Part shown: positions 1-58,544 of the stretch, piece after piece
Layout: each line of letters starts with the position of its first letter
How positions within the stretch are numbered: position 1 is the stretch's first letter
Notes under the pieces: model-generated
The model's database searches: none
Seen by the model: only the letters and a program-made list of their open reading frames with translations
Told to the model about the DNA's origin: nothing
NCBI GenBank assembly: GCA_043818155.1
Contig: JBDRGB010000011.1
Span: 1-58,544 of the forward strand
Source of the DNA: Candidatus Aenigmatarchaeota archaeon
Lineage (GTDB): Archaea; Aenigmatarchaeota; Aenigmatarchaeia; CG10238-14; SCSR01
Length of the DNA: 58,544 bases
Reading direction: 5' to 3'
Made by a program: the position numbers and the translations under genes

Positions 1-459
1 CTTCGGGCTGTAGGTTCCGAGCAGGTTCAGCTGGAGCAGCGTGGCGGTCTGGTTGTTGATGCCGGCTATGCGCACGCCCTTTTCGTCGAGGCAGTCGACG
101 AATCCCTTGAGCTTTTTCATCTGGACGATCGACTCGTCGACAAGTATCATGCTCTCGGTTGTCAGTTTGCCGTCTCTGGTCGCGTACACTTCCCTATAAG
201 ACGTGCCGCTGGTATCGCTTGCCTTCATCACTATTTTGTACATGCCGTTCTGCTCGGTGGTCGCGATGACCTCTATTGTCGTGCCCGGAATGGCTAGCTC
301 GTACAGTTCCTTCACGTTCGCCTCTATGGCCTCTTTCGACGGGCCAAGGACGCCAGGCATCGGCGGGATTTGCAATGTTCCCGATACGACGAGCGCTGCG
401 AAGACTATGGCCATCGACATCACTGCGACAACGACTATGAATCGCGGCCTGAGTTTCAT
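1..459 (-). CDS. hypothetical membrane-anchored or secreted protein, 3' end cut by window edge
   Basis: Read by hand on the minus strand from ATG (459-457) to the window edge with no stop, so it is absent from the ORF track. It starts MKLRPRFIVVVAVMSMAIVFAALVVSGTLQ..., an N-terminal hydrophobic anchor followed by a soluble-looking domain. The listed + ORF 203..481 is its antisense shadow. Confidence 0.45.
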   Translation of the reverse strand, partial: MKLRPRFIVVVAVMSMAIVFAALVVSGTLQIPPMPGVLGPSKEAIEANVKELYELAIPGTTIEVIATTEQNGMYKIVMKASDTSGTSYREVYATRDGKLTTESMILVDESIVQMKKLKGFVDCLDEKGVRIAGINNQTATLLQLNLLGTYSPK

Positions 460-563
460 GTGCGCATCCCCAGTTCGATAAGATTGAGTTTGTCGAGTCC
501 TTATTTAAATCTGCTTAAAATAAACTAATCTTTAAATTATTTAAACTGAGTTGGGATGATCGC

Positions 564-998
564 ATGGCGGGAAACGATGCTCTGGCAGACGAGAAGCTCA
601 TCCAGGACAAGATAGCCGCATACAGGTCCCTCGAAGAGAGGATAAACGCGCTTGTCGGTCAGCAGGCGACGTTCGCGTCGAAGGCCGCGGAGATACAGAG
701 CACGCTCGCCGCGATAGACGAGCTGTCGGAGGGCAGCGGGGATGCGCTGTTCCCGCTAGGCACCGCGGTGTACGCAAAGGGCAAGTTCGACGCCTCTGCG
801 AAGCTGCTGGTGGAGGTAGGCGCTGGAGTCGCGGTCGAACGCACGGCTGCAGAGGCGAAGCTCATACTCGAGGCCCGCAACAAGGACATAGAGCAGGCGA
901 TCGAGGTCCTGCAGAAGGACGTACGGACGGTCGCCGGCATGCTCCAGCGGATTGAGGCCGAGGCGCAGGAGATGCTGAGGGCCCGGGGCCGGAAATAA
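564..998 (+). CDS. pfdA: prefoldin alpha subunit
   Basis: 144 aa with a coiled-coil / beta-hairpin core (LFPLGTAVYAKGKF...VEVGAGVAVERT) / coiled-coil layout. It lies directly upstream of ftsY, a common archaeal arrangement. Confidence 0.8.
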   Translation: MAGNDALADEKLIQDKIAAYRSLEERINALVGQQATFASKAAEIQSTLAAIDELSEGSGDALFPLGTAVYAKGKFDASAKLLVEVGAGVAVERTAAEAKLILEARNKDIEQAIEVLQKDVRTVAGMLQRIEAEAQEMLRARGRK

Positions 999-1019
999 CC
1001 GACCGGCAGGCGAAGCCCT

Positions 1020-2168
1020 ATGTTCGGGATATTGAAGGACAAGCTGTCAAAGGCCATCAAGTCTATTTCTGAAAGGCTGAAGGAGAAGGAAGAGCCTAAG
1101 CCGGCAGTCCGGTCGCATGAACAGCTTCAACCGAAGGAGGCAGAGGAAAAAATTAAAATTCGGCACGAAGAAGAAATACCAGAAATCAGATTGCCAGAAG
1201 AAGAGGAAAAAAAGATTCCAGAGCCGCGCAAGGCCGGAAGGAAAGAACCTAAGCCTGCGGCCGCAGCCGAACCGAAACATGAGAAGAAATCGTTCATATC
1301 GAAGATTTTCGAGAAGGCGGTGAAAACAGTAACAGAGAGGAAGCTTGAGGAGAAGGACTTGCTCCCAGTGCTGGACGAGCTTGAGACTGATTTGATAGAA
1401 GCGGACGTTGCGGTCGAGGTCGCGGAACACATAAAGGCCGATTTGATGAAGGAGCTTGCGGGCAAGGAAATAAAGCGCGGCGGGGAGAACGAGGAGATTG
1501 TCGGCGCGTTCAAGCGCAGCCTGCTTGGGATTCTGGATGTTCCTGCGGTCGATTTGGAAAAAATCGTGGAAACGAAGAAGCCGGCTGTGCTGCTGTTCCT
1601 TGGCTTCAACGGCAGCGGGAAGACGACGTCGATAGCGAAGGTCGCGAACTTTTTGAAGGAGCGCGGGCACACGTCGGTGCTGGCTGCCGGCGACTCGTGG
1701 CGAGCTGCCGCGATAGAGCAGCTCGAGGAACACGGTAACAGAATCGGCGTGAAAGTAATCAAGCACAACTACGGCTCCGACCCGGCGGCAGTCGTGTACG
1801 ACGCGGTCGAACATGCGAAATCGAAAGGCGTAGACTTTGTTCTAGCGGACTCGGCCGGCCGCGTGCACACGAACCAGAACCTGATGCAAGAGCTGCAGAA
1901 GATGGTCCGCGTGAACAAGCCGGACCTGAAGGTGCTCGTAATCGACTCGATGACCGGGAACGACGCGCTTGAGCAGGCGCGCGCGTTCGGGAACGTGGGC
2001 GTGGACGCTGTGATATTCACGAAGGTTGATGTGAACGAGAAGGGCGGGGCGATACTGTCGGTCACGAACGAGTTGCGCAAACCCATACTCTTCCTGGGCA
2101 TGGGGCAGGGATACGATGATTTCGAGAAGTTCGACGCCGAGAAGTTCGTGAACAGGATAGTCGGTTAG
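1020..2168 (+). CDS. ftsY: signal recognition particle receptor FtsY
   Basis: Lys/Glu-rich N-terminal region followed by an NG GTPase domain with GFNGSGKTTSIAKVA, DSAGR and TKVD motifs. Confidence 0.9.
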   Translation: MFGILKDKLSKAIKSISERLKEKEEPKPAVRSHEQLQPKEAEEKIKIRHEEEIPEIRLPEEEEKKIPEPRKAGRKEPKPAAAAEPKHEKKSFISKIFEKAVKTVTERKLEEKDLLPVLDELETDLIEADVAVEVAEHIKADLMKELAGKEIKRGGENEEIVGAFKRSLLGILDVPAVDLEKIVETKKPAVLLFLGFNGSGKTTSIAKVANFLKERGHTSVLAAGDSWRAAAIEQLEEHGNRIGVKVIKHNYGSDPAAVVYDAVEHAKSKGVDFVLADSAGRVHTNQNLMQELQKMVRVNKPDLKVLVIDSMTGNDALEQARAFGNVGVDAVIFTKVDVNEKGGAILSVTNELRKPILFLGMGQGYDDFEKFDAEKFVNRIVG

Positions 2169-2213
2169 AATGCCTAATGATGAGATTTAAAATATAACCG
2201 CACAGTTGATAGT

Positions 2214-3539
2214 ATGCTGGATAATTTTGGAAAGAGCCTCGGCAGCCTGATACGCAGGCTGGCCGGCGGGACTACGGTGGACGATAAGACCGTGGAAGAC
2301 ATACTGCAGGACCTGCACAAGATACTCCTGCAGTCCGACGTGGACACGGACCTGGCAGACGGGCTCGTGGGCAACATACGCAACAAGTGCCTGAAGGGAA
2401 AGACGCCTGCCGGGCTCACGCTGCGCGAGCACGTGCTGAAGACGATTTACGACGAGCTTGTTAGCCTGCTGGGCGAGACCCCGGCGGAGGGAGACGTCCT
2501 GGAAAGGAAGCGCATAATGCTCGTCGGGCTTTTCGGCAGCGGGAAGACCACAACCATCGCAAAGCTCGCGCGTTACCTGAAGAAACGCGGGAAGAAGCCG
2601 GCGCTCGTGGCGCTCGACTACCACAGGCCCGCGGCGCCGCAGCAGTTGAAGCAGTTGGGGGACCAGATTGGGGTGCCCGTTCACGTCAGCGAGAGCAAGG
2701 ACCCGTACGCTTGCGTGCGCGAAGCGCTCGAAAAGCTGCAGAAGAACGACGTTCTGATTTTCGACACTGCCGGGCGCAACGCGCTTGACGCTGAGTTGGC
2801 GGCCGAATTAAAAAAAATCGGCGAAATGATAAAACCGGACGAAGTTATACTTGCAATACCTGCCGACCTCGGCAAGATTGCGCGCAAGCAGGCGGCCGAG
2901 TTCAACCGGCTCGTGGGGATAACTGGCGTGATCGTCACGAAGATGGACGGCACTGCGAAGGCGGGCGGGGCGCTCGCGGCAGCTGCAGCTACGGGCGCGA
3001 AGGTGAAATTCATAGGCACGGGCGAGAAGGTTGACGAGTTCGAACCCTACGACCCGACGAGGTTCGTTTCGCGCATGCTCGGACTCGGGGACATGCAGAC
3101 GCTGCTCGACAAGGCGAAGGACGCGGGGCTGAAGCCGGAGCTTGCGGAGAAGATGCTCGAGGGCAAGTTCACGCTCGACGATTTCTACGAGCAGATAGAG
3201 AGCGTGGGCAAGATGGGTTCGCTCGACAAAATAGCCGGCATGATACCCGGGCTCGGCGCGATGAAGCTACCGGAGGACGCCCTGAAGAGGCAGGAACAGC
3301 AGATGAAGAAGTACAAGATAATCATACAATCGCTCACGAATGAGGAGCGCGCTGACCCGTCTCTGCTAACAGCCGGCAGGATAAAGCGCGCGGCAGCGGG
3401 CGCAGGCGTCGCTGAATCGGACGTGCGCGACATGCTCAAGCAGTACGAGCAGATAAAGAAGCTGACGAAGATGCTCGGCCGTGGGAACAAGGACATGATG
3501 AAGATGCTGAAGCAGCTCGGCGGCAAGATGCCGTTCTGA
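2214..3539 (+). CDS. srp54: signal recognition particle protein SRP54
   Basis: GLFGSGKTTTIAKLA, DTAGR and TKMDG GTPase motifs plus a Met-rich C-terminal M domain (MGSLDKIAGMIPGLGAMK...). Confidence 0.92.
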   Translation: MLDNFGKSLGSLIRRLAGGTTVDDKTVEDILQDLHKILLQSDVDTDLADGLVGNIRNKCLKGKTPAGLTLREHVLKTIYDELVSLLGETPAEGDVLERKRIMLVGLFGSGKTTTIAKLARYLKKRGKKPALVALDYHRPAAPQQLKQLGDQIGVPVHVSESKDPYACVREALEKLQKNDVLIFDTAGRNALDAELAAELKKIGEMIKPDEVILAIPADLGKIARKQAAEFNRLVGITGVIVTKMDGTAKAGGALAAAAATGAKVKFIGTGEKVDEFEPYDPTRFVSRMLGLGDMQTLLDKAKDAGLKPELAEKMLEGKFTLDDFYEQIESVGKMGSLDKIAGMIPGLGAMKLPEDALKRQEQQMKKYKIIIQSLTNEERADPSLLTAGRIKRAAAGAGVAESDVRDMLKQYEQIKKLTKMLGRGNKDMMKMLKQLGGKMPF

Positions 3540-3541
3540 AA

Positions 3542-4543
3542 TCAATGAAGCAACCTATTGTCTACAGGCATCTTCAAACTATGTTTACGTAACGCGGTTT
3601 CTACAGAAGGCACAGTTCTTCCAAGCTGTTTAGAAATCCAATGATAGTTCCTGTGGCGGTTTTTCGCAAGAAATTCCAACTCACTTTCACTCCAATTTAT
3701 TTTGTAAACCTTGTAGGACTTCAAATACTGGAATAGCTTTTCTTGTTTCCTTCCTATGGAAAATCCTATCTTTTCATAAAACAGTTCCAAGTTCCGCCTG
3801 CCAGTTATATTTAGAGTATGAACAGGCTTAACCAAGAAAATCCTACCTCCGATTTCATGGTTTCCAGCCGGCCTTGTGTATACACGGCCGGTTTGTATGC
3901 CTAAAATTTTTAACAACCCTCGGACAAGCTCGATTAGCTTCTTATCGGAATTGTAAAAACGTATGCATCTATTTGACACGTTTCCTTCGGAATCGTACAT
4001 GCCTTTCAAGAACGAGGCTATCTTAGAGTCGTTCATATGATTTAGTCGTTCAGAATCAAAATACTTCAAAGCTCTGACGGATGCTACAGAACTCTGTGTT
4101 ACCCTCCAGCGGTCTCCATATTTCCATATCCTACAGTATATACCACTCCACTCTTTCAAGAGCTTGTAAAACACTTTTGCGAAGTCCTCGTCTACGACGG
4201 ACAAATAAATACAGGCCCCACCATCCTTACGAAATGAAATACAACCATCACCCCTTATAACACCTAAAATATAGCAAAAGTTCTCGTCTATTTTCCTAGA
4301 CAGTTCGATGTATTTTTGATTTTTCAGTTCGCGCAATCTGCTTTTCGCAAGTTCAAGATTTTTCAATATACAGATTCTGGATTTTTCAGAAAAGCGTTTT
4401 GGTTTTCTGCCATAGTACAGCCAACTTTTCATCGTCGGCATTTTTACATACGTGATTTCTGAAATAGTTTTAAGTTGGACACCAGCTTTCCTCAACGAGA
4501 CAACATTTTCGTAATCATTTAGATTGTAGGCTTTCATATACAA
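3542..4543 (-). CDS. free-standing double-motif LAGLIDADG homing endonuclease-like protein with HTH-like extensions
   Basis: Two LAGLIDADG-type motifs with acidic residues retained (YILGVIRGDGCI, FLKGMYDSEGNV). It has N- and C-terminal helix-turn-helix-like extensions. The gene is markedly AT-rich relative to its flanks. Confidence 0.8.
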   Translation of the reverse strand: MYMKAYNLNDYENVVSLRKAGVQLKTISEITYVKMPTMKSWLYYGRKPKRFSEKSRICILKNLELAKSRLRELKNQKYIELSRKIDENFCYILGVIRGDGCISFRKDGGACIYLSVVDEDFAKVFYKLLKEWSGIYCRIWKYGDRWRVTQSSVASVRALKYFDSERLNHMNDSKIASFLKGMYDSEGNVSNRCIRFYNSDKKLIELVRGLLKILGIQTGRVYTRPAGNHEIGGRIFLVKPVHTLNITGRRNLELFYEKIGFSIGRKQEKLFQYLKSYKVYKINWSESELEFLAKNRHRNYHWISKQLGRTVPSVETALRKHSLKMPVDNRLLH

Positions 4544-4652
4544 TCTTAAAAGTAGTAAATCCCCTAACTAAGGAATAGGCAAGCAGGTTTCCGCTGAGTT
4601 CCGATAAGCTTTTAGCGGTAGCAGAAAAGTAAGTATTAATCGGTGTCGAAAT

Positions 4653-5936
4653 ATGGGGCTTTTGGAAAAAATAACGGATGTCCTAAAAGGCGAGTACGTG
4701 TGCGACTCGTGCCTAGGGCGACAATGCGCGGAACTGCTCAGCGGATTCTCGAATACAGAACGCGGCAGAATTCTGCGTGTCTATACCGCAATGCTTGTAG
4801 ACGCCGGTGAGAATCTGGATGTTGGCGCGTCGAATCTTTACGGATTCAAATTCAGAAATACTAAGTTCCATGCTGTGAAACCAAACAAATGCAAGATATG
4901 TAAAAATTTTTTTAGCGAGCGAGTGGAAGAACTGGCGAAAGCCATAGCGAAAAAGACGGCGGGCTACGAGTTCAAGACTTTCCTGATAGGCACAGTGGTC
5001 TCGGCGGAGATGGCGAAGGCCGAGGAGGACGCGTGGCACAGCACCGGCGTCGAGTTCGTCGAGCCGATTAAAAATGAAATCAACCGCGAGGTCGGAAAGG
5101 CTTTTGAAAAAATCACTCACATGAAGTTCGACCTGAAGGAGCCGGACATAGTTGCGATTATAGACCTCGGCCAGGACAAAATCTCGTTACAGGTGAAGAG
5201 CATCTACGTCTACGGCCGCTACCAGAAGCTCGTGCGAGGGATTCCGCAGACGAAGTGGCTGTGCCGCGAGTGCAAAGGCAAGGGATGCCCGCGGTGCAAG
5301 GGAAAGGGAAAGATGTACGAGACGTCGGTGCATGAGAACATCGAGCCCCCTCTGCTGAAGGCCGCAAAGGCCAAGGCGTCGAAGATGCACGGCTCCGGCC
5401 GCGAGGACATAGACGTGCGCTGCCTTGGATGGAGGCCGTTCATACTCGAGCTCGTGCGGCCGATGGTGCGCAACTTGGATTTGAGGAAGCTGCAGGCGCA
5501 GGTGAACAAGTCGAGGAAGGTGAAGGTGCGGGGACTGAAGATCGCGGGCAAGAGGGACGTCGAGGACGTGAAGTCGTCGCGTCACGACAAGACCTATATG
5601 GCCGAGGTTGTTTTCGAGAAGAAGATAGACGTGTCGAAACTGAAGCTTGTGAAGGCGCTCGCGGGCAAGGGCGTAGACCAGCGCACGCCGAGGCGCGTAG
5701 CGCACAGGCGCGCCGACCTCGTGAGGAGGCGCGGGCTGAAAAGGATTAGCGTGCGCAGGCTCGGGCCGAGGAAGCTGGAAATGAAGCTCACGGGCGAGGC
5801 TGGCATCTACGTGAAGGAGTTGATAACGGGCGACGAAGGCCGCACTTCGCCAAGCGTGGCGGAGCTGCTCGGCAATAAGGTTAAAAGCATAAAGCTTGAT
5901 GTAATTAAGATACACGTCAAAAGGGGCAAAATATAA
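4653..5936 (+). CDS. pus10: tRNA pseudouridine synthase Pus10
   Basis: N-terminal Cys clusters (CDSC...CKIC), a second cluster CRECKGKGCPRCKGKG, and the catalytic region SGREDIDVRCLGWRPF and YVKELITGDEGRTSPS typical of the archaeal Pus10 family. Confidence 0.85.
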   Translation: MGLLEKITDVLKGEYVCDSCLGRQCAELLSGFSNTERGRILRVYTAMLVDAGENLDVGASNLYGFKFRNTKFHAVKPNKCKICKNFFSERVEELAKAIAKKTAGYEFKTFLIGTVVSAEMAKAEEDAWHSTGVEFVEPIKNEINREVGKAFEKITHMKFDLKEPDIVAIIDLGQDKISLQVKSIYVYGRYQKLVRGIPQTKWLCRECKGKGCPRCKGKGKMYETSVHENIEPPLLKAAKAKASKMHGSGREDIDVRCLGWRPFILELVRPMVRNLDLRKLQAQVNKSRKVKVRGLKIAGKRDVEDVKSSRHDKTYMAEVVFEKKIDVSKLKLVKALAGKGVDQRTPRRVAHRRADLVRRRGLKRISVRRLGPRKLEMKLTGEAGIYVKELITGDEGRTSPSVAELLGNKVKSIKLDVIKIHVKRGKI

Positions 5937-5988
5937 AAACAGCCGAACATAGAATCAAAAGAAGAAACTAATCTGACGGGTGGTCTTT

Positions 5989-6273
5989 ATGGTCAGGAAG
6001 TCTAGGGGATTCCGCTCAGGGACGCGCAAGAAGCTCAGGCAGCGCCCGGACACGCGGCCGGCGATAACAAAGTTCCTACAGGAGTTCAAGGAAGGCGAAC
6101 GGGTGGTGCTGATGCCAGAACCGTCGAGCCACAGGGGGATGCCGCCATTGCGTTACAAGGGCGCGGCCGGCATAATAACCGGCAGGCGCGGCAGCGGATA
6201 CTTTGTCGAGATAAACGACGGCAAGATGAAGAAGACCTTCATCGCGCGTCCGGAGCACCTCAAACGGGCCTGA
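5989..6273 (+). CDS. rpl21e: 50S ribosomal protein L21e (eL21)
   Basis: MVRKSRGFRSGTRKKL... is a typical eL21 N-terminus. The track ORF begins at GTG 5980; ATG 5989 gives the canonical start. Confidence 0.85.
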   Translation: MVRKSRGFRSGTRKKLRQRPDTRPAITKFLQEFKEGERVVLMPEPSSHRGMPPLRYKGAAGIITGRRGSGYFVEINDGKMKKTFIARPEHLKRA

Positions 6274-6380
6274 AACCGTTTGAAGCCCGACCGCACAAAA
6301 GAACCTTTTTAAAAAGATAGCTTCAATAGATAATTAGGGCAATAACTGGTAAGGAAAATTCGCAGCCGGATGTGAAGAAC

Positions 6381-6719
6381 ATGAACCTAATCAAAGAGGA
6401 ACTGATAACGAACACCGAGGCGAAAGCGCTGCTCGAGAAGGCGGTAAAGCCGGACGACATGAAGTTCGAGCAGAAGAACGCATACGAGAACCTGAAGAGG
6501 TTCGCGAAGCTCGCTGCCGACAAGGCCAGGGCGCTGGCCGAAGAACTCAACAAAAACAAGAAGCTGCGCGAGAGGCAGATAATATCGATAGTCAACATGC
6601 TTCCGGAGGACGAGGACGACCTGCGGGCGGTGCTTGGCAAGGACTATTCGAACTTCACTCCGGACGAGATCAGCCTAATTCTTGATGCCGTCCGGAAGGC
6701 GCGGACAGACAAGAGCTGA
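6381..6719 (+). CDS. rpoF: DNA-directed RNA polymerase subunit F (Rpo4)
   Basis: Small helical protein in the conserved archaeal rpl21e-rpoF-DUF655 position. ATG 6381 is preceded by the GATGTGA Shine-Dalgarno-like motif; the alternative GTG is at 6372. Confidence 0.75.
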   Translation: MNLIKEELITNTEAKALLEKAVKPDDMKFEQKNAYENLKRFAKLAADKARALAEELNKNKKLRERQIISIVNMLPEDEDDLRAVLGKDYSNFTPDEISLILDAVRKARTDKS

Positions 6720-6737
6720 GCCCCACAGGTGACTCCC

Positions 6738-7289
6738 ATGGTTGCGAAGGACGACTACGCGATAGTATTGGATTTCTTGTCCGGCGGCAGGCCGGGCGAC
6801 CGAAAAGCAGAACCTATAGCGCAAGCGGTAGGCGAGAAGTTCCTGACCCTGCTCGAGCTCGCGATAAAGGAAGGCGTTAGCATCAAGCCCGGAGACCGCG
6901 TGTACATAGGCGCCGACAAGCGCGACCAGGTGCAGTACATACGCTCGCGCATAGATTACAGGGACCTCACGAACTTCGCGAGGGCCGAGATAGAGGACGT
7001 TCTAGGGAACCTCATAAGCGCGGACGAGAAGCGCTTCGTGGAGTTCTTCAGCAAGGCGGCCCCGGTCACGACGCGGCTGCACAGCCTCGAGCTGCTGCCT
7101 GGCATAGGCAAGAAACACATGTGGGAGATAATAAGGGTGCGGCGCGAGAAGCCCTTCGAGAGCTTCGAGGACCTGCGCAACCGCGTGACGATGCTGCCGG
7201 ATCCCAAGAAGATCGTGATAAAGAGGATAATCGAGGAGCTCGAAGGCAAGGACGGGCACAGGCTCTTCATATCGGGCGGCGCGCAGTAG
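6738..7289 (+). CDS. DUF655-family protein (OB-fold plus helix-hairpin-helix, putative nucleic-acid binding)
   Basis: DYAIVLDFLSGGRPGD N-terminus and LLPGIGKKHMWEIIRVRREKPFESFEDLRNRV HhH segment. Conserved position after rpoF. AGGTGA precedes ATG 6738; the alternative GTG is at 6729. Confidence 0.75.
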   Translation: MVAKDDYAIVLDFLSGGRPGDRKAEPIAQAVGEKFLTLLELAIKEGVSIKPGDRVYIGADKRDQVQYIRSRIDYRDLTNFARAEIEDVLGNLISADEKRFVEFFSKAAPVTTRLHSLELLPGIGKKHMWEIIRVRREKPFESFEDLRNRVTMLPDPKKIVIKRIIEELEGKDGHRLFISGGAQ

Positions 7290-7298
7290 CGTGATCGA

Positions 7299-8330
7299 AT
7301 GGAAGACATGCTCGACTACATCCGGAAATACCCGGAGATGGTCCTCGACGCCATCGAGGCCACGAAGCGCGCGCACATTCCTGTTCTGAAGTTCGACAGG
7401 GTCGTCGTGTGCGGCATGGGAGGGTCGGCCGTCGGCGGGGACTTCATAGTCGACACGCTCCGCGCGTACGGCATCCGGTTGCATGCGGAGGTTTCCCGCC
7501 GCTATGAATTGCCCACGCATGTTGGCAAAGGCACGCTTATCATAATTTCCAGCTATTCCGGAGAGACCGAGGAAACGCTCAGCCAGTTCGCTGAGGCGAG
7601 GCGAAGGGGGCTGCAGGTGATTTGCATGTCTTCAGGAGGACGGCTGAAGAAGTGGGCCGAGAACTTCGGCATACCTTTCGTGGAACTTCCTGGCGGGTTC
7701 AAACCGCGCGCCACGCTTCCGTATTCGCTGTTCACGGTGATCGAGTATTTGCGCGAAGCCGGCAAGCTGGACCTGACGGCCGACATAGACGAGGCCGTGC
7801 AGGTGCTGACAGACCTTCGCAACGACCGCGGGAAGGACAACGAGATGATGTCGCTTGCCGGGCTCATGTCAAACAACAGGATATGCGTTTATGGTTCCGA
7901 GGCGCACGAGGCTGCAACGCGAAGGATGAAGAACCAGATCAACGAAAACGGCAAGCTCCCGGCCAGTTGGGACGTGTTCCCGGAGATGAACCACAACGAG
8001 ATAGTGGGTTTCGAGGACAATGACCTGAACAAGGAGAACTATGTAATCATCCTGCGCGACCCCGGCGAGCACCCTGCGGTGCGCGCGCGCATCGAAGCTA
8101 CCAAGAACATAATACGCGGCAAGGTCATGGGCGTCGCCGAAATATGGACCGTCGGCAAGTCCGCTCTCGCAAAGGACATGTCGCTCGCTTTCATGGGCGA
8201 CCTGCTGAGCTGCTATCTGGCCATGCACGGCAAGAAGAACGTGGACAAAACCGCTAACATAGACTCGCTTAAAGCGGCTCTCAGGGAAGAGCTGAACCTG
8301 CAGGAAAAAATCGAGAAGGAACTCATCTAG
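7299..8330 (+). CDS. SIS-domain sugar-phosphate isomerase, bifunctional phosphoglucose/phosphomannose isomerase family
   Basis: SIS motifs CGMGGSAVGGDF and IISSYSGETEETL. Size and layout match the archaeal PGI/PMI family. Substrate range is not determinable from sequence alone. Confidence 0.7.
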   Translation: MEDMLDYIRKYPEMVLDAIEATKRAHIPVLKFDRVVVCGMGGSAVGGDFIVDTLRAYGIRLHAEVSRRYELPTHVGKGTLIIISSYSGETEETLSQFAEARRRGLQVICMSSGGRLKKWAENFGIPFVELPGGFKPRATLPYSLFTVIEYLREAGKLDLTADIDEAVQVLTDLRNDRGKDNEMMSLAGLMSNNRICVYGSEAHEAATRRMKNQINENGKLPASWDVFPEMNHNEIVGFEDNDLNKENYVIILRDPGEHPAVRARIEATKNIIRGKVMGVAEIWTVGKSALAKDMSLAFMGDLLSCYLAMHGKKNVDKTANIDSLKAALREELNLQEKIEKELI

Positions 8331-8339
8331 CATCGCGAC

Positions 8340-8597
8340 CTACAACGCCTTGGTGACTTCGGTCACCTGCACTTCGCCAACGCCGTCGATTTTCTTGAGC
8401 GCATCCTCGATGCGGTCGATTTCGCCGGCCTCGTCCTGCACTATCTTCACGACAATCAGCGCGACCAGCCCGAACGCTATAGGCTCGCGCTTGAGCTGGT
8501 CTGGTTTGACGTCCTCCTTGATTTTCGCCTCGAGCATGTCGAGGTTGACGTCTATGCCAGCGGGCATCACTTTGAAGGTCGCTATTACGCCTGACAT
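8340..8597 (-). CDS. ef1b: translation elongation factor aEF-1 beta
   Basis: 85 aa, MSGVIATFKVMPAGIDVNLDMLEAKIK...PIAFGLVALIV..., the typical archaeal EF-1beta fold signature. Confidence 0.85.
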   Translation of the reverse strand: MSGVIATFKVMPAGIDVNLDMLEAKIKEDVKPDQLKREPIAFGLVALIVVKIVQDEAGEIDRIEDALKKIDGVGEVQVTEVTKAL

Positions 8598-8622
8598 ACC
8601 ATCACGCCAGAAAACAAACAGG

Positions 8623-8781
8623 CTACGGCCCCTCGAACCCGCACCTGACGCACTTGTACATGACGCTGTTGTCGCGGCACGTCTTACAGCGCACTATCTC
8701 CTGCTCGCCGCACTTCGGGCACTTGAACGAAGTGAAGTTGGCCGCGGCCGTTATGTGCGTGTTGCAGCTCGTGCAGTTCAT
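8623..8781 (-). CDS. small Zn-ribbon protein (COG2888-like, usually paired with EF-1beta)
   Basis: Hand-translated 52 aa, MNCTSCNTHITAAANFTSFKCPKCGEQEIVRCKTCRDNSVMYKCVRCGFEGP, with four CxxC pairs. It lies immediately upstream of ef1b on the same strand. It is below the ORF-track size cut-off. Confidence 0.7.
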   Translation of the reverse strand: MNCTSCNTHITAAANFTSFKCPKCGEQEIVRCKTCRDNSVMYKCVRCGFEGP

Positions 8782-8881
8782 GCGCTTGCGCCTCTTGTGC
8801 CTACATCTACTTCAGATAGATTATTTAAATAAGGTTAAGAAGTTTTATAAGTATCGGTTCGGAAGTTAAATACAGCCGAAC

Positions 8882-8955
8882 GCCCTCGTAGTTCAACCTG
8901 GATAGAATGCCAGCTTGCGGAGCTGTTGATCTGGGTTCAAATCCCGGCGGGGGCA
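8882..8955 (+). tRNA. tRNA-Arg (anticodon GCG)
   Basis: Hand-folded cloverleaf: acceptor GCCCTCG/CGGGGGC, D arm GTTC..GAAT, anticodon loop TTGCGGA, T arm CTGGG-TTCAAAT-CCCGG, discriminator A. No encoded CCA. Confidence 0.85.
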
Positions 8956-8962
8956 CTCTTGG

Positions 8963-9036
8963 GCCTCCATAGTTTAGCTTGGATAGAATGATGGCTTCCG
9001 GAGCCGTGGACCAGGGTTCAAATCCCTGTGGAGGCA
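8963..9036 (+). tRNA. tRNA-Arg (anticodon CCG)
   Basis: Acceptor GCCTCCA/TGGAGGC, anticodon stem ATGGC/GCCGT with loop TTCCGGA, T arm CAGGG-TTCAAAT-CCCTG, discriminator A. It lies 7 nt after the first tRNA-Arg. No encoded CCA. Confidence 0.85.
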
Positions 9037-9037
9037 C

Positions 9038-9955
9038 TCAGTTCTTCAGCTTCACCTTCATGAAGTCGTACGCGACCTTCGTGTCCGGGAATATCCTGCG
9101 CGCCGCAGTTTCCATTTCGCGTATGTCCTCCTTCGTCGAGTAGCGCCGGCTCATGTGCGTGAGTATCAGCTGCTTGACGCCAGCATCGGCCGCCACCTTG
9201 GCCGCCTGCTTCACGTCGGCGTGCGCCTTGCCCTCGTCCTCCTCCAGAAAAGTACCGTCGTGTATGAGCAGATCCGCACCCTTTGCGAGCTTGACGACGT
9301 TCGCGCACGGCTTCGTGTCGCCCGAATACACGACCTTCAGCCCAGGCTTCACGTCCGCGACGTCCGCCAGCTTTATTCTTTTTCCTTTGACCGTCGCAAC
9401 GCCGTCCGCCTTCAGCTTCTTCATCCAAGCCCCGCGCCTGAGCCCGGCGGTCTTTATCTTCTCCAAATCGATCGTGTACCTATCCTTCTCCTTGAAAAGA
9501 TAGCCGACGCTCGGCACTGTGTGGTAGACTGGAATCGACCAGACCTCGTACTCGGCCGTCTCGTCGACCTTCGTTGCCTCCTCTCCGCTGAACGGGACGT
9601 TTATCGCTTCGACGGGGAAGCGCAATCCGAAATAGCCGAGGTCGAGTATGTTAGAGACGAAGCGTTCGGCCTCCGGCCCGAAAATTTGCAGCGGTTCCTT
9701 GCGCTTCTCAAGGTTCATGGTCTGTATGAGCGGAATGAGCCCGGAGAAGTGGTCGGCGTGCCAGTGCGATATGAATATCTTCTGCAGCTTCATGAAGCTT
9801 ATGCCCGAGCGCATAAGATGCTTCTGCGTCCCTTCCCCGCAGTCGAAAAGCAAAAAATGCCGCTCGTCCGAAGAGTACTCCAGTACAATCGCCGGATGGT
9901 TGCGATCGAGGCTCGGTATGCCCGAGACCGTGCCCAAAAACGTGATGTCTATCAT
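9038..9955 (-). CDS. rnz: ribonuclease Z (tRNA 3' endonuclease)
   Basis: Metallo-beta-lactamase motif ISHWHADH, MIDITFLGT N-terminus and C-terminal LTHMSRRY. ATG 9955 is preceded by GTGAT; the track start is GTG 9964. Confidence 0.85.
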   Translation of the reverse strand: MIDITFLGTVSGIPSLDRNHPAIVLEYSSDERHFLLFDCGEGTQKHLMRSGISFMKLQKIFISHWHADHFSGLIPLIQTMNLEKRKEPLQIFGPEAERFVSNILDLGYFGLRFPVEAINVPFSGEEATKVDETAEYEVWSIPVYHTVPSVGYLFKEKDRYTIDLEKIKTAGLRRGAWMKKLKADGVATVKGKRIKLADVADVKPGLKVVYSGDTKPCANVVKLAKGADLLIHDGTFLEEDEGKAHADVKQAAKVAADAGVKQLILTHMSRRYSTKEDIREMETAARRIFPDTKVAYDFMKVKLKN

Positions 9956-9968
9956 CCGAATCACTTGC

Positions 9969-11399
9969 CTAACTCAGGTTCTCCTTATCGAAATAATCTC
10001 GCAGGAAAACTCCAAACCCTTTGTCATTCTTCGCCAGTTTCGCTATTTTTTCGACATCCGCGGTGACCTGGAACCCGCGCGATATCTGCCTCGCGACGTG
10101 GCTCGGTACGCCTTTCGCCTCTAGCACCTTCAGCGAATCGCCGAGGCTGTCCCCGAGCTTCTCCTGCGCGGTCCTGAATCTGCGCTTCGTCTCCACGACC
10201 CAGAAACCGGCCTCCACGAACGGCCCGTTTATCGCGGAACGCTTGTATGTCTTCGCGAAGTTGCGAGCGCCCGTTTCGTCAAATACGCTCGGCCCGATTC
10301 GCTTGCGCACAGCCGGCAGTCTGCAGTTCTCCATCTCGATTATCACTGCGGCCAGCCTGTAGCCGTTCGTGTACACGTCTCGGCGCAGCACGTCGAAATC
10401 GTTCTCCCCAAGTATGGACTCCAGCCTTTGGCCCAGCCTCCGCATCTGCGGCCATAGTATGTCCGGCACTACGGCCGGCGGCTTGAAGCTCACGACAATC
10501 ACGCTCGTCTCCCTTTCCTGCACGACCGTCTTCAGCTCATTGGCCGACAGTGGCTTCTTCGGCTTCGGGAAGAACGCCTCCAGCGTGGGTTTCTCGAGGA
10601 AGCGCCTCGCGACCGAGCGCAGCTTGCAGAAGCTCGCAGGCGAGACGGCCGCGGCCGTGTTTCTGGTCCTGTCCGTCGGGTCGACGATTATCAGCGGCTG
10701 GTTCTTGAAAGCTTTCGCGAACTCGCGGTACTCCTCTTTTCTGTAGAAGTTCTCGATGTCGATTATCTCGCCCGCACGCCAACCCGCGACTGCTTTGAGT
10801 ATTCCCGCGAATTTACCATAACGGATTGTAAGCAGTTCGCAGACGTAGCCCGAGAAGCCTTCTGTCTTCGCGTCCGCTCCGTATACGCTGGCAGCAGTGC
10901 AGAACTGCTTCAGCAGCCGCACGTCGTTCGACATTTCCGCGGGTAGCTTCTTCTCGATGTAGCGCACGTGGAAGGGCGTGCGGTCGACCGACGACTTCAG
11001 TTGCTCCGTGGACTCGAGCTCGTAGCACGGCACAACGTCGATGTTCAGCCCGCGCACGCACCCGCCGGTGTACGGATGCTCGGCGTATTCGGTCGTAGCG
11101 CGGCCGCCGAGCTTTCGTATGACGTCCTTGCCTATCTGCAGCCCGAACTTTTCCAGCTTATCGCGCGTCAGGGACGGCTTGAAAAGTATGAAGAGGTCGA
11201 ACTCCATCTTTCCAGGAAGCCACGTGTCGCGCGTCAGGCTGCCGGCGATGATCGCGTACGCGTCGTGCTTCAGCGCCTCCTTGTTCGCCAGCTCGAGCGC
11301 GCGGGCCGCGAGCTTCTCCAGGCGCTCCCGTTCGGCCGTTTTCGGCACGACCTTCTTCACGGCTTTCTTCAATATCAGCTCCATCGAAGCCTTGGGCAT
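9969..11399 (-). CDS. cca: archaeal class I CCA-adding enzyme (tRNA nucleotidyltransferase)
   Basis: N-terminal nucleotidyltransferase core (IIAGSLTRDTWLPGKMEFDLFILF) with size and architecture of the archaeal CCA enzyme. ATG 11399 has a TATA-like CTTTATA 24-30 nt upstream, suggesting a leaderless transcript. The track start 11480 would overlap mtnP. Confidence 0.85.
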   Translation of the reverse strand: MPKASMELILKKAVKKVVPKTAERERLEKLAARALELANKEALKHDAYAIIAGSLTRDTWLPGKMEFDLFILFKPSLTRDKLEKFGLQIGKDVIRKLGGRATTEYAEHPYTGGCVRGLNIDVVPCYELESTEQLKSSVDRTPFHVRYIEKKLPAEMSNDVRLLKQFCTAASVYGADAKTEGFSGYVCELLTIRYGKFAGILKAVAGWRAGEIIDIENFYRKEEYREFAKAFKNQPLIIVDPTDRTRNTAAAVSPASFCKLRSVARRFLEKPTLEAFFPKPKKPLSANELKTVVQERETSVIVVSFKPPAVVPDILWPQMRRLGQRLESILGENDFDVLRRDVYTNGYRLAAVIIEMENCRLPAVRKRIGPSVFDETGARNFAKTYKRSAINGPFVEAGFWVVETKRRFRTAQEKLGDSLGDSLKVLEAKGVPSHVARQISRGFQVTADVEKIAKLAKNDKGFGVFLRDYFDKENLS

Positions 11400-11448
11400 A
11401 ATTAGTTTTTCGCGGCGGCTGTATAAAGGTTTGCCAGGACTGGTCCGG

Positions 11449-12270
11449 TCAGGCGGTCGCGTCCTTGAGCGCACGTCCACATCCGCAGCCGCGTTCAGCG
11501 GGGATTTTCTGAATTACGTCCGTCAGAATCATCCTGACCTTTCCGGCGCTCTTGCGCATGTTGGACAATATCTCGTCCATAGAGACCGGCTTCTCGGCCC
11601 AGACGTCATAGTCAGTTATGGTGTTTATCGACGCGTAGCAAAGCTCGGCCTCACGAGCTAGCTGGCATTCCGGCACGAGCGTCATACCTATCACGTCGCC
11701 GAAGTTGCGGTACATCCTGCTTTCGGCGCGCGTCGAGAATCTCGGCCCCTCAATGCAGACGTACGTGCCGCTCTCCTTGATGTCGATGCCCAGCGAACTG
11801 CCGGAACGCGCGAGCGCCATTCGCAGCTCCTTGCAGAACGGGTCGGCAGCGGAAACGTGGTAGACCGTGCCGCGGTTGAAGAACGTGTATTGCCTGGTCT
11901 TCGTGAAGTCGACGAACTGGTCGGCTATGACCACGTCGCCCGGCATGTATATTTCCTTGAGCGAGCCTACGGCGCCGGTCGCCAGTATGCGTTTCACGCC
12001 CAACTTCTTCAGCGCCCATATGTTCGCGCGGCTGTTCACCATGTGCGGCGGTATCGAATGCCCTGGCCCGTGTCGGTTGACGAAGGCTATGCGCCTGCCT
12101 GACATCTCGCCGACTATGATTTTGTCCGAGGGGTTGCCGAAAGGCGTGGATATCCGGATTTCCCGCACGGACTTTATGATTTGAGGATCGTAGACGCCGG
12201 TGCCGCCTATTATGCCGATCTCCGCGTCGGCCGTGGCCGCGAGGTCGACTATGGAGCTGACGAATTTCAT
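11449..12270 (-). CDS. mtnP: S-methyl-5'-thioadenosine phosphorylase
   Basis: PNP/MTAP family motifs IGIIGGTGVYDP, FVNRHGPGHSIPPHMVN and IGMTLVPECQLAREAEL, plus a C-terminal CGCG motif. Confidence 0.85.
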   Translation of the reverse strand: MKFVSSIVDLAATADAEIGIIGGTGVYDPQIIKSVREIRISTPFGNPSDKIIVGEMSGRRIAFVNRHGPGHSIPPHMVNSRANIWALKKLGVKRILATGAVGSLKEIYMPGDVVIADQFVDFTKTRQYTFFNRGTVYHVSAADPFCKELRMALARSGSSLGIDIKESGTYVCIEGPRFSTRAESRMYRNFGDVIGMTLVPECQLAREAELCYASINTITDYDVWAEKPVSMDEILSNMRKSAGKVRMILTDVIQKIPAERGCGCGRALKDATA

Positions 12271-12295
12271 AATATTCTATCCGCAGTTACGCTTT

Positions 12296-12913
12296 TCACC
12301 TTAACGCGTCCCTTATCGCGGCGCGCGCAACTGCTCCGTCGCGAAGAATCTCGCACTTGCCTTCCTCTGAGACATCCACGACCGTGGATTCCACGCCTAT
12401 CTGGCTAGGCCCGCCGTCCAGCACGAAATCAACACGGTCGCCCAACCGCTCGCGCGCTTCGCCTGCAGTCGTTATCGATGGCTGCCCTGATATGTTCGCA
12501 GACGTGGCCGTGATCGGGCCCGCCAGTTCTATGAGCCTGAGCGCGACGTCGTTCCTCGGTATGCGTATGCCGACCTTGTCCGAGCCGGCCGTGAGCTCCT
12601 TCGGCAGCTTGGCCTTCATCTTCAACACGATGGTCAGCGGCCCCGGAAGGAACGCTTTTGCAAGCTTGCGGCCGGCAGTGTTCACGTATGCGACCTCGTC
12701 CGCCTGCCTCAGGTCCTTCACGGCAACGGACAGCGGGTTTTCGAGCGGCCGCCTCTTCGCTGCGAAGACCTTGAGCACGGCGACGCGGCTGAACGCGTTC
12801 GCGCCGAGCCCGTACACCGTCTCGGTCGGATACGCGACGAGCCCGCCGGCCTTTATCATCGCCGCGGCCTCCTTGATTGCCTTCCGCAGCGCAGCCGGGC
12901 CGCCGTATGCCAT
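12296..12913 (-). CDS. tsaC: L-threonylcarbamoyladenylate synthase (TsaC/Sua5/YrdC family, short form)
   Basis: YPTETVYGLGANAF and ATSANISGQPS motifs. At 205 aa it has no Sua5 C-terminal domain. Confidence 0.85.
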   Translation of the reverse strand: MAYGGPAALRKAIKEAAAMIKAGGLVAYPTETVYGLGANAFSRVAVLKVFAAKRRPLENPLSVAVKDLRQADEVAYVNTAGRKLAKAFLPGPLTIVLKMKAKLPKELTAGSDKVGIRIPRNDVALRLIELAGPITATSANISGQPSITTAGEARERLGDRVDFVLDGGPSQIGVESTVVDVSEEGKCEILRDGAVARAAIRDALR

Positions 12914-13031
12914 AACTTTCCTTTGGAAACCGGAATATAAATAAAGATTTCGCTACTGGACAATAGTAAACTTTATATAGTAACTACTACTCAATAGTGA
13001 ATAACGAAACAGGGCGAATGGGGCGAGACGG

Positions 13032-13187
13032 ATGAACGGGAAGATGGGCAACGCGGAGATGTTCGAGGAGCAGCTGTTCGAGGCTAGGAGCATGCTCTTC
13101 TCGGCGAGCAACGTGAAGCAGATACGGTTCCTACAGAACAAGATCAAGTACCTCGAGCAGCAGGTGAAGGCCTCGAAGCGTCGCTGA
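13032..13187 (+). CDS. hypothetical small coiled-coil protein (51 aa)
   Basis: Hand-found ORF MNGKMGNAEMFEEQLFEARSMLFSASNVKQIRFLQNKIKYLEQQVKASKRR. A TTTATATA box lies about 50 nt upstream. No recognisable family. Confidence 0.3.
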   Translation: MNGKMGNAEMFEEQLFEARSMLFSASNVKQIRFLQNKIKYLEQQVKASKRR

Positions 13188-13215
13188 TTCTTTATTCGTA
13201 ATATTCGTAAAAACA

Positions 13216-13288
13216 TAGCCCCGGGCGGATTCGAACCGCCGTCTTCAGCTCCAGAGGCTGACATCCTTGGCCACTAGACTACGGGGCT
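13216..13288 (-). tRNA. tRNA-Gln (anticodon CUG)
   Basis: The reverse complement folds as acceptor AGCCCCG/CGGGGCT with A1-U72 (typical of archaeal tRNA-Gln), anticodon stem TCAGC/GCTGA with loop CTCTGGA, T arm GGCGG-TTCGAAT-CCGCC, discriminator A. Confidence 0.85.
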
Positions 13289-13524
13289 GTGCTGTTCTGC
13301 GGCGAACGTCCGATGAAATCAAATGATTTGCGAAAATATATAAGCGTTCTTGTGCGTATTAAACTGTAGATTCGACGAAGGTGCTGGAAGTGCACGGTGG
13401 ACGTCAAACAGCCGAGTGATTCGCATCCGCTCAGCCACGCGTCTCTGCTTCTCGGGGCACGCCGGCACGCAAAGTTAATTCAATCCGTTTCACAAATTAG
13501 AATTACCGATGGGAGGAATCTAGC

Positions 13525-15258
13525 ATGAGGATACTGCAGTTGCATTCGGACTACATGGAGTACGAGCCGGTGAAGAAGGAGGCGCCGAACGCCGAGGACG
13601 TTCCGAAGGAGAGAACGAGGCTCGAGGACATACTTGTTTTGCTGACATGCGTGGAGAAGGGCGACGACGCGGCGGTCGGCATGCAGGCCGTCGACGAGGC
13701 TGCAAAGTTCATGAAGGACATGAAGGTGAAGCGCATGCTGCTGTATCCGTACGCGCACCTGAGCAGCGACCTCGCAGACCCGGCAACGGCGCTGGCAGTG
13801 ATGAAGGACATGGAGAAGCACGCGAAATCGCTGAAGCTCGACGTGGTGCGCGCGCCCTTCGGGTGGACGAAGAAGTTCACGATAGCGGTGAAGGGGCACC
13901 CGCTCGCGGAGCAGTCGCGCAGCGTAACGAAGGGAGGAAAGGAGGCAAAACCTGCTGCGAAGAAAGCGATTGAAAGGGAGATTGCGAAACTGGACGAGAA
14001 GACGCTCGATGAGAAGAAGGCCGTGATGTTCAGGCAGGCGAAGATAGATGCCACAGAGCTTCCGCCGAACGACCACCGCGTGATAGGCCAGCAGATGGAT
14101 TTGTACAGCTTCCACGACGCGGCGCCGGGAATGCCGTTCTTCCACAATGCGGGCATGATCGTAATCAACGAACTGCTAAAGTACTGGAAGGACCTTCACA
14201 GGGAGGCCGGCTACATAGAAGCCAAGACGCCGATAATGATGAACAAGAAGCTGTGGGAGATAAGCGGGCACTGGGACAAGTACCGCGAGAACATGTATTT
14301 CACGAAGATAGACGACGAGGACTTCGCGGTCAAGCCCATGAACTGCCCCGGAAACATACTGATATTCCGCTCGAAGGTGCGTTCGTATAGGGACCTTCCG
14401 GTGAGGATGTTCGAACTCGGACTCGTGCACAGGCACGAACTGTCCGGCGTCCTGTCCGGCCTGTTCCGCGTGCGGTGCTTCACGCAGGACGACGCGCACA
14501 TCTTCATGCGCGAGGACCAAATAACGGACGAGATAGTCGGAGTGATAAAACTCGTTACGGGATTTTACAAGACCTTCGGGTTCGACTACCATATAGAGCT
14601 GTCGACCAGGCCCAAGGACTCCATAGGCACGGACGATCAATGGGCAGCCGCGGAGAAGGGGCTGAGGGAAGCGCTTGATTCGGAAAAGATAAAGTACAAG
14701 CTCAACCCGGGCGACGGCGCTTTCTACGGGCCGAAGATAGACTTCCACGTGAAGGACGCGATGGGGCGCACTTGGCAGTGCGGGACCATACAGCTGGACA
14801 TGACAATGCCCGAGAAGTTCGACCTAAGCTACGTCGGTGCCGACAATCGCCCGCACCGTGTGGTCATGATACACCGCACGATAATGGGCTCGATCGAGAG
14901 GTTCATGGGCATACTCGTCGAACACTTCGGGGGCAAGTTCCCCGTCTGGCTCGCGCCGGTTCAGGCAAGCGTCGTGCCGATAAGCGAGAAGAACAACAAG
15001 TATGCGCAGAAGGTTGCGGACGAGCTTGACAAACAGGGGCTGCGCGTGGAAGCGGACCTGTCTTCCAACACCATGGACTACAAGGTGCGCGGGGCGCAGC
15101 TGCAAAAGGTCCCGTATACACTCGTGGTCGGCGAGAAGGAGGAGAAGGCAAAGACCGTGGCGGTGCGCGGCCGCGATGGCAAGGTCGAGTACGGGGTGAA
15201 GCTGCCGGACTTTGTGAAAAGGATTCGTGAAAATATCGAAAAAAAGTCGCTCGCGTAG
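13525..15258 (+). CDS. thrS: threonyl-tRNA synthetase, archaeal type with N-terminal editing domain
   Basis: N-terminus MRILQLHSDYMEYEP... (archaea-specific ThrRS editing domain) followed by the class II catalytic core (HRVIGQQMDLYSFH, FRVRCFTQDDAHIF) and an anticodon-binding domain. Confidence 0.9.
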   Translation: MRILQLHSDYMEYEPVKKEAPNAEDVPKERTRLEDILVLLTCVEKGDDAAVGMQAVDEAAKFMKDMKVKRMLLYPYAHLSSDLADPATALAVMKDMEKHAKSLKLDVVRAPFGWTKKFTIAVKGHPLAEQSRSVTKGGKEAKPAAKKAIEREIAKLDEKTLDEKKAVMFRQAKIDATELPPNDHRVIGQQMDLYSFHDAAPGMPFFHNAGMIVINELLKYWKDLHREAGYIEAKTPIMMNKKLWEISGHWDKYRENMYFTKIDDEDFAVKPMNCPGNILIFRSKVRSYRDLPVRMFELGLVHRHELSGVLSGLFRVRCFTQDDAHIFMREDQITDEIVGVIKLVTGFYKTFGFDYHIELSTRPKDSIGTDDQWAAAEKGLREALDSEKIKYKLNPGDGAFYGPKIDFHVKDAMGRTWQCGTIQLDMTMPEKFDLSYVGADNRPHRVVMIHRTIMGSIERFMGILVEHFGGKFPVWLAPVQASVVPISEKNNKYAQKVADELDKQGLRVEADLSSNTMDYKVRGAQLQKVPYTLVVGEKEEKAKTVAVRGRDGKVEYGVKLPDFVKRIRENIEKKSLA

Positions 15259-15265
15259 GAAACTT

Positions 15266-16090
15266 CTACTTCATCGACTTTCCGTGCGTCCAGAGGTGGT
15301 CGAATATGGGGTTCAGCAGGTTGCTCGCGGCGTAGTTGCTCTTGCTCCATATCGCGATGTCCTGGGTGTCGTGCACTGACTTGGGGTCCGTCAGCGGCAT
15401 GAGCATCTCTTTGCCGTCGACGATGAAGAACTTGCCGTCTATCGAAAGGTCTTTCCTGCTTATCGCCCGCACCTCCCCTACGCTGTTCAACGGCTTTGCG
15501 CTTTCGGGGAGCTTTGAAGTGTTGGCAGCGATCTTGATCGAAACGCCCCGTTCCTTGGCCTGCCTCAGCGTGTCGAAATGCGAAGAGAACAACTCGTCAA
15601 GCCCGGTGTCGTTCGTGACTATGTTTATGCTCTTGCTCGCGTCCCTGAGCATGGATCCTATCTGCTGCGAGACCGAGTACCTGCCCTTCAGGGCCCCGGT
15701 CATCTCCTCAGGTGTGGTTATCTTCATGCCCTTCTGGAACAGCTCGTCCATCTCGCGCATCACAGGCGATCCGTTGAGGTCGTCTATGCGTTCCTGTATC
15801 GCGCGCACGTCCTCCTCGAGCTTGGCCTTCGCGCGCTCCAGCGCTTCGAACGGCCTTACGGTCACGTAACGTATCGGCTTGCCCGTCTGCACAATGACGA
15901 ATCCCTTGTCCGCAAGGCTTTGTAGTATGTCGTACGACCTGGAGCGCGGGACGTTCCCTATCTCGGAAAGTTCGCCGGCGGTCGAAGTGCCGCGCGCGAG
16001 CAGTGCGACCCACAGCCTGCGCTCGTAGAGGTTGAGCCCGATACCCTTAAGCGCGTCCATGACCCTCGCAGACACGATCATTAACATCAT
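15266..16090 (-). CDS. TrmB-family transcriptional regulator
   Basis: N-terminal winged helix LGLNLYERRLWVALLARGTSTAGELSEIGNVPRSRSYDILQSLADKGFV plus a TrmB-like C-terminal domain. Confidence 0.75.
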   Translation of the reverse strand: MMLMIVSARVMDALKGIGLNLYERRLWVALLARGTSTAGELSEIGNVPRSRSYDILQSLADKGFVIVQTGKPIRYVTVRPFEALERAKAKLEEDVRAIQERIDDLNGSPVMREMDELFQKGMKITTPEEMTGALKGRYSVSQQIGSMLRDASKSINIVTNDTGLDELFSSHFDTLRQAKERGVSIKIAANTSKLPESAKPLNSVGEVRAISRKDLSIDGKFFIVDGKEMLMPLTDPKSVHDTQDIAIWSKSNYAASNLLNPIFDHLWTHGKSMK

Positions 16091-16217
16091 CCGAGAGACG
16101 GAAACGGAAATCCGCGCAACCGTTTGCGCGAACGTCCTTGTTTTAACTAATTAGTGATTTAATATATAAGTTTTTATAGCTTACAAGTAGTCCATCGCGG
16201 CCGCTCGAATGCCGAAT

Positions 16218-17894
16218 TCACGCCTTTTTTTTCTGCGACCGGTACAGTTTGCGCATGCGTTCGATTGTATCGGCCTCATCTGGTCCCTTGTCCGCGCTCC
16301 TGTCGCGCAGAAGACGCGGAAAGCGCAGCGCGAAACCCGAATCGTACGTAGGCGAGCGCTGTATCTCCTGGTAGCCTATCTCGAGGACGATGCTCGGCTT
16401 GAATTTCACGCTCCGTCCGCGCTCTTCGAATATGGTCGCCTTCAACCGTTTCGTCATTTCCTTGAACTGCTCGTCCGTGAGCCCGGTGCCCATCATGCCG
16501 CACTGGAGGAATTCGCCCGTGCCTGGGTCTCGGCAGCCGAGTATGAAGCTGCTCAGCCAGTTCGCGCGCTTGCCGGTGCCCCAGTCAGCACCGACGATGA
16601 CCAGGTCGAGAGGCTCCATGGTCGGCTTGACCTTGAGCCAATAGCCGACGCGCCTTCCGGGGATGTACTTCGAGTCGAGGTTCTTCACCATCACGCCCTC
16701 TTCGCCTATCTCGAGCGCGTGTCTGTAGAACTTTTCCGCCTCTTTCAGGTCCTTCGTCACCACGTGCTCGGTGAACTGGAACTTGCCAGGCAGCACCCTG
16801 ATTATCTTCTGCATTAATTCCCTCCTTTCGGACAGCTTCTCCTCCAGCAGCGACCTGCCGTCCGCGTACATCACGTCGAAGACGTTTACCTGGACCGGCA
16901 ACTCGTCGGCCATGCGCTCTATGCCGTACTTCCTCTGTATCCTCTGCGACAGCTGCTGGAACGGAAGCGGTTTCCCGGTGCGTCTGTCCATGCCCACGGC
17001 CTCGCAGTCTAGCACGCACGTGCCCGCCTTGACGTGTTCCTTGACCATCCTGACTATGTCCGGGAACTGCCTCGTCACTTCCTCGAGGCGCCTCGTGAAG
17101 AGCCTGACAGCGCCGCCGTCCTTGTGTATCTGCACGCGGGCGCCGTCGTACTTGACCTCGACTATCGGCCGGTCGAACGCTTCCATCGCGGTCTTCAGGT
17201 CCGGCGCCTTCTCAGCGAGCAGCACCTGCAGCGAGGTGCCGATATTTATATCGACGCGCTTCAACCCGGCGTCGCCCTTTGATTTCGCTATCGATGCTAT
17301 GCGTCCATAGTCGGGCATCATGTTCCACGCGTGTTCGACGTTCGCGGCATCGACGTCGAAGGCCTCCGCTATCGCGTCGCGGACGATTCCCTCCGCCACC
17401 CCGATTCTCAGCGTTCCGAGCGCGGTGCGAACTATATATTTCGCCTCCTTCGGCGACGCGGACGACACGAGTTCCGCTATCAGCCCGAGCTTCCGGTCCT
17501 GCGAACCCCCGCCCGACATCCCAGGCAGCTTTCGCAGGCTGTTGAAAACCTTGTCCACGGTGAGCTTCCTGCGCATCAGAGTCGACTGGCTCCTGGACCT
17601 GACGAAGTTCTCGGTCGTAATCCCGAGGTCGCCGGTCTTTTTGAATTCCGACGTTACCTGGACGTCCGAGTGCCCGGTCGCCTTCTCTATCGCCCGCCTC
17701 ATCATCTTCTCCGCGATGCCCAACTCCTCCTCCGAGTACGATGGGAATACCTGCCCGGTCGCAAGCAAAACTATCTTTTCCAAGTCCGCGGTCGGCGATC
17801 CCTTGAGCAGCCGTGCCAGTATGTCCCGCTTGCCGAGCTTCGAGGAGGTGGCCTCCAGACTCTCGTACACTTCCACGAGCTTCGAATATTCCAT
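16218..17894 (-). CDS. lig: ATP-dependent DNA ligase
   Basis: Adenylation motif VEVKYDGARVQIH, plus EGVMVK and LVIVGADWGTGKRANWLSSF motifs. MEYSKLVEVYESLE is a typical start at ATG 17894; the track start is 17924. Confidence 0.9.
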   Translation of the reverse strand: MEYSKLVEVYESLEATSSKLGKRDILARLLKGSPTADLEKIVLLATGQVFPSYSEEELGIAEKMMRRAIEKATGHSDVQVTSEFKKTGDLGITTENFVRSRSQSTLMRRKLTVDKVFNSLRKLPGMSGGGSQDRKLGLIAELVSSASPKEAKYIVRTALGTLRIGVAEGIVRDAIAEAFDVDAANVEHAWNMMPDYGRIASIAKSKGDAGLKRVDINIGTSLQVLLAEKAPDLKTAMEAFDRPIVEVKYDGARVQIHKDGGAVRLFTRRLEEVTRQFPDIVRMVKEHVKAGTCVLDCEAVGMDRRTGKPLPFQQLSQRIQRKYGIERMADELPVQVNVFDVMYADGRSLLEEKLSERRELMQKIIRVLPGKFQFTEHVVTKDLKEAEKFYRHALEIGEEGVMVKNLDSKYIPGRRVGYWLKVKPTMEPLDLVIVGADWGTGKRANWLSSFILGCRDPGTGEFLQCGMMGTGLTDEQFKEMTKRLKATIFEERGRSVKFKPSIVLEIGYQEIQRSPTYDSGFALRFPRLLRDRSADKGPDEADTIERMRKLYRSQKKKA

Positions 17895-18046
17895 CCGAAC
17901 ACGCGCCCGGACCCTTCCGGACAATTCAAATTTAAATTAGAAAGGTTTATAATCTTCTATAAAAACCGGAAAACGAGAAAGAGGGCAAGAATTTCCTTCG
18001 GACCTTTCGCCATCGCGGACCCGATAGGGATTTAGCCACGTCGTTT

Positions 18047-18253
18047 TTGGCAGGCATGCAGATGACGGTCATAGACAAACACCGGATAATAAGGGAGCGC
18101 TGGACGCTCGGCGTGTGCGGGAACTGCGGCCACAACCCGGAGCACGTGCGGATGGTCATGGAGCGCATCGTGTCGGGCGATGCCGGCAAGTCCAGGCGCT
18201 CGGAAATGGAAGTGTGGGTGTGCCCAAGGTGCGGCTACTGCAGAAAGCTCTGA
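18047..18253 (+). CDS. hypothetical small Zn-ribbon protein
   Basis: CGNCG ... CPRCGYC cysteine pairs. No other recognisable features. Start uncertain (TTG 18047 or ATG 18056). Confidence 0.4.
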   Translation: MAGMQMTVIDKHRIIRERWTLGVCGNCGHNPEHVRMVMERIVSGDAGKSRRSEMEVWVCPRCGYCRKL

Positions 18254-18334
18254 CATAGCCGCGCGCCGCATAGAAAAGGATTTACATCTGCTTTGCGAAT
18301 TAGATTTAGGCAGCACCGGCTTGAGGGGTGGCAT

Positions 18335-19054
18335 ATGAACGTCTTCGACTGCATATTCAACCGCCGCAGCACGCGCAGCTTCACGAAAGCGAGCGTGGAC
18401 GACAAACTGATAGGCGTGATGCTTTACGCGGCCACGAATGCGCCGTCAGCGGGCAACACCCAGGAATGGATTTTCATAGTCGTCAAAGACGAGGACGTCA
18501 AAGAGAAGCTGGCCGACGCCGCGCTCAAGCAGGATTTCGTTGCGGAGGCGCCTGTGGTGATAGTCGTGTGCATGGACAAGGAGAAGGTTTCCATGCACTA
18601 TGGGAAGCGCGGCGAAGCCCTGTACGGGGTGCAGGACACAGCCGCGGCCACCATGAACATGATGCTCGCCGCGGAGGGGCTGGGGCTGAAGACGTGCTGG
18701 GTCGGCGCGTTCGACGAGGACCGCGTCGGCCACATACTCGAGCTCCCAAACGAGGTGAGGCCGATGGCCATAGTACCAGTGGGTTACTCGGACGAGACAC
18801 CCATAAAACCGAGGCGCATACAGATCGAGAACCTTACGCACGTGGACGCCTACGGAAAGAAGTACGATATCGCCTACGCCGTGCAGACCTCGGGCGGCAA
18901 GGAGCTTAGGTTCAAGCCAATAGGCAACTACATAGAGGACGTCCTGAACAAGAGGATGAAGCAGTCGAAGCAGGCGAAACAGAAGGAGGACGCGCCGAAG
19001 AAGACGACGTTCGCGGATTTCTTGAAGAGACTCGGCTCCCGGGCCGGGCTTTAA
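18335..19054 (+). CDS. nitroreductase-family protein
   Basis: MNVFDCIFNRRSTRSFT... and NAPSAGNTQEWIFIVV motifs. Lys-rich C-terminal tail. ATG 18335 is preceded by AGGGGTG; the track ORF starts at 18293. Confidence 0.8.
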   Translation: MNVFDCIFNRRSTRSFTKASVDDKLIGVMLYAATNAPSAGNTQEWIFIVVKDEDVKEKLADAALKQDFVAEAPVVIVVCMDKEKVSMHYGKRGEALYGVQDTAAATMNMMLAAEGLGLKTCWVGAFDEDRVGHILELPNEVRPMAIVPVGYSDETPIKPRRIQIENLTHVDAYGKKYDIAYAVQTSGGKELRFKPIGNYIEDVLNKRMKQSKQAKQKEDAPKKTTFADFLKRLGSRAGL

Positions 19055-19115
19055 ACTTAATATACCGGAAACCAAATGTTATATAGAAAACGCGCGACGG
19101 CGCGGGCGTGTTGTC

Positions 19116-20576
19116 ATGCGCGATACTAAGGCCTTCAGGAATATGACTCTGCTTGCGGCCGCCGCGATAGCCGCGGTCATGTGCCTTTCTGCGGTTGCGC
19201 AGTCCTCCGCCGCCGCGGATGACGTCTCGGTGTACGTATCGCCTCCGGAGATATCCATAAACAACACCGAAATAGGATTCGTGGACCTGATTATTTCGAA
19301 CAACCGGAATTTTGCGGACACGCTCTCGCTCTCGGTGTGGCCGTCCACGACGTGGGCCGGCATAACCCCGAACCTCGACAGCTACAACGTGAAGGTCGAC
19401 GCGAATTCCAACGTGACGGTCAAACTTTACTTCTCGGTGGCCGCGGACGCGGATATGACCATAACCAACTTCCTCGTGACAGCCAAGTCCGTGCTGTTCG
19501 AGAATGTCAGCTCGTCGAAGAGCGTGAACGTGCGGACGCTGAGGAAGACGTCCGTGTACATATCGGACGTGTTCGTGGACAGGTACGTCTTGAACCCCAC
19601 AGAGTGCATGAACATAAGGACGGACGTGACGAACCTAGGCCTGACCACGGAATCGTACAAGCTGTCTACTATTATAACGAAGGAGGCCGGTACTGTGCAC
19701 AGGTTTGACGACGACCTGCTCATAGTGGAAGGCAAGTCAATCGGCTCTGCAGCGCATTCTTACTGCGTGGGCAAGCATATGCAGTGGGGCAAGTACACTC
19801 TGTCCACGACGCTGAAGACCACGCTCAACAGACTCGTAGACACGCGGTCCGTGAACTTCGAAATCACGGAAAAGTCCGACCTGATATATGAAAAATCCGT
19901 GGCGTACACCCCGTTCGCGCAGATAAAGACGATAACCGTCAAGAACGATGGCAACCGCGTCGAGAGGGACTTTTACGTGACCGAGACGGTGTCCGACTTC
20001 GTGTCCAAGCTCTTCTACCCGGTCACCACCCCGACGAGCACCGAGACTGCAGACGGCAAGATGGTGTACAGCTGGAAGATAGGACAGCTGAACCCGGGTG
20101 ACGAGACGTCGGTGACGTATGAGATACGCTTCGTTAGCATATGGTTCAGCGGCCTGGTCATAGCGCTCGTGGTGTTCCTCGCGTTCACGTACGTCTACAC
20201 TCCGCGCATAGGCAAGGGCTACACCATGATGGGTCCGCTGAAGCGCGGGAAGGAGATACACGTGCTGCTGGAACTGAAGAACGCGACGCTGTACGAGATA
20301 AGGAACATAGTTGTCAGGGACTCGATACCGCCGCTGGCGTCGCTCGTCGATAAGTTCGACACCATGCGGCCCGAAACCAAAAAGTCGGAGGCAGGGACAG
20401 ACCTCTTGTGGAGAATCAAGTCGCTAAAGCCGTTCGAAGAGCGCGTGCTCACGTACAGGATAAAGACAAACGTGGACGTCATAGGCAGCATAAGGCTGCC
20501 CAGGACCGTCATGGAGTACATCAACCAGAAGAAGCAGGTCAGGATAGTTTCCTCGAAGGCAGTGGAGCTGAAGTAA
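19116..20576 (+). CDS. putative cell-surface/envelope protein with beta-sandwich (CARDB/DUF11-like) repeats
   Basis: N-terminal signal peptide (LLAAAAIAAVMCLSAVAQSSAAAD), repeated beta-rich segments, one internal TM helix (WFSGLVIALVVFLAFTYVY), and a C-terminal DUF11-like module (NATLYEIRNIVVRDSIP...LLWRIKSLKPFEERVLTYRIKT). Confidence 0.55.
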   Translation: MRDTKAFRNMTLLAAAAIAAVMCLSAVAQSSAAADDVSVYVSPPEISINNTEIGFVDLIISNNRNFADTLSLSVWPSTTWAGITPNLDSYNVKVDANSNVTVKLYFSVAADADMTITNFLVTAKSVLFENVSSSKSVNVRTLRKTSVYISDVFVDRYVLNPTECMNIRTDVTNLGLTTESYKLSTIITKEAGTVHRFDDDLLIVEGKSIGSAAHSYCVGKHMQWGKYTLSTTLKTTLNRLVDTRSVNFEITEKSDLIYEKSVAYTPFAQIKTITVKNDGNRVERDFYVTETVSDFVSKLFYPVTTPTSTETADGKMVYSWKIGQLNPGDETSVTYEIRFVSIWFSGLVIALVVFLAFTYVYTPRIGKGYTMMGPLKRGKEIHVLLELKNATLYEIRNIVVRDSIPPLASLVDKFDTMRPETKKSEAGTDLLWRIKSLKPFEERVLTYRIKTNVDVIGSIRLPRTVMEYINQKKQVRIVSSKAVELK

Positions 20577-20591
20577 GCGCTTGCGCAACGT

Positions 20592-20602
20592 TTTTATATT
20601 AA
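20592..20602 (+). promoter_or_regulatory. TATA box for tRNA-Tyr
   Basis: TTTTATATTAA is centred about 25 nt upstream of the tRNA 5' end (20622), the standard archaeal promoter geometry. Confidence 0.5.
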
Positions 20603-20621
20603 GAGTGGAATTATCTTTTAG

Positions 20622-20795
20622 CCCGACTTAGCTCAACGGTAGAGCAACCGGCTGTACGTTCGTGGTTTTTCCACAACGGGTCTAAGGCGAGCGCAGCTGC
20701 GCTTGTTGCCAGCAATTGCTCGGCAAGCCACCGGTAGCCGGCCGCTGACGCGGCCGCGCCGGCACAGGTTCCCGGTTCAAATCCGGGAGTCGGGA
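20622..20795 (+). tRNA. tRNA-Tyr (anticodon GUA) interrupted by about 100 nt of intervening sequence, probably two introns
   Basis: Acceptor CCCGACT/AGTCGGG with C1-G72 and A73 (the archaeal Tyr identity set). D arm GCTC-AACGGTA-GAGC. Anticodon stem ACCGG (20647-20651) followed by CTGTA. The matching strand CCGGT is only at 20731-20735. T arm CCCGG-TTCAAAT-CCGGG. A GC hairpin (GGCCGC-TGAC-GCGGCC) lies between the anticodon stem and the T arm. Exact splice junctions are not resolved. Confidence 0.7.
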
Positions 20796-20866
20796 CATTT
20801 TTAATTATCTCAGCGGAAGCTTTGTTACCACAATCCTTATTTCAGCCAAAGGATGTTTTCTATGCC

Positions 20867-21526
20867 ATGAGGATTAACAACATAAAACCACAGCTTGCTG
20901 TACTAACTCCAGCCAAATCTAGAATTATAGCAAGGCTGAAAGGCGACGGTTCTATATTTGTCGGTGGCAGAAGAAGGACAAATTATCTGATAAAATACGA
21001 GTCTAACGATAAACATGAATTGGACATATTTTCTAGGGACATCATGGAAGTTTATGGTTTATCAACCAAAGAGGAAATTCACAGGTCTGGTAAAAAGCCA
21101 AACAAATTTTTGAAGCAAGTTTTCGTTAGGTCGAAACTCGCGTTTTTGGATTTGCAAAAGTATGGGCCGTTTTCGTCAAGGGAATGGACAGTTCCGAATT
21201 CTATCAAATCTTCTAATTTGTCTATACGAACCGAATTCCTGAGAACTTTCTTCGAAGACGAGGGAAGCGTAATAAACTCTTACGGTCACAAAGAATTGAG
21301 GCTATACTCGATTAATTTACGCGGATTAAAAGAGCTGATAAACATGCTGGAAAGCTTTGGGATAGAGTCTAAACTGAGAGGAGGTTTCGGAGAAGGAAGA
21401 AACGTGTATGCGCTCGTAATAAGCGACGTAAAAAGTATCATGAAATTCAAAAATGAAATAGGTTTCAGCTCTGCTAGAAAAAGGCTAAAAATGGAGAAAT
21501 TGACGTCAAAATCGTCTTTTTCCTAA
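20867..21526 (+). CDS. free-standing double-motif LAGLIDADG homing endonuclease-like protein
   Basis: Motifs IIARLKGDGSI and FLRTFFEDEGSV with acidic residues kept. AT-rich: 37 % G+C in line 20821-20880. The first ATG is at 20867; the track start is TTG 20822. Confidence 0.8.
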   Translation: MRINNIKPQLAVLTPAKSRIIARLKGDGSIFVGGRRRTNYLIKYESNDKHELDIFSRDIMEVYGLSTKEEIHRSGKKPNKFLKQVFVRSKLAFLDLQKYGPFSSREWTVPNSIKSSNLSIRTEFLRTFFEDEGSVINSYGHKELRLYSINLRGLKELINMLESFGIESKLRGGFGEGRNVYALVISDVKSIMKFKNEIGFSSARKRLKMEKLTSKSSFS

Positions 21527-21623
21527 AAACCGGCGTATTCGGCCGAATCGCCGAAAGACGCCGCGGAACCAAAAAACGATAGATTTAAAAGACTTAATAT
21601 GTTAAAATAATAAATTATAATTT

Positions 21624-21741
21624 GGTTGGCGGTCAAAGCAAGCAGGAAACATCTGTTCCCATTCCGAACACAGCAATTAAGATGCTTTGCGATATGGCGT
21701 GTACTGAGCATCTGCTCGGGAAACCCAGGACGCTGCCAACC
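21624..21741 (+). rRNA. rrf: 5S ribosomal RNA
   Basis: Terminal helix GGTTGGC/GCCAACC. Conserved CCCATTCCGAACACAG-CAATTAAG, GTACTG and GGGAAAC elements. About 118 nt. An AT-rich promoter-like tract lies upstream. Confidence 0.85.
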
Positions 21742-22008
21742 TCATTTATGGATATGCGCTTACGCGCTCGAAAGGCAACGCCCGGGTGACAGATTGACGC
21801 AAACAAACACAAACTGCTTCTTTGATTTGGCGGGTCTGGAGGATTTTTCCAGGCTCGAGATGTGTTCGAGGGTCAGGTGTTCGGAAAGGCTGATAGAGGC
21901 ACTGCTGAATACGCAGACCGGCGGATGAACGGGGTGGTGTTCAAAAAGCGGATTGACGTATGCCTATCTGGCGACTTCGTCTCCGGCCAGGTGCGCGGCG
22001 CAAGTCAC

Positions 22009-22081
22009 GCCTCGATGGTGTAGTGGCCTAGCATACAAGCCTGTCACGCTTGTGACGCGGGTTCAAATCCCGCTCGAGGCG
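22009..22081 (+). tRNA. tRNA-Asp (anticodon GUC)
   Basis: Acceptor GCCTCGA/TCGAGGC, anticodon stem CAAGC/GCTTG with loop CTGTCAC, T arm GCGGG-TTCAAAT-CCCGC, discriminator G. No encoded CCA. Confidence 0.9.
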
Positions 22082-22137
22082 CAGTTGTTGGCGGAGAAAG
22101 TAGAAAACAGGCGCGTGGGGAACGCGCGGGCGATCAT

Positions 22138-22386
22138 GTGAAGGAAGTGGACATATCCAAGCACAAGCTGATGCCTAAGCACACCATCCTCGGCGATGCC
22201 GAGAAGCAGGAGCTTTTGAAAAGGTACAACATAACGTTGAACCATCTGCCGAGGATGCTTATCATAGACCCCATGTCGAAGGTACTGGACGCGAAGGCAG
22301 GCGATGTCGTGAAGATAGTCAGGGACAGCCCCACTGCGGGCAAGGCGGTGTACTACAGGGTCGTGGTGCGGGGCGCTTTCAAGTAG
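22138..22386 (+). CDS. rpoH: DNA-directed RNA polymerase subunit H (Rpo5)
   Basis: KHKLMPKHTILGDAEKQELLKRYNITLNHLPRMLIIDPMSKVLDAKAGDVVKIVR is the canonical RpoH sequence pattern. It is the first gene of the RNAP operon. Confidence 0.9.
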   Translation: MKEVDISKHKLMPKHTILGDAEKQELLKRYNITLNHLPRMLIIDPMSKVLDAKAGDVVKIVRDSPTAGKAVYYRVVVRGAFK

Positions 22387-22469
22387 ATAAACTTTCGCGC
22401 CGAAGACTGTTGAATCCGAAAAAACGAGAACAAGCCCGAACATCCAAGCGGGCGGCGAGATTGACGCAG

Positions 22470-24059
22470 ATGAGCATCATGGCCGGCAATGTAAGCACTA
22501 ACGTGACGCCCAACCGCAATTGGGAGATGTCGGCGTCCGACAACAACGAGCTTTTCCTCAGAATGCTGACATCATTCGTCAAGGAGCGCGGGCTCGTCAG
22601 ATTCCAGGTAGATTCTTATGACGACTTTATAACGCGCCGCATCCCCAAGATCCTCCGCGAGATAAAGGAAATCAAGCCCGAAGTCCCCGAGATAGGCGAG
22701 TTCAAGATAAAACTCGGGGACTTCCGCATAGGCAAGGAGAACTGGGGACCGTGGATAAAGGAGGCGGACGGGTCGGAGCGGAGGGTAATGCCCACTGAAG
22801 CCCGCATCCGCAACCTGACATACTCGTCGCCGATGTTCGTCGAGATGTCGCCTGTCATGAACGGCGTGGAGGGCGAGACGCTGTGGGTGAACTTCGGTGA
22901 CCTGCCGATAATGCTCAAGTCCAAGATATGCCCGCTTGCGGGCATGAGCGAGAATGATCTCGTGGCCGCCGGCGAGGACCCGGACGACCCAGGCGGCTAC
23001 TTCATCGTGAACGGCACGGAAAGGATACTCGTGCTCGTCGAGGAGATCGCGCAGAACAAGGTCATAATAAGCTCGGTGAGCACGGGGAGCGTTTCGCAGA
23101 TAGCGCGCATACACTCCGAGAAGGACGGCTACGTGCAGCGCCACATAATAGAGCGCAAGAACAACGGCAGCATAACCATCAGCTTTGCGAACGTGAACAA
23201 GCTGCCCATCGCCGTGCTGCTCAAGGCGCTCGGCCTGGAGAAAGACAAGGACATAGTCAACGTCATATCGAGCGACCCGGAGGTGCAGGAGGAGTTCTAC
23301 GCGAACCTGTACGAGGCCGACGTTTCGACCGCGAACGACGGCTTGGACAAGATAGGCCTGCACATAAAGATACCCCAGAAGGAATACCGCATGGAGCGCG
23401 CCACGAAGCTGGTGGACAGGTACCTGCTCCCGCACCTCGGCCAGGACTCGTCGAACAGGATGGAAAAATCTATATTCCTCGCCAAGGCCATAGGCAAGCT
23501 TCTCAAGCTGCATCTCGGCAGGATAGCGGAGGACGACCTTGACCATTATTCGAACAAGCGCTTGCGACTGTCGGGCGACCTGATGGAGATACTGCTCCGC
23601 TCGATACTGCTCGGCAAATGGGGGCTGATAACCAGGATAACGTACAACTACCAGAAGCTCACCAAGCGGGGCCGGGTGCCGCCGCTGCAGGCAATCGTGG
23701 AGTCGAACGTGCTGACTAACCAGCTCGTGTCCGCGCTCGCGATAGGCAGCTGGGTCGGCGGACGCACGGGCGTAAGCCAGCGGCTGGAGCGCGGCAGCTA
23801 CATAAAGACGATGTCCCACATGCGGAACGTGCTTTCGCCGCTCACGTCCACGCAGGAGCACTTCCAGGCGCGCGAGCTGCATCCGACGCACTGGGGCAAG
23901 CTCTGCACGAGCGAGACGCCCGAGGGCGCGACGATCGGGCTGAGGAAGTATCTGGCGATAATGGCCGAGGTCACCAAGGGCGCGAACGAGAAGGAAGGCA
24001 AGGCGTTGCAGGCGATGTTGAAGAAGGGCATCGTGCCGGCGGAGAAGCTGATAAAATAA
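22470..24059 (+). CDS. rpoB2: DNA-directed RNA polymerase subunit B'' (N-terminal half of Rpo2)
   Basis: Collinear with the N-terminal half of Rpo2 (GLVRFQVDSYDDFI, GGYFIVNGTERILV, ERGSYIKTMSHMRNV...HPTHWGKLCTSETPEG). Start uncertain: TTG 22410 in the track, ATG 22470, 22479 or 22527. Confidence 0.9.
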   Translation: MSIMAGNVSTNVTPNRNWEMSASDNNELFLRMLTSFVKERGLVRFQVDSYDDFITRRIPKILREIKEIKPEVPEIGEFKIKLGDFRIGKENWGPWIKEADGSERRVMPTEARIRNLTYSSPMFVEMSPVMNGVEGETLWVNFGDLPIMLKSKICPLAGMSENDLVAAGEDPDDPGGYFIVNGTERILVLVEEIAQNKVIISSVSTGSVSQIARIHSEKDGYVQRHIIERKNNGSITISFANVNKLPIAVLLKALGLEKDKDIVNVISSDPEVQEEFYANLYEADVSTANDGLDKIGLHIKIPQKEYRMERATKLVDRYLLPHLGQDSSNRMEKSIFLAKAIGKLLKLHLGRIAEDDLDHYSNKRLRLSGDLMEILLRSILLGKWGLITRITYNYQKLTKRGRVPPLQAIVESNVLTNQLVSALAIGSWVGGRTGVSQRLERGSYIKTMSHMRNVLSPLTSTQEHFQARELHPTHWGKLCTSETPEGATIGLRKYLAIMAEVTKGANEKEGKALQAMLKKGIVPAEKLIK

Positions 24060-24071
24060 TAAAGTAATTTT

Positions 24072-27000
24072 GTGAAGGTTGATGGGATGGCGAGGAGCGC
24101 GGGCAGGAAAGAGGCCACGGGTACAGAGGCGCCGGCCGGAAACACAGTGGACGTGTTCCTGGACGGAAACTACGTGGGTGTGACCAGCGACCCGGCCGGG
24201 TTCGTGAACGAGATAAGGCAGGCCAGGCGCAGCGGCCAGCTCTCGGACCAGGTGAACATATGCCATTACACACAGTTCAACGAGATACGCATCTTCTCAG
24301 ACTCCGGCCGTGTGCGGAGGCCGGCCATAGTGGTGGAGAACGGCCGCTCGAAGCTTACGGACGACATCGCTAACAAGGTGAAGGCCGGGGAGCTGGGATG
24401 GTCGGACTTGTTCAGGATGGGAGTCGTGGAGTACCTGGACACGGACGAGGAGGAGAGCGCATACATAGCGCTCAAACCGGAGAACCTGACCCCGGAGCAC
24501 ACGCACGTTGAGCTGGACCCGTCGATAATACTCGGGCTGTCCGCGTCGTTCATCCCGTTCACGGAGTACAACCGAGGCGACCGCGTGAACTACGGGGCGA
24601 AGATGGTGGGGCAGAGCATAGGCGTGTTCGCGACGAACTACCTGAACCGCGTTGACACCAAGGCGAACGTGATGGTCTACCCGCAGAGGCCGGTGGTGCG
24701 GACGCATGGTCACAGGATAATAAGCTACGACAAACATCCGAACGGCTCGAACGTGGTGGTCGCAGTCTGCTGCTTCGACGGCTACAACATGGAGGACGCC
24801 ATAGTGATAAACGCCAGCTCGATACAGAGCGGGCTGTTCTGGTCGATGATGACGCGCACGTACGAGGCCGAGCAGAAGAGGTACATGGGCGGTCAGGAGG
24901 ACATAATAGGCATACCCGAGCCCGGGGTCCGCGGCTACGCGGGCGAGGACATGTACAAGCACCTGCCGGAGGACGGCATAATCGACCCGGAGGTCATAGT
25001 CGGCTCGGATTCGATTCTTATAGGCCGCATATCGCCACTGCGCTTCCTCGGAACCATGGACCAGTTCATAACCGGCGTGGAGAACATACGCGAGACCTCG
25101 GTCAAGCTGAGGCACGAGGACAACGGGGTCGTGGACCGGGTGTTCGTAAGCGAGACGACCGACGGCACGAAGCTGATCAAGGTGATTATACGCGACATGA
25201 AGATACCCGAGATAGGCGACAAGTTCGCGAGCCGCCACGGCCAGAAGGGGGTAGTGGGACTGATCGTGCCGCGGGAGGACATGCCGTTCACCGAAGACGG
25301 GGTAGTGCCGGACATAATCTTCAACCCGCACGGGATACCGTCGAGGATGACGATGGGGCAGCTGCTGGAGCTCATCGGCGGCAAGCTCGGCGCGGTCGCA
25401 GGCCGCATAATAAGCGCCCCGCCATTCAACGCCATAAAGGAGGCCACGATGAGGTCGGAGCTCGAGTCGTGCGGGTACAGGAACGACGGGAAGGAGACGA
25501 TGTACGACGGACGCACGGGGCGGAGGTTCGACGCGCAGATATTCATGGGCAGCTGCTTCTACCAGAGGCTCGACCACCTCGTTTCGAACAAGATACACGC
25601 AAGGTCGCGCGGACCCGTGGCCCTGCTGACGAAGCAGCCGACCGAAGGAAGGAGCAAGGAAGGCGGGCTCAGGCTGGGCGAGATGGAGAAGGACTGCCTC
25701 ATCGCGCACGGCGCGGCGCTGACCCTGAAGGAAAGGTTCGATTCCGACAAGACGACCGTGCCCATCTGCCTCGAGTGCGGGAACGCGGCCATCTACGACA
25801 AGATCAAGAACCGCCGATACTGCCCGATATGCACTGCATCGAAGATCGTGGTCATAGAGATGAGCTACGCGTTCAAGCTCATGCTCGACGAGCTGAAGAG
25901 CATGATGATTTATCCGAAGATTGTCGTCAAGCCTGGGGAGTCGCTCGTGAGCATGATAGAGTTCGGCGTCCTGAATCCGGACATCATAAAGAAGATGTCC
26001 GTGGCGCGCATAACGAAGACGGAGCTGTACGACCAGGAAGGATATCCGATAGAGGGCGGCCTGATGGACCCGAGGCTGGGAGTGGTCGACCCAGGCGTGC
26101 GATGCCGTGTCTGCGGCGGGAGCGTAGGCGAATGCCAGGGCCACTTCGGCATACTGGACATGACTCGGCCGATAGTGCACGTCCACTACGCCAAGTTCCT
26201 GTTCAGCCTGCTGAAGCTGTTCTGCGGCAAGTGCAGCCGGATACTCATGAACGAGGCCGAGATACAGACGGTGAAGGACAAGAAGTACAAGATCAAGGAC
26301 GTGGCGAAGCTCATACACAAGAAATGCCCGTACTGCGGCTCGGAACAGTCGAAGCTCAAGTTCATCAAGCCGTACACGTTCGTCGAGGACAAGGGCACGC
26401 TCAACGCGTCGGACTTGCGCGAAAGGCTCGTGAACATCCCGGACGACGACCTGAAGACCATCGGGGTGACGATAAGGCCGGAAAGCCTCGTGATAACGCT
26501 CCTGCCGATATCGCCCGTCACGGTGCGGCCGTCGATCACGCTCGAGACCGGCGAACGGTCGGAGGACGACCTCACCCACAAGCTCGTGGACATCGTGCGC
26601 ATCAACGAGCGGCTGCGCGAGAACATAGACCTTGGTGCGCCCGACTTCATCATCGAGGATCTGTGGGAGCTGCTCCAGTATCACGTCTCGACTTATTTTG
26701 ACAACGAGATATCCGGCGTGCCCCCGGCAAGGCACCGATCGGGCCGGATACTCAAGACGCTCTCGCAGAGGCTGAAGACGAAGGAGGGCCGCTTCCGCGG
26801 GAACCTCGCCGGGAAGCGCGTCAACTTCTCCGCGCGCACGGTGATCAGCCCGGACCCGATGATAAACATAGACGAGGTCGGGGTGCCGGAGTCAATCGCT
26901 CGCGAGCTGACGGTGCCCGTGCGCGTGAACGACGGCAACAAGGAGGAGCTGAAGAAGATAGTGATGGCCGGATCGGAGCAGATTGCCGGCGCGAACTATG

Positions 27001-28469
27001 TCATACGCTCGGACGGCCACAGGAAGAAGGTCACTAACTTCAACAAGGAGGACATCACGAACGAGCTGGACGTCGGCTACGTAGTGGAGCGCCACATACG
27101 CGACGGCGACATCGTGCTTTTCAACCGGCAGCCGAGCCTGCATAGGATGAGCATAATGGCGCACAGGGTCAGGGTCATGCCGTTCAGGACGTTCCGGCTC
27201 AACGTCGCGGTCTGCCCGCCGTACAACGCGGACTTCGACGGCGACGAGATGAACCTCCACGTGCCCCAGGCCGAGGAGGCGCAGGCCGAATCGAGGTTGC
27301 TGATGGCCGTGGAGAAGAACATACGCAGCCCGCGCTTCTCTGGGCCCATCATCGGCGCGCACCGAGACTACATTTCCGGGCTGTACGCGCTGACGCACGG
27401 CGAGCGCGAGTTCAGCCGCGAAGAGTTCGTGCAGCTGATACGCGCGGTAGATTCCGACATGGAGATACCGGCGAAGCGCACGATGACCGGTAAGGAAATA
27501 TTCAGCCTGTTCCTGCCGAAGGGCCTGAACATCGAACACAAGGCCAAGTCGTGCATGGGATGCGAGACGTGCACCAAGGCGAACTGCAAGCACGACGCGT
27601 ACGTGGTCATAGAGAACGGGAAGCTAGTCAAGGGCACTATAGACGGCGCAGCCGTCGGCGCGTTCTCCGGAAAGGTAATAGACAAGATAGAGAAGGAATA
27701 CGGCTCGACCGTTGTGAAGAAGTTCATCTACGACGTCACCAGGCTCGCGGTGCACACGATAATGACGTCCGCGTTCTCGATAAGCATATCCGACCAGGAC
27801 CTGCCTGACGTCGCGAAGGCCGAGATACAGCACATCATAGGCCAGGTGAGGAAGGACGTCGACGGGTTCATAGGCGAGTACGAGCGCGGGGAGATAAAGA
27901 TATTGCCAGGCCGCACGGCCAAGGACAGCCTCGAGGCCCACATAAAGAAGAGGCTGAACAATGCCATAGACGAAGTGGAGGACATAATCGCCAAGCACGC
28001 GAAGGACAGCTTCACGCTTATGATGGCCAAGTCGGGCTCGCGCGGCAGCCTTGTCAACCTCGTCCAGACCGCGGCGATGGTCGGCCAGGAGATGGTCATG
28101 GGCGAGAGGATTCAGCGCGGGTACTTCGAGCGCACCTTCCCGCACTTCAAGCGCGGGGACATCAGCCTCGAGTCGCGCGGCTTCGTCGGCCGCGGGTTCA
28201 AGGACGGGCTCACGCCCTTCGAGTTCTTCTTCGACGCGATAAACAGCCGCGAGTCGCTGATGGACAAGTCCCTGAAGACCAGGCACTCGGGATACATGGA
28301 GCGCAGGCTAGTGGGCGCGCTGCAGGACCTGAAGGTCGAGTACGACTGCACAGTGCGCGACAGCGCGAAGCACATCGTGCAGTTCGTGCCTGGCGAGGAC
28401 AACCTCGACCCGTCGAAGGTGATGCGAGGCGGCTTGAACCTCAAGTCTATAGCGGACGGCATAAAGTGA
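24072..28469 (+). CDS. rpoB1-rpoA1: fused RNA polymerase subunits B' (residues 1-627) and A' (from Met628, nt 25953) in one open frame
   Basis: The B' part has GDKFASRHGQKGVVG, NPHGIPSRMTMGQLLE, Zn-ribbon CLECG..CPIC and the C-terminal YAFKLMLDELKSM. It continues without a stop through IYPKIVVKPGESLVS into the A' N-terminus MIEFGVLNPDIIKKMS, Zn motif CRVCGGSVGECQGHFG, and catalytic NADFDGDEMNLH. Confidence 0.85.
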   Translation: MKVDGMARSAGRKEATGTEAPAGNTVDVFLDGNYVGVTSDPAGFVNEIRQARRSGQLSDQVNICHYTQFNEIRIFSDSGRVRRPAIVVENGRSKLTDDIANKVKAGELGWSDLFRMGVVEYLDTDEEESAYIALKPENLTPEHTHVELDPSIILGLSASFIPFTEYNRGDRVNYGAKMVGQSIGVFATNYLNRVDTKANVMVYPQRPVVRTHGHRIISYDKHPNGSNVVVAVCCFDGYNMEDAIVINASSIQSGLFWSMMTRTYEAEQKRYMGGQEDIIGIPEPGVRGYAGEDMYKHLPEDGIIDPEVIVGSDSILIGRISPLRFLGTMDQFITGVENIRETSVKLRHEDNGVVDRVFVSETTDGTKLIKVIIRDMKIPEIGDKFASRHGQKGVVGLIVPREDMPFTEDGVVPDIIFNPHGIPSRMTMGQLLELIGGKLGAVAGRIISAPPFNAIKEATMRSELESCGYRNDGKETMYDGRTGRRFDAQIFMGSCFYQRLDHLVSNKIHARSRGPVALLTKQPTEGRSKEGGLRLGEMEKDCLIAHGAALTLKERFDSDKTTVPICLECGNAAIYDKIKNRRYCPICTASKIVVIEMSYAFKLMLDELKSMMIYPKIVVKPGESLVSMIEFGVLNPDIIKKMSVARITKTELYDQEGYPIEGGLMDPRLGVVDPGVRCRVCGGSVGECQGHFGILDMTRPIVHVHYAKFLFSLLKLFCGKCSRILMNEAEIQTVKDKKYKIKDVAKLIHKKCPYCGSEQSKLKFIKPYTFVEDKGTLNASDLRERLVNIPDDDLKTIGVTIRPESLVITLLPISPVTVRPSITLETGERSEDDLTHKLVDIVRINERLRENIDLGAPDFIIEDLWELLQYHVSTYFDNEISGVPPARHRSGRILKTLSQRLKTKEGRFRGNLAGKRVNFSARTVISPDPMINIDEVGVPESIARELTVPVRVNDGNKEELKKIVMAGSEQIAGANYVIRSDGHRKKVTNFNKEDITNELDVGYVVERHIRDGDIVLFNRQPSLHRMSIMAHRVRVMPFRTFRLNVAVCPPYNADFDGDEMNLHVPQAEEAQAESRLLMAVEKNIRSPRFSGPIIGAHRDYISGLYALTHGEREFSREEFVQLIRAVDSDMEIPAKRTMTGKEIFSLFLPKGLNIEHKAKSCMGCETCTKANCKHDAYVVIENGKLVKGTIDGAAVGAFSGKVIDKIEKEYGSTVVKKFIYDVTRLAVHTIMTSAFSISISDQDLPDVAKAEIQHIIGQVRKDVDGFIGEYERGEIKILPGRTAKDSLEAHIKKRLNNAIDEVEDIIAKHAKDSFTLMMAKSGSRGSLVNLVQTAAMVGQEMVMGERIQRGYFERTFPHFKRGDISLESRGFVGRGFKDGLTPFEFFFDAINSRESLMDKSLKTRHSGYMERRLVGALQDLKVEYDCTVRDSAKHIVQFVPGEDNLDPSKVMRGGLNLKSIADGIK

Positions 28470-29656
28470 TTTCGGAGTTGCATGAGATGGCTGATGAAAA
28501 GGAGAAGGAAGTGGACGCGACCGAAGCGGCTCTCGAGGAGGCGTTCCCGCAGTCCATGCTCGACGAGATAGAGAGCCTGTCGAAGGAGCGCAGGTTCACG
28601 AAGGAACAGAAAGAGAAGTTCGTGGAACGCGCGAATGTCGAGTACCTCAAGAGCAAGTTCGAGCCTGGCGAAGTCATAGGAATAATCGCGGCGCAGAGCA
28701 TATCCGAGCCCGCGACGCAGATGACGATGCGGACCTACCACTTCGCAGGTTCCGCGGGCGTGAAGGTCACGTACGGCCTGCCGAGGCTGATAGAGATTTT
28801 CGACGCGAAGCGCGTGCCAGAGACGCCGGTGATGACGCTTTTCCTCAAGCACGAGTACAACAACATGGACGACGCGAAGAAGGTCGCGGAGGGCATAATA
28901 GAGAAGAGCGTCACGGACGTGTCGAAGCGCATCGCCATCAACCTGGCGGACAACACGATAGAGATAGAGCTGGAGGACGCCCGCAAGGCCGGGAAGATCG
29001 AGACGGTCGTGAAGGAGGCGCTCGGGACCGCGAAGGAGATAGACAAGGTCAAGGCGTCGTCGAAGGGCGTTGCGATAGCCGCGAAGCCGGACGTGTCGAT
29101 GAAGGACCTGCAGAAGATACGCGAGCGCGTGATGGCCGTGCACGTGAACGGGCTGAAGGGCGTGAGCAATGCCGTCATCCGGAGGGAGGGCGATGACTGG
29201 ATGATAAGCACGATAGGCTCCAACCTGGCCGAGGTCCTGAACATAAAGGAAGTGGACGACACGCGGACCTACACGAATGACCTGCACGAGACGAAGCAGG
29301 TGCTGGGCATAGAGGCGGCGCGCAGCCTGATAATAAGCGAGTCCTTCAGTACGCTGCAGCAGCAGGGCCTCGACGTCGACCGCCGGCACCTGATGCTAGT
29401 AGGGGACATAATGACGATGTCGGGCGACATCCGCTCGATAGGGAGGTACGGCGTCGCCGGCGCCAAGAGCTCGATACTCGCGCGCGCGGCCTTCGAGGAG
29501 ACGATAAAACACCTCGTGCGCGCCTCGATACGCGGCGAGGTCGACAACTTCGAGGGAATATTCGAGAACGTTATGATAGGGCAGCTTATACCGTCCGGCA
29601 CGGGCATGTTCGAGCTTATCGCGAAGTTCGAGGACGTCAAGCCGGAGGAGACGTAA
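28466..29656 (+). CDS. rpoA2: DNA-directed RNA polymerase subunit A'' (C-terminal part of Rpo1)
   Basis: GEVIGIIAAQSISEPATQMTMRTYHFAG trigger-loop region. GTG 28466 overlaps the upstream stop (GTGA); the alternative ATG is at 28487. Confidence 0.9.
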   Translation: MISELHEMADEKEKEVDATEAALEEAFPQSMLDEIESLSKERRFTKEQKEKFVERANVEYLKSKFEPGEVIGIIAAQSISEPATQMTMRTYHFAGSAGVKVTYGLPRLIEIFDAKRVPETPVMTLFLKHEYNNMDDAKKVAEGIIEKSVTDVSKRIAINLADNTIEIELEDARKAGKIETVVKEALGTAKEIDKVKASSKGVAIAAKPDVSMKDLQKIRERVMAVHVNGLKGVSNAVIRREGDDWMISTIGSNLAEVLNIKEVDDTRTYTNDLHETKQVLGIEAARSLIISESFSTLQQQGLDVDRRHLMLVGDIMTMSGDIRSIGRYGVAGAKSSILARAAFEETIKHLVRASIRGEVDNFEGIFENVMIGQLIPSGTGMFELIAKFEDVKPEET

Positions 29657-29750
29657 GGCGAATATCATTCGAGCAGGCGCGGCAGCCGCAACAACGTTCA
29701 AAAAGCTTAACATTGAAATAAAATCATCAGAACATCATCACAGTGATTCG

Positions 29751-30026
29751 ATGGCAACGAAGGAAGAGTTGAAGGACGCCGTGCAGGGCGCGGTCAAGGC
29801 CGGCACGGCCGTTCTGGGCTACAAGGAGTCCCTGAAACTAATAAGGAACGGGTCGCCGAAGATGGCGGTCGTGGCGAACAACGCGCCCGGCGCGAGGATG
29901 CTCGAGCTCGAGCACGACGCGAAGGTCTCGGGCGTGCGCCTTGAGGTGTTCGACGGCGACAGCAAGGAGCTCGGGCTCATATGCGGGAAGCCCTTCCCGG
30001 TTCTAGTTCTTGCCATACAAAAATGA
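29751..30026 (+). CDS. rpl30e: 50S ribosomal protein L30e (eL30)
   Basis: 91 aa, GTAVLGYKESLKLIRNGSPKMAVVANNAP...ELGLICGKPFPVLVLAI. Conserved position after rpoA''. A GTGAT Shine-Dalgarno-like motif lies upstream. Confidence 0.85.
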   Translation: MATKEELKDAVQGAVKAGTAVLGYKESLKLIRNGSPKMAVVANNAPGARMLELEHDAKVSGVRLEVFDGDSKELGLICGKPFPVLVLAIQK

Positions 30027-30055
30027 CGCTTTGACGCGGCCTGGTTGAAATCGTT

Positions 30056-30481
30056 ATGAAACTGAACTTCGACACCGAGACCATACGCCTCATGACGCTC
30101 TTCGAGAACATTCTCCACGTGCACGTCAAGGACTGCGTGGTGGACGCGGAAAGCAACTCCATATGCCTCGTGATAGAGGATGGCATGATCGGGCTGGCGA
30201 TCGGCAAGAACGGGGCCAGCGTCAAGCACGCCGAGAAGATCGTCGGCAGGCAGATAAAGCTCTTCGAGTTCTCAAGCAACCTCGTCGAGTTCGTGAAGAA
30301 GATGATACCGCAGACGAACTCCGTAAAGGTGCGCAGCGAGGACGACGGCCGCGTCGTGGTCGAGGTGCACGTCGAGAAGAAGAACAGGCCGATGGTCATC
30401 GGCCGCGATGGAAGGAATTTAAAGCTGTACAAAGAATTGCTTAAGAGAAATCACAGGGCGGACGACCTTATTATAAGGTAG
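30056..30481 (+). CDS. nusA: archaeal NusA-like protein (two KH domains)
   Basis: Two KH GxxG motifs (IGKNGASV, IGRDGRNL). Size and position between rpl30e and rps12 are typical. Confidence 0.85.
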   Translation: MKLNFDTETIRLMTLFENILHVHVKDCVVDAESNSICLVIEDGMIGLAIGKNGASVKHAEKIVGRQIKLFEFSSNLVEFVKKMIPQTNSVKVRSEDDGRVVVEVHVEKKNRPMVIGRDGRNLKLYKELLKRNHRADDLIIR

Positions 30482-30517
30482 GCCGCATAAAAATAAAAAA
30501 GTCGGTGTCGTGATCAC

Positions 30518-30943
30518 ATGGCAAGGGGGGAATACTCCGCGAGGAAGCTGCACAAGACGCGGCAGAAGTTCAGGTGGAAGAGCACGAAGTACAAGAGCCG
30601 CAAGCTCCGGCTCTGGAGGAAGGACCCGTTCGAGGGCGCGCCGCAGGTGCGGGGCATAGTGCTGGACAAGCGCGTGATGGAGCAGAAGAAGCCTGCCTCA
30701 GGGCTGGTCAAGTGCGTGCGCGTGCAGCTGATAAAGAACAACATCCAGGTGACGGCCCACGTGCCGGGGAACCACGCGATAGAGAAGATCAGCGAGCACG
30801 ACGAGGTCATCGTCGAAAAGATCGGCGGCGGGCAGGGAGGGCCGAAGGGGTCGATGGTCGGGGTGAAGTACAAGGTATCCAAGGTGAACGGCGTTTCGCT
30901 CGCGGAGATAGTCGCGGGCAGGAAGCAAAAGCCGACAAGGTAA
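30518..30943 (+). CDS. rps12: 30S ribosomal protein S12 (uS12)
   Basis: [39 protein letters not shown]... is the canonical uS12 pattern. Confidence 0.92.
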   Translation: MARGEYSARKLHKTRQKFRWKSTKYKSRKLRLWRKDPFEGAPQVRGIVLDKRVMEQKKPASGLVKCVRVQLIKNNIQVTAHVPGNHAIEKISEHDEVIVEKIGGGQGGPKGSMVGVKYKVSKVNGVSLAEIVAGRKQKPTR

Positions 30944-30958
30944 AGTTAGCGTGATTTT

Positions 30959-31558
30959 ATGCAAATGAAACTTTTCGACAAGTGGCCGACCGACGAGGTC
31001 AAGGTCGCGGACAAAGGCCTCGAGCAGTACATATGCCTGAAGCCGGCTATCGTGCCGAGGAGCAGCGGCAGGTTATCGAGCTTGCAGCACGGCAAGTCCA
31101 AGATAAACATAATCGAGCGGCTGATAACGAGGATGATGGTGCCCGGCCATCGCAGCCGCAAGCACGTGATATCCTCGGACGTGACCACGGGCAAGTACAC
31201 AAAGCAGTACAACACCATAAAGAAGGCGTTCGAGACAATCGAGTCCAGGACGAAGAAGAACCCGGTGGAGGTGCTCGTGCGCGCGATCGAGAACGCGGCG
31301 CTGCGTGAGGAGATCGCGGCCTATCAGGTCGGCGGCATCGTAGTGCGCCGCGCGGTAGTGACGAGCCCCCAGCGGAGGCTGGACCTCGCGCTGCGGACGA
31401 TAACGCAGGCCGCCTACAGGAAGAGCTTCGGTAAGGGGGTGAAGATAGCGGACGCGCTGGCGAACGAGCTGCTTGCCGCTGCGGAGAACGACGCGTCCAG
31501 GTCCGAAGCCGTGAAGGAGCGCGAGCGCATAGAGCGCGAGGCCGAGGGCGCGAGGTAG
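30959..31558 (+). CDS. rps7: 30S ribosomal protein S7 (uS7)
   Basis: KLFDKWPTDEVKVADKGLEQYI N-terminus and NPVEVLVRAIENAALREE core. Conserved position. Confidence 0.9.
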   Translation: MQMKLFDKWPTDEVKVADKGLEQYICLKPAIVPRSSGRLSSLQHGKSKINIIERLITRMMVPGHRSRKHVISSDVTTGKYTKQYNTIKKAFETIESRTKKNPVEVLVRAIENAALREEIAAYQVGGIVVRRAVVTSPQRRLDLALRTITQAAYRKSFGKGVKIADALANELLAAAENDASRSEAVKERERIEREAEGAR

Positions 31559-31585
31559 GCCCATGCCTGTCCTGATGTGATTTTT

Positions 31586-33793
31586 ATGGCAAACGTCGAC
31601 ACGATGGAGCGGGTCAAAGAGGTCATGACAGACCCGTCGCGCATACGCAACGTCGCGACAAGCTCGCACGTACACCACGGGAAGACAACGCTCACCGACA
31701 ACCTGATGGGCGGGGCGGGCATGCTCTCGGACAAGGTCGTCGGCGACGTCGAGACCGGGATGTTCACGTGGTTCGACGAGCAGGAGCGGCAGCGCCAGCT
31801 GACCATCTACGGCGCGAACGTGAGCATGGTGCACGAATACGAGGGCCGCGACTACCTGATTAACCTGATGGACACACCAGGGCACGTGGACTTCGGCGGC
31901 GACGTCACGCGCGCGATGCGGGCGGTGGACGGCACCATAGTGCTCGTGTGCGCGGTCGAGGGGCTGATGCCGCAGACCGAGACGGTCTTCAGGCAGGCGC
32001 TGCGGGAGCGCGTCAAGCCTGTGCTATTCATAAACAAGGTAGACCGCCTGATTCGCGAGCTGAAGCTCAGCCCTGAGATGATGCAAGAGCGCTTCATGGA
32101 ATGGATAGAAGAGGTCAACAGGCTCATACGCAAGTACGCCGACGATGATTACAAGACCAAGTGGATGGTAAACGTTAACGACGGTACGGTCGCGTTCGGC
32201 TCCGCCACCAGGAAATGGGCCATATCCATACCCTACATGCAGAAGACGGGCATAACTTTCAAGCAGATTATAGACATGGTGAACGAAGACAAGGACGACG
32301 AGCTCGCGAAGCTCGCGCCGATGCACAAGGTAGTACTGGACATGATTATCAAGCACCTGCCGGACCCGAAGGAGGCGCAGGCGTACAGGGTGCCGAAGAT
32401 ATGGAAGGGCGACCTGGACAGCGATCTCGGGAAGGCGATGCTCGGCTGCGACCCCGACGGCAAGCTCGCGATGATAATAACGAAGATGGTGCCCGACACG
32501 CACGTCGGCTTCGTCGCAGCAGGCCGCATATTCTCCGGTCGCATAGCCAGGGGCAAGGACGTGCACCTGATGGGTCTGAAGAAGGACGAGAAGCTGCAGC
32601 AGGTGGCCGTATACAAAGGACTGCAGCGCATACCAGCTGACGAGATAGTCGCGGGCAACATCGCGGCCATAGTGGGCATATCCGACGCGTTCACTGGCGA
32701 GACGGTGTGCGACGCCGGCACGGAGATCGAGCCGTTTGAGGAAATCAAGCATTTGTTCGAGCCGGTCGTCACGAAGTCGGTCGAGCCGAAGAACGCGATG
32801 GACCTGCCTAAGCTGGTCAGCACGCTGAAGCAGCTGAGCCGCGAGGACAACACCCTGAAGATCAAGATAAACCAGGAGACCGGCGAGTACCTGATATCCG
32901 GTCTGGGCGAGCTGCACATCGAGTCGAAGGTCGAGCGCAAGCTGAAGGACATGGGGCTCGATGTGGAGATGTCCAAGCCTATAGTGGTGTACAGGGAGGC
33001 GATATTCAAGCAGTCGCCCGAGGTCGAAGGGCGGTCGCCGAACAAGCACAACAAGTTCGTGATTGTGGCGGAGCCCGTGGACGAGGCCGTGATGAAGGCG
33101 ATGAACGAGGGCGCCATACCGTCCGAGTTCGAGCAGAAGAAGAAAAAGACGGACGTGACGGAGAACCTCGTGAAGCTCGGGATGAAGAGCGACGAGGCGA
33201 GGGACCTGGTATTCATACACAACAAGTGCATGCTCTTCGACGATACGAAGGGAGTGCAGTACTTGAACGAGGTGATGGAACTCGTGAAGGAGGCGTTCAC
33301 GAGCATGATGGACGAGGGGCCGCTCTGCAAGGAGCCGTGCACTGGCGTCAAGATAGTGCTCAACGACGCCGAGCTGCACGAGGACCCGGTGCACAGGGGG
33401 CCGGGCCAGATCATACCGGCGTTCCGCGCTACGCTGAAGAAGGCGCTGATGAAGTCGGACGTCACGCTGCTCGAGCCGAAGCAGAGCATACGCATAGACA
33501 TACCCGAGGAGCTGATAGGCGCCGTGACGCGCGAGGTGGAGAACCGGCGCGGCCAGGTGCTCGACATATCGATAGAGCGCGGCGCGGCCATAATCACGGC
33601 GAAGATGCCCATAGCGGACATGTTCGGGTTCGACGCCACGCTCAAGTCGGTCACGAGCGGACGCGGCTTCTACAGCATGATAGAGATAGTCTTCGAGAAG
33701 CTGCCGGCCGACCTCCGCGACAAGGCCATCGATGTCGTGCGCAAGCGCAAGGGCCTGGCCGAACTAGTGACGACGGAGGAGGACGAGGCGTAG
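31586..33793 (+). CDS. fusA: translation elongation factor aEF-2
   Basis: GTPase motifs HHGKTTLTD, DTPGHVDF and NKVDR. Diphthamide-loop region EDPVHRGPGQIIPA. ATG 31586; the track start is GTG 31577. Confidence 0.92.
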   Translation: MANVDTMERVKEVMTDPSRIRNVATSSHVHHGKTTLTDNLMGGAGMLSDKVVGDVETGMFTWFDEQERQRQLTIYGANVSMVHEYEGRDYLINLMDTPGHVDFGGDVTRAMRAVDGTIVLVCAVEGLMPQTETVFRQALRERVKPVLFINKVDRLIRELKLSPEMMQERFMEWIEEVNRLIRKYADDDYKTKWMVNVNDGTVAFGSATRKWAISIPYMQKTGITFKQIIDMVNEDKDDELAKLAPMHKVVLDMIIKHLPDPKEAQAYRVPKIWKGDLDSDLGKAMLGCDPDGKLAMIITKMVPDTHVGFVAAGRIFSGRIARGKDVHLMGLKKDEKLQQVAVYKGLQRIPADEIVAGNIAAIVGISDAFTGETVCDAGTEIEPFEEIKHLFEPVVTKSVEPKNAMDLPKLVSTLKQLSREDNTLKIKINQETGEYLISGLGELHIESKVERKLKDMGLDVEMSKPIVVYREAIFKQSPEVEGRSPNKHNKFVIVAEPVDEAVMKAMNEGAIPSEFEQKKKKTDVTENLVKLGMKSDEARDLVFIHNKCMLFDDTKGVQYLNEVMELVKEAFTSMMDEGPLCKEPCTGVKIVLNDAELHEDPVHRGPGQIIPAFRATLKKALMKSDVTLLEPKQSIRIDIPEELIGAVTREVENRRGQVLDISIERGAAIITAKMPIADMFGFDATLKSVTSGRGFYSMIEIVFEKLPADLRDKAIDVVRKRKGLAELVTTEEDEA

Positions 33794-33906
33794 GACGGCG
33801 GCCGACCCAAACATATTTAAATGTCTTCAATAATTAGTATAGGTATAAAACCCGGACGAAACGGCAATCGGCGAAATTAACATTGATTCGGAGGTAAAGA
33901 TATAAC

Positions 33907-35190
33907 ATGCCAGCAAAACCGCACATCAACATGATGACAGCAGGGCACGTGGACGCGGGCAAGTCCACGCTACTCGGTAGACTGTTGTACGACTCGGGCG
34001 TAATACGCGAAGAAGAGATGAGGAAGCTCAAGGAGCTAGCGACCGAGATGAAGAAGGAGACGTTCGAGTTCGCCTACGCGCTTGACACGACCGCCGAAGA
34101 GCGAAAGCGCGGCCTCACGATAGACCTCATGCACAGGCCGCTGGAGACGAAGAAGTGGTACTTCACTGTCATAGACGCGCCCGGGCACAGGGACTTTGTG
34201 AAGAACATGATAACGGGCGCTTCGCAGGCCGACTTGGCAGTGCTCGTCGTTTCAACTAAGACGGGCGAGGGCGTGCAGGAGCAGACCAAGGAGCACGCGT
34301 GGCTGTTGCGTGTGCTGGGCGTGCCGCAGATAATAGTCGTGCTGAACAAGATGGACACTTGCAACTTCGACGAGAAGAGGTTCAACGAGGTCAAGGACGA
34401 GGTGACCAAGCTTCTGAAGGGCATCGGTTATAAGATAGAGGAGATACCGTTCGTCCCCACTTCCGGCTACACGGGCGACAACGTTGTGAAAAAGTCGGAC
34501 AATATCCCTTGGTACAAGGGCGGGACGCTCGTCGAGACCCTGGACCAGCACGCGAAGGAACCGGAAAAGCCGACCGACAAGCCGCTGAGGCTGCCGGTGC
34601 AGGACGTGTTCACAATAACGGGCATAGGAACCGTGCCGGTCGGACGCGTCGAGACGGGCATCATAAAGACGAACGACAAGATAGTGTTCATGCCTTCGGG
34701 CGCAATCGGCGAGGTCAAGTCGATCGAGGTGCACCACCAGCAGATACCGCAGGCAATCCCGGGCGACAACGTCGGGTTCAACGTGCGCGGCATAGGGAAG
34801 AACGACGCGCACCGCGGGGACGTGGTAGGGCACCTGGACAACCCGCCGAGCGTGGCGAAGGAGTTCACGGCCCAGATAGTGGTGCTGCAGCACCCGACGG
34901 TCATAACGGCAGGCTACACGCCTGTGTTCCACTGCCACACCGCATCGGTCGCGTGCACGATAACCGAGATAATCGCGAAGATAGACCCGAAGACGGGCGC
35001 GGTCGCGCAGGAGAAGCCGGACTTCATCAAGACGGGCGACGCGGCGCGCGTGAAGGTCGTGCCGACCAAGCCGTTCGTCATAGAGAAGCAGTCCGAGTTC
35101 CCGGCGCTGGCCAAGTTCGCGGTCCGCGACATGGGCACCACGGTCGCGGCGGGCGTGTGCCTGGACCTCGTGAAGGCGGAGAAGGCTTAA
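33907..35190 (+). CDS. tuf: translation elongation factor aEF-1 alpha
   Basis: [23 protein letters not shown] and NKMD motifs. GGAGGT Shine-Dalgarno upstream. Confidence 0.95.
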
Positions 35191-35277
35191 GGTCTTCATC
35201 CTTTTTCATTTTTGCGACGGGTTCTTTCTTTCCCGCCGTTAAAAATTCCTTCGTGTTGAAAAAGCCTGTATTTTCAT

Positions 35278-35529
35278 TTATAATATCCTACCGTAAAACG
35301 TTACAAAATACCCGCCTTCACAACTTGCGACATATCTCCCAAAAGGAAACCACATCACATTATAATCACAAATCAATCCGCCTGTTTCCCTATCTATAGT
35401 GCCATCAATTTCACCTTTTTCTTGAAACACTTGGTCATGGAGAGTTTTGTCATTTAACCAAGGCGCCCAGGCCAATAGAAACAGAATCAATAGAAATGCG
35501 GCGATGATAATTTTAGTGTTTCTTTTCAT
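35278..35529 (-). CDS. hypothetical small membrane-anchored protein (83 aa)
   Basis: N-terminal signal anchor MKRNTKIIIAAFLLILFLLAWAPW followed by a small Cys-containing domain. AT-rich: 35 % G+C in line 35341-35400. It lies antisense within the tuf-rps10 spacer. Confidence 0.45.
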   Translation of the reverse strand: MKRNTKIIIAAFLLILFLLAWAPWLNDKTLHDQVFQEKGEIDGTIDRETGGLICDYNVMWFPFGRYVASCEGGYFVTFYGRIL

Positions 35530-35639
35530 AGTTTGATATTATGGATACAATTTATTAATCTTTTTTTGGCCCGCGTTGAAAAAGTAAGTGAAATTCAGGA
35601 CTACAGGACTATTCCAACAAAGTTCGCTAGACAAAAGCA

Positions 35640-35647
35640 TTTAAATA
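35640..35647 (+). promoter_or_regulatory. TATA box upstream of rps10
   Basis: TTTAAATA lies about 55 nt before ATG 35702, and a GGTGGA Shine-Dalgarno-like motif lies just before the start. Confidence 0.4.
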
Positions 35648-35701
35648 CAGACAATTCAATAAAGACTAGTCGAGAACAGGGACGCATCGGCGGTGGAAAT
35701 C

Positions 35702-36022
35702 ATGCAGACGGCGCGCATCAAACTCTCGGGCAAGAACCCGCAGCAGCTGGACGGCATTTGCAACGAGATTAAGGACATAGCGAAGCGTTTCGGCGTAGAC
35801 TACCACGGCCCGATACCGCTGCCGACGAAGACTTTGAAGATTGTGACGATGAAGACGCCCTGTGGCGATGGAACGGGTCACGGAAACGCCAGTTGGGACC
35901 GTTGGGAGATGCGCATACACAAGCGCGTGGTGGACATACAGGCGGACGACAAGGCGCTCCGCCAAATCATGCGCGTGAACGTCCCGCAGGGCATACACAT
36001 GAGCATACAACTCAAGGACTGA
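35702..36022 (+). CDS. rps10: 30S ribosomal protein S10 (uS10)
   Basis: MQTARIKLSGKNPQQLD...GPIPLPTK...WEMRIHKRVVDI is the canonical uS10 pattern. The track start is GTG 35693. Confidence 0.9.
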   Translation: MQTARIKLSGKNPQQLDGICNEIKDIAKRFGVDYHGPIPLPTKTLKIVTMKTPCGDGTGHGNASWDRWEMRIHKRVVDIQADDKALRQIMRVNVPQGIHMSIQLKD

Positions 36023-36096
36023 ATTCGTTTTCTTCGCGCATCCGGCATTAACGGGCGTTTAGCAATCATTATATCCCCGGAAAGCGAATTCTATTC

Positions 36097-36180
36097 ATGG
36101 CACACGGAGAGAAACGCCAAAGAAGGAAGAAGACGAAGAAGCGCAGGCAGCGCAAGATGAAGCGCGCGCGCAAGAAGTGA
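36097..36180 (+). CDS. candidate ribosomal protein L41e-like basic micro-protein (27 aa)
   Basis: Hand-found ORF MAHGEKRQRRKKTKKRRQRKMKRARKK, almost pure Arg/Lys with an RKM core like eL41. CATTATAT (36067-36074) is centred about 27 nt upstream of the ATG, consistent with a leaderless mRNA. Confidence 0.4.
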   Translation: MAHGEKRQRRKKTKKRRQRKMKRARKK

Positions 36181-36285
36181 GAGTGCATTCTCATTACCCT
36201 ATTCGTTTGGAGGTTCTTTCATTTCACGTTTTCCATGCTTGGCAAACCTGCATGACATTTAAACCTCGGTTTCTACTCTAACCTC

Positions 36286-36690
36286 ATGGAGGAACAAGTT
36301 TACAGAATCAGGCCGCATCACATCTCCCTCCTGCTGAGGCTTGTAAAAGTGGAAGAGGGCCGCAGGGAGGACTACGTCAGGAAAGAGCTGAACGACTTTT
36401 CCGACCCGGTCGAAGAGGACAACGCGCTTTTGGATTTGAAAGATTTTGGGAGGCCATTGAGATACAATGGGCAGTTTGTGAAAAAGTTCGTAGAACTCTA
36501 TAAGACGTTGATTGAAACCCCGGACGCAAACATACAGGTCGTCGATGGATGCGACTATGTCTGCGCACTTGACTGCGGCAGAAGGATACAACGCTGCGAA
36601 AGAGAATCGCGGGAATCGATAGAGAAGCTCGAAGGGTTCGGCGTGCGCATAGGTGACGTCGTCCCGCTTTCGGTGTTGCTAGAAAAATAA
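36286..36690 (+). CDS. hypothetical protein, DUF1284-like
   Basis: RPHH start motif and a Cys cluster IQVVDGCDYVCALDCGRRIQRCE followed by LEGFGVRIGD resemble the DUF1284 pattern. Weak by-eye assignment. Confidence 0.45.
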   Translation: MEEQVYRIRPHHISLLLRLVKVEEGRREDYVRKELNDFSDPVEEDNALLDLKDFGRPLRYNGQFVKKFVELYKTLIETPDANIQVVDGCDYVCALDCGRRIQRCERESRESIEKLEGFGVRIGDVVPLSVLLEK

Positions 36691-36693
36691 AGG

Positions 36694-36842
36694 TGGGCTC
36701 AATGGGATTCGAACCCATTTGTGGCTCGCATACGCATTCCTGCGCACGCGCGTGACCACTGGTTTTTACGCCCGATGCGCTTTCGTCCCACGCTCAGCGG
36801 CCTTATAAGACCAGCGCTCTAACCAAACTGAGCTATGAGCCC
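36694..36842 (-). tRNA. tRNA-Ile (anticodon UAU) with two intervening sequences (about 39 nt at 37/38 and about 35 nt between variable loop and T stem)
   Basis: The reverse complement reads GGGCTCA TA GCTC AGTTTGGTTA GAGC G CTGGT CTTATA [39 nt] A ACCAG TGGTC [35-nt hairpin ACGCGCGTGCGCAGGAATGCGTATGCGAGCCACAA] ATGGG TTCGAAT CCCAT TGAGCCC A. The exons sum to a normal 75-nt cloverleaf. No encoded CCA. Confidence 0.75.
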
Positions 36843-36866
36843 GTATCTTATTTGGAAGTCCGGGTT

Positions 36867-37388
36867 TTAAAAGCCTTTCCCGGCGAGGAACTCGTGCGCC
36901 TGCCTCAGCACGTTGCGCGCGTTATCGAACTTGAAAATCTTCAGCGCGTCGTCGTACTCGGCCCACGTGAATCCCAGGTGCTCCTTCGACAGGACCACGG
37001 TGTCGCTCTTGGACTCGGCCAGGAAGTAAACTGCGTCCTTCGAGCGCCGCGTGCCGTTCATCACGTACCAGTAATGCATGGCCGCGCGGAAGCCTTCGAC
37101 GAACCGCAGGTCCTTCTCATCCAGCCCGGTCTCCTCCCGTATCTCGCGCAGCGCGGTCTGCATCTCGGCCTCGCCGGCCTCGCCGCCGCCGCGCGGGAAC
37201 TCCCAGTAGTCGTCGTTCTGGTGGTAGTGCAGCAGCAGGTACAGCGTCGCGGTCCTGCTTCCGAGCTTCACGCGGCGGAATATCACTGCGCCCACGCTCT
37301 TCTCGCGTACGGTCCTCATGAACGGCCTTTTTATGAAATGCCTTTTCACGAAACGCTTTCGCCCGCCTTTATGGCGGTCCGGCCTCAT
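36867..37388 (-). CDS. NUDIX hydrolase
   Basis: Nudix box GGGEAGEAEMQTALREIREETGL. The basic N-terminal extension may not be translated; the alternative start is ATG 37319. Confidence 0.8.
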   Translation of the reverse strand: MRPDRHKGGRKRFVKRHFIKRPFMRTVREKSVGAVIFRRVKLGSRTATLYLLLHYHQNDDYWEFPRGGGEAGEAEMQTALREIREETGLDEKDLRFVEGFRAAMHYWYVMNGTRRSKDAVYFLAESKSDTVVLSKEHLGFTWAEYDDALKIFKFDNARNVLRQAHEFLAGKGF

Positions 37389-37492
37389 ACTTCTGCGGCC
37401 GCTGACGTTCTCGGTATACGTGGAAACACACCTTTTATATTTCTATCTGGATGCATAGTTATTAGTTATCCGGTGCCGGCGAGGCGGTGCGC

Positions 37493-38410
37493 ATGCTCGG
37501 ACGCAACACTCTCACAAGCAATATCATTAATATTCTGTTGTCGAGGGAATTTGAAGTTTTCCTCACCCACGGATGCTTCGACATAGCGGCCAAGCGCGAC
37601 GAGACGCTCCTGATAAAATCGCTGACGAACGTGGACAGCTTCGACGCAGGCCAGGCGATGAACCTGCGCGCGGTGTCGCACTTCGTTTCCGCCAGCCCGT
37701 TCGTCGTTTCGCTGCACACCAACAGGCAGCTGCTGCGCAGCAACGTAGTGTACTCGAGGTTCGACGTGCCGGTGGTCACGCCCGCGACGTTCGAGGACAT
37801 AATCGAGGACGACGCGTATGTGACGCAGGCCGCGAAGGGCAGGCACACGGTCGAGATAGATGCGGATGCGATGCGCGCCAGGCGCAACGAGATGAGGTTC
37901 ACGCTCGAGGAGCTCGCCGCGCTCGTCGGCGTCTCGAAGAAGGCCTTGTATGAAATCGAGAACAAGCGCACGAACCCGATGGAGAAGACTGCTGCGAAGC
38001 TGGAGAGGATGCTGAAGGTCAGGCTGCGCAGCGCGTACGCGCCGCGGCCGGCTGCTGCGGTCGACGGCACGGTCGGGGCAGCAGGACCGCTGCAGAAGAA
38101 GGTCAGCGAAGAGCTGGACAGGCTGGGCATAGAGAACACGGCGGTGCAGCACGCGGCGTTCGAGATAGCTGGCAAGCAAGATTTCACGCTTATCACGCGC
38201 GTCGCTGAACCGAAAGGGATGAAAGGGCTGAAGCGCGTCGCAGAGCCGATCAGGCGGCTGTCGGCCATATTCGGCGCGCGCGCCTTCTTCGTCGCGGAAC
38301 GCTGCGACCACGGGTCCGTAGACGGCGTCCCCGTGATTTCGGAAGAGGAACTGCGCAGAGTGGGAAGCGCGAAGGAACTGAGGAAAATGCTGGGTGAGAA
38401 CAATGGATGA
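37493..38410 (+). CDS. putative transcriptional regulator with central XRE-type HTH (archaeal COG1395-like)
   Basis: The central segment RFTLEELAALVGVSKKALYEIENKRTNP is a Cro/C1-type HTH. The roughly 305-aa three-part architecture is typical of the conserved archaeal COG1395 family. GAGG precedes ATG 37493; the track start is GTG 37487. Confidence 0.65.
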   Translation: MLGRNTLTSNIINILLSREFEVFLTHGCFDIAAKRDETLLIKSLTNVDSFDAGQAMNLRAVSHFVSASPFVVSLHTNRQLLRSNVVYSRFDVPVVTPATFEDIIEDDAYVTQAAKGRHTVEIDADAMRARRNEMRFTLEELAALVGVSKKALYEIENKRTNPMEKTAAKLERMLKVRLRSAYAPRPAAAVDGTVGAAGPLQKKVSEELDRLGIENTAVQHAAFEIAGKQDFTLITRVAEPKGMKGLKRVAEPIRRLSAIFGARAFFVAERCDHGSVDGVPVISEEELRRVGSAKELRKMLGENNG

Positions 38411-38711
38411 ACTGAAAATGCTTTCAAGAACGCTGGATTTCTACGAAAACGACCACAGTACGATATACACGGCCGAACAGATGCAGGGGCTCGGTTTCGT
38501 CAGGATAAACCACATAGACACCGGCCTTAAAGGGCTCGAATCTGGGGAGCCGACGTTCCTGCGAAAAGGCATCGAAGGGTTCATGTACATGTTCGCGGAC
38601 CATACGGACAAATCCGGGCATCGCGGCGAGGGCTACGTGTTCCTCAAGAAGAGGCATGCGGCCTTCAGCGCGGTCGTGTACACGGAGAACGGCATGGCCA
38701 GGGTTCTGTGA
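38403..38711 (+). CDS. hypothetical protein
   Basis: Open frame whose start overlaps the upstream stop by 8 nt, which suggests translational coupling. No recognisable motifs. Confidence 0.4.
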   Translation: MDELKMLSRTLDFYENDHSTIYTAEQMQGLGFVRINHIDTGLKGLESGEPTFLRKGIEGFMYMFADHTDKSGHRGEGYVFLKKRHAAFSAVVYTENGMARVL

Positions 38712-38724
38712 GATGTGATCGCGA

Positions 38725-39276
38725 GTGTGCATGAAGCTCTGCAAGCAGAGGCGCGTGAAAATCAAGGACGGCCGAACCGTGCTGCTGCGCAGGCCGGAGA
38801 TGAAGGACGTGCGGCAGCTCATGGAATACATAAACGCGATAATCGATGAGGACGCGCCCATCAGCCTGACAAAGAAGCTGACGCCAAAGCAGGAGAAGGC
38901 GTTCGTCAAGAACGTTATGGAAGGATTGAGGGCGGGAACAATACACTTCGTCTTGGCGGAGCTAGACGGGCGCATCGTGGGAGCGGCGAACATCAACGCG
39001 GGCAGCGGCAGGCATTCGCACGTCGGCGAGTACGGTATATCCGTTGCTAAGGATTTCAGGCGGCTTGGCGTGGCCAGCGCGATGACAAAGTACATACTCG
39101 GTGTGAGCAGGCGGGACAAGAAGCTGAAGGTCATAATGCTCCGAGTCTACGAGTTCAACAACATCGCGATGCCGATGTACAGGAAGTTCGGGTTCAGGAA
39201 GGTCGCGCGGCTGAAGAGGCGTGTTATGTACAAAGGTAAGCTACTAGACGAGTTCGTCATGGACCTGAAGAGGTAG
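38725..39276 (+). CDS. GNAT-family N-acetyltransferase
   Basis: Acetyl-CoA binding region ISVAKDFRRLGVASAMTKYIL and C-terminal NNIAMPMYRKFGFRKV, typical GNAT motifs A and B. Confidence 0.8.
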   Translation: MCMKLCKQRRVKIKDGRTVLLRRPEMKDVRQLMEYINAIIDEDAPISLTKKLTPKQEKAFVKNVMEGLRAGTIHFVLAELDGRIVGAANINAGSGRHSHVGEYGISVAKDFRRLGVASAMTKYILGVSRRDKKLKVIMLRVYEFNNIAMPMYRKFGFRKVARLKRRVMYKGKLLDEFVMDLKR

Positions 39277-39315
39277 ATTGCACTGGTAGACTTTTACGAG
39301 CGCGTCTGGAAGGCG

Positions 39316-39600
39316 ATGCGGCGCATACCGAAAGGCAAGGTAACGACGTACGGCGAGCTTGCGCGTGCGCTGCGTACGAAGGCGTATCGTGCGGTCGGAG
39401 GCGCGTGCAGGCACAATCCGTATGCACCGGCGGTTCCATGTCATCGAGTCGTTGCAAACGGCGGAAAGATTGGCGGGTTCGGTGGAAAAACCGCGGGCAA
39501 GAACATCAGGCAGAAGATTGCGATGCTGAGGAAGGAGGGCGTGCGCGTGCAGGACGGCCGCGTCTCAGACTTCGACAAGGTCTTTTTTAGGTTCAAATGA
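39316..39600 (+). CDS. ogt: methylated-DNA--protein-cysteine methyltransferase, stand-alone C-terminal (DNA-binding/active-site) domain
   Basis: Active-site PCHRV plus the IPKGKVTTYGELA and NPYAPAVPCHRVV motifs. Domain homology (DFYERVWKAM) extends upstream of the first ATG to the in-frame TAG at 39274-39276, so the true start is unresolved. Confidence 0.75.
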   Translation: MRRIPKGKVTTYGELARALRTKAYRAVGGACRHNPYAPAVPCHRVVANGGKIGGFGGKTAGKNIRQKIAMLRKEGVRVQDGRVSDFDKVFFRFK

Positions 39601-39622
39601 AAGATTATTTCAGGCGGAATGC

Positions 39623-39826
39623 ATGGTTGACGAGTTCGAGCAGAAGTTCGGGTTCTTCATAATGAAGCGCATCAACAAGAAGACCAACCAGATGCAGGTC
39701 GAGCTGCGCACGAAGAGCGAGGGCATACCGCTCGCGGAGGCCGTCGTAATCCTCGAGGGCTGGGTCAAGCGCGTGAAGGAGGAGCTGCAGAAGCCGTACA
39801 CGGACAATTTGAAGTTCGGGAAGTAG
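39623..39826 (+). CDS. hypothetical small protein (67 aa)
   Basis: ATG-initiated ORF with host-like composition. No recognisable motifs. Confidence 0.35.
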   Translation: MVDEFEQKFGFFIMKRINKKTNQMQVELRTKSEGIPLAEAVVILEGWVKRVKEELQKPYTDNLKFGK

Positions 39827-39862
39827 CAGGACGTCTTCTACGTGGCGCTGTGACCGGACGGG

Positions 39863-40019
39863 AATCGGGTGAAATACGGGTGACCGTTAATCGGGTGAAA
39901 TCGTCGCCCGAATATCACCCGATTAATCGGCGCCTGATTCGAGGTTTCTTGAAGGATTCGAGCCGATTGGCTGAATCGGGTAAATATGGGTAAAATCGGG
40001 TGAAAACATCGCCCGTAAA
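39863..40019. repeat. iteron-like array of AATCGGGT(G/A)AA motifs in a non-coding spacer
   Basis: Forward copies at 39863, 39889, 39974 and 39994. One inverted copy (TCACCCGATT, 39915-39924) forms an 11-bp inverted repeat with 39888-39898. A 12-nt perfect palindrome CCGATTAATCGG lies at 39919-39930. GATTCGAG occurs twice (39936, 39955). A longer roughly 26-nt unit AATCGGGTGAAA..CGCCCG.A.T appears twice (39889-39914, 39994-40019). Confidence 0.7.
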
Positions 40020-40030
40020 TTTACGGCCGC

Positions 40031-40071
40031 GCCAGACGCTCAACGGATTCACGCCTGCCGAAGCGTCTGGC
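40031..40071. repeat. perfect 10-bp inverted repeat (hairpin) GCCAGACGCT / AGCGTCTGGC with 21-nt loop
   Basis: Read directly from the sequence: 40031-40040 and 40062-40071 are exact reverse complements. Confidence 0.7.
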
Positions 40072-40136
40072 ATCGGTCTGGGCTTGGAAGGGAACAAATG
40101 GCTGGATTTAATAAGACAAAGTTCAAAAAATAAAAT

Positions 40137-40580
40137 ATGAGTATAAAAAGAGACAAATGGGATTACGACAGGGAATTAGGGAAAAGGATGGGAGAAGCCC
40201 CAGATGAAATAATTTGGCATATAAATAAAAAATATCAACGAGTTGAAACCGACAGAGAATATAAGCAAAGAATCGGTGAAAGAAACATAGGATTAATGAA
40301 TGGGGTTCTTTTAGGACTATTATTAGGATTGGCTATTTCTCTAATTTTAGATGCGATACCAAGACTATTTAGCATAACATCTAATCCTGTTGTGGAATTG
40401 ATTTTAGCTACTGCTTTGATAGTTGTCTTTAGTAAATTCTTCGAGCTTATAACGAAGCAAGAGTTTGAATTTACTTCAGAAAGAGGATTTCAAATTTTGT
40501 TGATTATTATCGCAATTATGACAATCGCAGTTTTGTTTGGATATTATTTTGCCATACACATCGGTGTAATTATAATTTAA
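40137..40580 (+). CDS. hypothetical integral membrane protein (147 aa) in an AT-rich island
   Basis: Charged N-terminal 60 aa followed by three hydrophobic helices (LMNGVLLGLLLGLAISLIL, VVELILATALIVVFSKFF, ILLIIIAIMTIAVLFGYYFAIHIGVIII). 28 % G+C in line 40201-40260. Confidence 0.5.
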   Translation: MSIKRDKWDYDRELGKRMGEAPDEIIWHINKKYQRVETDREYKQRIGERNIGLMNGVLLGLLLGLAISLILDAIPRLFSITSNPVVELILATALIVVFSKFFELITKQEFEFTSERGFQILLIIIAIMTIAVLFGYYFAIHIGVIII

Positions 40581-40591
40581 TAGAAGTGGGA

Positions 40592-40643
40592 GAGAAATCA
40601 ACCGTTTTACACAAGAACAAGAAAACCGAGAAATCAACCGTTT
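40592..40643 (+). repeat. 16-nt perfect direct repeat GAGAAATCAACCGTTT (x2, 36-nt period) upstream of the thermosome promoter
   Basis: Copies at 40592-40607 and 40628-40643. The similarity continues into TACACAAGAAC / ATTACACAGAAC. Confidence 0.7.
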
Positions 40644-40669
40644 ATTACACAGAACTCCCTTCCAAAACC

Positions 40670-40685
40670 TTTAAATTCTTATATA
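40670..40685 (+). promoter_or_regulatory. TATA-box region of the thermosome gene
   Basis: TTTAAATTCTTATATA lies 60-75 nt upstream of ATG 40744. A GGAGGT Shine-Dalgarno is at 40735-40740. Confidence 0.4.
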
Positions 40686-40743
40686 CCCACATACACATAG
40701 TCTTAAAACGACGGAGAATTTCGATTCTAGAAAATGGAGGTAG

Positions 40744-42402
40744 ATGTTGATGGTGAACATGCAGATTGGACAGATAGGCGGACAGCCGGTGCTGATACTG
40801 CCGGAAGGCACGCTCAGGCAACAGGGCAGGGGCGCGCAGGGGCAGAACATAGCAGCCGCGAAGGCCGTGGCGGATGTCGTGCGCAGCACGCTCGGTCCGA
40901 AGGGCATGGACAAGATGCTCGTCGACAGCATAGGGGACATTGTTATAACCAACGACGGCGTTACGATCCTCGAGGAGATGGAGATAGAGCACCCGGCCGC
41001 GAAGATGATGGTCGAGGTTGCGAAGACGCAGGCAGAGGAGGTCGGGGACGGCACTACGACGAGCGTGGTGATAGCCGGCGAGCTCCTGAAGAAGGCAGGC
41101 GAGCTGCTCGAGCAGAACATACACTCCACAGTCATAACGCGCGGCTTCAGGCTCGCGCGCGACGAGGCGCTGAAGATACTCGACGAGATATCGATTCCTG
41201 TGAGTTTGAACGATGCGGACATCCTGAAGAAGATAGCGCTCACGTCGATGAGCGGCAAGAGCATGGAGAAGGCGTCTCCGGCGCTGGCCGACATCGTCGT
41301 CGAAGCAGTAAAGACCGTTGCCGTGGAAACGAACGGCCACGTGGAAGTGGACACGGACGACATCAAGCGCGAGAAGAAGCACGGCGGCTCCGCGGAGGAG
41401 ACCGAGCTGGTGCGTGGCATCGTGCTGGACAAGGACGTGGTGCATCCGGCAATGCCGAAGAAGGTGCACGAGGCGAAGATAGCGCTCGTGGACGCCGCGC
41501 TGGAGATAAAAGAAACAGAGACGGACGCGCAGATACGCATAACATCTCCGGACCAGATGCAGGCGTTCGTGGAGCAGGAGCAGCGCATGCTCAAGGCAAT
41601 GGTGGACAAGGTCATAGCGAGCGGCGCGAACGTGCTGTTCTCGCAGAAAGGCATTGACGACATGGCGCAGCACTACCTCGCGAAGAAGGACATACTGGCC
41701 GCGCGGCGCGTGAAGCAGTCCGACATGGAGGCGCTTGCCAAAGCAACGGGCGGACGCATAATTACAAACCTGGACGACCTGACATCGAACGACCTCGGCT
41801 ACGCGAAGACCGTGGAGGAGCTGAAGGTCGGAGGCGACGAGATGACTTTCGTCCGCGACTGCAAGGACCCGAAGGCCGTGACCATACTGGTGCGCGGGAG
41901 CACCGAGCACGTCGTTGACGAGGTGGACCGCAGCATCGAGGACGCGATAGGCGCGGTCTCTTCTGCCGTTGAGGTAGGCAAGATAGTGTACGGCGCCGGC
42001 GCGCCCGAGGCCGAGGTGGCGAGGCGCATAAAGAAGTTCGCAGAGAAGTTCTCCGGCCGTGAGCAGCTGGCGATTCAGTCGTTCGGCGAGGCCATGGAGG
42101 TAATACCGCGCGCGCTCGCCGAGAACGGCGGGCTGGACCCGATTGACCTGATGGTCGAGCTGCGCGCTGCGCACGAGCAGGGCAACGTCACGCACGGCAT
42201 AGGCATAGACGAGGGCAAGGTCGTGGACGCTGTGAGTATTGGCGTCGTCGACCCGCTCAAGGTGAAGACGCAGGCCATCAAGTCCGCTTCGGAAGCGGCG
42301 GAGATGATACTGCGCATAGACGACATCATATCCGCGAGCAAGCTCAACAGGGGAATGCCGGGCGGGCCCGGCGGCATGCCGTCCGAGATGCCCGAGTACT
42401 AG
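40744..42402 (+). CDS. ths: thermosome subunit (group II chaperonin)
   Basis: [48 protein letters not shown] and VYGAGAPE motifs. C-terminal [11 protein letters not shown] tail. Confidence 0.93.
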
Positions 42403-42578
42403 GCGAAGCCGAGTTTTGACGGTTTCTTTGTCATTCCTTTTCCTTGGTTACAGGCAGCGCTTGGCGCGGTTTCCGGCTTTCCAGTCGCATGGAACCTTTA
42501 TCTGCCTCGTTTTGAAAATTTATTATAGCGGAAAGCGAAGAATTATACAGGCCGTAGCGTCGGCTGCCCGGTGAACGG

Positions 42579-43058
42579 ATGCCGCAAGAAGAGGACGAAT
42601 TCGAACTTATTCCTGTATCCCCGCTCCGCAGGCTGGAGAAGCGCCTCGAGCGCATGGAGGGCTCGGCCAAGTCGGGCATGGACACCGGCAAGTTCTTCAG
42701 CGAGCTCGTGGAGATCGTGCGCATGAACCAGGAGCTCGTGGACGAGCTGGCCAAGGCGAACGACGCGCTGCGCATAGAGATATCCAAGCTGCCCGGGAGG
42801 CTGGACGACCTTATAACGAGCGTGAACGAGCTCGTGGCCTTCATAAAGGCTTCGGCGGGCGCCGATGCCATTGCTGGCCCGGGAGGCATGCCGGGCGCGG
42901 GCATGGAGCCGCTGCTGAAGAAGATGGACGAGCTCATCGACGCGAACAAGAAGATAGTGGAAAGCAACGAGGCGGTGATGGGCGCGGTCGATCAACTGAG
43001 CACCAAGTTCAAGCGGCCGCTGATGCCGCTCAGGCCGCCGCTTCGAAGGATGCAGTAG
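42579..43058 (+). CDS. hypothetical coiled-coil protein, first gene of the pilus-like operon
   Basis: Heptad-rich helical sequence interrupted by a Gly/Pro/Met linker (AGPGGMPGAGMEP), with no TM segment. GGTGA lies before the ATG and a TATA-like AAATTTATTATAG about 60 nt upstream. Confidence 0.45.
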   Translation: MPQEEDEFELIPVSPLRRLEKRLERMEGSAKSGMDTGKFFSELVEIVRMNQELVDELAKANDALRIEISKLPGRLDDLITSVNELVAFIKASAGADAIAGPGGMPGAGMEPLLKKMDELIDANKKIVESNEAVMGAVDQLSTKFKRPLMPLRPPLRRMQ

Positions 43059-43111
43059 CCTCGCGCGCGAAGCTTCGCAAGTTCTAAATTAATATAAAAC
43101 CAATTAGAATT

Positions 43112-43795
43112 ATGCCGGGCACGAGCGCGAAGGCCGTATCCGAGATAATCTCGATGGTGCTCATAGTCATGATAGGAATGTCGCTCGTCGGCACCGCCTA
43201 CATGTGGGGCATGCCTATGATAACGAAGCGGCAGGACTCCGCGACTTCGGACAGGGCGTACAGCTACTTCAACCGCGACAACTCCAACTCGCTCGCGCGC
43301 AAGCTCGAGTCGGTGGCGAAGAACGGCGGCCAGGAGACGTTCGTGGCGGACGTGGACGGGACGTGGAGCGTGCACGAACACTCGCTTTCAGGCGAGGAGA
43401 ACAACTCGCTCGAGTTCGAGACCTTCAGCAAGGTGTCGAACATAGCAGTGTCCACGGCCACGAACGGCATAGGATGGGTCGCGCTGACCCCGGGCGGCAG
43501 CTGCCCTCCGCGGAAGGGCCTGGTCGGCTTCGACCCGTCGTACGTGGTCTGCGCCAAGGCCGTGCAGCTCGGCGAAGGGTTCAGGATCGTCTACAGGATA
43601 TGGTTCAGGGAGCTCTACAATACGGCCGGCACCAAGGGCTACAAGGTCAGCCTGCTGAAGCACGAGTCCGGCCAGCTGTCGGGCACGGGGCGCACGGTCC
43701 GCGTGTACAACAGCCGCGTCTACCCGTGCTCGCCTCCGGATCCACAATGCAGCAAAACGTTAATTATCACCGAAGTCAAAGTTCTTCTAGTATGA
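43112..43795 (+). CDS. archaeal type IV pilin-like protein (class III signal peptide, Pilin_N/DUF1628-like N-terminus)
   Basis: MPGTSAKA/VSEIISMVLIVMIGMSLVGTAYMW: a short basic leader, K-A at -2/-1, then a hydrophobic helix. The beta-rich remainder has Cys pairs. Confidence 0.65.
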   Translation: MPGTSAKAVSEIISMVLIVMIGMSLVGTAYMWGMPMITKRQDSATSDRAYSYFNRDNSNSLARKLESVAKNGGQETFVADVDGTWSVHEHSLSGEENNSLEFETFSKVSNIAVSTATNGIGWVALTPGGSCPPRKGLVGFDPSYVVCAKAVQLGEGFRIVYRIWFRELYNTAGTKGYKVSLLKHESGQLSGTGRTVRVYNSRVYPCSPPDPQCSKTLIITEVKVLLV

Positions 43796-44268
43796 GCGTT
43801 CCCGAATCGCGGCTGCGACGCGGCATCGGCTTCGGCCTCGGCAGGTCCGGCCAGTCCCAGATAATGCAGTTCATACTGTTCTTCCTCGTAGGCATGACGC
43901 TGTTCACAGCTGTCGGCAACTTCTTCAGGCTGCAGTCCGAGGCGCTCCAGGTCGAGATATCGAACAGCTCGTTCGAGCTGATAGGGAACTACTTCGCGTC
44001 CGCGGCCGTGGCCTCGGTGGACGGATGCAAGCAGTGCGGGAGCGTGGAGAACACGATGCGCATAAGCGACAGCGTGTTCGGCTACTACCTCCAGATATCG
44101 CTCGGGCCGGGCGGCCTGGCTGTTGCAACCGCGCCGCCCACCGCATCCTTCAGAACATCCGTGAACAACCTCAACGCCAGCGTCTCCTTCATGGAGGGCT
44201 CGGCGCCGTCCATACAACCAATAAATTTAACATACGGCAGAAACCAAAATAGATTAGAGATAAGATGA
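43792..44268 (+). CDS. archaeal type IV pilin-like protein (class III signal peptide)
   Basis: MSVPESRLRRGIGFGLGRSG/QSQIMQFILFFLVGMTLFTAV. The ATG overlaps the upstream stop (ATGA at 43792-43795). It corresponds only to the 3' part of track ORF 43204..44268. Confidence 0.6.
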   Translation: MSVPESRLRRGIGFGLGRSGQSQIMQFILFFLVGMTLFTAVGNFFRLQSEALQVEISNSSFELIGNYFASAAVASVDGCKQCGSVENTMRISDSVFGYYLQISLGPGGLAVATAPPTASFRTSVNNLNASVSFMEGSAPSIQPINLTYGRNQNRLEIR

Positions 44269-46043
44269 TAGGCAAAAGGATTTTCCGGGACCTGGTGAGG
44301 GGGTACCGGATGCTGAACAGCGGCCGCATCGCGGAATCAATGCCAGCAGCCGCGCTCCAGCCACAACCGCAGCCGCAGCCCGGCCAGCAGCCGCAGATGG
44401 TGGCGCAGCCAGCGCCCCAGCCGCGGCCACGCGGGACGTCGGTGAGGATGAGCGAGCTGAAGGAAGTGGAGGAGGGCGTGGACATACCCGAGTTCGTCTA
44501 CTCGAAGGTGCGGCTGGGCGAGATGAAGCCGGAGGAGGCGAAGGTCGCGCCGATAGTGTACCCGCTGATACCGGCGAAGCCGCGCAAGGGCGAGCCGGTG
44601 TTCGCGTACGCGAAGATAGCGTGGGACAACAGGGCGCACAAGTACGTGTACACGCTCGTGGAGCCCGAGCTGCCGGAAAAGCTGAAGCAGATACTCGCGC
44701 GCATCAAGGACCTGCTCGAGCAGAGGCTGGACGTCGACTTCTCGAAGCTGAAGCGCTTCGAGGCGATAGAATACATATCGAAGCAGACGAACGAGCTGAT
44801 AGAGTACTTCGACTTCCGCGTAAACGACTACGAGAAGAAGGTGCTGCGCTACTACATAGACCGCGACTTCATGGGCCTCGGCAGGATAGAGCCGCTCATG
44901 AAGGACGACAACATAGAGGACATAAGCTGCGACGGCGTCGGCATACCGATATTCATCTTCCACCGCAACCCGAGGCTCGGGTCCACGATCACGAACGTGG
45001 AGTACGGGAACGCGGAGGAGCTCGACTCGTTCATCACGCGGCTCGCGCAGCTGTGCGGCAAGAGCCTTAGCGTGGCCGAGCCGCTCGTGGACGGCGGCCT
45101 TCCTGACGGGAGCCGCCTGCAGGCAACGCTCGCCACGGACATCGCGCGCCGCGGGAGCAACTTCACCATACGCAAGTTCACGAAGGAGCCGCTCACGCCC
45201 ATACACCTTCTAATCAACGGCACGCTCGACGTGCGTTCGCTCGCATACCTGTGGTTCACGGTCGACTACGGCTCGAGCATGCTGGTGTGCGGCGGGACCG
45301 CGTCCGGCAAGACCACGCTGCTGAACGTGCTATCGCTCTTCATACGCCCGGATAAGAAGATAGTCTCGATAGAGGACACGGCCGAGCTGCAGCTGCCTCA
45401 TCCGCACTGGATACCGACCGTCGCGCGCACGTCCGTCTCGGCCGTGGGCTCGAAGGAGCGCGGGGAGGTCGACATGTTCGACCTGCTGAAGGAGAGCTTC
45501 CGCCAGCGGCCGGACTATATCATCGTCGGCGAGGTCCGTGGACAGGAGGCGTACATACTCTTCCAGCAGATGGCGACCGGGCACCCGTCGCTCGCCACAA
45601 TACACGCGGAGAATATGCCGAAGCTCATGGACAGGCTGACAACCCCGCCGATATCGCTGCCGCCGGGCCTGATCGGCAGCCTGGACCTGATGGTGTTCAT
45701 GGCGCGCATGAAGTACAGGGACAAGTTCGTGCGACGCGTGACCGAGGTCGTGGAGATGGTCGAGTACGACACCGAGCACGACGAGCCGGTCGTCAACCGC
45801 GTGATGAAGTGGAACTCCGAGAACGACAAGTTCGACACGAGCAAGAGCGTGCTGCTGAAGAAGATAGTATCCCGCACGGGCATGAAGGAGAAGGACATCG
45901 TCGACGAGCTCGAACGCAGGATGGTCATACTCAACTGGCTGAAGGAGCACAACGTGCTGAACTACCAGGACGTGAACAAAGTGATCAACATGTACTACAA
46001 TTATCCGCAGCGCACGATATCCATGATAATGGAGCGCGTGTAG
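44265..46043 (+). CDS. type II/IV secretion-family ATPase (FlaI/PilB/GspE-like pilus assembly ATPase)
   Basis: Walker A CGGTASGKTTLLN, the IVSIEDTAELQL Asp-box region, Walker B PDYIIVGEVRGQEA and His box ATGHPSLATIHA. The ATG overlaps the upstream stop (ATGA at 44265-44268). Confidence 0.88.
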   Translation: MIGKRIFRDLVRGYRMLNSGRIAESMPAAALQPQPQPQPGQQPQMVAQPAPQPRPRGTSVRMSELKEVEEGVDIPEFVYSKVRLGEMKPEEAKVAPIVYPLIPAKPRKGEPVFAYAKIAWDNRAHKYVYTLVEPELPEKLKQILARIKDLLEQRLDVDFSKLKRFEAIEYISKQTNELIEYFDFRVNDYEKKVLRYYIDRDFMGLGRIEPLMKDDNIEDISCDGVGIPIFIFHRNPRLGSTITNVEYGNAEELDSFITRLAQLCGKSLSVAEPLVDGGLPDGSRLQATLATDIARRGSNFTIRKFTKEPLTPIHLLINGTLDVRSLAYLWFTVDYGSSMLVCGGTASGKTTLLNVLSLFIRPDKKIVSIEDTAELQLPHPHWIPTVARTSVSAVGSKERGEVDMFDLLKESFRQRPDYIIVGEVRGQEAYILFQQMATGHPSLATIHAENMPKLMDRLTTPPISLPPGLIGSLDLMVFMARMKYRDKFVRRVTEVVEMVEYDTEHDEPVVNRVMKWNSENDKFDTSKSVLLKKIVSRTGMKEKDIVDELERRMVILNWLKEHNVLNYQDVNKVINMYYNYPQRTISMIMERV

Positions 46044-46121
46044 AACGCGTCGTGGGTCGTGCAGGATGCAGCGTACAGATGCGCGCGCGGCGCGGGTTTT
46101 GCAGGCCGGGACGGTGCGAGA

Positions 46122-46997
46122 ATGGGGTTTTACAGCAAGATTTCGTTCAGGTACTTCAGCCAGTTCAGCGAGAGCATAGCCGACTACTTCGGCGAGGTGA
46201 AGGCGAACCTCAGGCGCGCGAAGATGGGTCTGTCCGTGCAGGAGTACATAAGCATAGCGGTGATGTCGTGCTTCTTGGTGTTCATAGCGCTGTTCCCGGT
46301 GCTGTCGTTCCTGTTCGGGTTCGTGTTCAAGACGTTCCTTTTCAGCTTCATGAGCTCCTTCACGGTGTCGCTCGGCCTGGCCGTGTGGTCGTTCCTTTTC
46401 ATAATGAACTACCCGAGCATAGTCATAGCCGAGAAGACGAGGAAGATAGACAACATACTCGCGTTCGCGCTGCTGTACCTGTCGACCGCAGCCAGCTCGA
46501 AGCTCCCGCTGCACAAGGCGTTCGGCATCTTCGCCAAGTTCAGCGAGTACGGCGAGCTGACGAACGAGGTGAAGGCGATAAACAACGACGTCGAGGTCTT
46601 CGGTCTGGACATCAACACCGCGCTCGAGCGCGCGATAGACCGCTCTCCGTCCAAGGCGTTCAAGGAGACGCTGTGGGGGCTGCTGTCGACGATGCGCTCG
46701 GGCGGGGACGTGGCCGCGTACCTGCGCGAGACCGCGGCGAACAACATGGCCGAGTACAGGCGCAAGCTGTACGAGTTCTCGCACCAGCTGACGATATACA
46801 TAGAGATATACCTCACGACCATAGTGCTGGGCGCGATATTCTTCACGATACTGACGTCCATCATAAGCGGCATCAGCCAGAGCGCGGACACGTCGAACAT
46901 CATAATGCTGCAGTTCTTCCTGATATTCGTCTTCATGCCGCTGGTGTCGGCGCTCTTCATAATAATGATCAAGTCGATAACGCCCGGGGAGGAATGA
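46122..46997 (+). CDS. FlaJ/TadB/TadC-like platform membrane protein, single T2SSF domain (part 1)
   Basis: TM helices flank a cytoplasmic T2SSF-type domain (LPLHKAFGIFAKFSEYGELTNEVKAINNDVEVFGLDINTALERAIDRSPSKAFKETLWGLLSTMRSGGDVAAYL). ATG 46122 follows GGTG; the track start is GTG 46059. Confidence 0.75.
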   Translation: MGFYSKISFRYFSQFSESIADYFGEVKANLRRAKMGLSVQEYISIAVMSCFLVFIALFPVLSFLFGFVFKTFLFSFMSSFTVSLGLAVWSFLFIMNYPSIVIAEKTRKIDNILAFALLYLSTAASSKLPLHKAFGIFAKFSEYGELTNEVKAINNDVEVFGLDINTALERAIDRSPSKAFKETLWGLLSTMRSGGDVAAYLRETAANNMAEYRRKLYEFSHQLTIYIEIYLTTIVLGAIFFTILTSIISGISQSADTSNIIMLQFFLIFVFMPLVSALFIIMIKSITPGEE

Positions 46998-47012
46998 GGG
47001 AGGAATGGCATA

Positions 47013-48065
47013 ATGGCGGACATGAAACGACGCAAAGAGGCCGAGACGATGCGCGGGCAGCGGAAGCGCGCCGAGGAGCAGGAACTGACCAGGCGCTCCA
47101 CGATGAAGACGCTGCTCAGGCTGGTGAGGCTGGAGGACGTGCCCGAGGAGGGCAAGGTGCTCGCGATAACTGTAATCACGTCGATGGTGCTGCTCACGCT
47201 CGCGTCATTCGCGCGCAACTTCGGAGTGATGGCGAACGCCATACTGATTTCGACGTTCATAATAGCCGTGCCCCAGTTCCTGATGATGTACGACCGCTAC
47301 CGGGGGATCAAGGAGATGGAGGAGAAGTTCCCGATGTTCCTGCGCGACGTGATCGAGACGCTGCGCTCGGGCATGCCGCTGCACACCGCCATCATATCGG
47401 CTTCCAGCTTCGACTACGGCAAGCTCACGCCCGAGGTGAAGAAGATGGCGGACCAGCTCACGTGGGGCATGGCCATGGACAGGGTGCTGAACCAGTTCGC
47501 GGACCGCGTCCGGCCCAGCAAGCGCCTGTTCACCAGCGTGAAGATAATACAGGAGTCGTACCTGTCCGGCGGGGACGTCGCGTCCACGCTCGACGCGGTC
47601 TCGGACAACGCCGCGCTGCTCGATGAGGCGCAGAAGGAGCGCGGCGCGCTGCTGAACCAGTACGTCATACTCATGTACGCCATATCGCTGATATTCATCG
47701 GCATAGTGGTCGCGATCAACAACCTCATGATACCGATATTCAAGATTTCGGCTGCAACGGCCGGCGGTGCGGTTATGGGCATAGGCAACCCGTGCAGCAC
47801 GTGCTACGGGGCGATGTGCATGGTATGCAACCTGTACAAGGGCACGGCCTCGCTGCTGTTCTCCGTGGACCCCGATAGCATAGGCGCCTACTACATATCG
47901 CTATTCTTCTACATGAGCCTGATACAGTCCGCGTTCTCCGGCCTGGTCGCGGGCCAGATAAGCGAGAACTCGGTAAAGGCCGGCATCAAGCACAGCATGA
48001 TAATGGTCGCGATAACTTTCGGCGCGTTCTACTTTTTGATATACATGGGAGTGATCGGCGCGTAG
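47013..48065 (+). CDS. FlaJ/TadB/TadC-like platform membrane protein, single T2SSF domain (part 2)
   Basis: Second T2SSF-type domain (FPMFLRDVIETLRSGMPLHTAIISASSFDYGKLTPEVKKMADQLTWGMAMDRVLNQFADRV...SGGDVASTL) with flanking TM helices. GGAGG lies upstream of the ATG. Confidence 0.75.
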   Translation: MADMKRRKEAETMRGQRKRAEEQELTRRSTMKTLLRLVRLEDVPEEGKVLAITVITSMVLLTLASFARNFGVMANAILISTFIIAVPQFLMMYDRYRGIKEMEEKFPMFLRDVIETLRSGMPLHTAIISASSFDYGKLTPEVKKMADQLTWGMAMDRVLNQFADRVRPSKRLFTSVKIIQESYLSGGDVASTLDAVSDNAALLDEAQKERGALLNQYVILMYAISLIFIGIVVAINNLMIPIFKISAATAGGAVMGIGNPCSTCYGAMCMVCNLYKGTASLLFSVDPDSIGAYYISLFFYMSLIQSAFSGLVAGQISENSVKAGIKHSMIMVAITFGAFYFLIYMGVIGA

Positions 48066-48102
48066 GAAGCGCGGGGTCGGTGCGAACTGAACGGCGGGCG
48101 AT

Positions 48103-48633
48103 GTGAAGATGGCTGGGTCGAGGTGCGTTTGCAGGGGATTGTTCAACGTCGAGTACCTGACAGTGCTGACGCTCTTCATACTCTTCTCAACGTACTTCAC
48201 CTTCCGCATGATGGAGCAGAAGCCGGCGTACATACGCGAGGTCAGGACAGAGATATTCCGCTCCGAGAGCTACAGGCTGAGCGAGATGCTCGTTAATGAC
48301 GCGGGCGCGCCGGCGAACTGGCAGACGCTCGTGGGGACGGCCGACGAGGGCAGCATAAGGCGCATCGGCCTCTCGGACGAGTCGGAGAACGTTACCAACC
48401 TCCTATCAGAGGTGAAGATTGCGAATATGAGCCAGATGTGCGCCGCCGACTATGCAGCCGTGAAGCGGCTCGTGGGCGCGCAGCACGACTTTTCGCTCGT
48501 GCGCATAGGCTTGGACGGCGTGCCGGAGACGATCTGCAGTCCCGGCGCCGTGGGCGACGTGAAGGCGTCGATAACGAGGCTCGTCGCGTTCGGCGGCGAG
48601 GACTACGGGAAGATGGTCGTCCAGATGTGGTGA
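48103..48633 (+). CDS. pilin-like protein with DUF361-type class III signal peptide
   Basis: MKMAGSRCVCRG/LFNVEYLTVLTLFILFSTYF: R-G at -2/-1, then the xxxxEY motif and a hydrophobic helix. Start is GTG 48103 or ATG 48109. Confidence 0.55.
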   Translation: MKMAGSRCVCRGLFNVEYLTVLTLFILFSTYFTFRMMEQKPAYIREVRTEIFRSESYRLSEMLVNDAGAPANWQTLVGTADEGSIRRIGLSDESENVTNLLSEVKIANMSQMCAADYAAVKRLVGAQHDFSLVRIGLDGVPETICSPGAVGDVKASITRLVAFGGEDYGKMVVQMW

Positions 48634-48634
48634 G

Positions 48635-49990
48635 ATGCGCATGCGATCGAAAGCGAAAGGCGTGGTGAACGTGATAGAGCTGATGATCGTCGTAGTGACG
48701 CTGTTCGTGTCGTTCAGCATATTCTTCCCGGGCAACATCTACAGGAACAAGTGGGACGACGCGTACGGCATGCTCAAGGCACGCGACGCAATGCTGGCGC
48801 TAGAACGCTCCGGGCACCTGCACGAGTACGCATTCTCCGGCACGCAGATGGACGGCTTCCTAGAAAGCCTGTTCTCCGGCTCGAACGTCATAGTCTGGCA
48901 CAGCGTGAGCGGCGGCATAAAGGAGGAGACGAGGATAGCGTGCGACTGCCCGGCCGAGACCGTGGCGTGGCTGAACAACTGGGCGGGCAGCACTGTTCTG
49001 AACAACCGCGACGTCGCAATCACGTTCTGCCAGGCCAGCATAAACCCATCGGAACCATGCTTCGCGAACTCGGACGCGCTACTCGTCTGGAAGTACAAGC
49101 CGCTGCAGCCGTACGAGTCAGCGCTCGCGGACTATGTGTCAATGGGAGGAGGCGTGGTCGAGGTGATGAACTTCACGGAGGAGGCGCAGGTGGACGGCGA
49201 CTCGGTGCAGACGGGCATGTTCGGCCTCGATTGGATAGACTTGGTGAAGGACGATGCGAGCACGTGCGAGTTCTCGAGGACGCCCCGCAGCGCTTCGGAC
49301 ATAATCTACGAGCCGTACAAGTACTTCCACCACGTGCCGATAACCATCACTATAGCCGCGTACGGCCAGACGATAGCCGGCTGCAGCTACAACCCGACCG
49401 GCAACGTCACGCTGGTGCTGAAGAGCAACCCGTACGAGTTCGACACGTGCGGCCCAAGCTCGGTGTTGTTCGACACGCACCTCTTCGCGGAGCGCGATAC
49501 GATATTGGTCGGAGGCTCCGACATCATGCTGAACTACGTCAACAGCGTGTCCAGCGTGAGCGTTTCGTTCAAGGCGGGCTATGTGTTCGAGGACTTCCTC
49601 GGTTACATTGCGCCGCCAGGCACGCCCGACCCGCCGGGAAAGGCCATAGGCATAAATAGGATTGTGCACATCGAGCCGGCGGACGGCAACGCCGACCGCG
49701 TGCTGGTCAGGGCCGTGGCCGGACCAACGAAGTACCCGGCGGTGATACTGAACACGTACGGCTCAGGCAGGACCGCGTGGATGCCCGAGCCAGGCAAGAA
49801 CGGCTACGGCCACGACGAGAAGGCGCTGCTCGCGTCGCTTCTGCTGTGGTCGGCCAACAAGGAAACGTCTTCCGTGAGCTCAGCAATGTCCAGCTTCCGC
49901 GCAGGGTACATGGCGTCGTACATCAACGTGAAGAACTACGACATGTTCGAAATATACAAGCTGAACGTCGGGATTGGATATCCGGTGTAG
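48635..49990 (+). CDS. large pilin-like protein (451 aa) with class III signal peptide and a big C-terminal globular region
   Basis: MRMRSKAKG/VVNVIELMIVVVTLFVSFSIFF resembles type IV pilin N-termini (IELMIVV). The remaining roughly 420 aa is Cys-containing and soluble-looking. The start is 2 nt after the upstream stop. Confidence 0.55.
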   Translation: MRMRSKAKGVVNVIELMIVVVTLFVSFSIFFPGNIYRNKWDDAYGMLKARDAMLALERSGHLHEYAFSGTQMDGFLESLFSGSNVIVWHSVSGGIKEETRIACDCPAETVAWLNNWAGSTVLNNRDVAITFCQASINPSEPCFANSDALLVWKYKPLQPYESALADYVSMGGGVVEVMNFTEEAQVDGDSVQTGMFGLDWIDLVKDDASTCEFSRTPRSASDIIYEPYKYFHHVPITITIAAYGQTIAGCSYNPTGNVTLVLKSNPYEFDTCGPSSVLFDTHLFAERDTILVGGSDIMLNYVNSVSSVSVSFKAGYVFEDFLGYIAPPGTPDPPGKAIGINRIVHIEPADGNADRVLVRAVAGPTKYPAVILNTYGSGRTAWMPEPGKNGYGHDEKALLASLLLWSANKETSSVSSAMSSFRAGYMASYINVKNYDMFEIYKLNVGIGYPV

Positions 49991-50002
49991 GACCGAGTTA
50001 TT

Positions 50003-51880
50003 TTACTTCAGCCTTATGCTCTCGAGGTTGCGCGGTGCGGTAGTCTCGATGCGGAAGAGCTTGTACACGCTCCTCGCTAGGTCCACGGCTCGGCTGGCCT
50101 CGCCGTGCGCCACTATGACTCGGCTCGGCTTGGCTCCCAGGCGGTTGATGAAGCTCAGCAGCTGGTTGCGGTCGCTGTGTCCGGACAGGCCTTCGACAGT
50201 CTGCACCTCCAAGTTGATGTGCACGGTCGCGGTGCGGCCGTTGTCCGCCCGCACGGGCAGCTCCTTCCAACCGCGCTGTATGCGGCGTCCCATTGTGCCC
50301 TCTGCCTGGTACCCTATGAAGAGCAGCATGTTCTTCGGGTCCTCGGCGAGCGCCTTCAGGTGCTCCATCACAGGCCCGCCAACGAGCATGCCCGACGTCG
50401 ACAGTATCACGGCCGGCTTCTCGGTCCAGCTCTTCTCGCGCTCCGCCTGCGAGGCGATGCGCCTGAAAATCTTGCTGAGGAACGGGTCCTCGTTGTTGAA
50501 TATCTTGCGCTGTATGGCGTTGGACATGTACTCCGGGTACGCGGTGAATATTCCCGTAGCGTCCCATATCATGCCGTCGATGAACACGGGGTACTGGAAG
50601 TCGTTGTTCACGAGTATGGCCATCACGTCCTGCGAGCGCTCCACCGAGAACGTGGGCACTATCACGGTGCCCCCGCGCTCCATCGCGCGGTTTATCACTG
50701 CCATCAGCTGCGTCTCGGCTTCCTGCCTGTGCGGCATAATGCACTCCTCCCCGCCGTACGTGGATTCTATGACGAGCGTCTCGAGCCGCTGGAAGTCCGT
50801 GAACGCCGGCTCGAACAGAGTGGTGCGCGCGTACTTCATGTCGCACGCCCAGACTATGTTGTGCATGCCCTCGCCTATGTGCAGGTGCACGAGCGCGCTG
50901 CCGAGTATGTGCCCTGCGTTCTGCAGGGTCAGCCGCACGTCCGGCGCCACGTCCGAGACCTCGCCGTACTCGAGCGGCACAGAATGCTTCACTGCTTCCT
51001 TCACCGCCTTCGCGGTGTACATTGGGTTGACGCCGTTGCGCTGCATGACGTCTATGTAGTCGAGGCACAGCATCGCGAAAAGGTCCACGGTGGGCGTGGT
51101 GCAGTAGAGCGGTCCCTTGTAGCCGTATTCGTACAGGTAAGGCACGACCCCGCAGTGGTCAAGATGCGCGTGCGAGACGATCACGGCATCGAGGTCGTTC
51201 GGGTCGAACTCGCGCGTCTGGAGTATCGGGTACCGCCCGCCGTTAGTGCCGCCGAGGTTCAGGCCGCAGTCCACCAGCACCTTCGACTTGGGCGTCTCGA
51301 CGAGCATGCAGGAGCGGCCGACCTCGCGGAACCCGCCCAGCGCGATGACGCGTATCCAGTCGCGGTTCGTGATGCGCTCGCTGAATATGCTCTTGCCTAT
51401 GTCGTTCAGGAACTTCTTCCTGAACTTCACCTCCTTGTGCAGCACCTTGCGTATGCCCTCGATTATCTCCGATTTGATGGGCGGTATGCGCTCTATGCGC
51501 GGGACCCACATGGTCTCGGAGCGTATCTGGCGGAACGTGTCCCCGCCGCGTCCGATGACCAGGCCGGGCTTCTCGGCGACTATGATGACAAGGCTGCGTT
51601 CCGGCTCGAAATAGATGTCCTTCACCGCCGCCTCCGGCGGCACGATCTCCATTATCCGTTTCTTGGTCGCTTCCTGGTCGTTCGTGAGGTTGCCCTCTGG
51701 CCTGACCTCGATGCGCTTCTTTATCGCGGCCACGACCTCCTTGACCGGGGCCTCGTGCCTCTGGAAGAACTCGCGGCTCTTCGTGTATACGATTATCTCC
51801 GAGCCCTCGAGCTCGACGCGGCTAATCGCGTCCCTAGGGAGCGCGTCCTTCACCTTCTGCAATATCTCAAGTTCTGGCAT
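50003..51880 (-). CDS. fttA: archaeal CPSF1-type beta-CASP ribonuclease with N-terminal KH domains (aCPSF1/FttA)
   Basis: Two KH segments (IGRGGDTFRQI), metallo-beta-lactamase HAHLDHCG, beta-CASP region, and C-terminal GLSGHSDRNQL and VAHGE motifs. Confidence 0.9.
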   Translation of the reverse strand: MPELEILQKVKDALPRDAISRVELEGSEIIVYTKSREFFQRHEAPVKEVVAAIKKRIEVRPEGNLTNDQEATKKRIMEIVPPEAAVKDIYFEPERSLVIIVAEKPGLVIGRGGDTFRQIRSETMWVPRIERIPPIKSEIIEGIRKVLHKEVKFRKKFLNDIGKSIFSERITNRDWIRVIALGGFREVGRSCMLVETPKSKVLVDCGLNLGGTNGGRYPILQTREFDPNDLDAVIVSHAHLDHCGVVPYLYEYGYKGPLYCTTPTVDLFAMLCLDYIDVMQRNGVNPMYTAKAVKEAVKHSVPLEYGEVSDVAPDVRLTLQNAGHILGSALVHLHIGEGMHNIVWACDMKYARTTLFEPAFTDFQRLETLVIESTYGGEECIMPHRQEAETQLMAVINRAMERGGTVIVPTFSVERSQDVMAILVNNDFQYPVFIDGMIWDATGIFTAYPEYMSNAIQRKIFNNEDPFLSKIFRRIASQAEREKSWTEKPAVILSTSGMLVGGPVMEHLKALAEDPKNMLLFIGYQAEGTMGRRIQRGWKELPVRADNGRTATVHINLEVQTVEGLSGHSDRNQLLSFINRLGAKPSRVIVAHGEASRAVDLARSVYKLFRIETTAPRNLESIRLK

Positions 51881-52004
51881 GTGTCATGCACCGTCGCCAA
51901 GGCTGGCAAATTGCGGAATCCCAAAACTCGCAACCGGTTTTCAAATCAAACCACGAAACCGAACCAAACCCAAATGCAAAGACAAAAACGAAACGCAAGG
52001 CGTC

Positions 52005-52655
52005 CTACTTGCCCGGCTTAACGCCGAGCGGATAACTCTCGCGGGCGATGCCGTCCTTCGTTATCTTGACCACGTCGATTGCCTTGCCGCCCGAGCCGAT
52101 GTCGCGCTCGACCGCCGCGCGTATCGCGCGCACGGCCAGGTCCGAGGCTTCGTTCATGGCCAGCCCGTCCTTGAACCCGTCCTCGAGCACGCCGAGCGCG
52201 AAAGGCGAGCCCGACCCGGTGGAGAAGAACTTGCTCTCCTCCTCGATCGCGCCGATTGCGTCAAGGCTGAACACGTGCGGCCCCTCCTTGTCGAAGCCCG
52301 CTATGATAAGTTGGACCATGTACGGCATGAAAGTCCATCTCCCGCCCTGCAGCAGGTTCGCCAGCAACGATGCGGCGCCCTTGACCGATATCTTGCGCTG
52401 GTTCTGTATTGAGAACAGCTTCAGCTCGGCCTTCATGTAGCGCGCCAAGGTCTGCGCGTCGCCACTGGCGCCGGCTATGGTCATGGCTATGTGGTCGTCA
52501 AGCTCGCTTATCTTGTCCGTCTCCTTGCTGGCCACCAGGTATCCCATGGTGCTCTTCTTCTCGGCCGCCAGGACGACGCCGTCCCTGCAGACGAGTCCGA
52601 TCGTCGTAGTCCCGGTCTTCCTTATGTCAGGCTGCTCCATCTTCGCCAAAACCAT
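52005..52655 (-). CDS. psmB: proteasome beta subunit
   Basis: A propeptide followed by the TGTTTIGLVCRDGVVLAAEKK active-site Thr context. Confidence 0.9.
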   Translation of the reverse strand: MVLAKMEQPDIRKTGTTTIGLVCRDGVVLAAEKKSTMGYLVASKETDKISELDDHIAMTIAGASGDAQTLARYMKAELKLFSIQNQRKISVKGAASLLANLLQGGRWTFMPYMVQLIIAGFDKEGPHVFSLDAIGAIEEESKFFSTGSGSPFALGVLEDGFKDGLAMNEASDLAVRAIRAAVERDIGSGGKAIDVVKITKDGIARESYPLGVKPGK

Positions 52656-52737
52656 CGCCTCATTCAGAACCAGACAGAATTTCAGATGATAATTTAATTA
52701 TATCCCTGCTTTTAAATATGTTTGTTTCGTCCCCGGC

Positions 52738-54207
52738 TCAGTACTGTCTGGCCACGTACACTTCCTGTACGGCGTTCTTCTTGCAGTAGATGCACTTTTT
52801 GCCCGCCATGTCGGGCTGCGCTTCGCCGAACAGAGTTCCGCGTATGGTGCCGCCGTCGGTCTCCGCCCTTATCATGTCCGCGCACTCGGTCCCGCCGCAC
52901 CATGTGACCTTCACCAACCCGCCCCGTTCGCGCAGTATGCTCTTTAGGCCTTGCATCGTGGCCGCCTTGTAGATACTGCGCTTGAAACGCTTGTCCGCCA
53001 GCCTCACAAGCCCGCGTTGCGTGTCTCGCAGGGCCGCCTTTGCATGTATGAACACCTTTGCCATTGGAACCGCTTTTTTCTCGGCCGTGTCGCGGCGCAC
53101 GAGCACCACCTGCTTCTGCTCGATGTCGCGCGGCCCAATCTCGATGCGCAGCGGCACGCCCTTCAGCTCCCATTGGTTGAACTTCCAGCCCGGCGTATAG
53201 CCTTCGCGGTCGTCAAGCTCGACGCGGAACGAGCCGCGCTTCTCGAGGTCGGCCTTGATTTCGGCCGCTTTCTCCAAAACTGCAGCGCGGTTATCGTCGC
53301 CGTAGATAGGCACGATGATTATCTGCACGGGCGCGATATCCGGAGGCATCACCAGCCCGCGGTCGTCGCCGTGCACGCTCACGACGGCAGCGAATATTCT
53401 GCTTACTGCCGGTCCGTAGCAGGTCTGCCACGCGTATTGTTCCTTCTCGTCCCTGTCCATGAACTTCACGCCGAACGACTTCGCAAAGTCCTGGCTCAGC
53501 AGGTGCGTGCTGGGCAGCTGCAGCACGCGTCCGTCCGGCATTATGGTGTCCGCGGCGTACGTGTGTATCGCGCCAGCGAACTTGTCGTGTTCCGGCCGCT
53601 GGAAGAAGAGGAAAGGCACGCCGAACTTGTCATGCACCGTAGCGCGCGTGGTGCCCATGTCCTCCCTCACCTGCGCCTCCGCCTCCCCGCGCGTTGCGAA
53701 CACGTCGTGGCTCTCAATCCAGTAGAACTCCCGGCCGCGTATGAACGGCCGCGTTGCCTTGCCTTCGTATCGCCACACCTGGCAGCGCTGGTACAGCTTC
53801 AGCGGAAGGTCGCGCCAGCTTCGCACCCAAAGCGCGTACATGCCGTACATGGCCGTCTCGCTCGTGGGCCGCAGCGCCAGACGCTCCTCTAATTTTTCAT
53901 TTTGACTTCCGGCTTCCGTTATCCAGAAAACCTCGGCCGCGAACCCCTTGACGTGGTCGGCCTCCTTCCGGAAGTTCGACTCCGGTATTACGGCCGGGAA
54001 CCATACGGGCTTGTGGCCCTTCGCTTGAAGCTCGGCCTCGAGTGCGTCGTACATAAGCTCCATCGCCATCACGGACCAAGGCCTGAAGACCACGAAACCC
54101 TTAACGTTGTAGCGTATGTCCGACAGCTCGGCCTTCTCCACGACCTGCGTGTACCACTCGCTGAAATTGTCGGCCTTCTTGGCTGTCAATCCTTCCTCTT
54201 CGGCCAC
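52738..54207 (-). CDS. proS: prolyl-tRNA synthetase, archaeal/eukaryal type
   Basis: NFSEWYTQVVEKAELSD start region, class II core (LRPTSETAMY, FIRGREFYWIESH) and C-terminal Zn-binding domain ending ...YVARQY. GTG 54207 (MAEEEGLTAKKADNFSEWY) fits better than the track start 54300. Confidence 0.9.
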   Translation of the reverse strand: MAEEEGLTAKKADNFSEWYTQVVEKAELSDIRYNVKGFVVFRPWSVMAMELMYDALEAELQAKGHKPVWFPAVIPESNFRKEADHVKGFAAEVFWITEAGSQNEKLEERLALRPTSETAMYGMYALWVRSWRDLPLKLYQRCQVWRYEGKATRPFIRGREFYWIESHDVFATRGEAEAQVREDMGTTRATVHDKFGVPFLFFQRPEHDKFAGAIHTYAADTIMPDGRVLQLPSTHLLSQDFAKSFGVKFMDRDEKEQYAWQTCYGPAVSRIFAAVVSVHGDDRGLVMPPDIAPVQIIIVPIYGDDNRAAVLEKAAEIKADLEKRGSFRVELDDREGYTPGWKFNQWELKGVPLRIEIGPRDIEQKQVVLVRRDTAEKKAVPMAKVFIHAKAALRDTQRGLVRLADKRFKRSIYKAATMQGLKSILRERGGLVKVTWCGGTECADMIRAETDGGTIRGTLFGEAQPDMAGKKCIYCKKNAVQEVYVARQY

Positions 54208-54343
54208 CTGAAAAACCGCCTTACAATTCCGATAATCAAAACTTAATGCGAAGCGCAGATAAATAAATCCTTCGCATCCATCGGAAGCCGGCACCCGCAA
54301 AAGCGTTTATCCTTTGGCACTGATTAATAAAAAGCTGGTTTTG

Positions 54344-55588
54344 ATGAAGATAGCCGTGCTCTCGGACTTCCACTTCGGTTACGCCTACAATTCCGAGCTG
54401 GAAGCGGACAGCTTCAACAACGCCGCGGAAGCTATGGATCGCGCGATTGCCGGCGGCGCCGACCTGTTGCTGATAGCCGGCGACATCTTCGACTCGCGCT
54501 ACCCGAAGACGCCGGTGTGGACGCAGGCCATGCGCATACTCGCGAAGCCGCTGCTTGCGGACAGCAATGGAATTAATTTGGTCAGTTGCACGAAGGAGCT
54601 GAAGCGCATAACGAAGCACACGCTCTCGCACCTGCCCGTGGTGTCGCTTCACGGCAACCACGAGTTCCGCGGCCGCGACAGCAACACGCTCGAGGCGCTG
54701 GAGAACGCTGGGTTGCTGGTGCACCTGCACAAGGACACGATTGTCTTCGAGAAGGGCGGCGTGCGAGTGGCCGTGCACGGGATGTCGTGGGTGCCCGACC
54801 GCTATGCGAAGCGCGAGTTGGACGAGTGGAACCCGCGGCCGGTCGAAGGATGCGTGAACGTGCTGCTCCTTCACCAGAGCATCTCGCCGTACATATTTTC
54901 GCCGCTGGATGCGCCAAGTCTCACGTCAGAAAACCTGCCTAACGGGTTTGATATCATTTTCGACGGTCACCTGCACAGGCCCGGTGCCGAGAACGTCGAC
55001 GGAACTCCGCTCCTGTTCACGGGCAGCACGGTGATAACGCAGTTCGAGAAGGGTGAAGCCGGCGCGGACAAGGGCTATTATGAGATTGAGCTAGCGGCGG
55101 GCGAGAAACCGAGGATAGCGTTCAAACCGCTCGAGAACGGCCGCAAGTTCTTCTTCGAGGACGTCGCGACCGAGGGCGGTTTGCGCGTGAGCGTGGAGAG
55201 CAAACTGAACGGAATTTTGGCGGACGGATTTGCGAAGAAACCGCTTGTGAAACTGAGGGTAAAGGGCAAGGAAAGCGAGTACGTGCCGCAGGACATAAGG
55301 GAGATAGAGCGGCTGTATGGAGAACGGGCGATACTGCGCTTCGTCAACGACTTGGAGTCGCCCGAAATGGCGGAGAAGTCGGAGATGCTGCGCAGCATGC
55401 GCGAAGAGGGGATGCCCGTGGAAGAGAAAGGCTTGAAACTTTTGCACGAGAACCTCGAAGGGATGAAGTTCGGCTCTTCCTTCGACACGCACACGATTTT
55501 CGACCTGCTGGTGGAAGGACGCGTGGACAACGCGTTCGACATACTGACTGGACAGCAATCGACGCTGGATTCAATCGGCAAAAAGTGA
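54344..55588 (+). CDS. mre11: DNA double-strand break repair nuclease Mre11
   Basis: Calcineurin-like phosphoesterase motifs MKIAVLSDFHFG, IAGDIFD, LHGNHE and GHLH. It lies directly upstream of rad50. The track start is 54314. Confidence 0.85.
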   Translation: MKIAVLSDFHFGYAYNSELEADSFNNAAEAMDRAIAGGADLLLIAGDIFDSRYPKTPVWTQAMRILAKPLLADSNGINLVSCTKELKRITKHTLSHLPVVSLHGNHEFRGRDSNTLEALENAGLLVHLHKDTIVFEKGGVRVAVHGMSWVPDRYAKRELDEWNPRPVEGCVNVLLLHQSISPYIFSPLDAPSLTSENLPNGFDIIFDGHLHRPGAENVDGTPLLFTGSTVITQFEKGEAGADKGYYEIELAAGEKPRIAFKPLENGRKFFFEDVATEGGLRVSVESKLNGILADGFAKKPLVKLRVKGKESEYVPQDIREIERLYGERAILRFVNDLESPEMAEKSEMLRSMREEGMPVEEKGLKLLHENLEGMKFGSSFDTHTIFDLLVEGRVDNAFDILTGQQSTLDSIGKK

Positions 55589-55592
55589 TCAT

Positions 55593-58001
55593 ATGATAAC
55601 AAAGCTGCGGTTGAAGAACTGGAAGTCGCACGAGGATTCGGAACTGGAGTTCTCCGCAGGCACGAACGGGCTGGTCGGGATAGTGGGCAGCGGCAAGACC
55701 AGCATACTGGACGCGATATGCTTCGCTCTTTTCGGCACGTTCCCGAAGCTGCAGCTGAAGAAGCTGAGGATAGAGGACACGATAATGAAAAAGCCCTCGG
55801 TGAAGGCCAGCGCGGAGGTGGAGCTGGCGTTCGAGCTCGACGGCAAGAAGTTCGGCGTGAAGCGCACGATAGAGCGCGACAAGGGCACGGGCTATTGCGA
55901 GTTCAAGGAGGACGGGCGGATTGTCGAGTCGCCTAGCACGAAGAGCGTTACAGCGGCGGTGGAGCGCGCCCTGAAGGTAAATTACGAACTTTTCAGCAAA
56001 GCGATATATTCGGAGCAGAACTCGATAGATTATTTCCTCACGTTGGGCAGGGGCCAGCGGATGGCGAAGATCGACGAGCTGCTGATGATAGACAGGTTCG
56101 AGGAGGCGCGCGCGAACGCGGTGAAGCTCGCGAACAGGCTAATCGAGCGCAAGCTGGCGAAGCAGTCGGCGGCCGACAGGGTTAACGTCGCGGAAGCGGA
56201 TAAGCAGATAGAGGAGCTGGCGAAAGCGATAAGCGATTTCGACATGCAGCGCGCGATGTTCAGGAACGAACTCGCGGAAATCCAGAGAAGCAAGCTGGCG
56301 TCCGAGTCCGAGGCTGCTGAGCTGCGCAAGGTGCGCGAGCAGATGGAGAAGGCGAAGCGCGACCACGCTGCCGTGGAGGCGTCGATGCGCACGACCATGG
56401 AAAGCGTGGAGCGCATGGAGCGCGCGCTGAAGGAATTCTGCGAAGGCGTGGGCAAGCCGGAAGCCGGACTGAAAGCCGAAGACACAGCTGCGATAACGGC
56501 GGCCGTGGAAAACTATGCGAAGCATATTTCGGAGATGAACGACTTCCTGCACATCAAGCAGGCCGAGTGCGATATGGCGCAGCGCGAACTGTCGAAATCC
56601 AAGGCCAGCATCGACTTCCTGCGCGACGAGAAGATAGCCCGGCTGGAGAATGAGTTCGAGGAGAAGCTAGCGGCGAAGTCTGATCTCGAGAGGTTGCGCG
56701 ACCGCACCGGCGGTAACGTTCCCGAACAGCTGAAGGAGAACGCGGCGAGGCTGCGGCTGCTCGTGGAAGAGCTGGCAGCGGCGAAGGCGCGCATCTCCGA
56801 TTTGCAAAAGCAGATGGAGGAGCTGTCGAAACTCGAAGGCGTGTGCCCGCTCTGCGGCTCCGGGCTTTCGACCGAACGCAAGAAGGCGATTGTGGCCGAG
56901 AAGACGGCCGAGGTCGACGCGCTGATAGGGAAGGTGCGGAAGGCGGCCGATGAAAAAATCGCGGCCGAGGAGAGGCTGCAGCAACTCGAGGCAGCCGCAA
57001 AGAAGCTTGACGAGCTGTTGAAGGAAATCGCTGACCTTGATGCCGTGAACGAGGATCTCGCGAAATCGAAGCACATACTCGCGGAGCAGAGCGAATCGAT
57101 GGAGAAGATTTCCGCGCAGTTCGAAGCCCTGGCCGAGGAGATTGGCATAGTGCGAAAGGAGCTCGATGCGGCGAACACGGAGAAACAGAGACTGGAAATC
57201 ATAGCCGCGCAGATGAAGGACTACGGAAGGCAGAGGCAGCGCATAGCGGAGCTGCAGTCGGAGCGCGACAGGATGAAGGCGGCTGTCGACGAGATGGAGG
57301 AGCGGACGCCTGTGGGCAGGCTCGAAGAGACGGAGCGCGCATTGCGCACGCTCGCGGCGAAGGAGCGCGAAATCGAGACTAGAATCATCTCCGCGGAGCA
57401 ACTCGCAAAGGAGAAGCAGGCGAGGATGGACGAATACAGGCGTGCGGTCGAGGCGGCGCGCAAGGAGAGGGACGAGGTCGCGCGGCTCGAGCGGCTGGCC
57501 GCGGATTTGAAAGTATTCGCCGAGGCGCTGAAGCAGACGCAGACGGGCCTGCGCAAGGAGTTCGTGGAGGCCGTGAACTACACCATGAACAGGCTCTGGC
57601 AGACGCTTTATCCTTACGAGGACTTCGTGGGCATACGCCTGGGCATCGAAGAGGGCGACTATGTGCTGCAGCTGCAGGAGCGCTCGCTGGGCTGGGTGAA
57701 CGTCGAGGGCGTCGCCTCCGGCGGGGAGCGCAGCATAGCTTGCCTTGCGATGCGCATCGCGTTCGCGCTGGTGCTCGTGCCGCACCTGAGGATGCTCGTG
57801 CTGGACGAGCCGACCGCCAACCTCGATTCGAACTCGGTGAAGGTCCTCTCGTCGACGCTGAAGGAGAACATAGCCGAGTTCATCGACCAGTGCTTCGTCA
57901 TCACTCACGACGACGCTTTCGAGGACGCAATCACGGGCAACCTCTACAGGCTCGAGCGCGACAAGGCGAAGGACGAGGCCACGCGCGTGGTTGCGCTGTG
58001 A
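55593..58001 (+). CDS. rad50: DNA double-strand break repair ATPase Rad50
   Basis: Walker A GIVGSGKTSILDAI, long coiled coils with a central zinc hook CPLCG, signature ASGGERS and Walker B LVLDEPTANLD. Confidence 0.9.
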   Translation: MITKLRLKNWKSHEDSELEFSAGTNGLVGIVGSGKTSILDAICFALFGTFPKLQLKKLRIEDTIMKKPSVKASAEVELAFELDGKKFGVKRTIERDKGTGYCEFKEDGRIVESPSTKSVTAAVERALKVNYELFSKAIYSEQNSIDYFLTLGRGQRMAKIDELLMIDRFEEARANAVKLANRLIERKLAKQSAADRVNVAEADKQIEELAKAISDFDMQRAMFRNELAEIQRSKLASESEAAELRKVREQMEKAKRDHAAVEASMRTTMESVERMERALKEFCEGVGKPEAGLKAEDTAAITAAVENYAKHISEMNDFLHIKQAECDMAQRELSKSKASIDFLRDEKIARLENEFEEKLAAKSDLERLRDRTGGNVPEQLKENAARLRLLVEELAAAKARISDLQKQMEELSKLEGVCPLCGSGLSTERKKAIVAEKTAEVDALIGKVRKAADEKIAAEERLQQLEAAAKKLDELLKEIADLDAVNEDLAKSKHILAEQSESMEKISAQFEALAEEIGIVRKELDAANTEKQRLEIIAAQMKDYGRQRQRIAELQSERDRMKAAVDEMEERTPVGRLEETERALRTLAAKEREIETRIISAEQLAKEKQARMDEYRRAVEAARKERDEVARLERLAADLKVFAEALKQTQTGLRKEFVEAVNYTMNRLWQTLYPYEDFVGIRLGIEEGDYVLQLQERSLGWVNVEGVASGGERSIACLAMRIAFALVLVPHLRMLVLDEPTANLDSNSVKVLSSTLKENIAEFIDQCFVITHDDAFEDAITGNLYRLERDKAKDEATRVVAL

Positions 58002-58037
58002 CGCAGGTTTATAATCCTTGTTTTGCCTGATTGAATT

Positions 58038-58544
58038 ATGGCAATCCGCTTTTTGCGCAACAAGCCGGCGCTGCTCATAACAGACAGGAAGCACGGCCGC
58101 ATGCTCTGCATCGCCGACGTGCACTTGGGAATAGAACACGAACTTTACAGGAACGGCATAATCATAGCCCCACAGGCGGAAAAGTTCCACCGCGAGCTCG
58201 AGTCGCTGCTGAAGATCACGCGCGCGGACAAGCTCGTCATCATCGGCGACCTGAAGCACAAGATACCCGGCATCAGCTTCCGGGAGGTGCGCGAGCTGCC
58301 GAAGCTAATAGAGCCGATCGCGGCGCGGGTCGAGACCATCCTAGTGAAAGGCAACCACGACACCGAGCTCGACGAGTTGCTCGAGGCGCACGTCGAGATA
58401 AAGGACGCGAGTGGCTTCGCGATTGGTCCGTACGGATTCTTCCACGGACACGCTTGGCCCGCGAAGGAGCTGCTGAAGTGCGATTATCTTTTCACGGCGC
58501 ACATACATCCGACCGTGGAGTTTGTTGATGATTTCGGATTCCGC
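58038..58544 (+). CDS. metallophosphoesterase (ICC-like, COG1407-type), 3' end cut by window edge
   Basis: Hand-read frame from ATG 58038 to the window edge: MAIRFLRNKPALLITDRKHGRMLCIADVHLG...IIGDLKH...VKGNHD...FHGHAWP. It is absent from the ORF track because it has no stop. The track ORF 58031..58528 is an Arg-rich wrong-frame shadow. Confidence 0.65.
   Translation, partial: MAIRFLRNKPALLITDRKHGRMLCIADVHLGIEHELYRNGIIIAPQAEKFHRELESLLKITRADKLVIIGDLKHKIPGISFREVRELPKLIEPIAARVETILVKGNHDTELDELLEAHVEIKDASGFAIGPYGFFHGHAWPAKELLKCDYLFTAHIHPTVEFVDDFGFR

Follow-up and report, generated by a model that had tools for sequence, protein, structure and literature searches.

A fused rpoB'-rpoA' reading frame

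In the window (the whole stretch of 58,544 nucleotides analysed here), the RNA polymerase genes rpoB' and rpoA' form one reading frame, which we regard, with a probability of about 0.85, as a genuine and evolutionarily stable gene fusion in which the stop codon of rpoB', and usually the start codon of rpoA' as well, has turned to sense, giving a single B'-link-A' polypeptide. The features of the locus are as follows.

22138..22386, plus strand: rpoH (Rpo5), first gene of the RNA polymerase operon (Pfam RNA_pol_Rpb5_C, E = 5e-30)
22410..24059, plus strand: rpoB'', N-terminal half of B, Rpb2 domains 1-3 (Pfam Rpb2_1, Rpb2_2, Rpb2_3)
24072..28469, plus strand: fused rpoB'-rpoA' ORF, stop TGA at 28467-28469 (ORF list, translation, P0001, Pfam)
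24087..25928, plus strand: B' part, Rpb2 domains 4-7, ending in the conserved ...SYAFKLMLDELKSMMIYPKIVV (Pfam Rpb2_7 ends at residue 619)
25929..25952, plus strand: link KPGESLVS (protein and nucleotide junction alignments)
25935..25940, plus strand: GGGGAG, the weakened remainder of the GGAGG ribosome-binding site that unfused relatives carry in the B' tail (raw sequence, locus comparison)
25944..25946, plus strand: CTC (Leu625), where the A' start codon stood ancestrally (nucleotide alignment; also the first residue of Pfam Rpb1 domain 1)
25947..25955, plus strand: GTG (Val626) and ATG (Met628), possible but unconserved internal starts (raw sequence, alignments)
25956..28466, plus strand: A' part, Rpb1 domains 1-4 and the beginning of domain 5 (translation, Pfam, motif coordinates)
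28466..29656, plus strand: rpoA'', rest of Rpb1 domain 5, separate ORF (ORF list, translation, Pfam)
29751..35190, plus strand: canonical downstream genes L30e, NusA (KH domains), S12, S7, EF-2 and EF-1alpha (Pfam)

Both the ORF listing and the translation bear out the uninterrupted frame of 1,465 codons that the original prediction had described; it has a GTG start and zero internal stops. The NCBI gene call begins at ATG 24087 and yields 1460 aa (P0001, 100% identical); this ATG is likely the real start, and the predicted fusion polypeptide would have ~1,460 residues and a mass estimated at ~165 kDa. The raw sequence agreed with the prediction at every coordinate: the codons GTG 25947, AGC 25950, ATG 25953, ATA 25956 and GAG 25959 are in frame, TGA 25948, TGA 25954 and TAG 25957 are out of frame, and GGGGAG and Met628 (25953-25955) lie where they had been placed. 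The tail joining the two parts, said to have 11 residues, has 8 as quoted (KPGESLVS).

The domains and motifs of the fused frame are all intact, in support of the predicted in-frame fusion. By Pfam, the B' part carries Rpb2 domains 4, 5, 6 and 7 in order (PF04566, PF04567, PF00562 and PF04560; residues 28-619), including the C-terminal four-cysteine zinc ribbon (25767-25832; CLEC...CPIC, residues 566-587) and, after it, the SYAFKL...YPK strand (MSYAFKLMLDELKSMMIYPK, residues 597-616). Rpb1 domains 1-5 (PF04997, PF00623, PF04983, PF05000 and PF04998) occupy residues 625-1444. The A' part begins with the strand IEFGVL and contains two zinc sites (26103-26144 and 26223-26336) and the catalytic NADFDGDEMN motif (27225-27254, residues 1052-1061). 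Translation runs through the junction as ...MSYAFKLMLDELKSMMIYPKIVV-KPGESLVS-MIEFGVLNPDIIKKMS... without a stop, and a peptide spanning it would be IVVKPGESLVSMIEFGVLNPDIIK. While the nucleotide alignment places the B' stop codon of unfused relatives 4-9 codons past YPK, B' has none of its own in the window, the next in-frame stop being at 28467; each B' molecule would therefore carry A', barring proteolysis or recoding.

Operon context

With no stop and start left between B' and A', the window has three large-subunit ORFs (22410-24059, 24072-28469 and 28466-29656) where the canonical arrangement has four; as B itself is also split, the partition is B'', B'A' and A''. The left border of rpoB'' (22410) is a mechanical TTG of the ORF listing, the true start lying further downstream, and the gene ends in TAA TAA (24057-24062). 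For rpoA'', the start is likely to be ATG 28487, which has a GGAG upstream of it (28474-28477). Gene order and downstream genes are the same as in the canonical split-B operon, rpoH-rpoB''-rpoB'-rpoA'-rpoA'', of methanogens and haloarchaea (for example L067, Methanobacterium), and B'' and B' are split at the identical place, between Rpb2 domains 3 and 4. Unlike that operon, the window lacks separate B' and A' ORFs.

Distribution of the fusion

The fusion is phylum-wide but patchy in Aenigmatarchaeota. We found 104 protein clusters with both Rpb2 and Rpb1 domains that run through the junction unbroken, at identities to the window protein from 100% to 45% (down to 51% within Aenigmatarchaeota). 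Likewise, the in-frame fusion recurs in 43 of the 80 species-representative genomes (GTDB), almost all of them Candidatus Aenigmatarchaeota, and unfused relatives with a stop codon at the junction also exist. The same uninterrupted junction in 104 clusters can therefore be neither chance nor a one-off. The clusters were drawn from NCBI, JGI, ENA and Logan assemblies, and all the genomes are metagenome-assembled.

Fused and unfused states agree within clades, and the link shows both synonymous and non-synonymous differences among the fused loci. On a rough neighbour-joining tree, the state shifts 7-9 times. The fusion has apparently arisen or disappeared several times, and a single point mutation would plausibly account for some of these changes; the trait is therefore probably close to neutral, with little or no selective advantage.

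Origin of the link

The alignments indicate that the link is the translated remnant of a former ribosome-binding site, stop codon, spacer and start codon. In unfused relatives the junction reads ...AAG GAG GAG TAA A ATG... (AAGGAGGAG-TAA-A-ATG-CTA-GTn-GAT), and a fused example reads AAG GAA GAG GAG CAG CTG GTT GAC. In the window, KPGE aligns with the C-terminal tail of unfused B' (K-E-E, then stop), and SLVS with the former spacer, the start codon and the first A' residues. The length of the fused links is constrained to 11-14 codons, which equals that of the B tail and the A' N-terminus of unfused relatives summed. A second clade offers a pair in which the stop codon itself has changed from TAA to AAA: the unfused L056 has GGT TAA ATG ATA GAA, where the fused L046 has GGA AAA ATG ATT GAT.

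The signals for separate initiation of A' have decayed among the fused loci. The ancestral A' start is ATG in the unfused and some of the fused relatives, TTG in L002, L003 and L005, and CTC, a codon unable to initiate translation, in the window. An ATG near this position is kept in 12 of the 44 fused loci and a GTG or TTG in 10 more; the other 22, including the closest relative (L001), have zero in-frame ATG, GTG or TTG in the link, and there A' can be made only within the fusion. The A' N-terminal strand I-x-F-G-h-L is still conserved after the link in fused relatives, and where the link has no start codon, translation of this strand must thus begin at the B' start. A five-base ribosome-binding-site core occurs at 23 of 37 unfused junctions vs 5 of 44 fused junctions (Fisher p = 2e-6, for loci that are related and hence not phylogenetically independent).

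These observations suggest the following course of events. In the ancestor, rpoB' would have ended a few bases ahead of the rpoA' start codon, its Lys-Glu-Glu tail (AAG GAG GAG) doubling as the A' ribosome-binding site. Once the stop codon, and usually also the start codon, had mutated to sense codons, the ribosome would read through and make a single polypeptide of B', a link of ~8 residues and A'. The large-subunit set would then be B'' + (B'-A') + A'', as opposed to B'' + B' + A' + A'', the likely consequences being that the two subunits are necessarily made 1:1 and that the clamp assembles co-translationally.

Structure of the junction

The C-terminal zinc-ribbon strand of B is a neighbour of the N-terminal strand of A' in the assembled enzyme, where both belong to the clamp, and a short link between them would therefore simply close a loop without disturbing the fold. 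A comparable tether has been engineered in Pyrococcus furiosus, where a single-chain clamp folded, bound Spt4/5 and was crystallised (rClamp, PDB 3QQC; Martinez-Rucobo et al. 2011, PMC3094117). Chain A of 3QQC consists of B 1053-1115, a short linker, A' 3-318 and A'' 334-371. As in the window, the C-terminal segment of B is joined straight to the A' N-terminus by a tether of equal length, and the two junctions align without gaps (IRPKLNLSEGGKVIGSIEFGIL against IYPKIVVKPGESLVSMIEFGVL). Unlike the window, 3QQC was built in the laboratory from clamp fragments alone (436 residues), with a piece of A'' fused in as well, and is thus neither a natural gene nor a complete subunit.

The junction fragment was modelled with AlphaFold2; the model, which is of low quality beyond the clamp (mean pLDDT 66), has a strand (294-300), a 6-residue loop and a second strand (307-314), with pLDDT 78-90 across the junction and a target-normalised TM-score of 0.78 against 3QQC_A. 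The junction is thus predicted to form an ordered strand-loop-strand. What is built into the active polymerase would presumably be the fusion protein.

Alternative explanations

As the original prediction had cautioned, a one-base assembly indel near the end of rpoB' could imitate a fusion, and so could a miscalled stop there. The window does come from a metagenome-assembled genome, and in some close relatives (L072-L080) A' is out of the B' frame. However, the in-frame junction is shared by 104 clusters and by 43 species representatives that come from different studies, assembly sources and assemblers, and the clade-consistent states and the two kinds of nucleotide difference in the link also count against such errors; an artefact is effectively refuted. 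A less remote, though still improbable, alternative is that a protease cleaves the finished fusion within the link, giving separate mature B' and A'. The link is short (~6 loop residues) and variable in sequence, no conserved cleavage motif was found in it among the aligned fused junctions, the loop is predicted to be an ordered hairpin packed in the clamp, and the engineered equivalent was stable enough to crystallise.

More deserving of consideration, yet unlikely, is that free A' is also, or even mainly, made beside the fusion by internal initiation at GTG 25947 or ATG 25953. Independent initiation at Met628 had been raised as a possibility, and in this genome it is one, since GGGGAG lies 6 bases ahead of the GTG and 12 bases ahead of the ATG; the start codons retained in 22 of the 44 fused loci point the same way. 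Such a start is not conserved, however: Met628 occurs in the window alone, relatives having R, K, S or D in its place; the ancestral start codon has become CTC; the link lacks any start codon in the closest relative and in half of the fused loci; and the ribosome-binding-site cores have decayed at fused junctions. Moreover, with no stop after B', all B' would still be attached to A', and any free A' would be surplus. We therefore favour the stable fusion.

Comparison with other RNA polymerase fusions

Fused rpoB-rpoC (beta-beta') genes occur in Helicobacteraceae and Wolbachia (PMC7483510, referring to Lane and Darst 2010 and Zakharova et al. 1999). The parallel with these genes, and the tethering of the two catalytic subunits that it implies, holds as an analogy. 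In both cases a single ORF, conserved across a lineage, encodes the second-largest and then the largest subunit, and the C-terminus of beta or B is joined to the N-terminus of beta' or A', the two meeting in the clamp. The window differs in that its subunits are archaeal and Pol II-like, of independent origin; B is split and only its C-terminal half fused, A'' is separate, and the link is much shorter and descends from what used to be the ribosome-binding site, stop and start. The state has also toggled many times within Aenigmatarchaeota, unlike in the bacterial lineages. Common descent with the Helicobacter and Wolbachia fusion was rejected: the sequences are archaeal, as are the nearest unfused relatives, and among solved structures the window protein best matches the Thermococcus, Pyrococcus and Sulfolobus enzymes. 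H. pylori reportedly remains viable after experimental separation of rpoB and rpoC, and an artificial beta-beta' tether, reportedly made by Severinov and colleagues in 1997, is said to be functional in E. coli.

Among archaea, Pacearchaeota have a secondary A'-A'' re-fusion (Da Cunha et al. 2017, PMC5484517). There too a large-subunit gene boundary has changed in a small-genome DPANN lineage, but what the re-fusion brings together is two halves of a single ancestral subunit (A), whereas the window joins different subunits (B and A). We also observed an A'-A'' re-fusion in L064, L070 and L071. Closer in kind is the P0103 cluster of Desulfurococcaceae MAGs (2045-2057 aa), in which the whole of B is fused to A', with the same sort of junction and the same operon context (rpoH, B-A', A''). 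It belongs to another phylum (Thermoproteota), with B unsplit and a longer link (…RLVIRDIRIGDTPLANQIVGIKF…), and at 45% identity to the window protein it is of independent origin. No description of the Aenigmatarchaeota or the Desulfurococcaceae fusion was found in the literature searched. It is somewhat more probable than otherwise that the two lineages are the first described natural Pol II-type polymerases with covalently joined Rpb2 and Rpb1 homologues, the fusion being the sole source of both, and that the boundary flips unusually often (7-9 times) in one phylum, some of the changes plausibly by a single stop or start mutation, while the B''/B' boundary flips 5 times alongside.

Significance

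Public annotation labels the fused proteins, of 1,430-1,920 residues, just 'subunit A'' or 'subunit B', and marker-gene pipelines that expect separate RpoB and RpoA' may mis-handle Aenigmatarchaeota. Splits and fusions of the large-subunit genes have served as rare genomic changes in rooting the archaeal tree and ordering its branches. Within one phylum, such changes can occur often and in both directions, which makes the B'-A' and B''/B' states poor as deep markers but useful as shallow ones. The junction also offers a clean example of a ribosome-binding site, stop, spacer and start converted to a peptide linker. Given an enrichment culture or a recombinant system, this natural archaeal tethered clamp would provide a route to testing whether covalent B-A' linkage in a Pol II-like enzyme affects its assembly, the opening of the clamp or the way Spt4/5 and TFE bind.

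The fused reading frame and its operon

The ORF listing of the window gave a single frame of 1,465 codons, whose translation passes from the C-terminus of B' (…CPICTASKIVVIEMSYAFKLMLDELKSMMIYPKIVV) through the link KPGESLVS into the N-terminus of A' (MIEFGVLNPDIIKKMSVARITK…) without a stop. By Pfam, Rpb2 domains 4–7 occupy residues 28–619 and Rpb1 domains 1–5 residues 625–1444, leaving a gap of only five residues between the two sets, and in a motif scan the zinc sites were intact, as was the catalytic NADFDGDEMN motif. All the codon coordinates of the original prediction at the junction match the raw sequence, and the three nearby stop triplets that it described are indeed out of frame. The tryptic peptide spanning the junction would be IVVKPGESLVSMIEFGVLNPDIIK. 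The gene order around the fusion, as assigned by Pfam, is canonical for archaea (rpoH, rpoB'', [rpoB'-rpoA'], rpoA'', L30e, NusA, S12, S7, EF-2, EF-1alpha), and the remaining gene boundaries read from the raw sequence are ordinary.

24072–28469 (+): fused rpoB'-rpoA' ORF
24087 (+): ATG of B', 25 bases downstream of the end of B'' (TAA TAA)
28467 (+): TGA, end of A'
28487 (+): ATG, probable start of A'', downstream of GGAG
22410–22480 (+): low-complexity basic opening of the mechanical rpoB'' ORF, which starts at TTG 22410; translation probably begins at an ATG further in, around 22470–22481
21625–21741 (+): lone 5S rRNA gene, with no 16S or 23S rRNA gene nearby
22009–22081 (+): tRNA gene, with the 5S rRNA gene directly upstream of rpoH
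36694–36842 (-): tRNA match covering 149 bases, which suggests an intron-containing gene

Distribution of the fusion

When the whole ORF was searched against 5.8 billion protein clusters, the window's own protein was recovered as cluster P0001, from a Candidatus Aenigmatarchaeota MAG, along with 103 further clusters carrying Rpb2 and Rpb1 domains together. Identity to the window protein falls from 89% to 51% inside Aenigmatarchaeota, with one outlier at 45%, and the aligned junction is uninterrupted in all of the clusters (104/104). Among 80 species-representative genomes obtained with a junction query, 43 have an in-frame, stop-free fusion. About 29 of these share the B'', B'-A', A'' architecture of the window, while the other 14 join an unsplit B to A' in proteins of 1,909–1,924 residues. 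Public annotations name the fused proteins just 'subunit A'' or 'subunit B'.

The original prediction had allowed that a one-base assembly indel might create the appearance of a fusion. This is excluded, because the fused loci come from assemblies of many studies and pipelines, and the same junction is conserved across species. With an uninterrupted ORF, Pfam domains of both subunits and a junction conserved in relatives, the predicted in-frame fusion is confirmed; at the level of the genes, the joining of rpoB', or of an unsplit rpoB, to rpoA' is real and extends through the Aenigmatarchaeota lineage, though patchily. Two short contigs bearing the fused gene, L016 (9 kb, labelled Heimdallarchaeota) and L020 (4.7 kb, labelled uncultured bacterium), were placed by the tree within the Aenigmatarchaeota clade and are probably mis-binned.

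A query of the 612 residues around the junction against 1.84 billion representative proteins, clustered at 50%, returned only three junction-spanning matches: P0058, which is the Aenigmatarchaeota fusion, and the distant P0157 (2214 aa) and P0191 (1665 aa), at 38% identity. As P0157 carries Rpb2 domains 1, 3, 6, and 7 and Rpb1 domains 1, 2, 3, and 5 in a single chain, B, A', and A'' appear to be all fused in it. A whole-B-A' fusion of 2,045–2,057 residues (cluster P0103) is also present in several Desulfurococcaceae MAGs (Thermoproteota), in the context rpoH, B-A', A'' (L081:4001–10153), and is independent of that in Aenigmatarchaeota. In three loci labelled Nanohalarchaeota, Pacearchaeota, and uncultured archaeon (L064, L070, and L071), A' and A'' are seemingly joined in frame with no stop; the Pacearchaeota-labelled case is consistent with a remark in PMC5484517.

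Origin and make-up of the link

Several unfused loci (L010 and L072–L080) sit inside the clade of the window, and their junction reads TAT CCn AAA ATn GTn nTn AAG GAG GAG TAA A ATG CTA GTn GAT AAA ATA GAG TTC, with one to three bases from the stop to the ATG of A'. The Lys-Glu-Glu tail of the unfused B' is coded by AAGGAGGAG, which is also a GGAGG ribosome-binding site directly upstream of the A' start codon. The fused locus L007 reads the equivalent stretch as protein (AAG GAA GAG GAG CAG CTG GTT GAC AGG ATT GAA TTC). The acidic residues of most links (KEE, NEE, or DEE; PGE in the window, from GGG GAG) therefore stem from the former ribosome-binding site, and the x-L/M-V-x-x after them stems from the former start codon and first residues of A'. 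In the window, the codon at the ancestral A' start position is CTC (Leu625, 25944–25946), which coincides exactly with the beginning of Pfam Rpb1 domain 1.

In a second fused clade, the unfused L056 reads GGT TAA ATG ATA GAA and the fused L046 reads GGA AAA ATG ATT GAT, the two having TAA versus AAA at the stop codon, so a single point mutation there would be enough for this fusion. The distance between the YP and I-x-F anchors is constrained to 11–14 codons in the fused genes, which matches the combined length of the B tail and the N-terminus of A' where the genes are unfused, with no added spacer. The fusion arose when the stop and start signals between rpoB' (or whole rpoB) and rpoA' were lost.

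Separate synthesis of A'

It had also been proposed that A' could be initiated independently at Met628 (ATG 25953), and the window does hold a GGGGAG 6 bases upstream of GTG 25947 and 12 bases upstream of this ATG. These signals are not conserved, however. Other fused proteins have R, K, S, or D in place of Met628, which is unique to the window and is rejected as a conserved internal start. Even the closest relative, L001, with 91–94% identity over the junction region and the B' C-terminus, reads GCG CTC GTC AGC CGC ATC GAG TTC, with neither an ATG, GTG, or TTG nor a ribosome-binding site. Across 44 fused loci, the link has no start codon in 22, keeps an ATG in 12, and has only a GTG or TTG in 10; five-base ribosome-binding-site cores occur at 5 of the 44 fused versus 23 of the 37 unfused junctions (Fisher p = 2e-6, for loci that are not phylogenetically independent). 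The A' strand I-E-F-G-V-L is conserved in amino acids even in species without an upstream start codon, and so has to be translated from the B' start. This comparison says that independent initiation is not the general mode of the system; in the genome of the window itself, some may still take place. Whatever internal sites do, the B' stop codon is absent in every fused species, so that, short of proteolysis or recoding, each B' chain is made joined to A'.

Structural fit of the tether

The top solved-structure match of the 612-residue fragment was PDB 3QQC chain A (E = 6e-124), with a gap-free alignment across the junction (IRPKLNLSEGGKVIGSIEFGIL against IYPKIVVKPGESLVSMIEFGVL). This chain is an engineered single-chain clamp of Pyrococcus furiosus, composed of B 1053–1115, A' 3–318, and A'' 334–371 joined by short Gly/Ala/Ser linkers, which was soluble, bound Spt4/5 stoichiometrically, and was crystallised (PMC3094117). 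Its tether is equal in length to the natural one, so experiment shows that a clamp tethered at this length can fold and function. An AlphaFold2 model of the fragment, from an alignment of 69 sequences, predicted a strand at 294–300 (IYPKIVV), a six-residue loop (KPGESL), and a strand at 307–314 (VSMIEFGV), with pLDDT of 78–90 across the junction and a target-normalised TM-score of 0.78 to 3QQC_A. Only the clamp part of the model is confident, the B' catalytic part being poorly modelled out of context, and only the junction was used.

Evolutionary pattern in Aenigmatarchaeota

On a neighbour-joining tree of 80 loci and the window (B, A', and A'' concatenated; 2,213 well-occupied columns), the fused loci form at least four separate groups:

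L034 with L040
L057 with L062, L063, and L065
a ten-species whole-B clade
a large split-B clade including the window

The last of these encloses three or four unfused groups. On this tree, Fitch parsimony gave 8 changes between the fused and unfused states (7–9 over 60 bootstrap trees), and 5 changes between split and whole B. The B''/B' split is unstable too; as a comparison of L072, L073, and L076 with L074, L077, L078, and L080 shows, whole-B species are nested among close split-B relatives. An in-frame rpoA'' insert of about 1.3–1.9 kb at about A'' residue 88 was also seen in six related species (L017, L010, L018, L057, L062, and L065). The Pfam matches Intein_splicing and LAGLIDADG_3 identify that of L017 (L017:9044–11587) as an intein carrying a LAGLIDADG homing endonuclease; rpoA'' of the window has no such insert.

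Some fused loci retain the ATG, L011 among them (…GAT AAA ATG TCA…), and there one AAA-to-TAA change would re-separate the genes, so that the switch would be cheap in either direction. By eye, the fused state was not tied to habitat, MAGs from hot springs and from groundwater or lakes occurring in both states. The evolutionary pattern suggests that the fusion is nearly neutral and permitted by the structure, and not a strongly selected innovation.

Relation to known systems

In the archaeal literature searched, splits and fusions of the large subunits count as rare, and the only cases mentioned are the division of A into A' and A'', that of B into B'' and B', and a re-fusion of A' with A'' in Pacearchaeota (PMC5484517). 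Among bacteria, Helicobacteraceae and Wolbachia have an rpoB-rpoC (beta-beta') fusion, cited in PMC7483510. The parallel that the original prediction drew with Helicobacter is well founded, as this fusion shares topology and junction with the archaeal one and is its closest natural analogue; being of separate, bacterial origin, it does not bring the archaeal fusion into the same family. Artificial tethering of beta to beta' reportedly leaves the Escherichia coli enzyme active, and experimental separation of rpoB and rpoC is said to be tolerated in Helicobacter pylori, both of which fit a nearly neutral fusion.

In the literature searched on Aenigmatarchaeota, DPANN, and RNA polymerase subunits, we found no description of an archaeal B-A' fusion, which is not proof of absence. 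Tethering of the two largest subunits to each other, as it occurs here in a Pol II-like RNA polymerase that also has a split B, is apparently undescribed. Judging from the genes, the large-subunit set of the resulting polymerase would be B'' + B'A' + A''. The precedents in bacteria and in the engineered clamp make such a fusion mechanistically unsurprising; it calls for care with phylogenetic markers and in annotation, and is useful for studying RNA polymerase assembly and clamp behaviour.

Follow-up and report, generated by a model that had tools for sequence, protein, structure and literature searches.

The eight-gene cluster at positions 42579 to 49990 of a 58,544-nt (58.5-kb) stretch of DNA (hereafter the window), which comes from a Ca. 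Aenigmatarchaeota (DPANN) MAG, is a real and conserved operon for a surface filament resembling type IV pili, in a tiny symbiotic archaeon of the DPANN. It contains three of the elements by which archaeal TFF systems are recognised: an assembly ATPase, a T2SSF platform and filament proteins with class III signals. The explanation that best accounts for the data, and which we regard as probable, is that the cluster specifies a non-archaellum type IV filament (pilus) of the archaeal kind, both its subunits and the machinery that assembles them, and that the locus has been passed on vertically across Ca. Aenigmatarchaeota. A preliminary description of this DNA had read the cluster gene by gene in similar terms, and HMM, synteny and structure-prediction tests bore out that reading; its guess at a small-genome symbiont was also right, given the source of the window. 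The features are as follows.

42513..42527, + strand: TATA/BRE-like AT-rich element AAAATTTATTATAG, from a reading of the sequence, about 55 nt upstream of g1
42579..43058, + strand: g1, soluble coiled-coil protein (ORF), 159 aa, without a TM segment
43112..43795, + strand: g2, pilin-like protein, 227 aa, leader MPGTSAKA/VSEIISMVLIV (Pilin_N-like), four Cys
43792..44268, + strand: g3, pilin-like protein, 158 aa, leader ...GRSG/QSQIMQFILFF with Gln at +1, three N-glycosylation sequons
44265..46043, + strand: g4, FlaI/PilB/GspE-family assembly ATPase, 592 aa, T2SSE match
46122..46997, + strand: g5, platform protein, 291 aa, single T2SSF domain (1.8e-15)
47013..48065, + strand: g6, platform protein, 350 aa, single T2SSF domain (1.8e-12)
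48103..48633, + strand: g7, pilin-like protein, 176 aa, leader ...CRG/LFNVEY
48635..49990, + strand: g8, class III-signal protein, 451 aa, leader MRMRSKAKG/VVNVIELMIVV

An ORF check reproduced these eight reading frames exactly as first described, all on the + strand, and the ATGA overlaps at 43792 and 44265 are present in the sequence. The other gaps had been given as 2–40 nt, which is wrong: they measure 53 nt (g1-g2), 78 nt (g4-g5), 15 nt (g5-g6), 37 nt (g6-g7) and 1 nt (g7-g8). NCBI places the start codons of g7 and g8 two codons further downstream, giving proteins of 174 and 449 aa. The eight genes would form a single transcript, for which the element AAAATTTATTATAG is a candidate promoter. 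A TTTATTA-type motif is also present upstream of g1 in the related loci L001, L002, L003, L004 and L006, and a second AT-rich element, without conservation, lies in the g1-g2 gap. Elsewhere in the window, Rfam detected one 149-nt tRNA (36694-36842), evidently intron-bearing.

L001, L002, L004 and L006 have the complete cluster in the same order, and L005, L007, L008 and L010 have parts of it; no related contig departs from this order over the part of the cluster that it covers, and protein identity is 30–70%. The flanks are always the same, with the thermosome upstream and aCPSF1/proteasome (psmB) downstream; the L003 contig starts at g1, placing its upstream flank outside this comparison. Relative to L001, identity is 77–82% for the flanking genes, 66% for the ATPase, 50% for g8 and 46% for g7, the surface parts being the fastest evolving.

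The assignment of g4 to the FlaI/PilB-type ATPases was confirmed by a significant Pfam match to T2SSE (PF00437, E 3.7e-32), and its Walker A (GGTASGKT) and Walker B (YIIVGE) motifs are both intact. Against PDB sequences, g4 scored 365 bits with afGspE (2OAP; 5e-108), 277 bits with FlaI and 159 bits with CpaF; on these sequence scores g4 is nearer to A. fulgidus GspE2 than to FlaI. The N-terminal alignment revealed an extension of g4 in which a basic LVRGYK motif is conserved and the P/Q-rich linker after it is variable. The two single-domain platform proteins noted in the preliminary description both matched T2SSF (PF00482) above threshold. They are paralogous (35% identity, E 1e-8), with five TM-like segments in g5, and their best NCBIfam match is ArlJ. 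The platform is considered to be split because g5 aligns with the N-terminal half of FlaJ/UpsF-type models (ArlJ 4-249 of 555, UpsF 31-251 of 484) and g6 with the C-terminal half (ArlJ 192-394 of 465, UpsF 264-425 of 484), and this split platform was found in every locus examined.

The motifs at their N-termini support the presence of four class III-type pilin-like proteins in the cluster (g2, g3, g7 and g8). A relaxed class III rule, applied to all ORFs of 40 aa or longer in the 58.5-kb window, picked out these four, the remaining four matches being antisense ORFs or internal starts, and the rule scans found no class III-like N-terminus at any other genuine gene start in the window. The motifs are kept in orthologs from five other genomes, at 30–60% identity. 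All four candidates had been described as carrying [KR]-[GA] at -2/-1; their N-termini are indeed class III-like, but g3 has S-G, with R at -3, and among its orthologs some have K at -2 and others have no basic residue. None of the four reached a curated Pfam/NCBIfam threshold: Pilin_N, DUF7289 and DUF7287 gave sub-threshold matches, and DUF361, which the preliminary description had named together with Pilin_N, gave none. The absence of a prepilin peptidase from the cluster, noted in that description, was confirmed with Pfam/NCBIfam models; a search of the 58.5-kb window and of the regions flanking nine related loci (L001-L010) likewise gave no multi-TM candidate for a class III signal (prepilin) peptidase.

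The g2 protein conforms to the strict class III rule, with K[AG]/VSE(I/V)(I/V)S kept in five orthologs; it has sub-threshold matches to DUF7289, Pilin_N and the UpsB N-terminus, and no match among PDB sequences. The g3 orthologs keep [GA]/QSxIxQF(I/V)LF, with Gln at +1 in all of them, and the L003 ortholog is a fusion with a Ser/Thr linker and DUF2341 (E 7e-25), a PilY1-like adhesin domain (PMC4858521). For g7, which has 49 homolog clusters, position +1 is Gln in 4/6 aligned sequences (the exceptions being the window's g7 with Leu and that of L002 with Met), Glu at +5 is nearly invariant in the orthologs, Cys113 is invariant and Cys145 nearly invariant, and the L003 ortholog matches DUF7287 at 4e-4. 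The AF2 model of g7 (pLDDT 90.8) combines an N-terminal helix of 50 residues with an alpha-beta loop and a sheet of four strands, the ‘lollipop’ topology of a pilin; comparison of this fold with the PDB gave no significant match. The g8 family has 414 representatives in an exhaustive profile search and g8 is without a Pfam match; residues K8, G9, N12 and E15 are nearly invariant across 27 homologs. Its AF2 model (pLDDT 82, pTM 0.78) predicts a helical stalk and an alpha/beta domain of GATase1/ThuA-like type that carries a beta-rich insert, for which Foldseek returned 3rht and 1t0b (probability 1.0, TM about 0.45). A role for g8 as a class I glutamine amidotransferase was rejected, the similarity being at the level of the fold only, with no invariant or nearly invariant His in the 27 homologs. 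Neither the head of g7 nor that of g8 matched a solved pilin. In L009, distant relatives of g8 are encoded away from T4P genes. The g8 protein could be a large minor pilin, a tip subunit or an adhesin.

The g1 protein heads the cluster in every locus covering that end (L001-L007), and its homologs form 331 clusters, the named ones all from Aenigmarchaeota. Its alignment has 26 invariant columns, and the protein has an acidic motif at its N-terminus (EEEFELIPxSPLRRLEKR), a central helix that is invariant (IVRMNQQLVDELAKANDALRIEISKLP) and a tail that is basic and rich in Pro. The coiled-coil label given to it earlier draws on weak matches to coiled-coil families, the PDB and Pfam returning coiled-coil noise only, and g1 is presumably a cytoplasmic accessory or regulatory subunit. 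The accessory proteins had been described as having no recognisable family, and a Pfam search gave none. The machine thus described belongs to a known class, with several uncharacterised accessory proteins; censuses have already recorded type IV filament loci of DPANN in which the platform takes up two genes and the pilins are unrecognisable ‘dark matter’ (PMC6393860; bioRxiv 10.64898/2026.04.22.720090).

Epd/System 1 (Methanococcus maripaludis) and Tad resemble the cluster in having two adjacent single-T2SSF platform genes (criterion of PMC6668835), and Epd/System 1 loci also encode several dissimilar class III-signal pilins each. EppA substrates have Gln at +1, as g3 and the majority of g7 orthologs do, and Glu at +5, as g7 does. 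Archaeal TFF System 1 has been reported in DPANN, and the Tad pilus is a bacterial derivative of archaeal System 1/Epd. However, the order in the cluster is ATPase, platform-N, platform-C, whereas that of Epd/Tad is platform-platform-ATPase-second ATPase, and the cluster has neither a TadZ/FlaH/MinD-type ATPase nor a dedicated peptidase. Its platform halves match ArlJ/UpsF models, differing from Epd/Tad in this respect, no short headless major pilin of the Epd/Tad type is present in the window, and on PDB-sequence scores CpaF, the Tad ATPase, is much further from g4 than afGspE or FlaI is. System 2 (Haloferax volcanii PilB3/PilB4) and A. fulgidus GspE2 are close in other ways: afGspE is the closest solved ATPase to g4, the N-terminal extension of g4 and its weak PilB3_C match are System 2-like, as are the sub-threshold matches of g2 and g7 orthologs to DUF7289, DUF7287 and Pilin_N, and many Clade 2 loci have two tadC-like genes (Makarova, 2016). 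Membership of System 2 was nevertheless rejected, the PilB3_C match being below the cut-off (20.8 vs 27 bits) and the platform consisting of two genes rather than the single System 2 gene (bioRxiv 10.64898/2026.04.22.720090); g1 and g8 have no detectable System 2 counterpart. The cluster is also similar to Subsystem 4A of some DPANN, a minimal locus in which two platforms and an ATPase are accompanied by pilin(s) and, in many cases, an adhesin (Sivabalasarma and Albers, 2026), in which accessory genes likewise lie downstream of the platform gene(s). The DUF2341/PilY-like adhesin link of that subsystem is seen in the L003 g3 fusion, although a PilY-like adhesin domain is absent from the locus in the window.

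Rather than a long adhesive pilus, the product might be a short pseudopilus, a ‘functionalised’ TFF machine like the bindosome or T2SS, or a device for taking up DNA or nutrients, in which g8 and the other class III-signal proteins would be displayed or moved at the surface to scavenge from a host. This is unlikely. In its favour, none of the four class III proteins exists in more than one copy, they are dissimilar and rather large, and there is no small major pilin in the window, the g8 fold is an enzyme-like alpha/beta domain rather than an Ig-like pilin head, Aenigmarchaeota are without nucleotide and amino-acid synthesis, these compounds presumably being supplied by the host (PMC8407114), and a 2026 census proposes that TFF machines are functionalised by class III-signal binding proteins (bioRxiv 10.64898/2026.04.22.720090). 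However, bindosome models scored far below threshold in the cluster (BasE 182.6 vs 1000 bits, BasF 15.4 vs 1300 bits), g8 does not have a periplasmic-binding-protein fold or the invariant His of a GATase triad, ComEC or another channel is absent from the cluster, and the L003 fusion of g3 with DUF2341 suggests an exposed filament bearing an adhesin.

The cluster shares with the archaellum a homologous ATPase and platform and subunits with class III signals, and it could conceivably encode a reduced or divergent archaellum, with the ATPase and platform rotating a filament for swimming and the pilin-like proteins being unrecognisable archaellins and FlaF/FlaG analogues. The top NCBIfam match of g4 is the FlaI model (NF058587, E 3.5e-121), ArlJ being that of g5 and g6, FlaG, FlaI and FlaJ are listed in most Aenigmarchaeota MAGs (Li et al., 2021; PMC8407114), and archaella together with motility are known from DPANN in at least one case, Nanobdella aerobiophila (PMC11104419). 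This reading is nonetheless very improbable: the FlaI score of g4 (405.5 bits) is below the 550-bit equivalog cut-off, g4 is closer to the non-archaellar afGspE than to FlaI, and it is N-terminally extended, whereas archaellar ATPases are of a minimal form (bioRxiv 10.64898/2026.04.22.720090). The platform is split, unlike FlaJ. The reported absence of archaellin, FlaH, FlaC-G and FlaX from the cluster was confirmed with Pfam/NCBIfam and extends to the flanking ORFs: Arch_flagellin (PF01917) had no match at E<=1 in g2, g3, g7, g8 or their orthologs, and no FlaH (KaiC-like), FlaF/G, FlaCDE or FlaX was found in the eight proteins or neighbouring ORFs, whereas the Nanobdella archaellin is recognisable and highly transcribed (PMC11104419). 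That the locus is a decaying, functionless remnant, as the missing nearby peptidase and the accessory proteins of no known family might suggest, is effectively refuted by its conservation, the eight intact ORFs, conserved order and conserved catalytic and signal motifs indicating purifying selection.

The preferred reading, a non-archaellum type IV filament, has points against it: the peptidase missing from the window and the related flanks, the sub-threshold pilin matches, the unmatched heads of g7 and g8, the lack of an obvious small major pilin in the window, and the distant g8 relatives away from T4P genes. Under this reading we infer the following course of processing and filament formation. 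The g2, g3, g7 and g8 proteins would be inserted into the membrane by their N-terminal hydrophobic helices, and their leaders would be cleaved after Gly/Ala by a class III signal peptidase encoded elsewhere. The g4 ATPase would dock onto g5 and g6, the two halves of what is usually a single FlaJ/PilC-type protein, and ATP hydrolysis would lift pilins from the membrane into a helical fibre held by their N-terminal helices. The four pilin-like proteins are encoded in single copy, do not resemble one another and differ widely in size, so that a minor, priming or tip function is most likely for them; g8 would be the large distal subunit, and g3 could bear adhesin modules. The ORF rule scan found no obvious small stand-alone (short, abundant) major pilin in the window, and the major pilin may be g3 or g7, or the product of a small gene elsewhere in the genome. 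The coiled-coil factor g1 probably acts on the ATPase, the N-terminal extension of which is lineage-specific. The conserved T4P of Saccharibacteria (CPR episymbionts), ultrasmall obligate symbionts in which these pili have been shown to mediate binding to the host (PMC9894109, PMC12206443), offer a functional analogy only, their machinery being of the bacterial T4aP type. In this archaeon the filament probably serves for adhesion, whether the partner is a surface or a host cell, rather than for swimming.

The cluster described here encodes a new and uncharacterised archaeal type IV filament system, belonging to a class that is already known. It consists of eight plus-strand ORFs with exactly the coordinates assigned to them in the preliminary description, as read from the sequence. 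The features discussed below are located as follows, L001-L010 being related loci from other contigs, most of which carry the same cluster:

Window 42579-49990 (+): eight genes in the order g1 (coiled-coil protein), g2 and g3 (pilin-like), g4 (FlaI/PilB-type ATPase), g5 and g6 (platform proteins), g7 and g8 (pilin-like)
Window 43059-43111: gap between g1 and g2
Window 44265-44610 (+): N-terminal extension of the ATPase g4 (residues 1-115)
L003:1167-2630 (+): g3 ortholog of the MAG FW215_bin.29, a 488-aa fusion protein
L009:4055-5134 (+): P0300 (359 aa), a remote member of the g8 family

The assignment is carried by the ATPase and the platform, the expected domains of which were found at significant levels: T2SSE in g4 (E 3.7e-32), and one T2SSF domain each in g5 (1.8e-15) and g6 (1.8e-12). 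The Walker A (GGTASGKT) and Walker B (YIIVGE) motifs of g4 are both intact. In NCBIfam models, g5 matches the N-terminal half of ArlJ/FlaJ and UpsF, and g6 the C-terminal half; the two proteins are also paralogs of one another (35% identity, E 1e-8), and the cluster therefore encodes a FlaJ/PilC-type platform split into two genes. The original interpretation of the locus as a non-archaellum, pilus-like machine is supported. From the homology of its parts, the machine would be expected to use ATP to assemble subunits bearing class III signals (archaeal prepilin-type leaders) on the two-piece platform.

The closest solved structure to g4 is the non-archaellar GspE2 of A. fulgidus (afGspE, 2OAP; 365 bits), followed by S. 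acidocaldarius FlaI (277 bits), the Tad ATPase CpaF (159 bits) and VirB11 (about 63 bits). Against the NCBI equivalog model for FlaI, g4 scores 405 bits, below the 550-bit cut-off. The protein exceeds afGspE and FlaI in length by about 80 residues, the surplus being N-terminal; in this extension, the basic motif LVRGYK(I/V)L is conserved and precedes a P/Q-rich low-complexity linker that differs widely in length among orthologs. Such extensions have been argued to mark non-archaellar systems adapted to accessory proteins (Sivabalasarma and Albers, 2026, bioRxiv 10.64898/2026.04.22.720090). It is possible, if speculative, that the extension of g4 serves as a docking site for g1.

An archaellum is the first alternative to consider. 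No match to archaellin, FlaH, FlaF/G, FlaCDE or FlaX was found in the cluster, its orthologs or the neighbouring ORFs, which are housekeeping genes, and the claim that archaellum parts are missing thus held over this wider range. In Nanobdella, the one archaellated DPANN archaeon described, the archaellin is recognisable and highly transcribed (PMC11104419). No candidate class III signal (prepilin) peptidase was found in the window or in the flanks of any of the loci.

Split platforms with single T2SSF domains typify the Epd-like/Tad clade, in which the gene order is platform, platform, ATPase, second ATPase (Denise et al., 2019, PMC6668835). [quoted passage not shown] The platform may have been split in one event shared with Epd/Tad systems, or independently of them. 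Comparable arrangements have been reported in archaea: two tadC-like genes in Clades 1 and 2 (Makarova, 2016, PMC4858521), a DPANN island with an ATPase, TadC/TadB and "dark-matter" pilins (Makarova, 2019, PMC6393860), and DPANN two-platform loci classified under System 1 and subsystem 4A in a recent census (Sivabalasarma and Albers, 2026, bioRxiv 10.64898/2026.04.22.720090). Most Aenigmarchaeota MAGs have been described as carrying "FlaG, FlaI, FlaJ and adjacent homologs" (Li et al., 2021, PMC8407114), and these homologs very probably correspond to the locus described here.

None of the four pilin-like proteins reaches a curated family threshold in Pfam or NCBIfam. Below threshold, g2 and its orthologs match N-terminal parts of DUF7289, Pilin_N and UpsB, and one g7 ortholog matches DUF7287 over its full length (4e-4); no literature was found on DUF7287 or DUF7289. 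The N-termini are conserved among orthologs with an overall identity of only 30-60%, with the motifs K[AG]↓VSE(I/V)(I/V)S in g2, [GA]↓QSxIxQF(I/V)LF in g3, KG↓QFNxEF in g7 (Glu +5 nearly invariant) and KG↓V(I/V)NxIEL in g8 (K8, G9, N12 and E15 nearly invariant), where the arrow marks the predicted cleavage point. The basic residue placed at -2 in the g3 of the window by the preliminary description is actually at -3. When all 2302 ORF/start combinations in the window were scanned with a strict class III rule, only g2 and g8 were retained among real gene starts; a relaxed scan of ORFs down to 40 aa recovered all four, and yielded no other genuine class III gene start or stand-alone small (major) pilin in the window. 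The mature parts of the pilin candidates contain N-glycosylation sequons and paired cysteines. A separate 486-aa protein (window 19116-20576, plus strand) has a Sec-type signal peptide, a match to DUF11 repeats and a C-terminal TM anchor, making it a candidate surface protein, S-layer-like or adhesin, unrelated to the class III set.

The model of g7 (37-sequence alignment; pLDDT 90.8) predicts the lollipop topology of type IV pilins, with an N-terminal helix of 50 residues, an alpha-beta loop and a sheet of four strands. The head of g7 has no significant fold match, those to ribosomal S3 being spurious (Foldseek against the PDB, E>=0.01). Sequence searches with g2 and g3 against the PDB gave no meaningful match. 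In the L003 lineage only, an adhesin-type module is joined to the g3 pilin: the pilin domain is followed by a linker rich in Ser and Thr, by DUF2341 (PF10102, E 7e-25) and by a C-terminal beta-rich region. DUF2341 has been tied to PilY1-like adhesins at the tip of archaeal type IV pili (Makarova et al., PMC4858521), and the fusion points to an exposed position of g3 on the structure.

In the predicted structure of g8 (27 sequences; pLDDT 82, pTM 0.78), an N-terminal helix and a helical stalk are combined with an alpha/beta domain into which a beta-rich segment is inserted. This domain falls into the GATase1/ThuA-like fold class (Foldseek: 3rht, 1t0b; probability 1.0, with a TM of only about 0.45). 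No invariant or nearly invariant His is present among g8 homologs, and a GATase triad is therefore unsupported. An exhaustive profile search defined a family of 414 representatives, many sharing only the first 235 or so positions. P0300 has the N-terminal 230 or so positions in common with g8 and lies among eIF-1A, KH and ribosomal protein genes on a 7.9-kb contig with no type IV pilus genes; the N-terminal module of g8 therefore also exists outside this operon. The homolog P0026 gives no support for a euryarchaeal range of the family: its 5.8-kb contig (L010, labelled 'Archaeoglobales archaeon' at NCBI; DRP07_06520) carries the ATPase, two T2SSF genes, g7 and g8 as in the Aenigmatarchaeota loci, and is possibly mis-binned.

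The g1 protein has no TM segment, and its weak matches in a profile search of the PDB and a member-by-member Pfam scan are of the coiled-coil type only; homology to CesA (1e-4), FlgN, Dynactin p22 and Shugoshin was rejected as coiled-coil noise. It is nevertheless one of the most strongly conserved proteins in the locus: in an alignment of 40 sequences, the most distant about 50% identical, 26 columns are invariant, and these include EEEFELIPxSPLRRLEKR, IVRMNQQLVDELAKANDALRIEISKLP and the basic, Pro-rich tail. It has 331 homolog clusters, those with a name being all from Aenigmarchaeota, and g1 opens the cluster in all loci covering that end.

Gene order and flanks are the same in L001-L008 and L010, from Aenigmatarchaeota MAGs and metagenomes, as far as these contigs extend, with the thermosome gene upstream and those for aCPSF1, proteasome beta and ProRS downstream. 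The NCBI entries identical to g1, g7 and g8 (ABIA12_01160, ABIA12_01190 and ABIA12_01195) belong to a Ca. Aenigmatarchaeota MAG and are all annotated "hypothetical protein". Identity to L001 is 77-82% for the flanking housekeeping genes, 66-69% for g4 and g5, 65% for g1, 56-59% for g2, g3 and g6, and 46-50% for g7 and g8; such a gradient would be expected if the machine were inherited vertically and its exposed parts evolved fast. The window also encodes, upstream of the thermosome gene, a 147-aa protein (40137-40580, plus strand) for which three TM segments are predicted; it has no Pfam family and lies outside the conserved cluster in L006.

A single transcript for g1-g8 is plausible from the sequence. 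The tight junctions claimed earlier were borne out by ATGA overlaps at g2/g3 and g3/g4 and by gaps of 1 nt (g7-g8), 15 nt (g5-g6) and 37 nt (g6-g7), but the gaps of 53 nt (g1-g2) and 78 nt (g4-g5) exceed the 2-40 nt proposed. A TATA-like AT-rich element, AAAATTTATTATAG, lies about 55 nt upstream of g1 in surroundings of about 60% GC, and a TTTATTA-type motif also precedes g1 in five related loci. A second such element, AAATTAATATAAAA, located in the g1-g2 gap 20-30 nt before the g2 ATG, could act as a promoter inside the operon, from which g2 would be transcribed with almost no leader; this was rejected because the element is not conserved, g1 and g2 abutting or overlapping in L003, L005 and L006.

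Elsewhere, the window contains a tandem tRNA-Arg pair (GCG and CCG anticodons, 6 nt apart; 8882-9037, plus strand), a 149-nt and evidently intron-containing tRNA found by Rfam and missed by ARAGORN (36694-36842, minus strand), and a stand-alone 5S rRNA gene (21625-21741, plus strand) followed by a tRNA-Asp (22009-22082), the 5S gene lying in a low-GC stretch (0.48 over 20-22 kb, versus about 0.58 elsewhere). Another low-GC stretch (4001-6000; 0.49), containing a 333-aa ORF between SRP-pathway genes (3542-4543, minus strand), may be foreign or mobile DNA.

We infer processing, filament formation, the roles of the subunits, the function of g1 and a role in attachment. A more far-reaching reading, which we regard as rather unlikely, is that Aenigmatarchaeota depend on this locus for their only, essential filament for attaching to hosts or scavenging from them, combining an afGspE/archaellum-like ATPase and a platform split independently of Epd/Tad with g1 as a lineage-specific cytoplasmic coiled-coil regulator engaging the N-terminal extension of the ATPase, and with the GATase1-fold g8 as a new pilus-tip or host-recognition subunit; these features have not been seen together elsewhere. 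None of these findings overturns current understanding. They define three uncharacterised pilus-linked protein families, g1 (331 clusters), g7 (49 clusters) and g8 (414 representatives), and add a data point on how often the FlaJ/PilC platform has split during evolution; the locus would matter more if that split were independent of Epd/Tad, or if g1 or g8 were new functional modules. Aenigmatarchaeotes are thought to live attached to hosts, and in all the related contigs that were examined the cluster lies between core housekeeping genes. Should these archaea have no other type IV filament machinery, the locus would offer an obvious molecular handle for identifying their hosts and for studying attachment.
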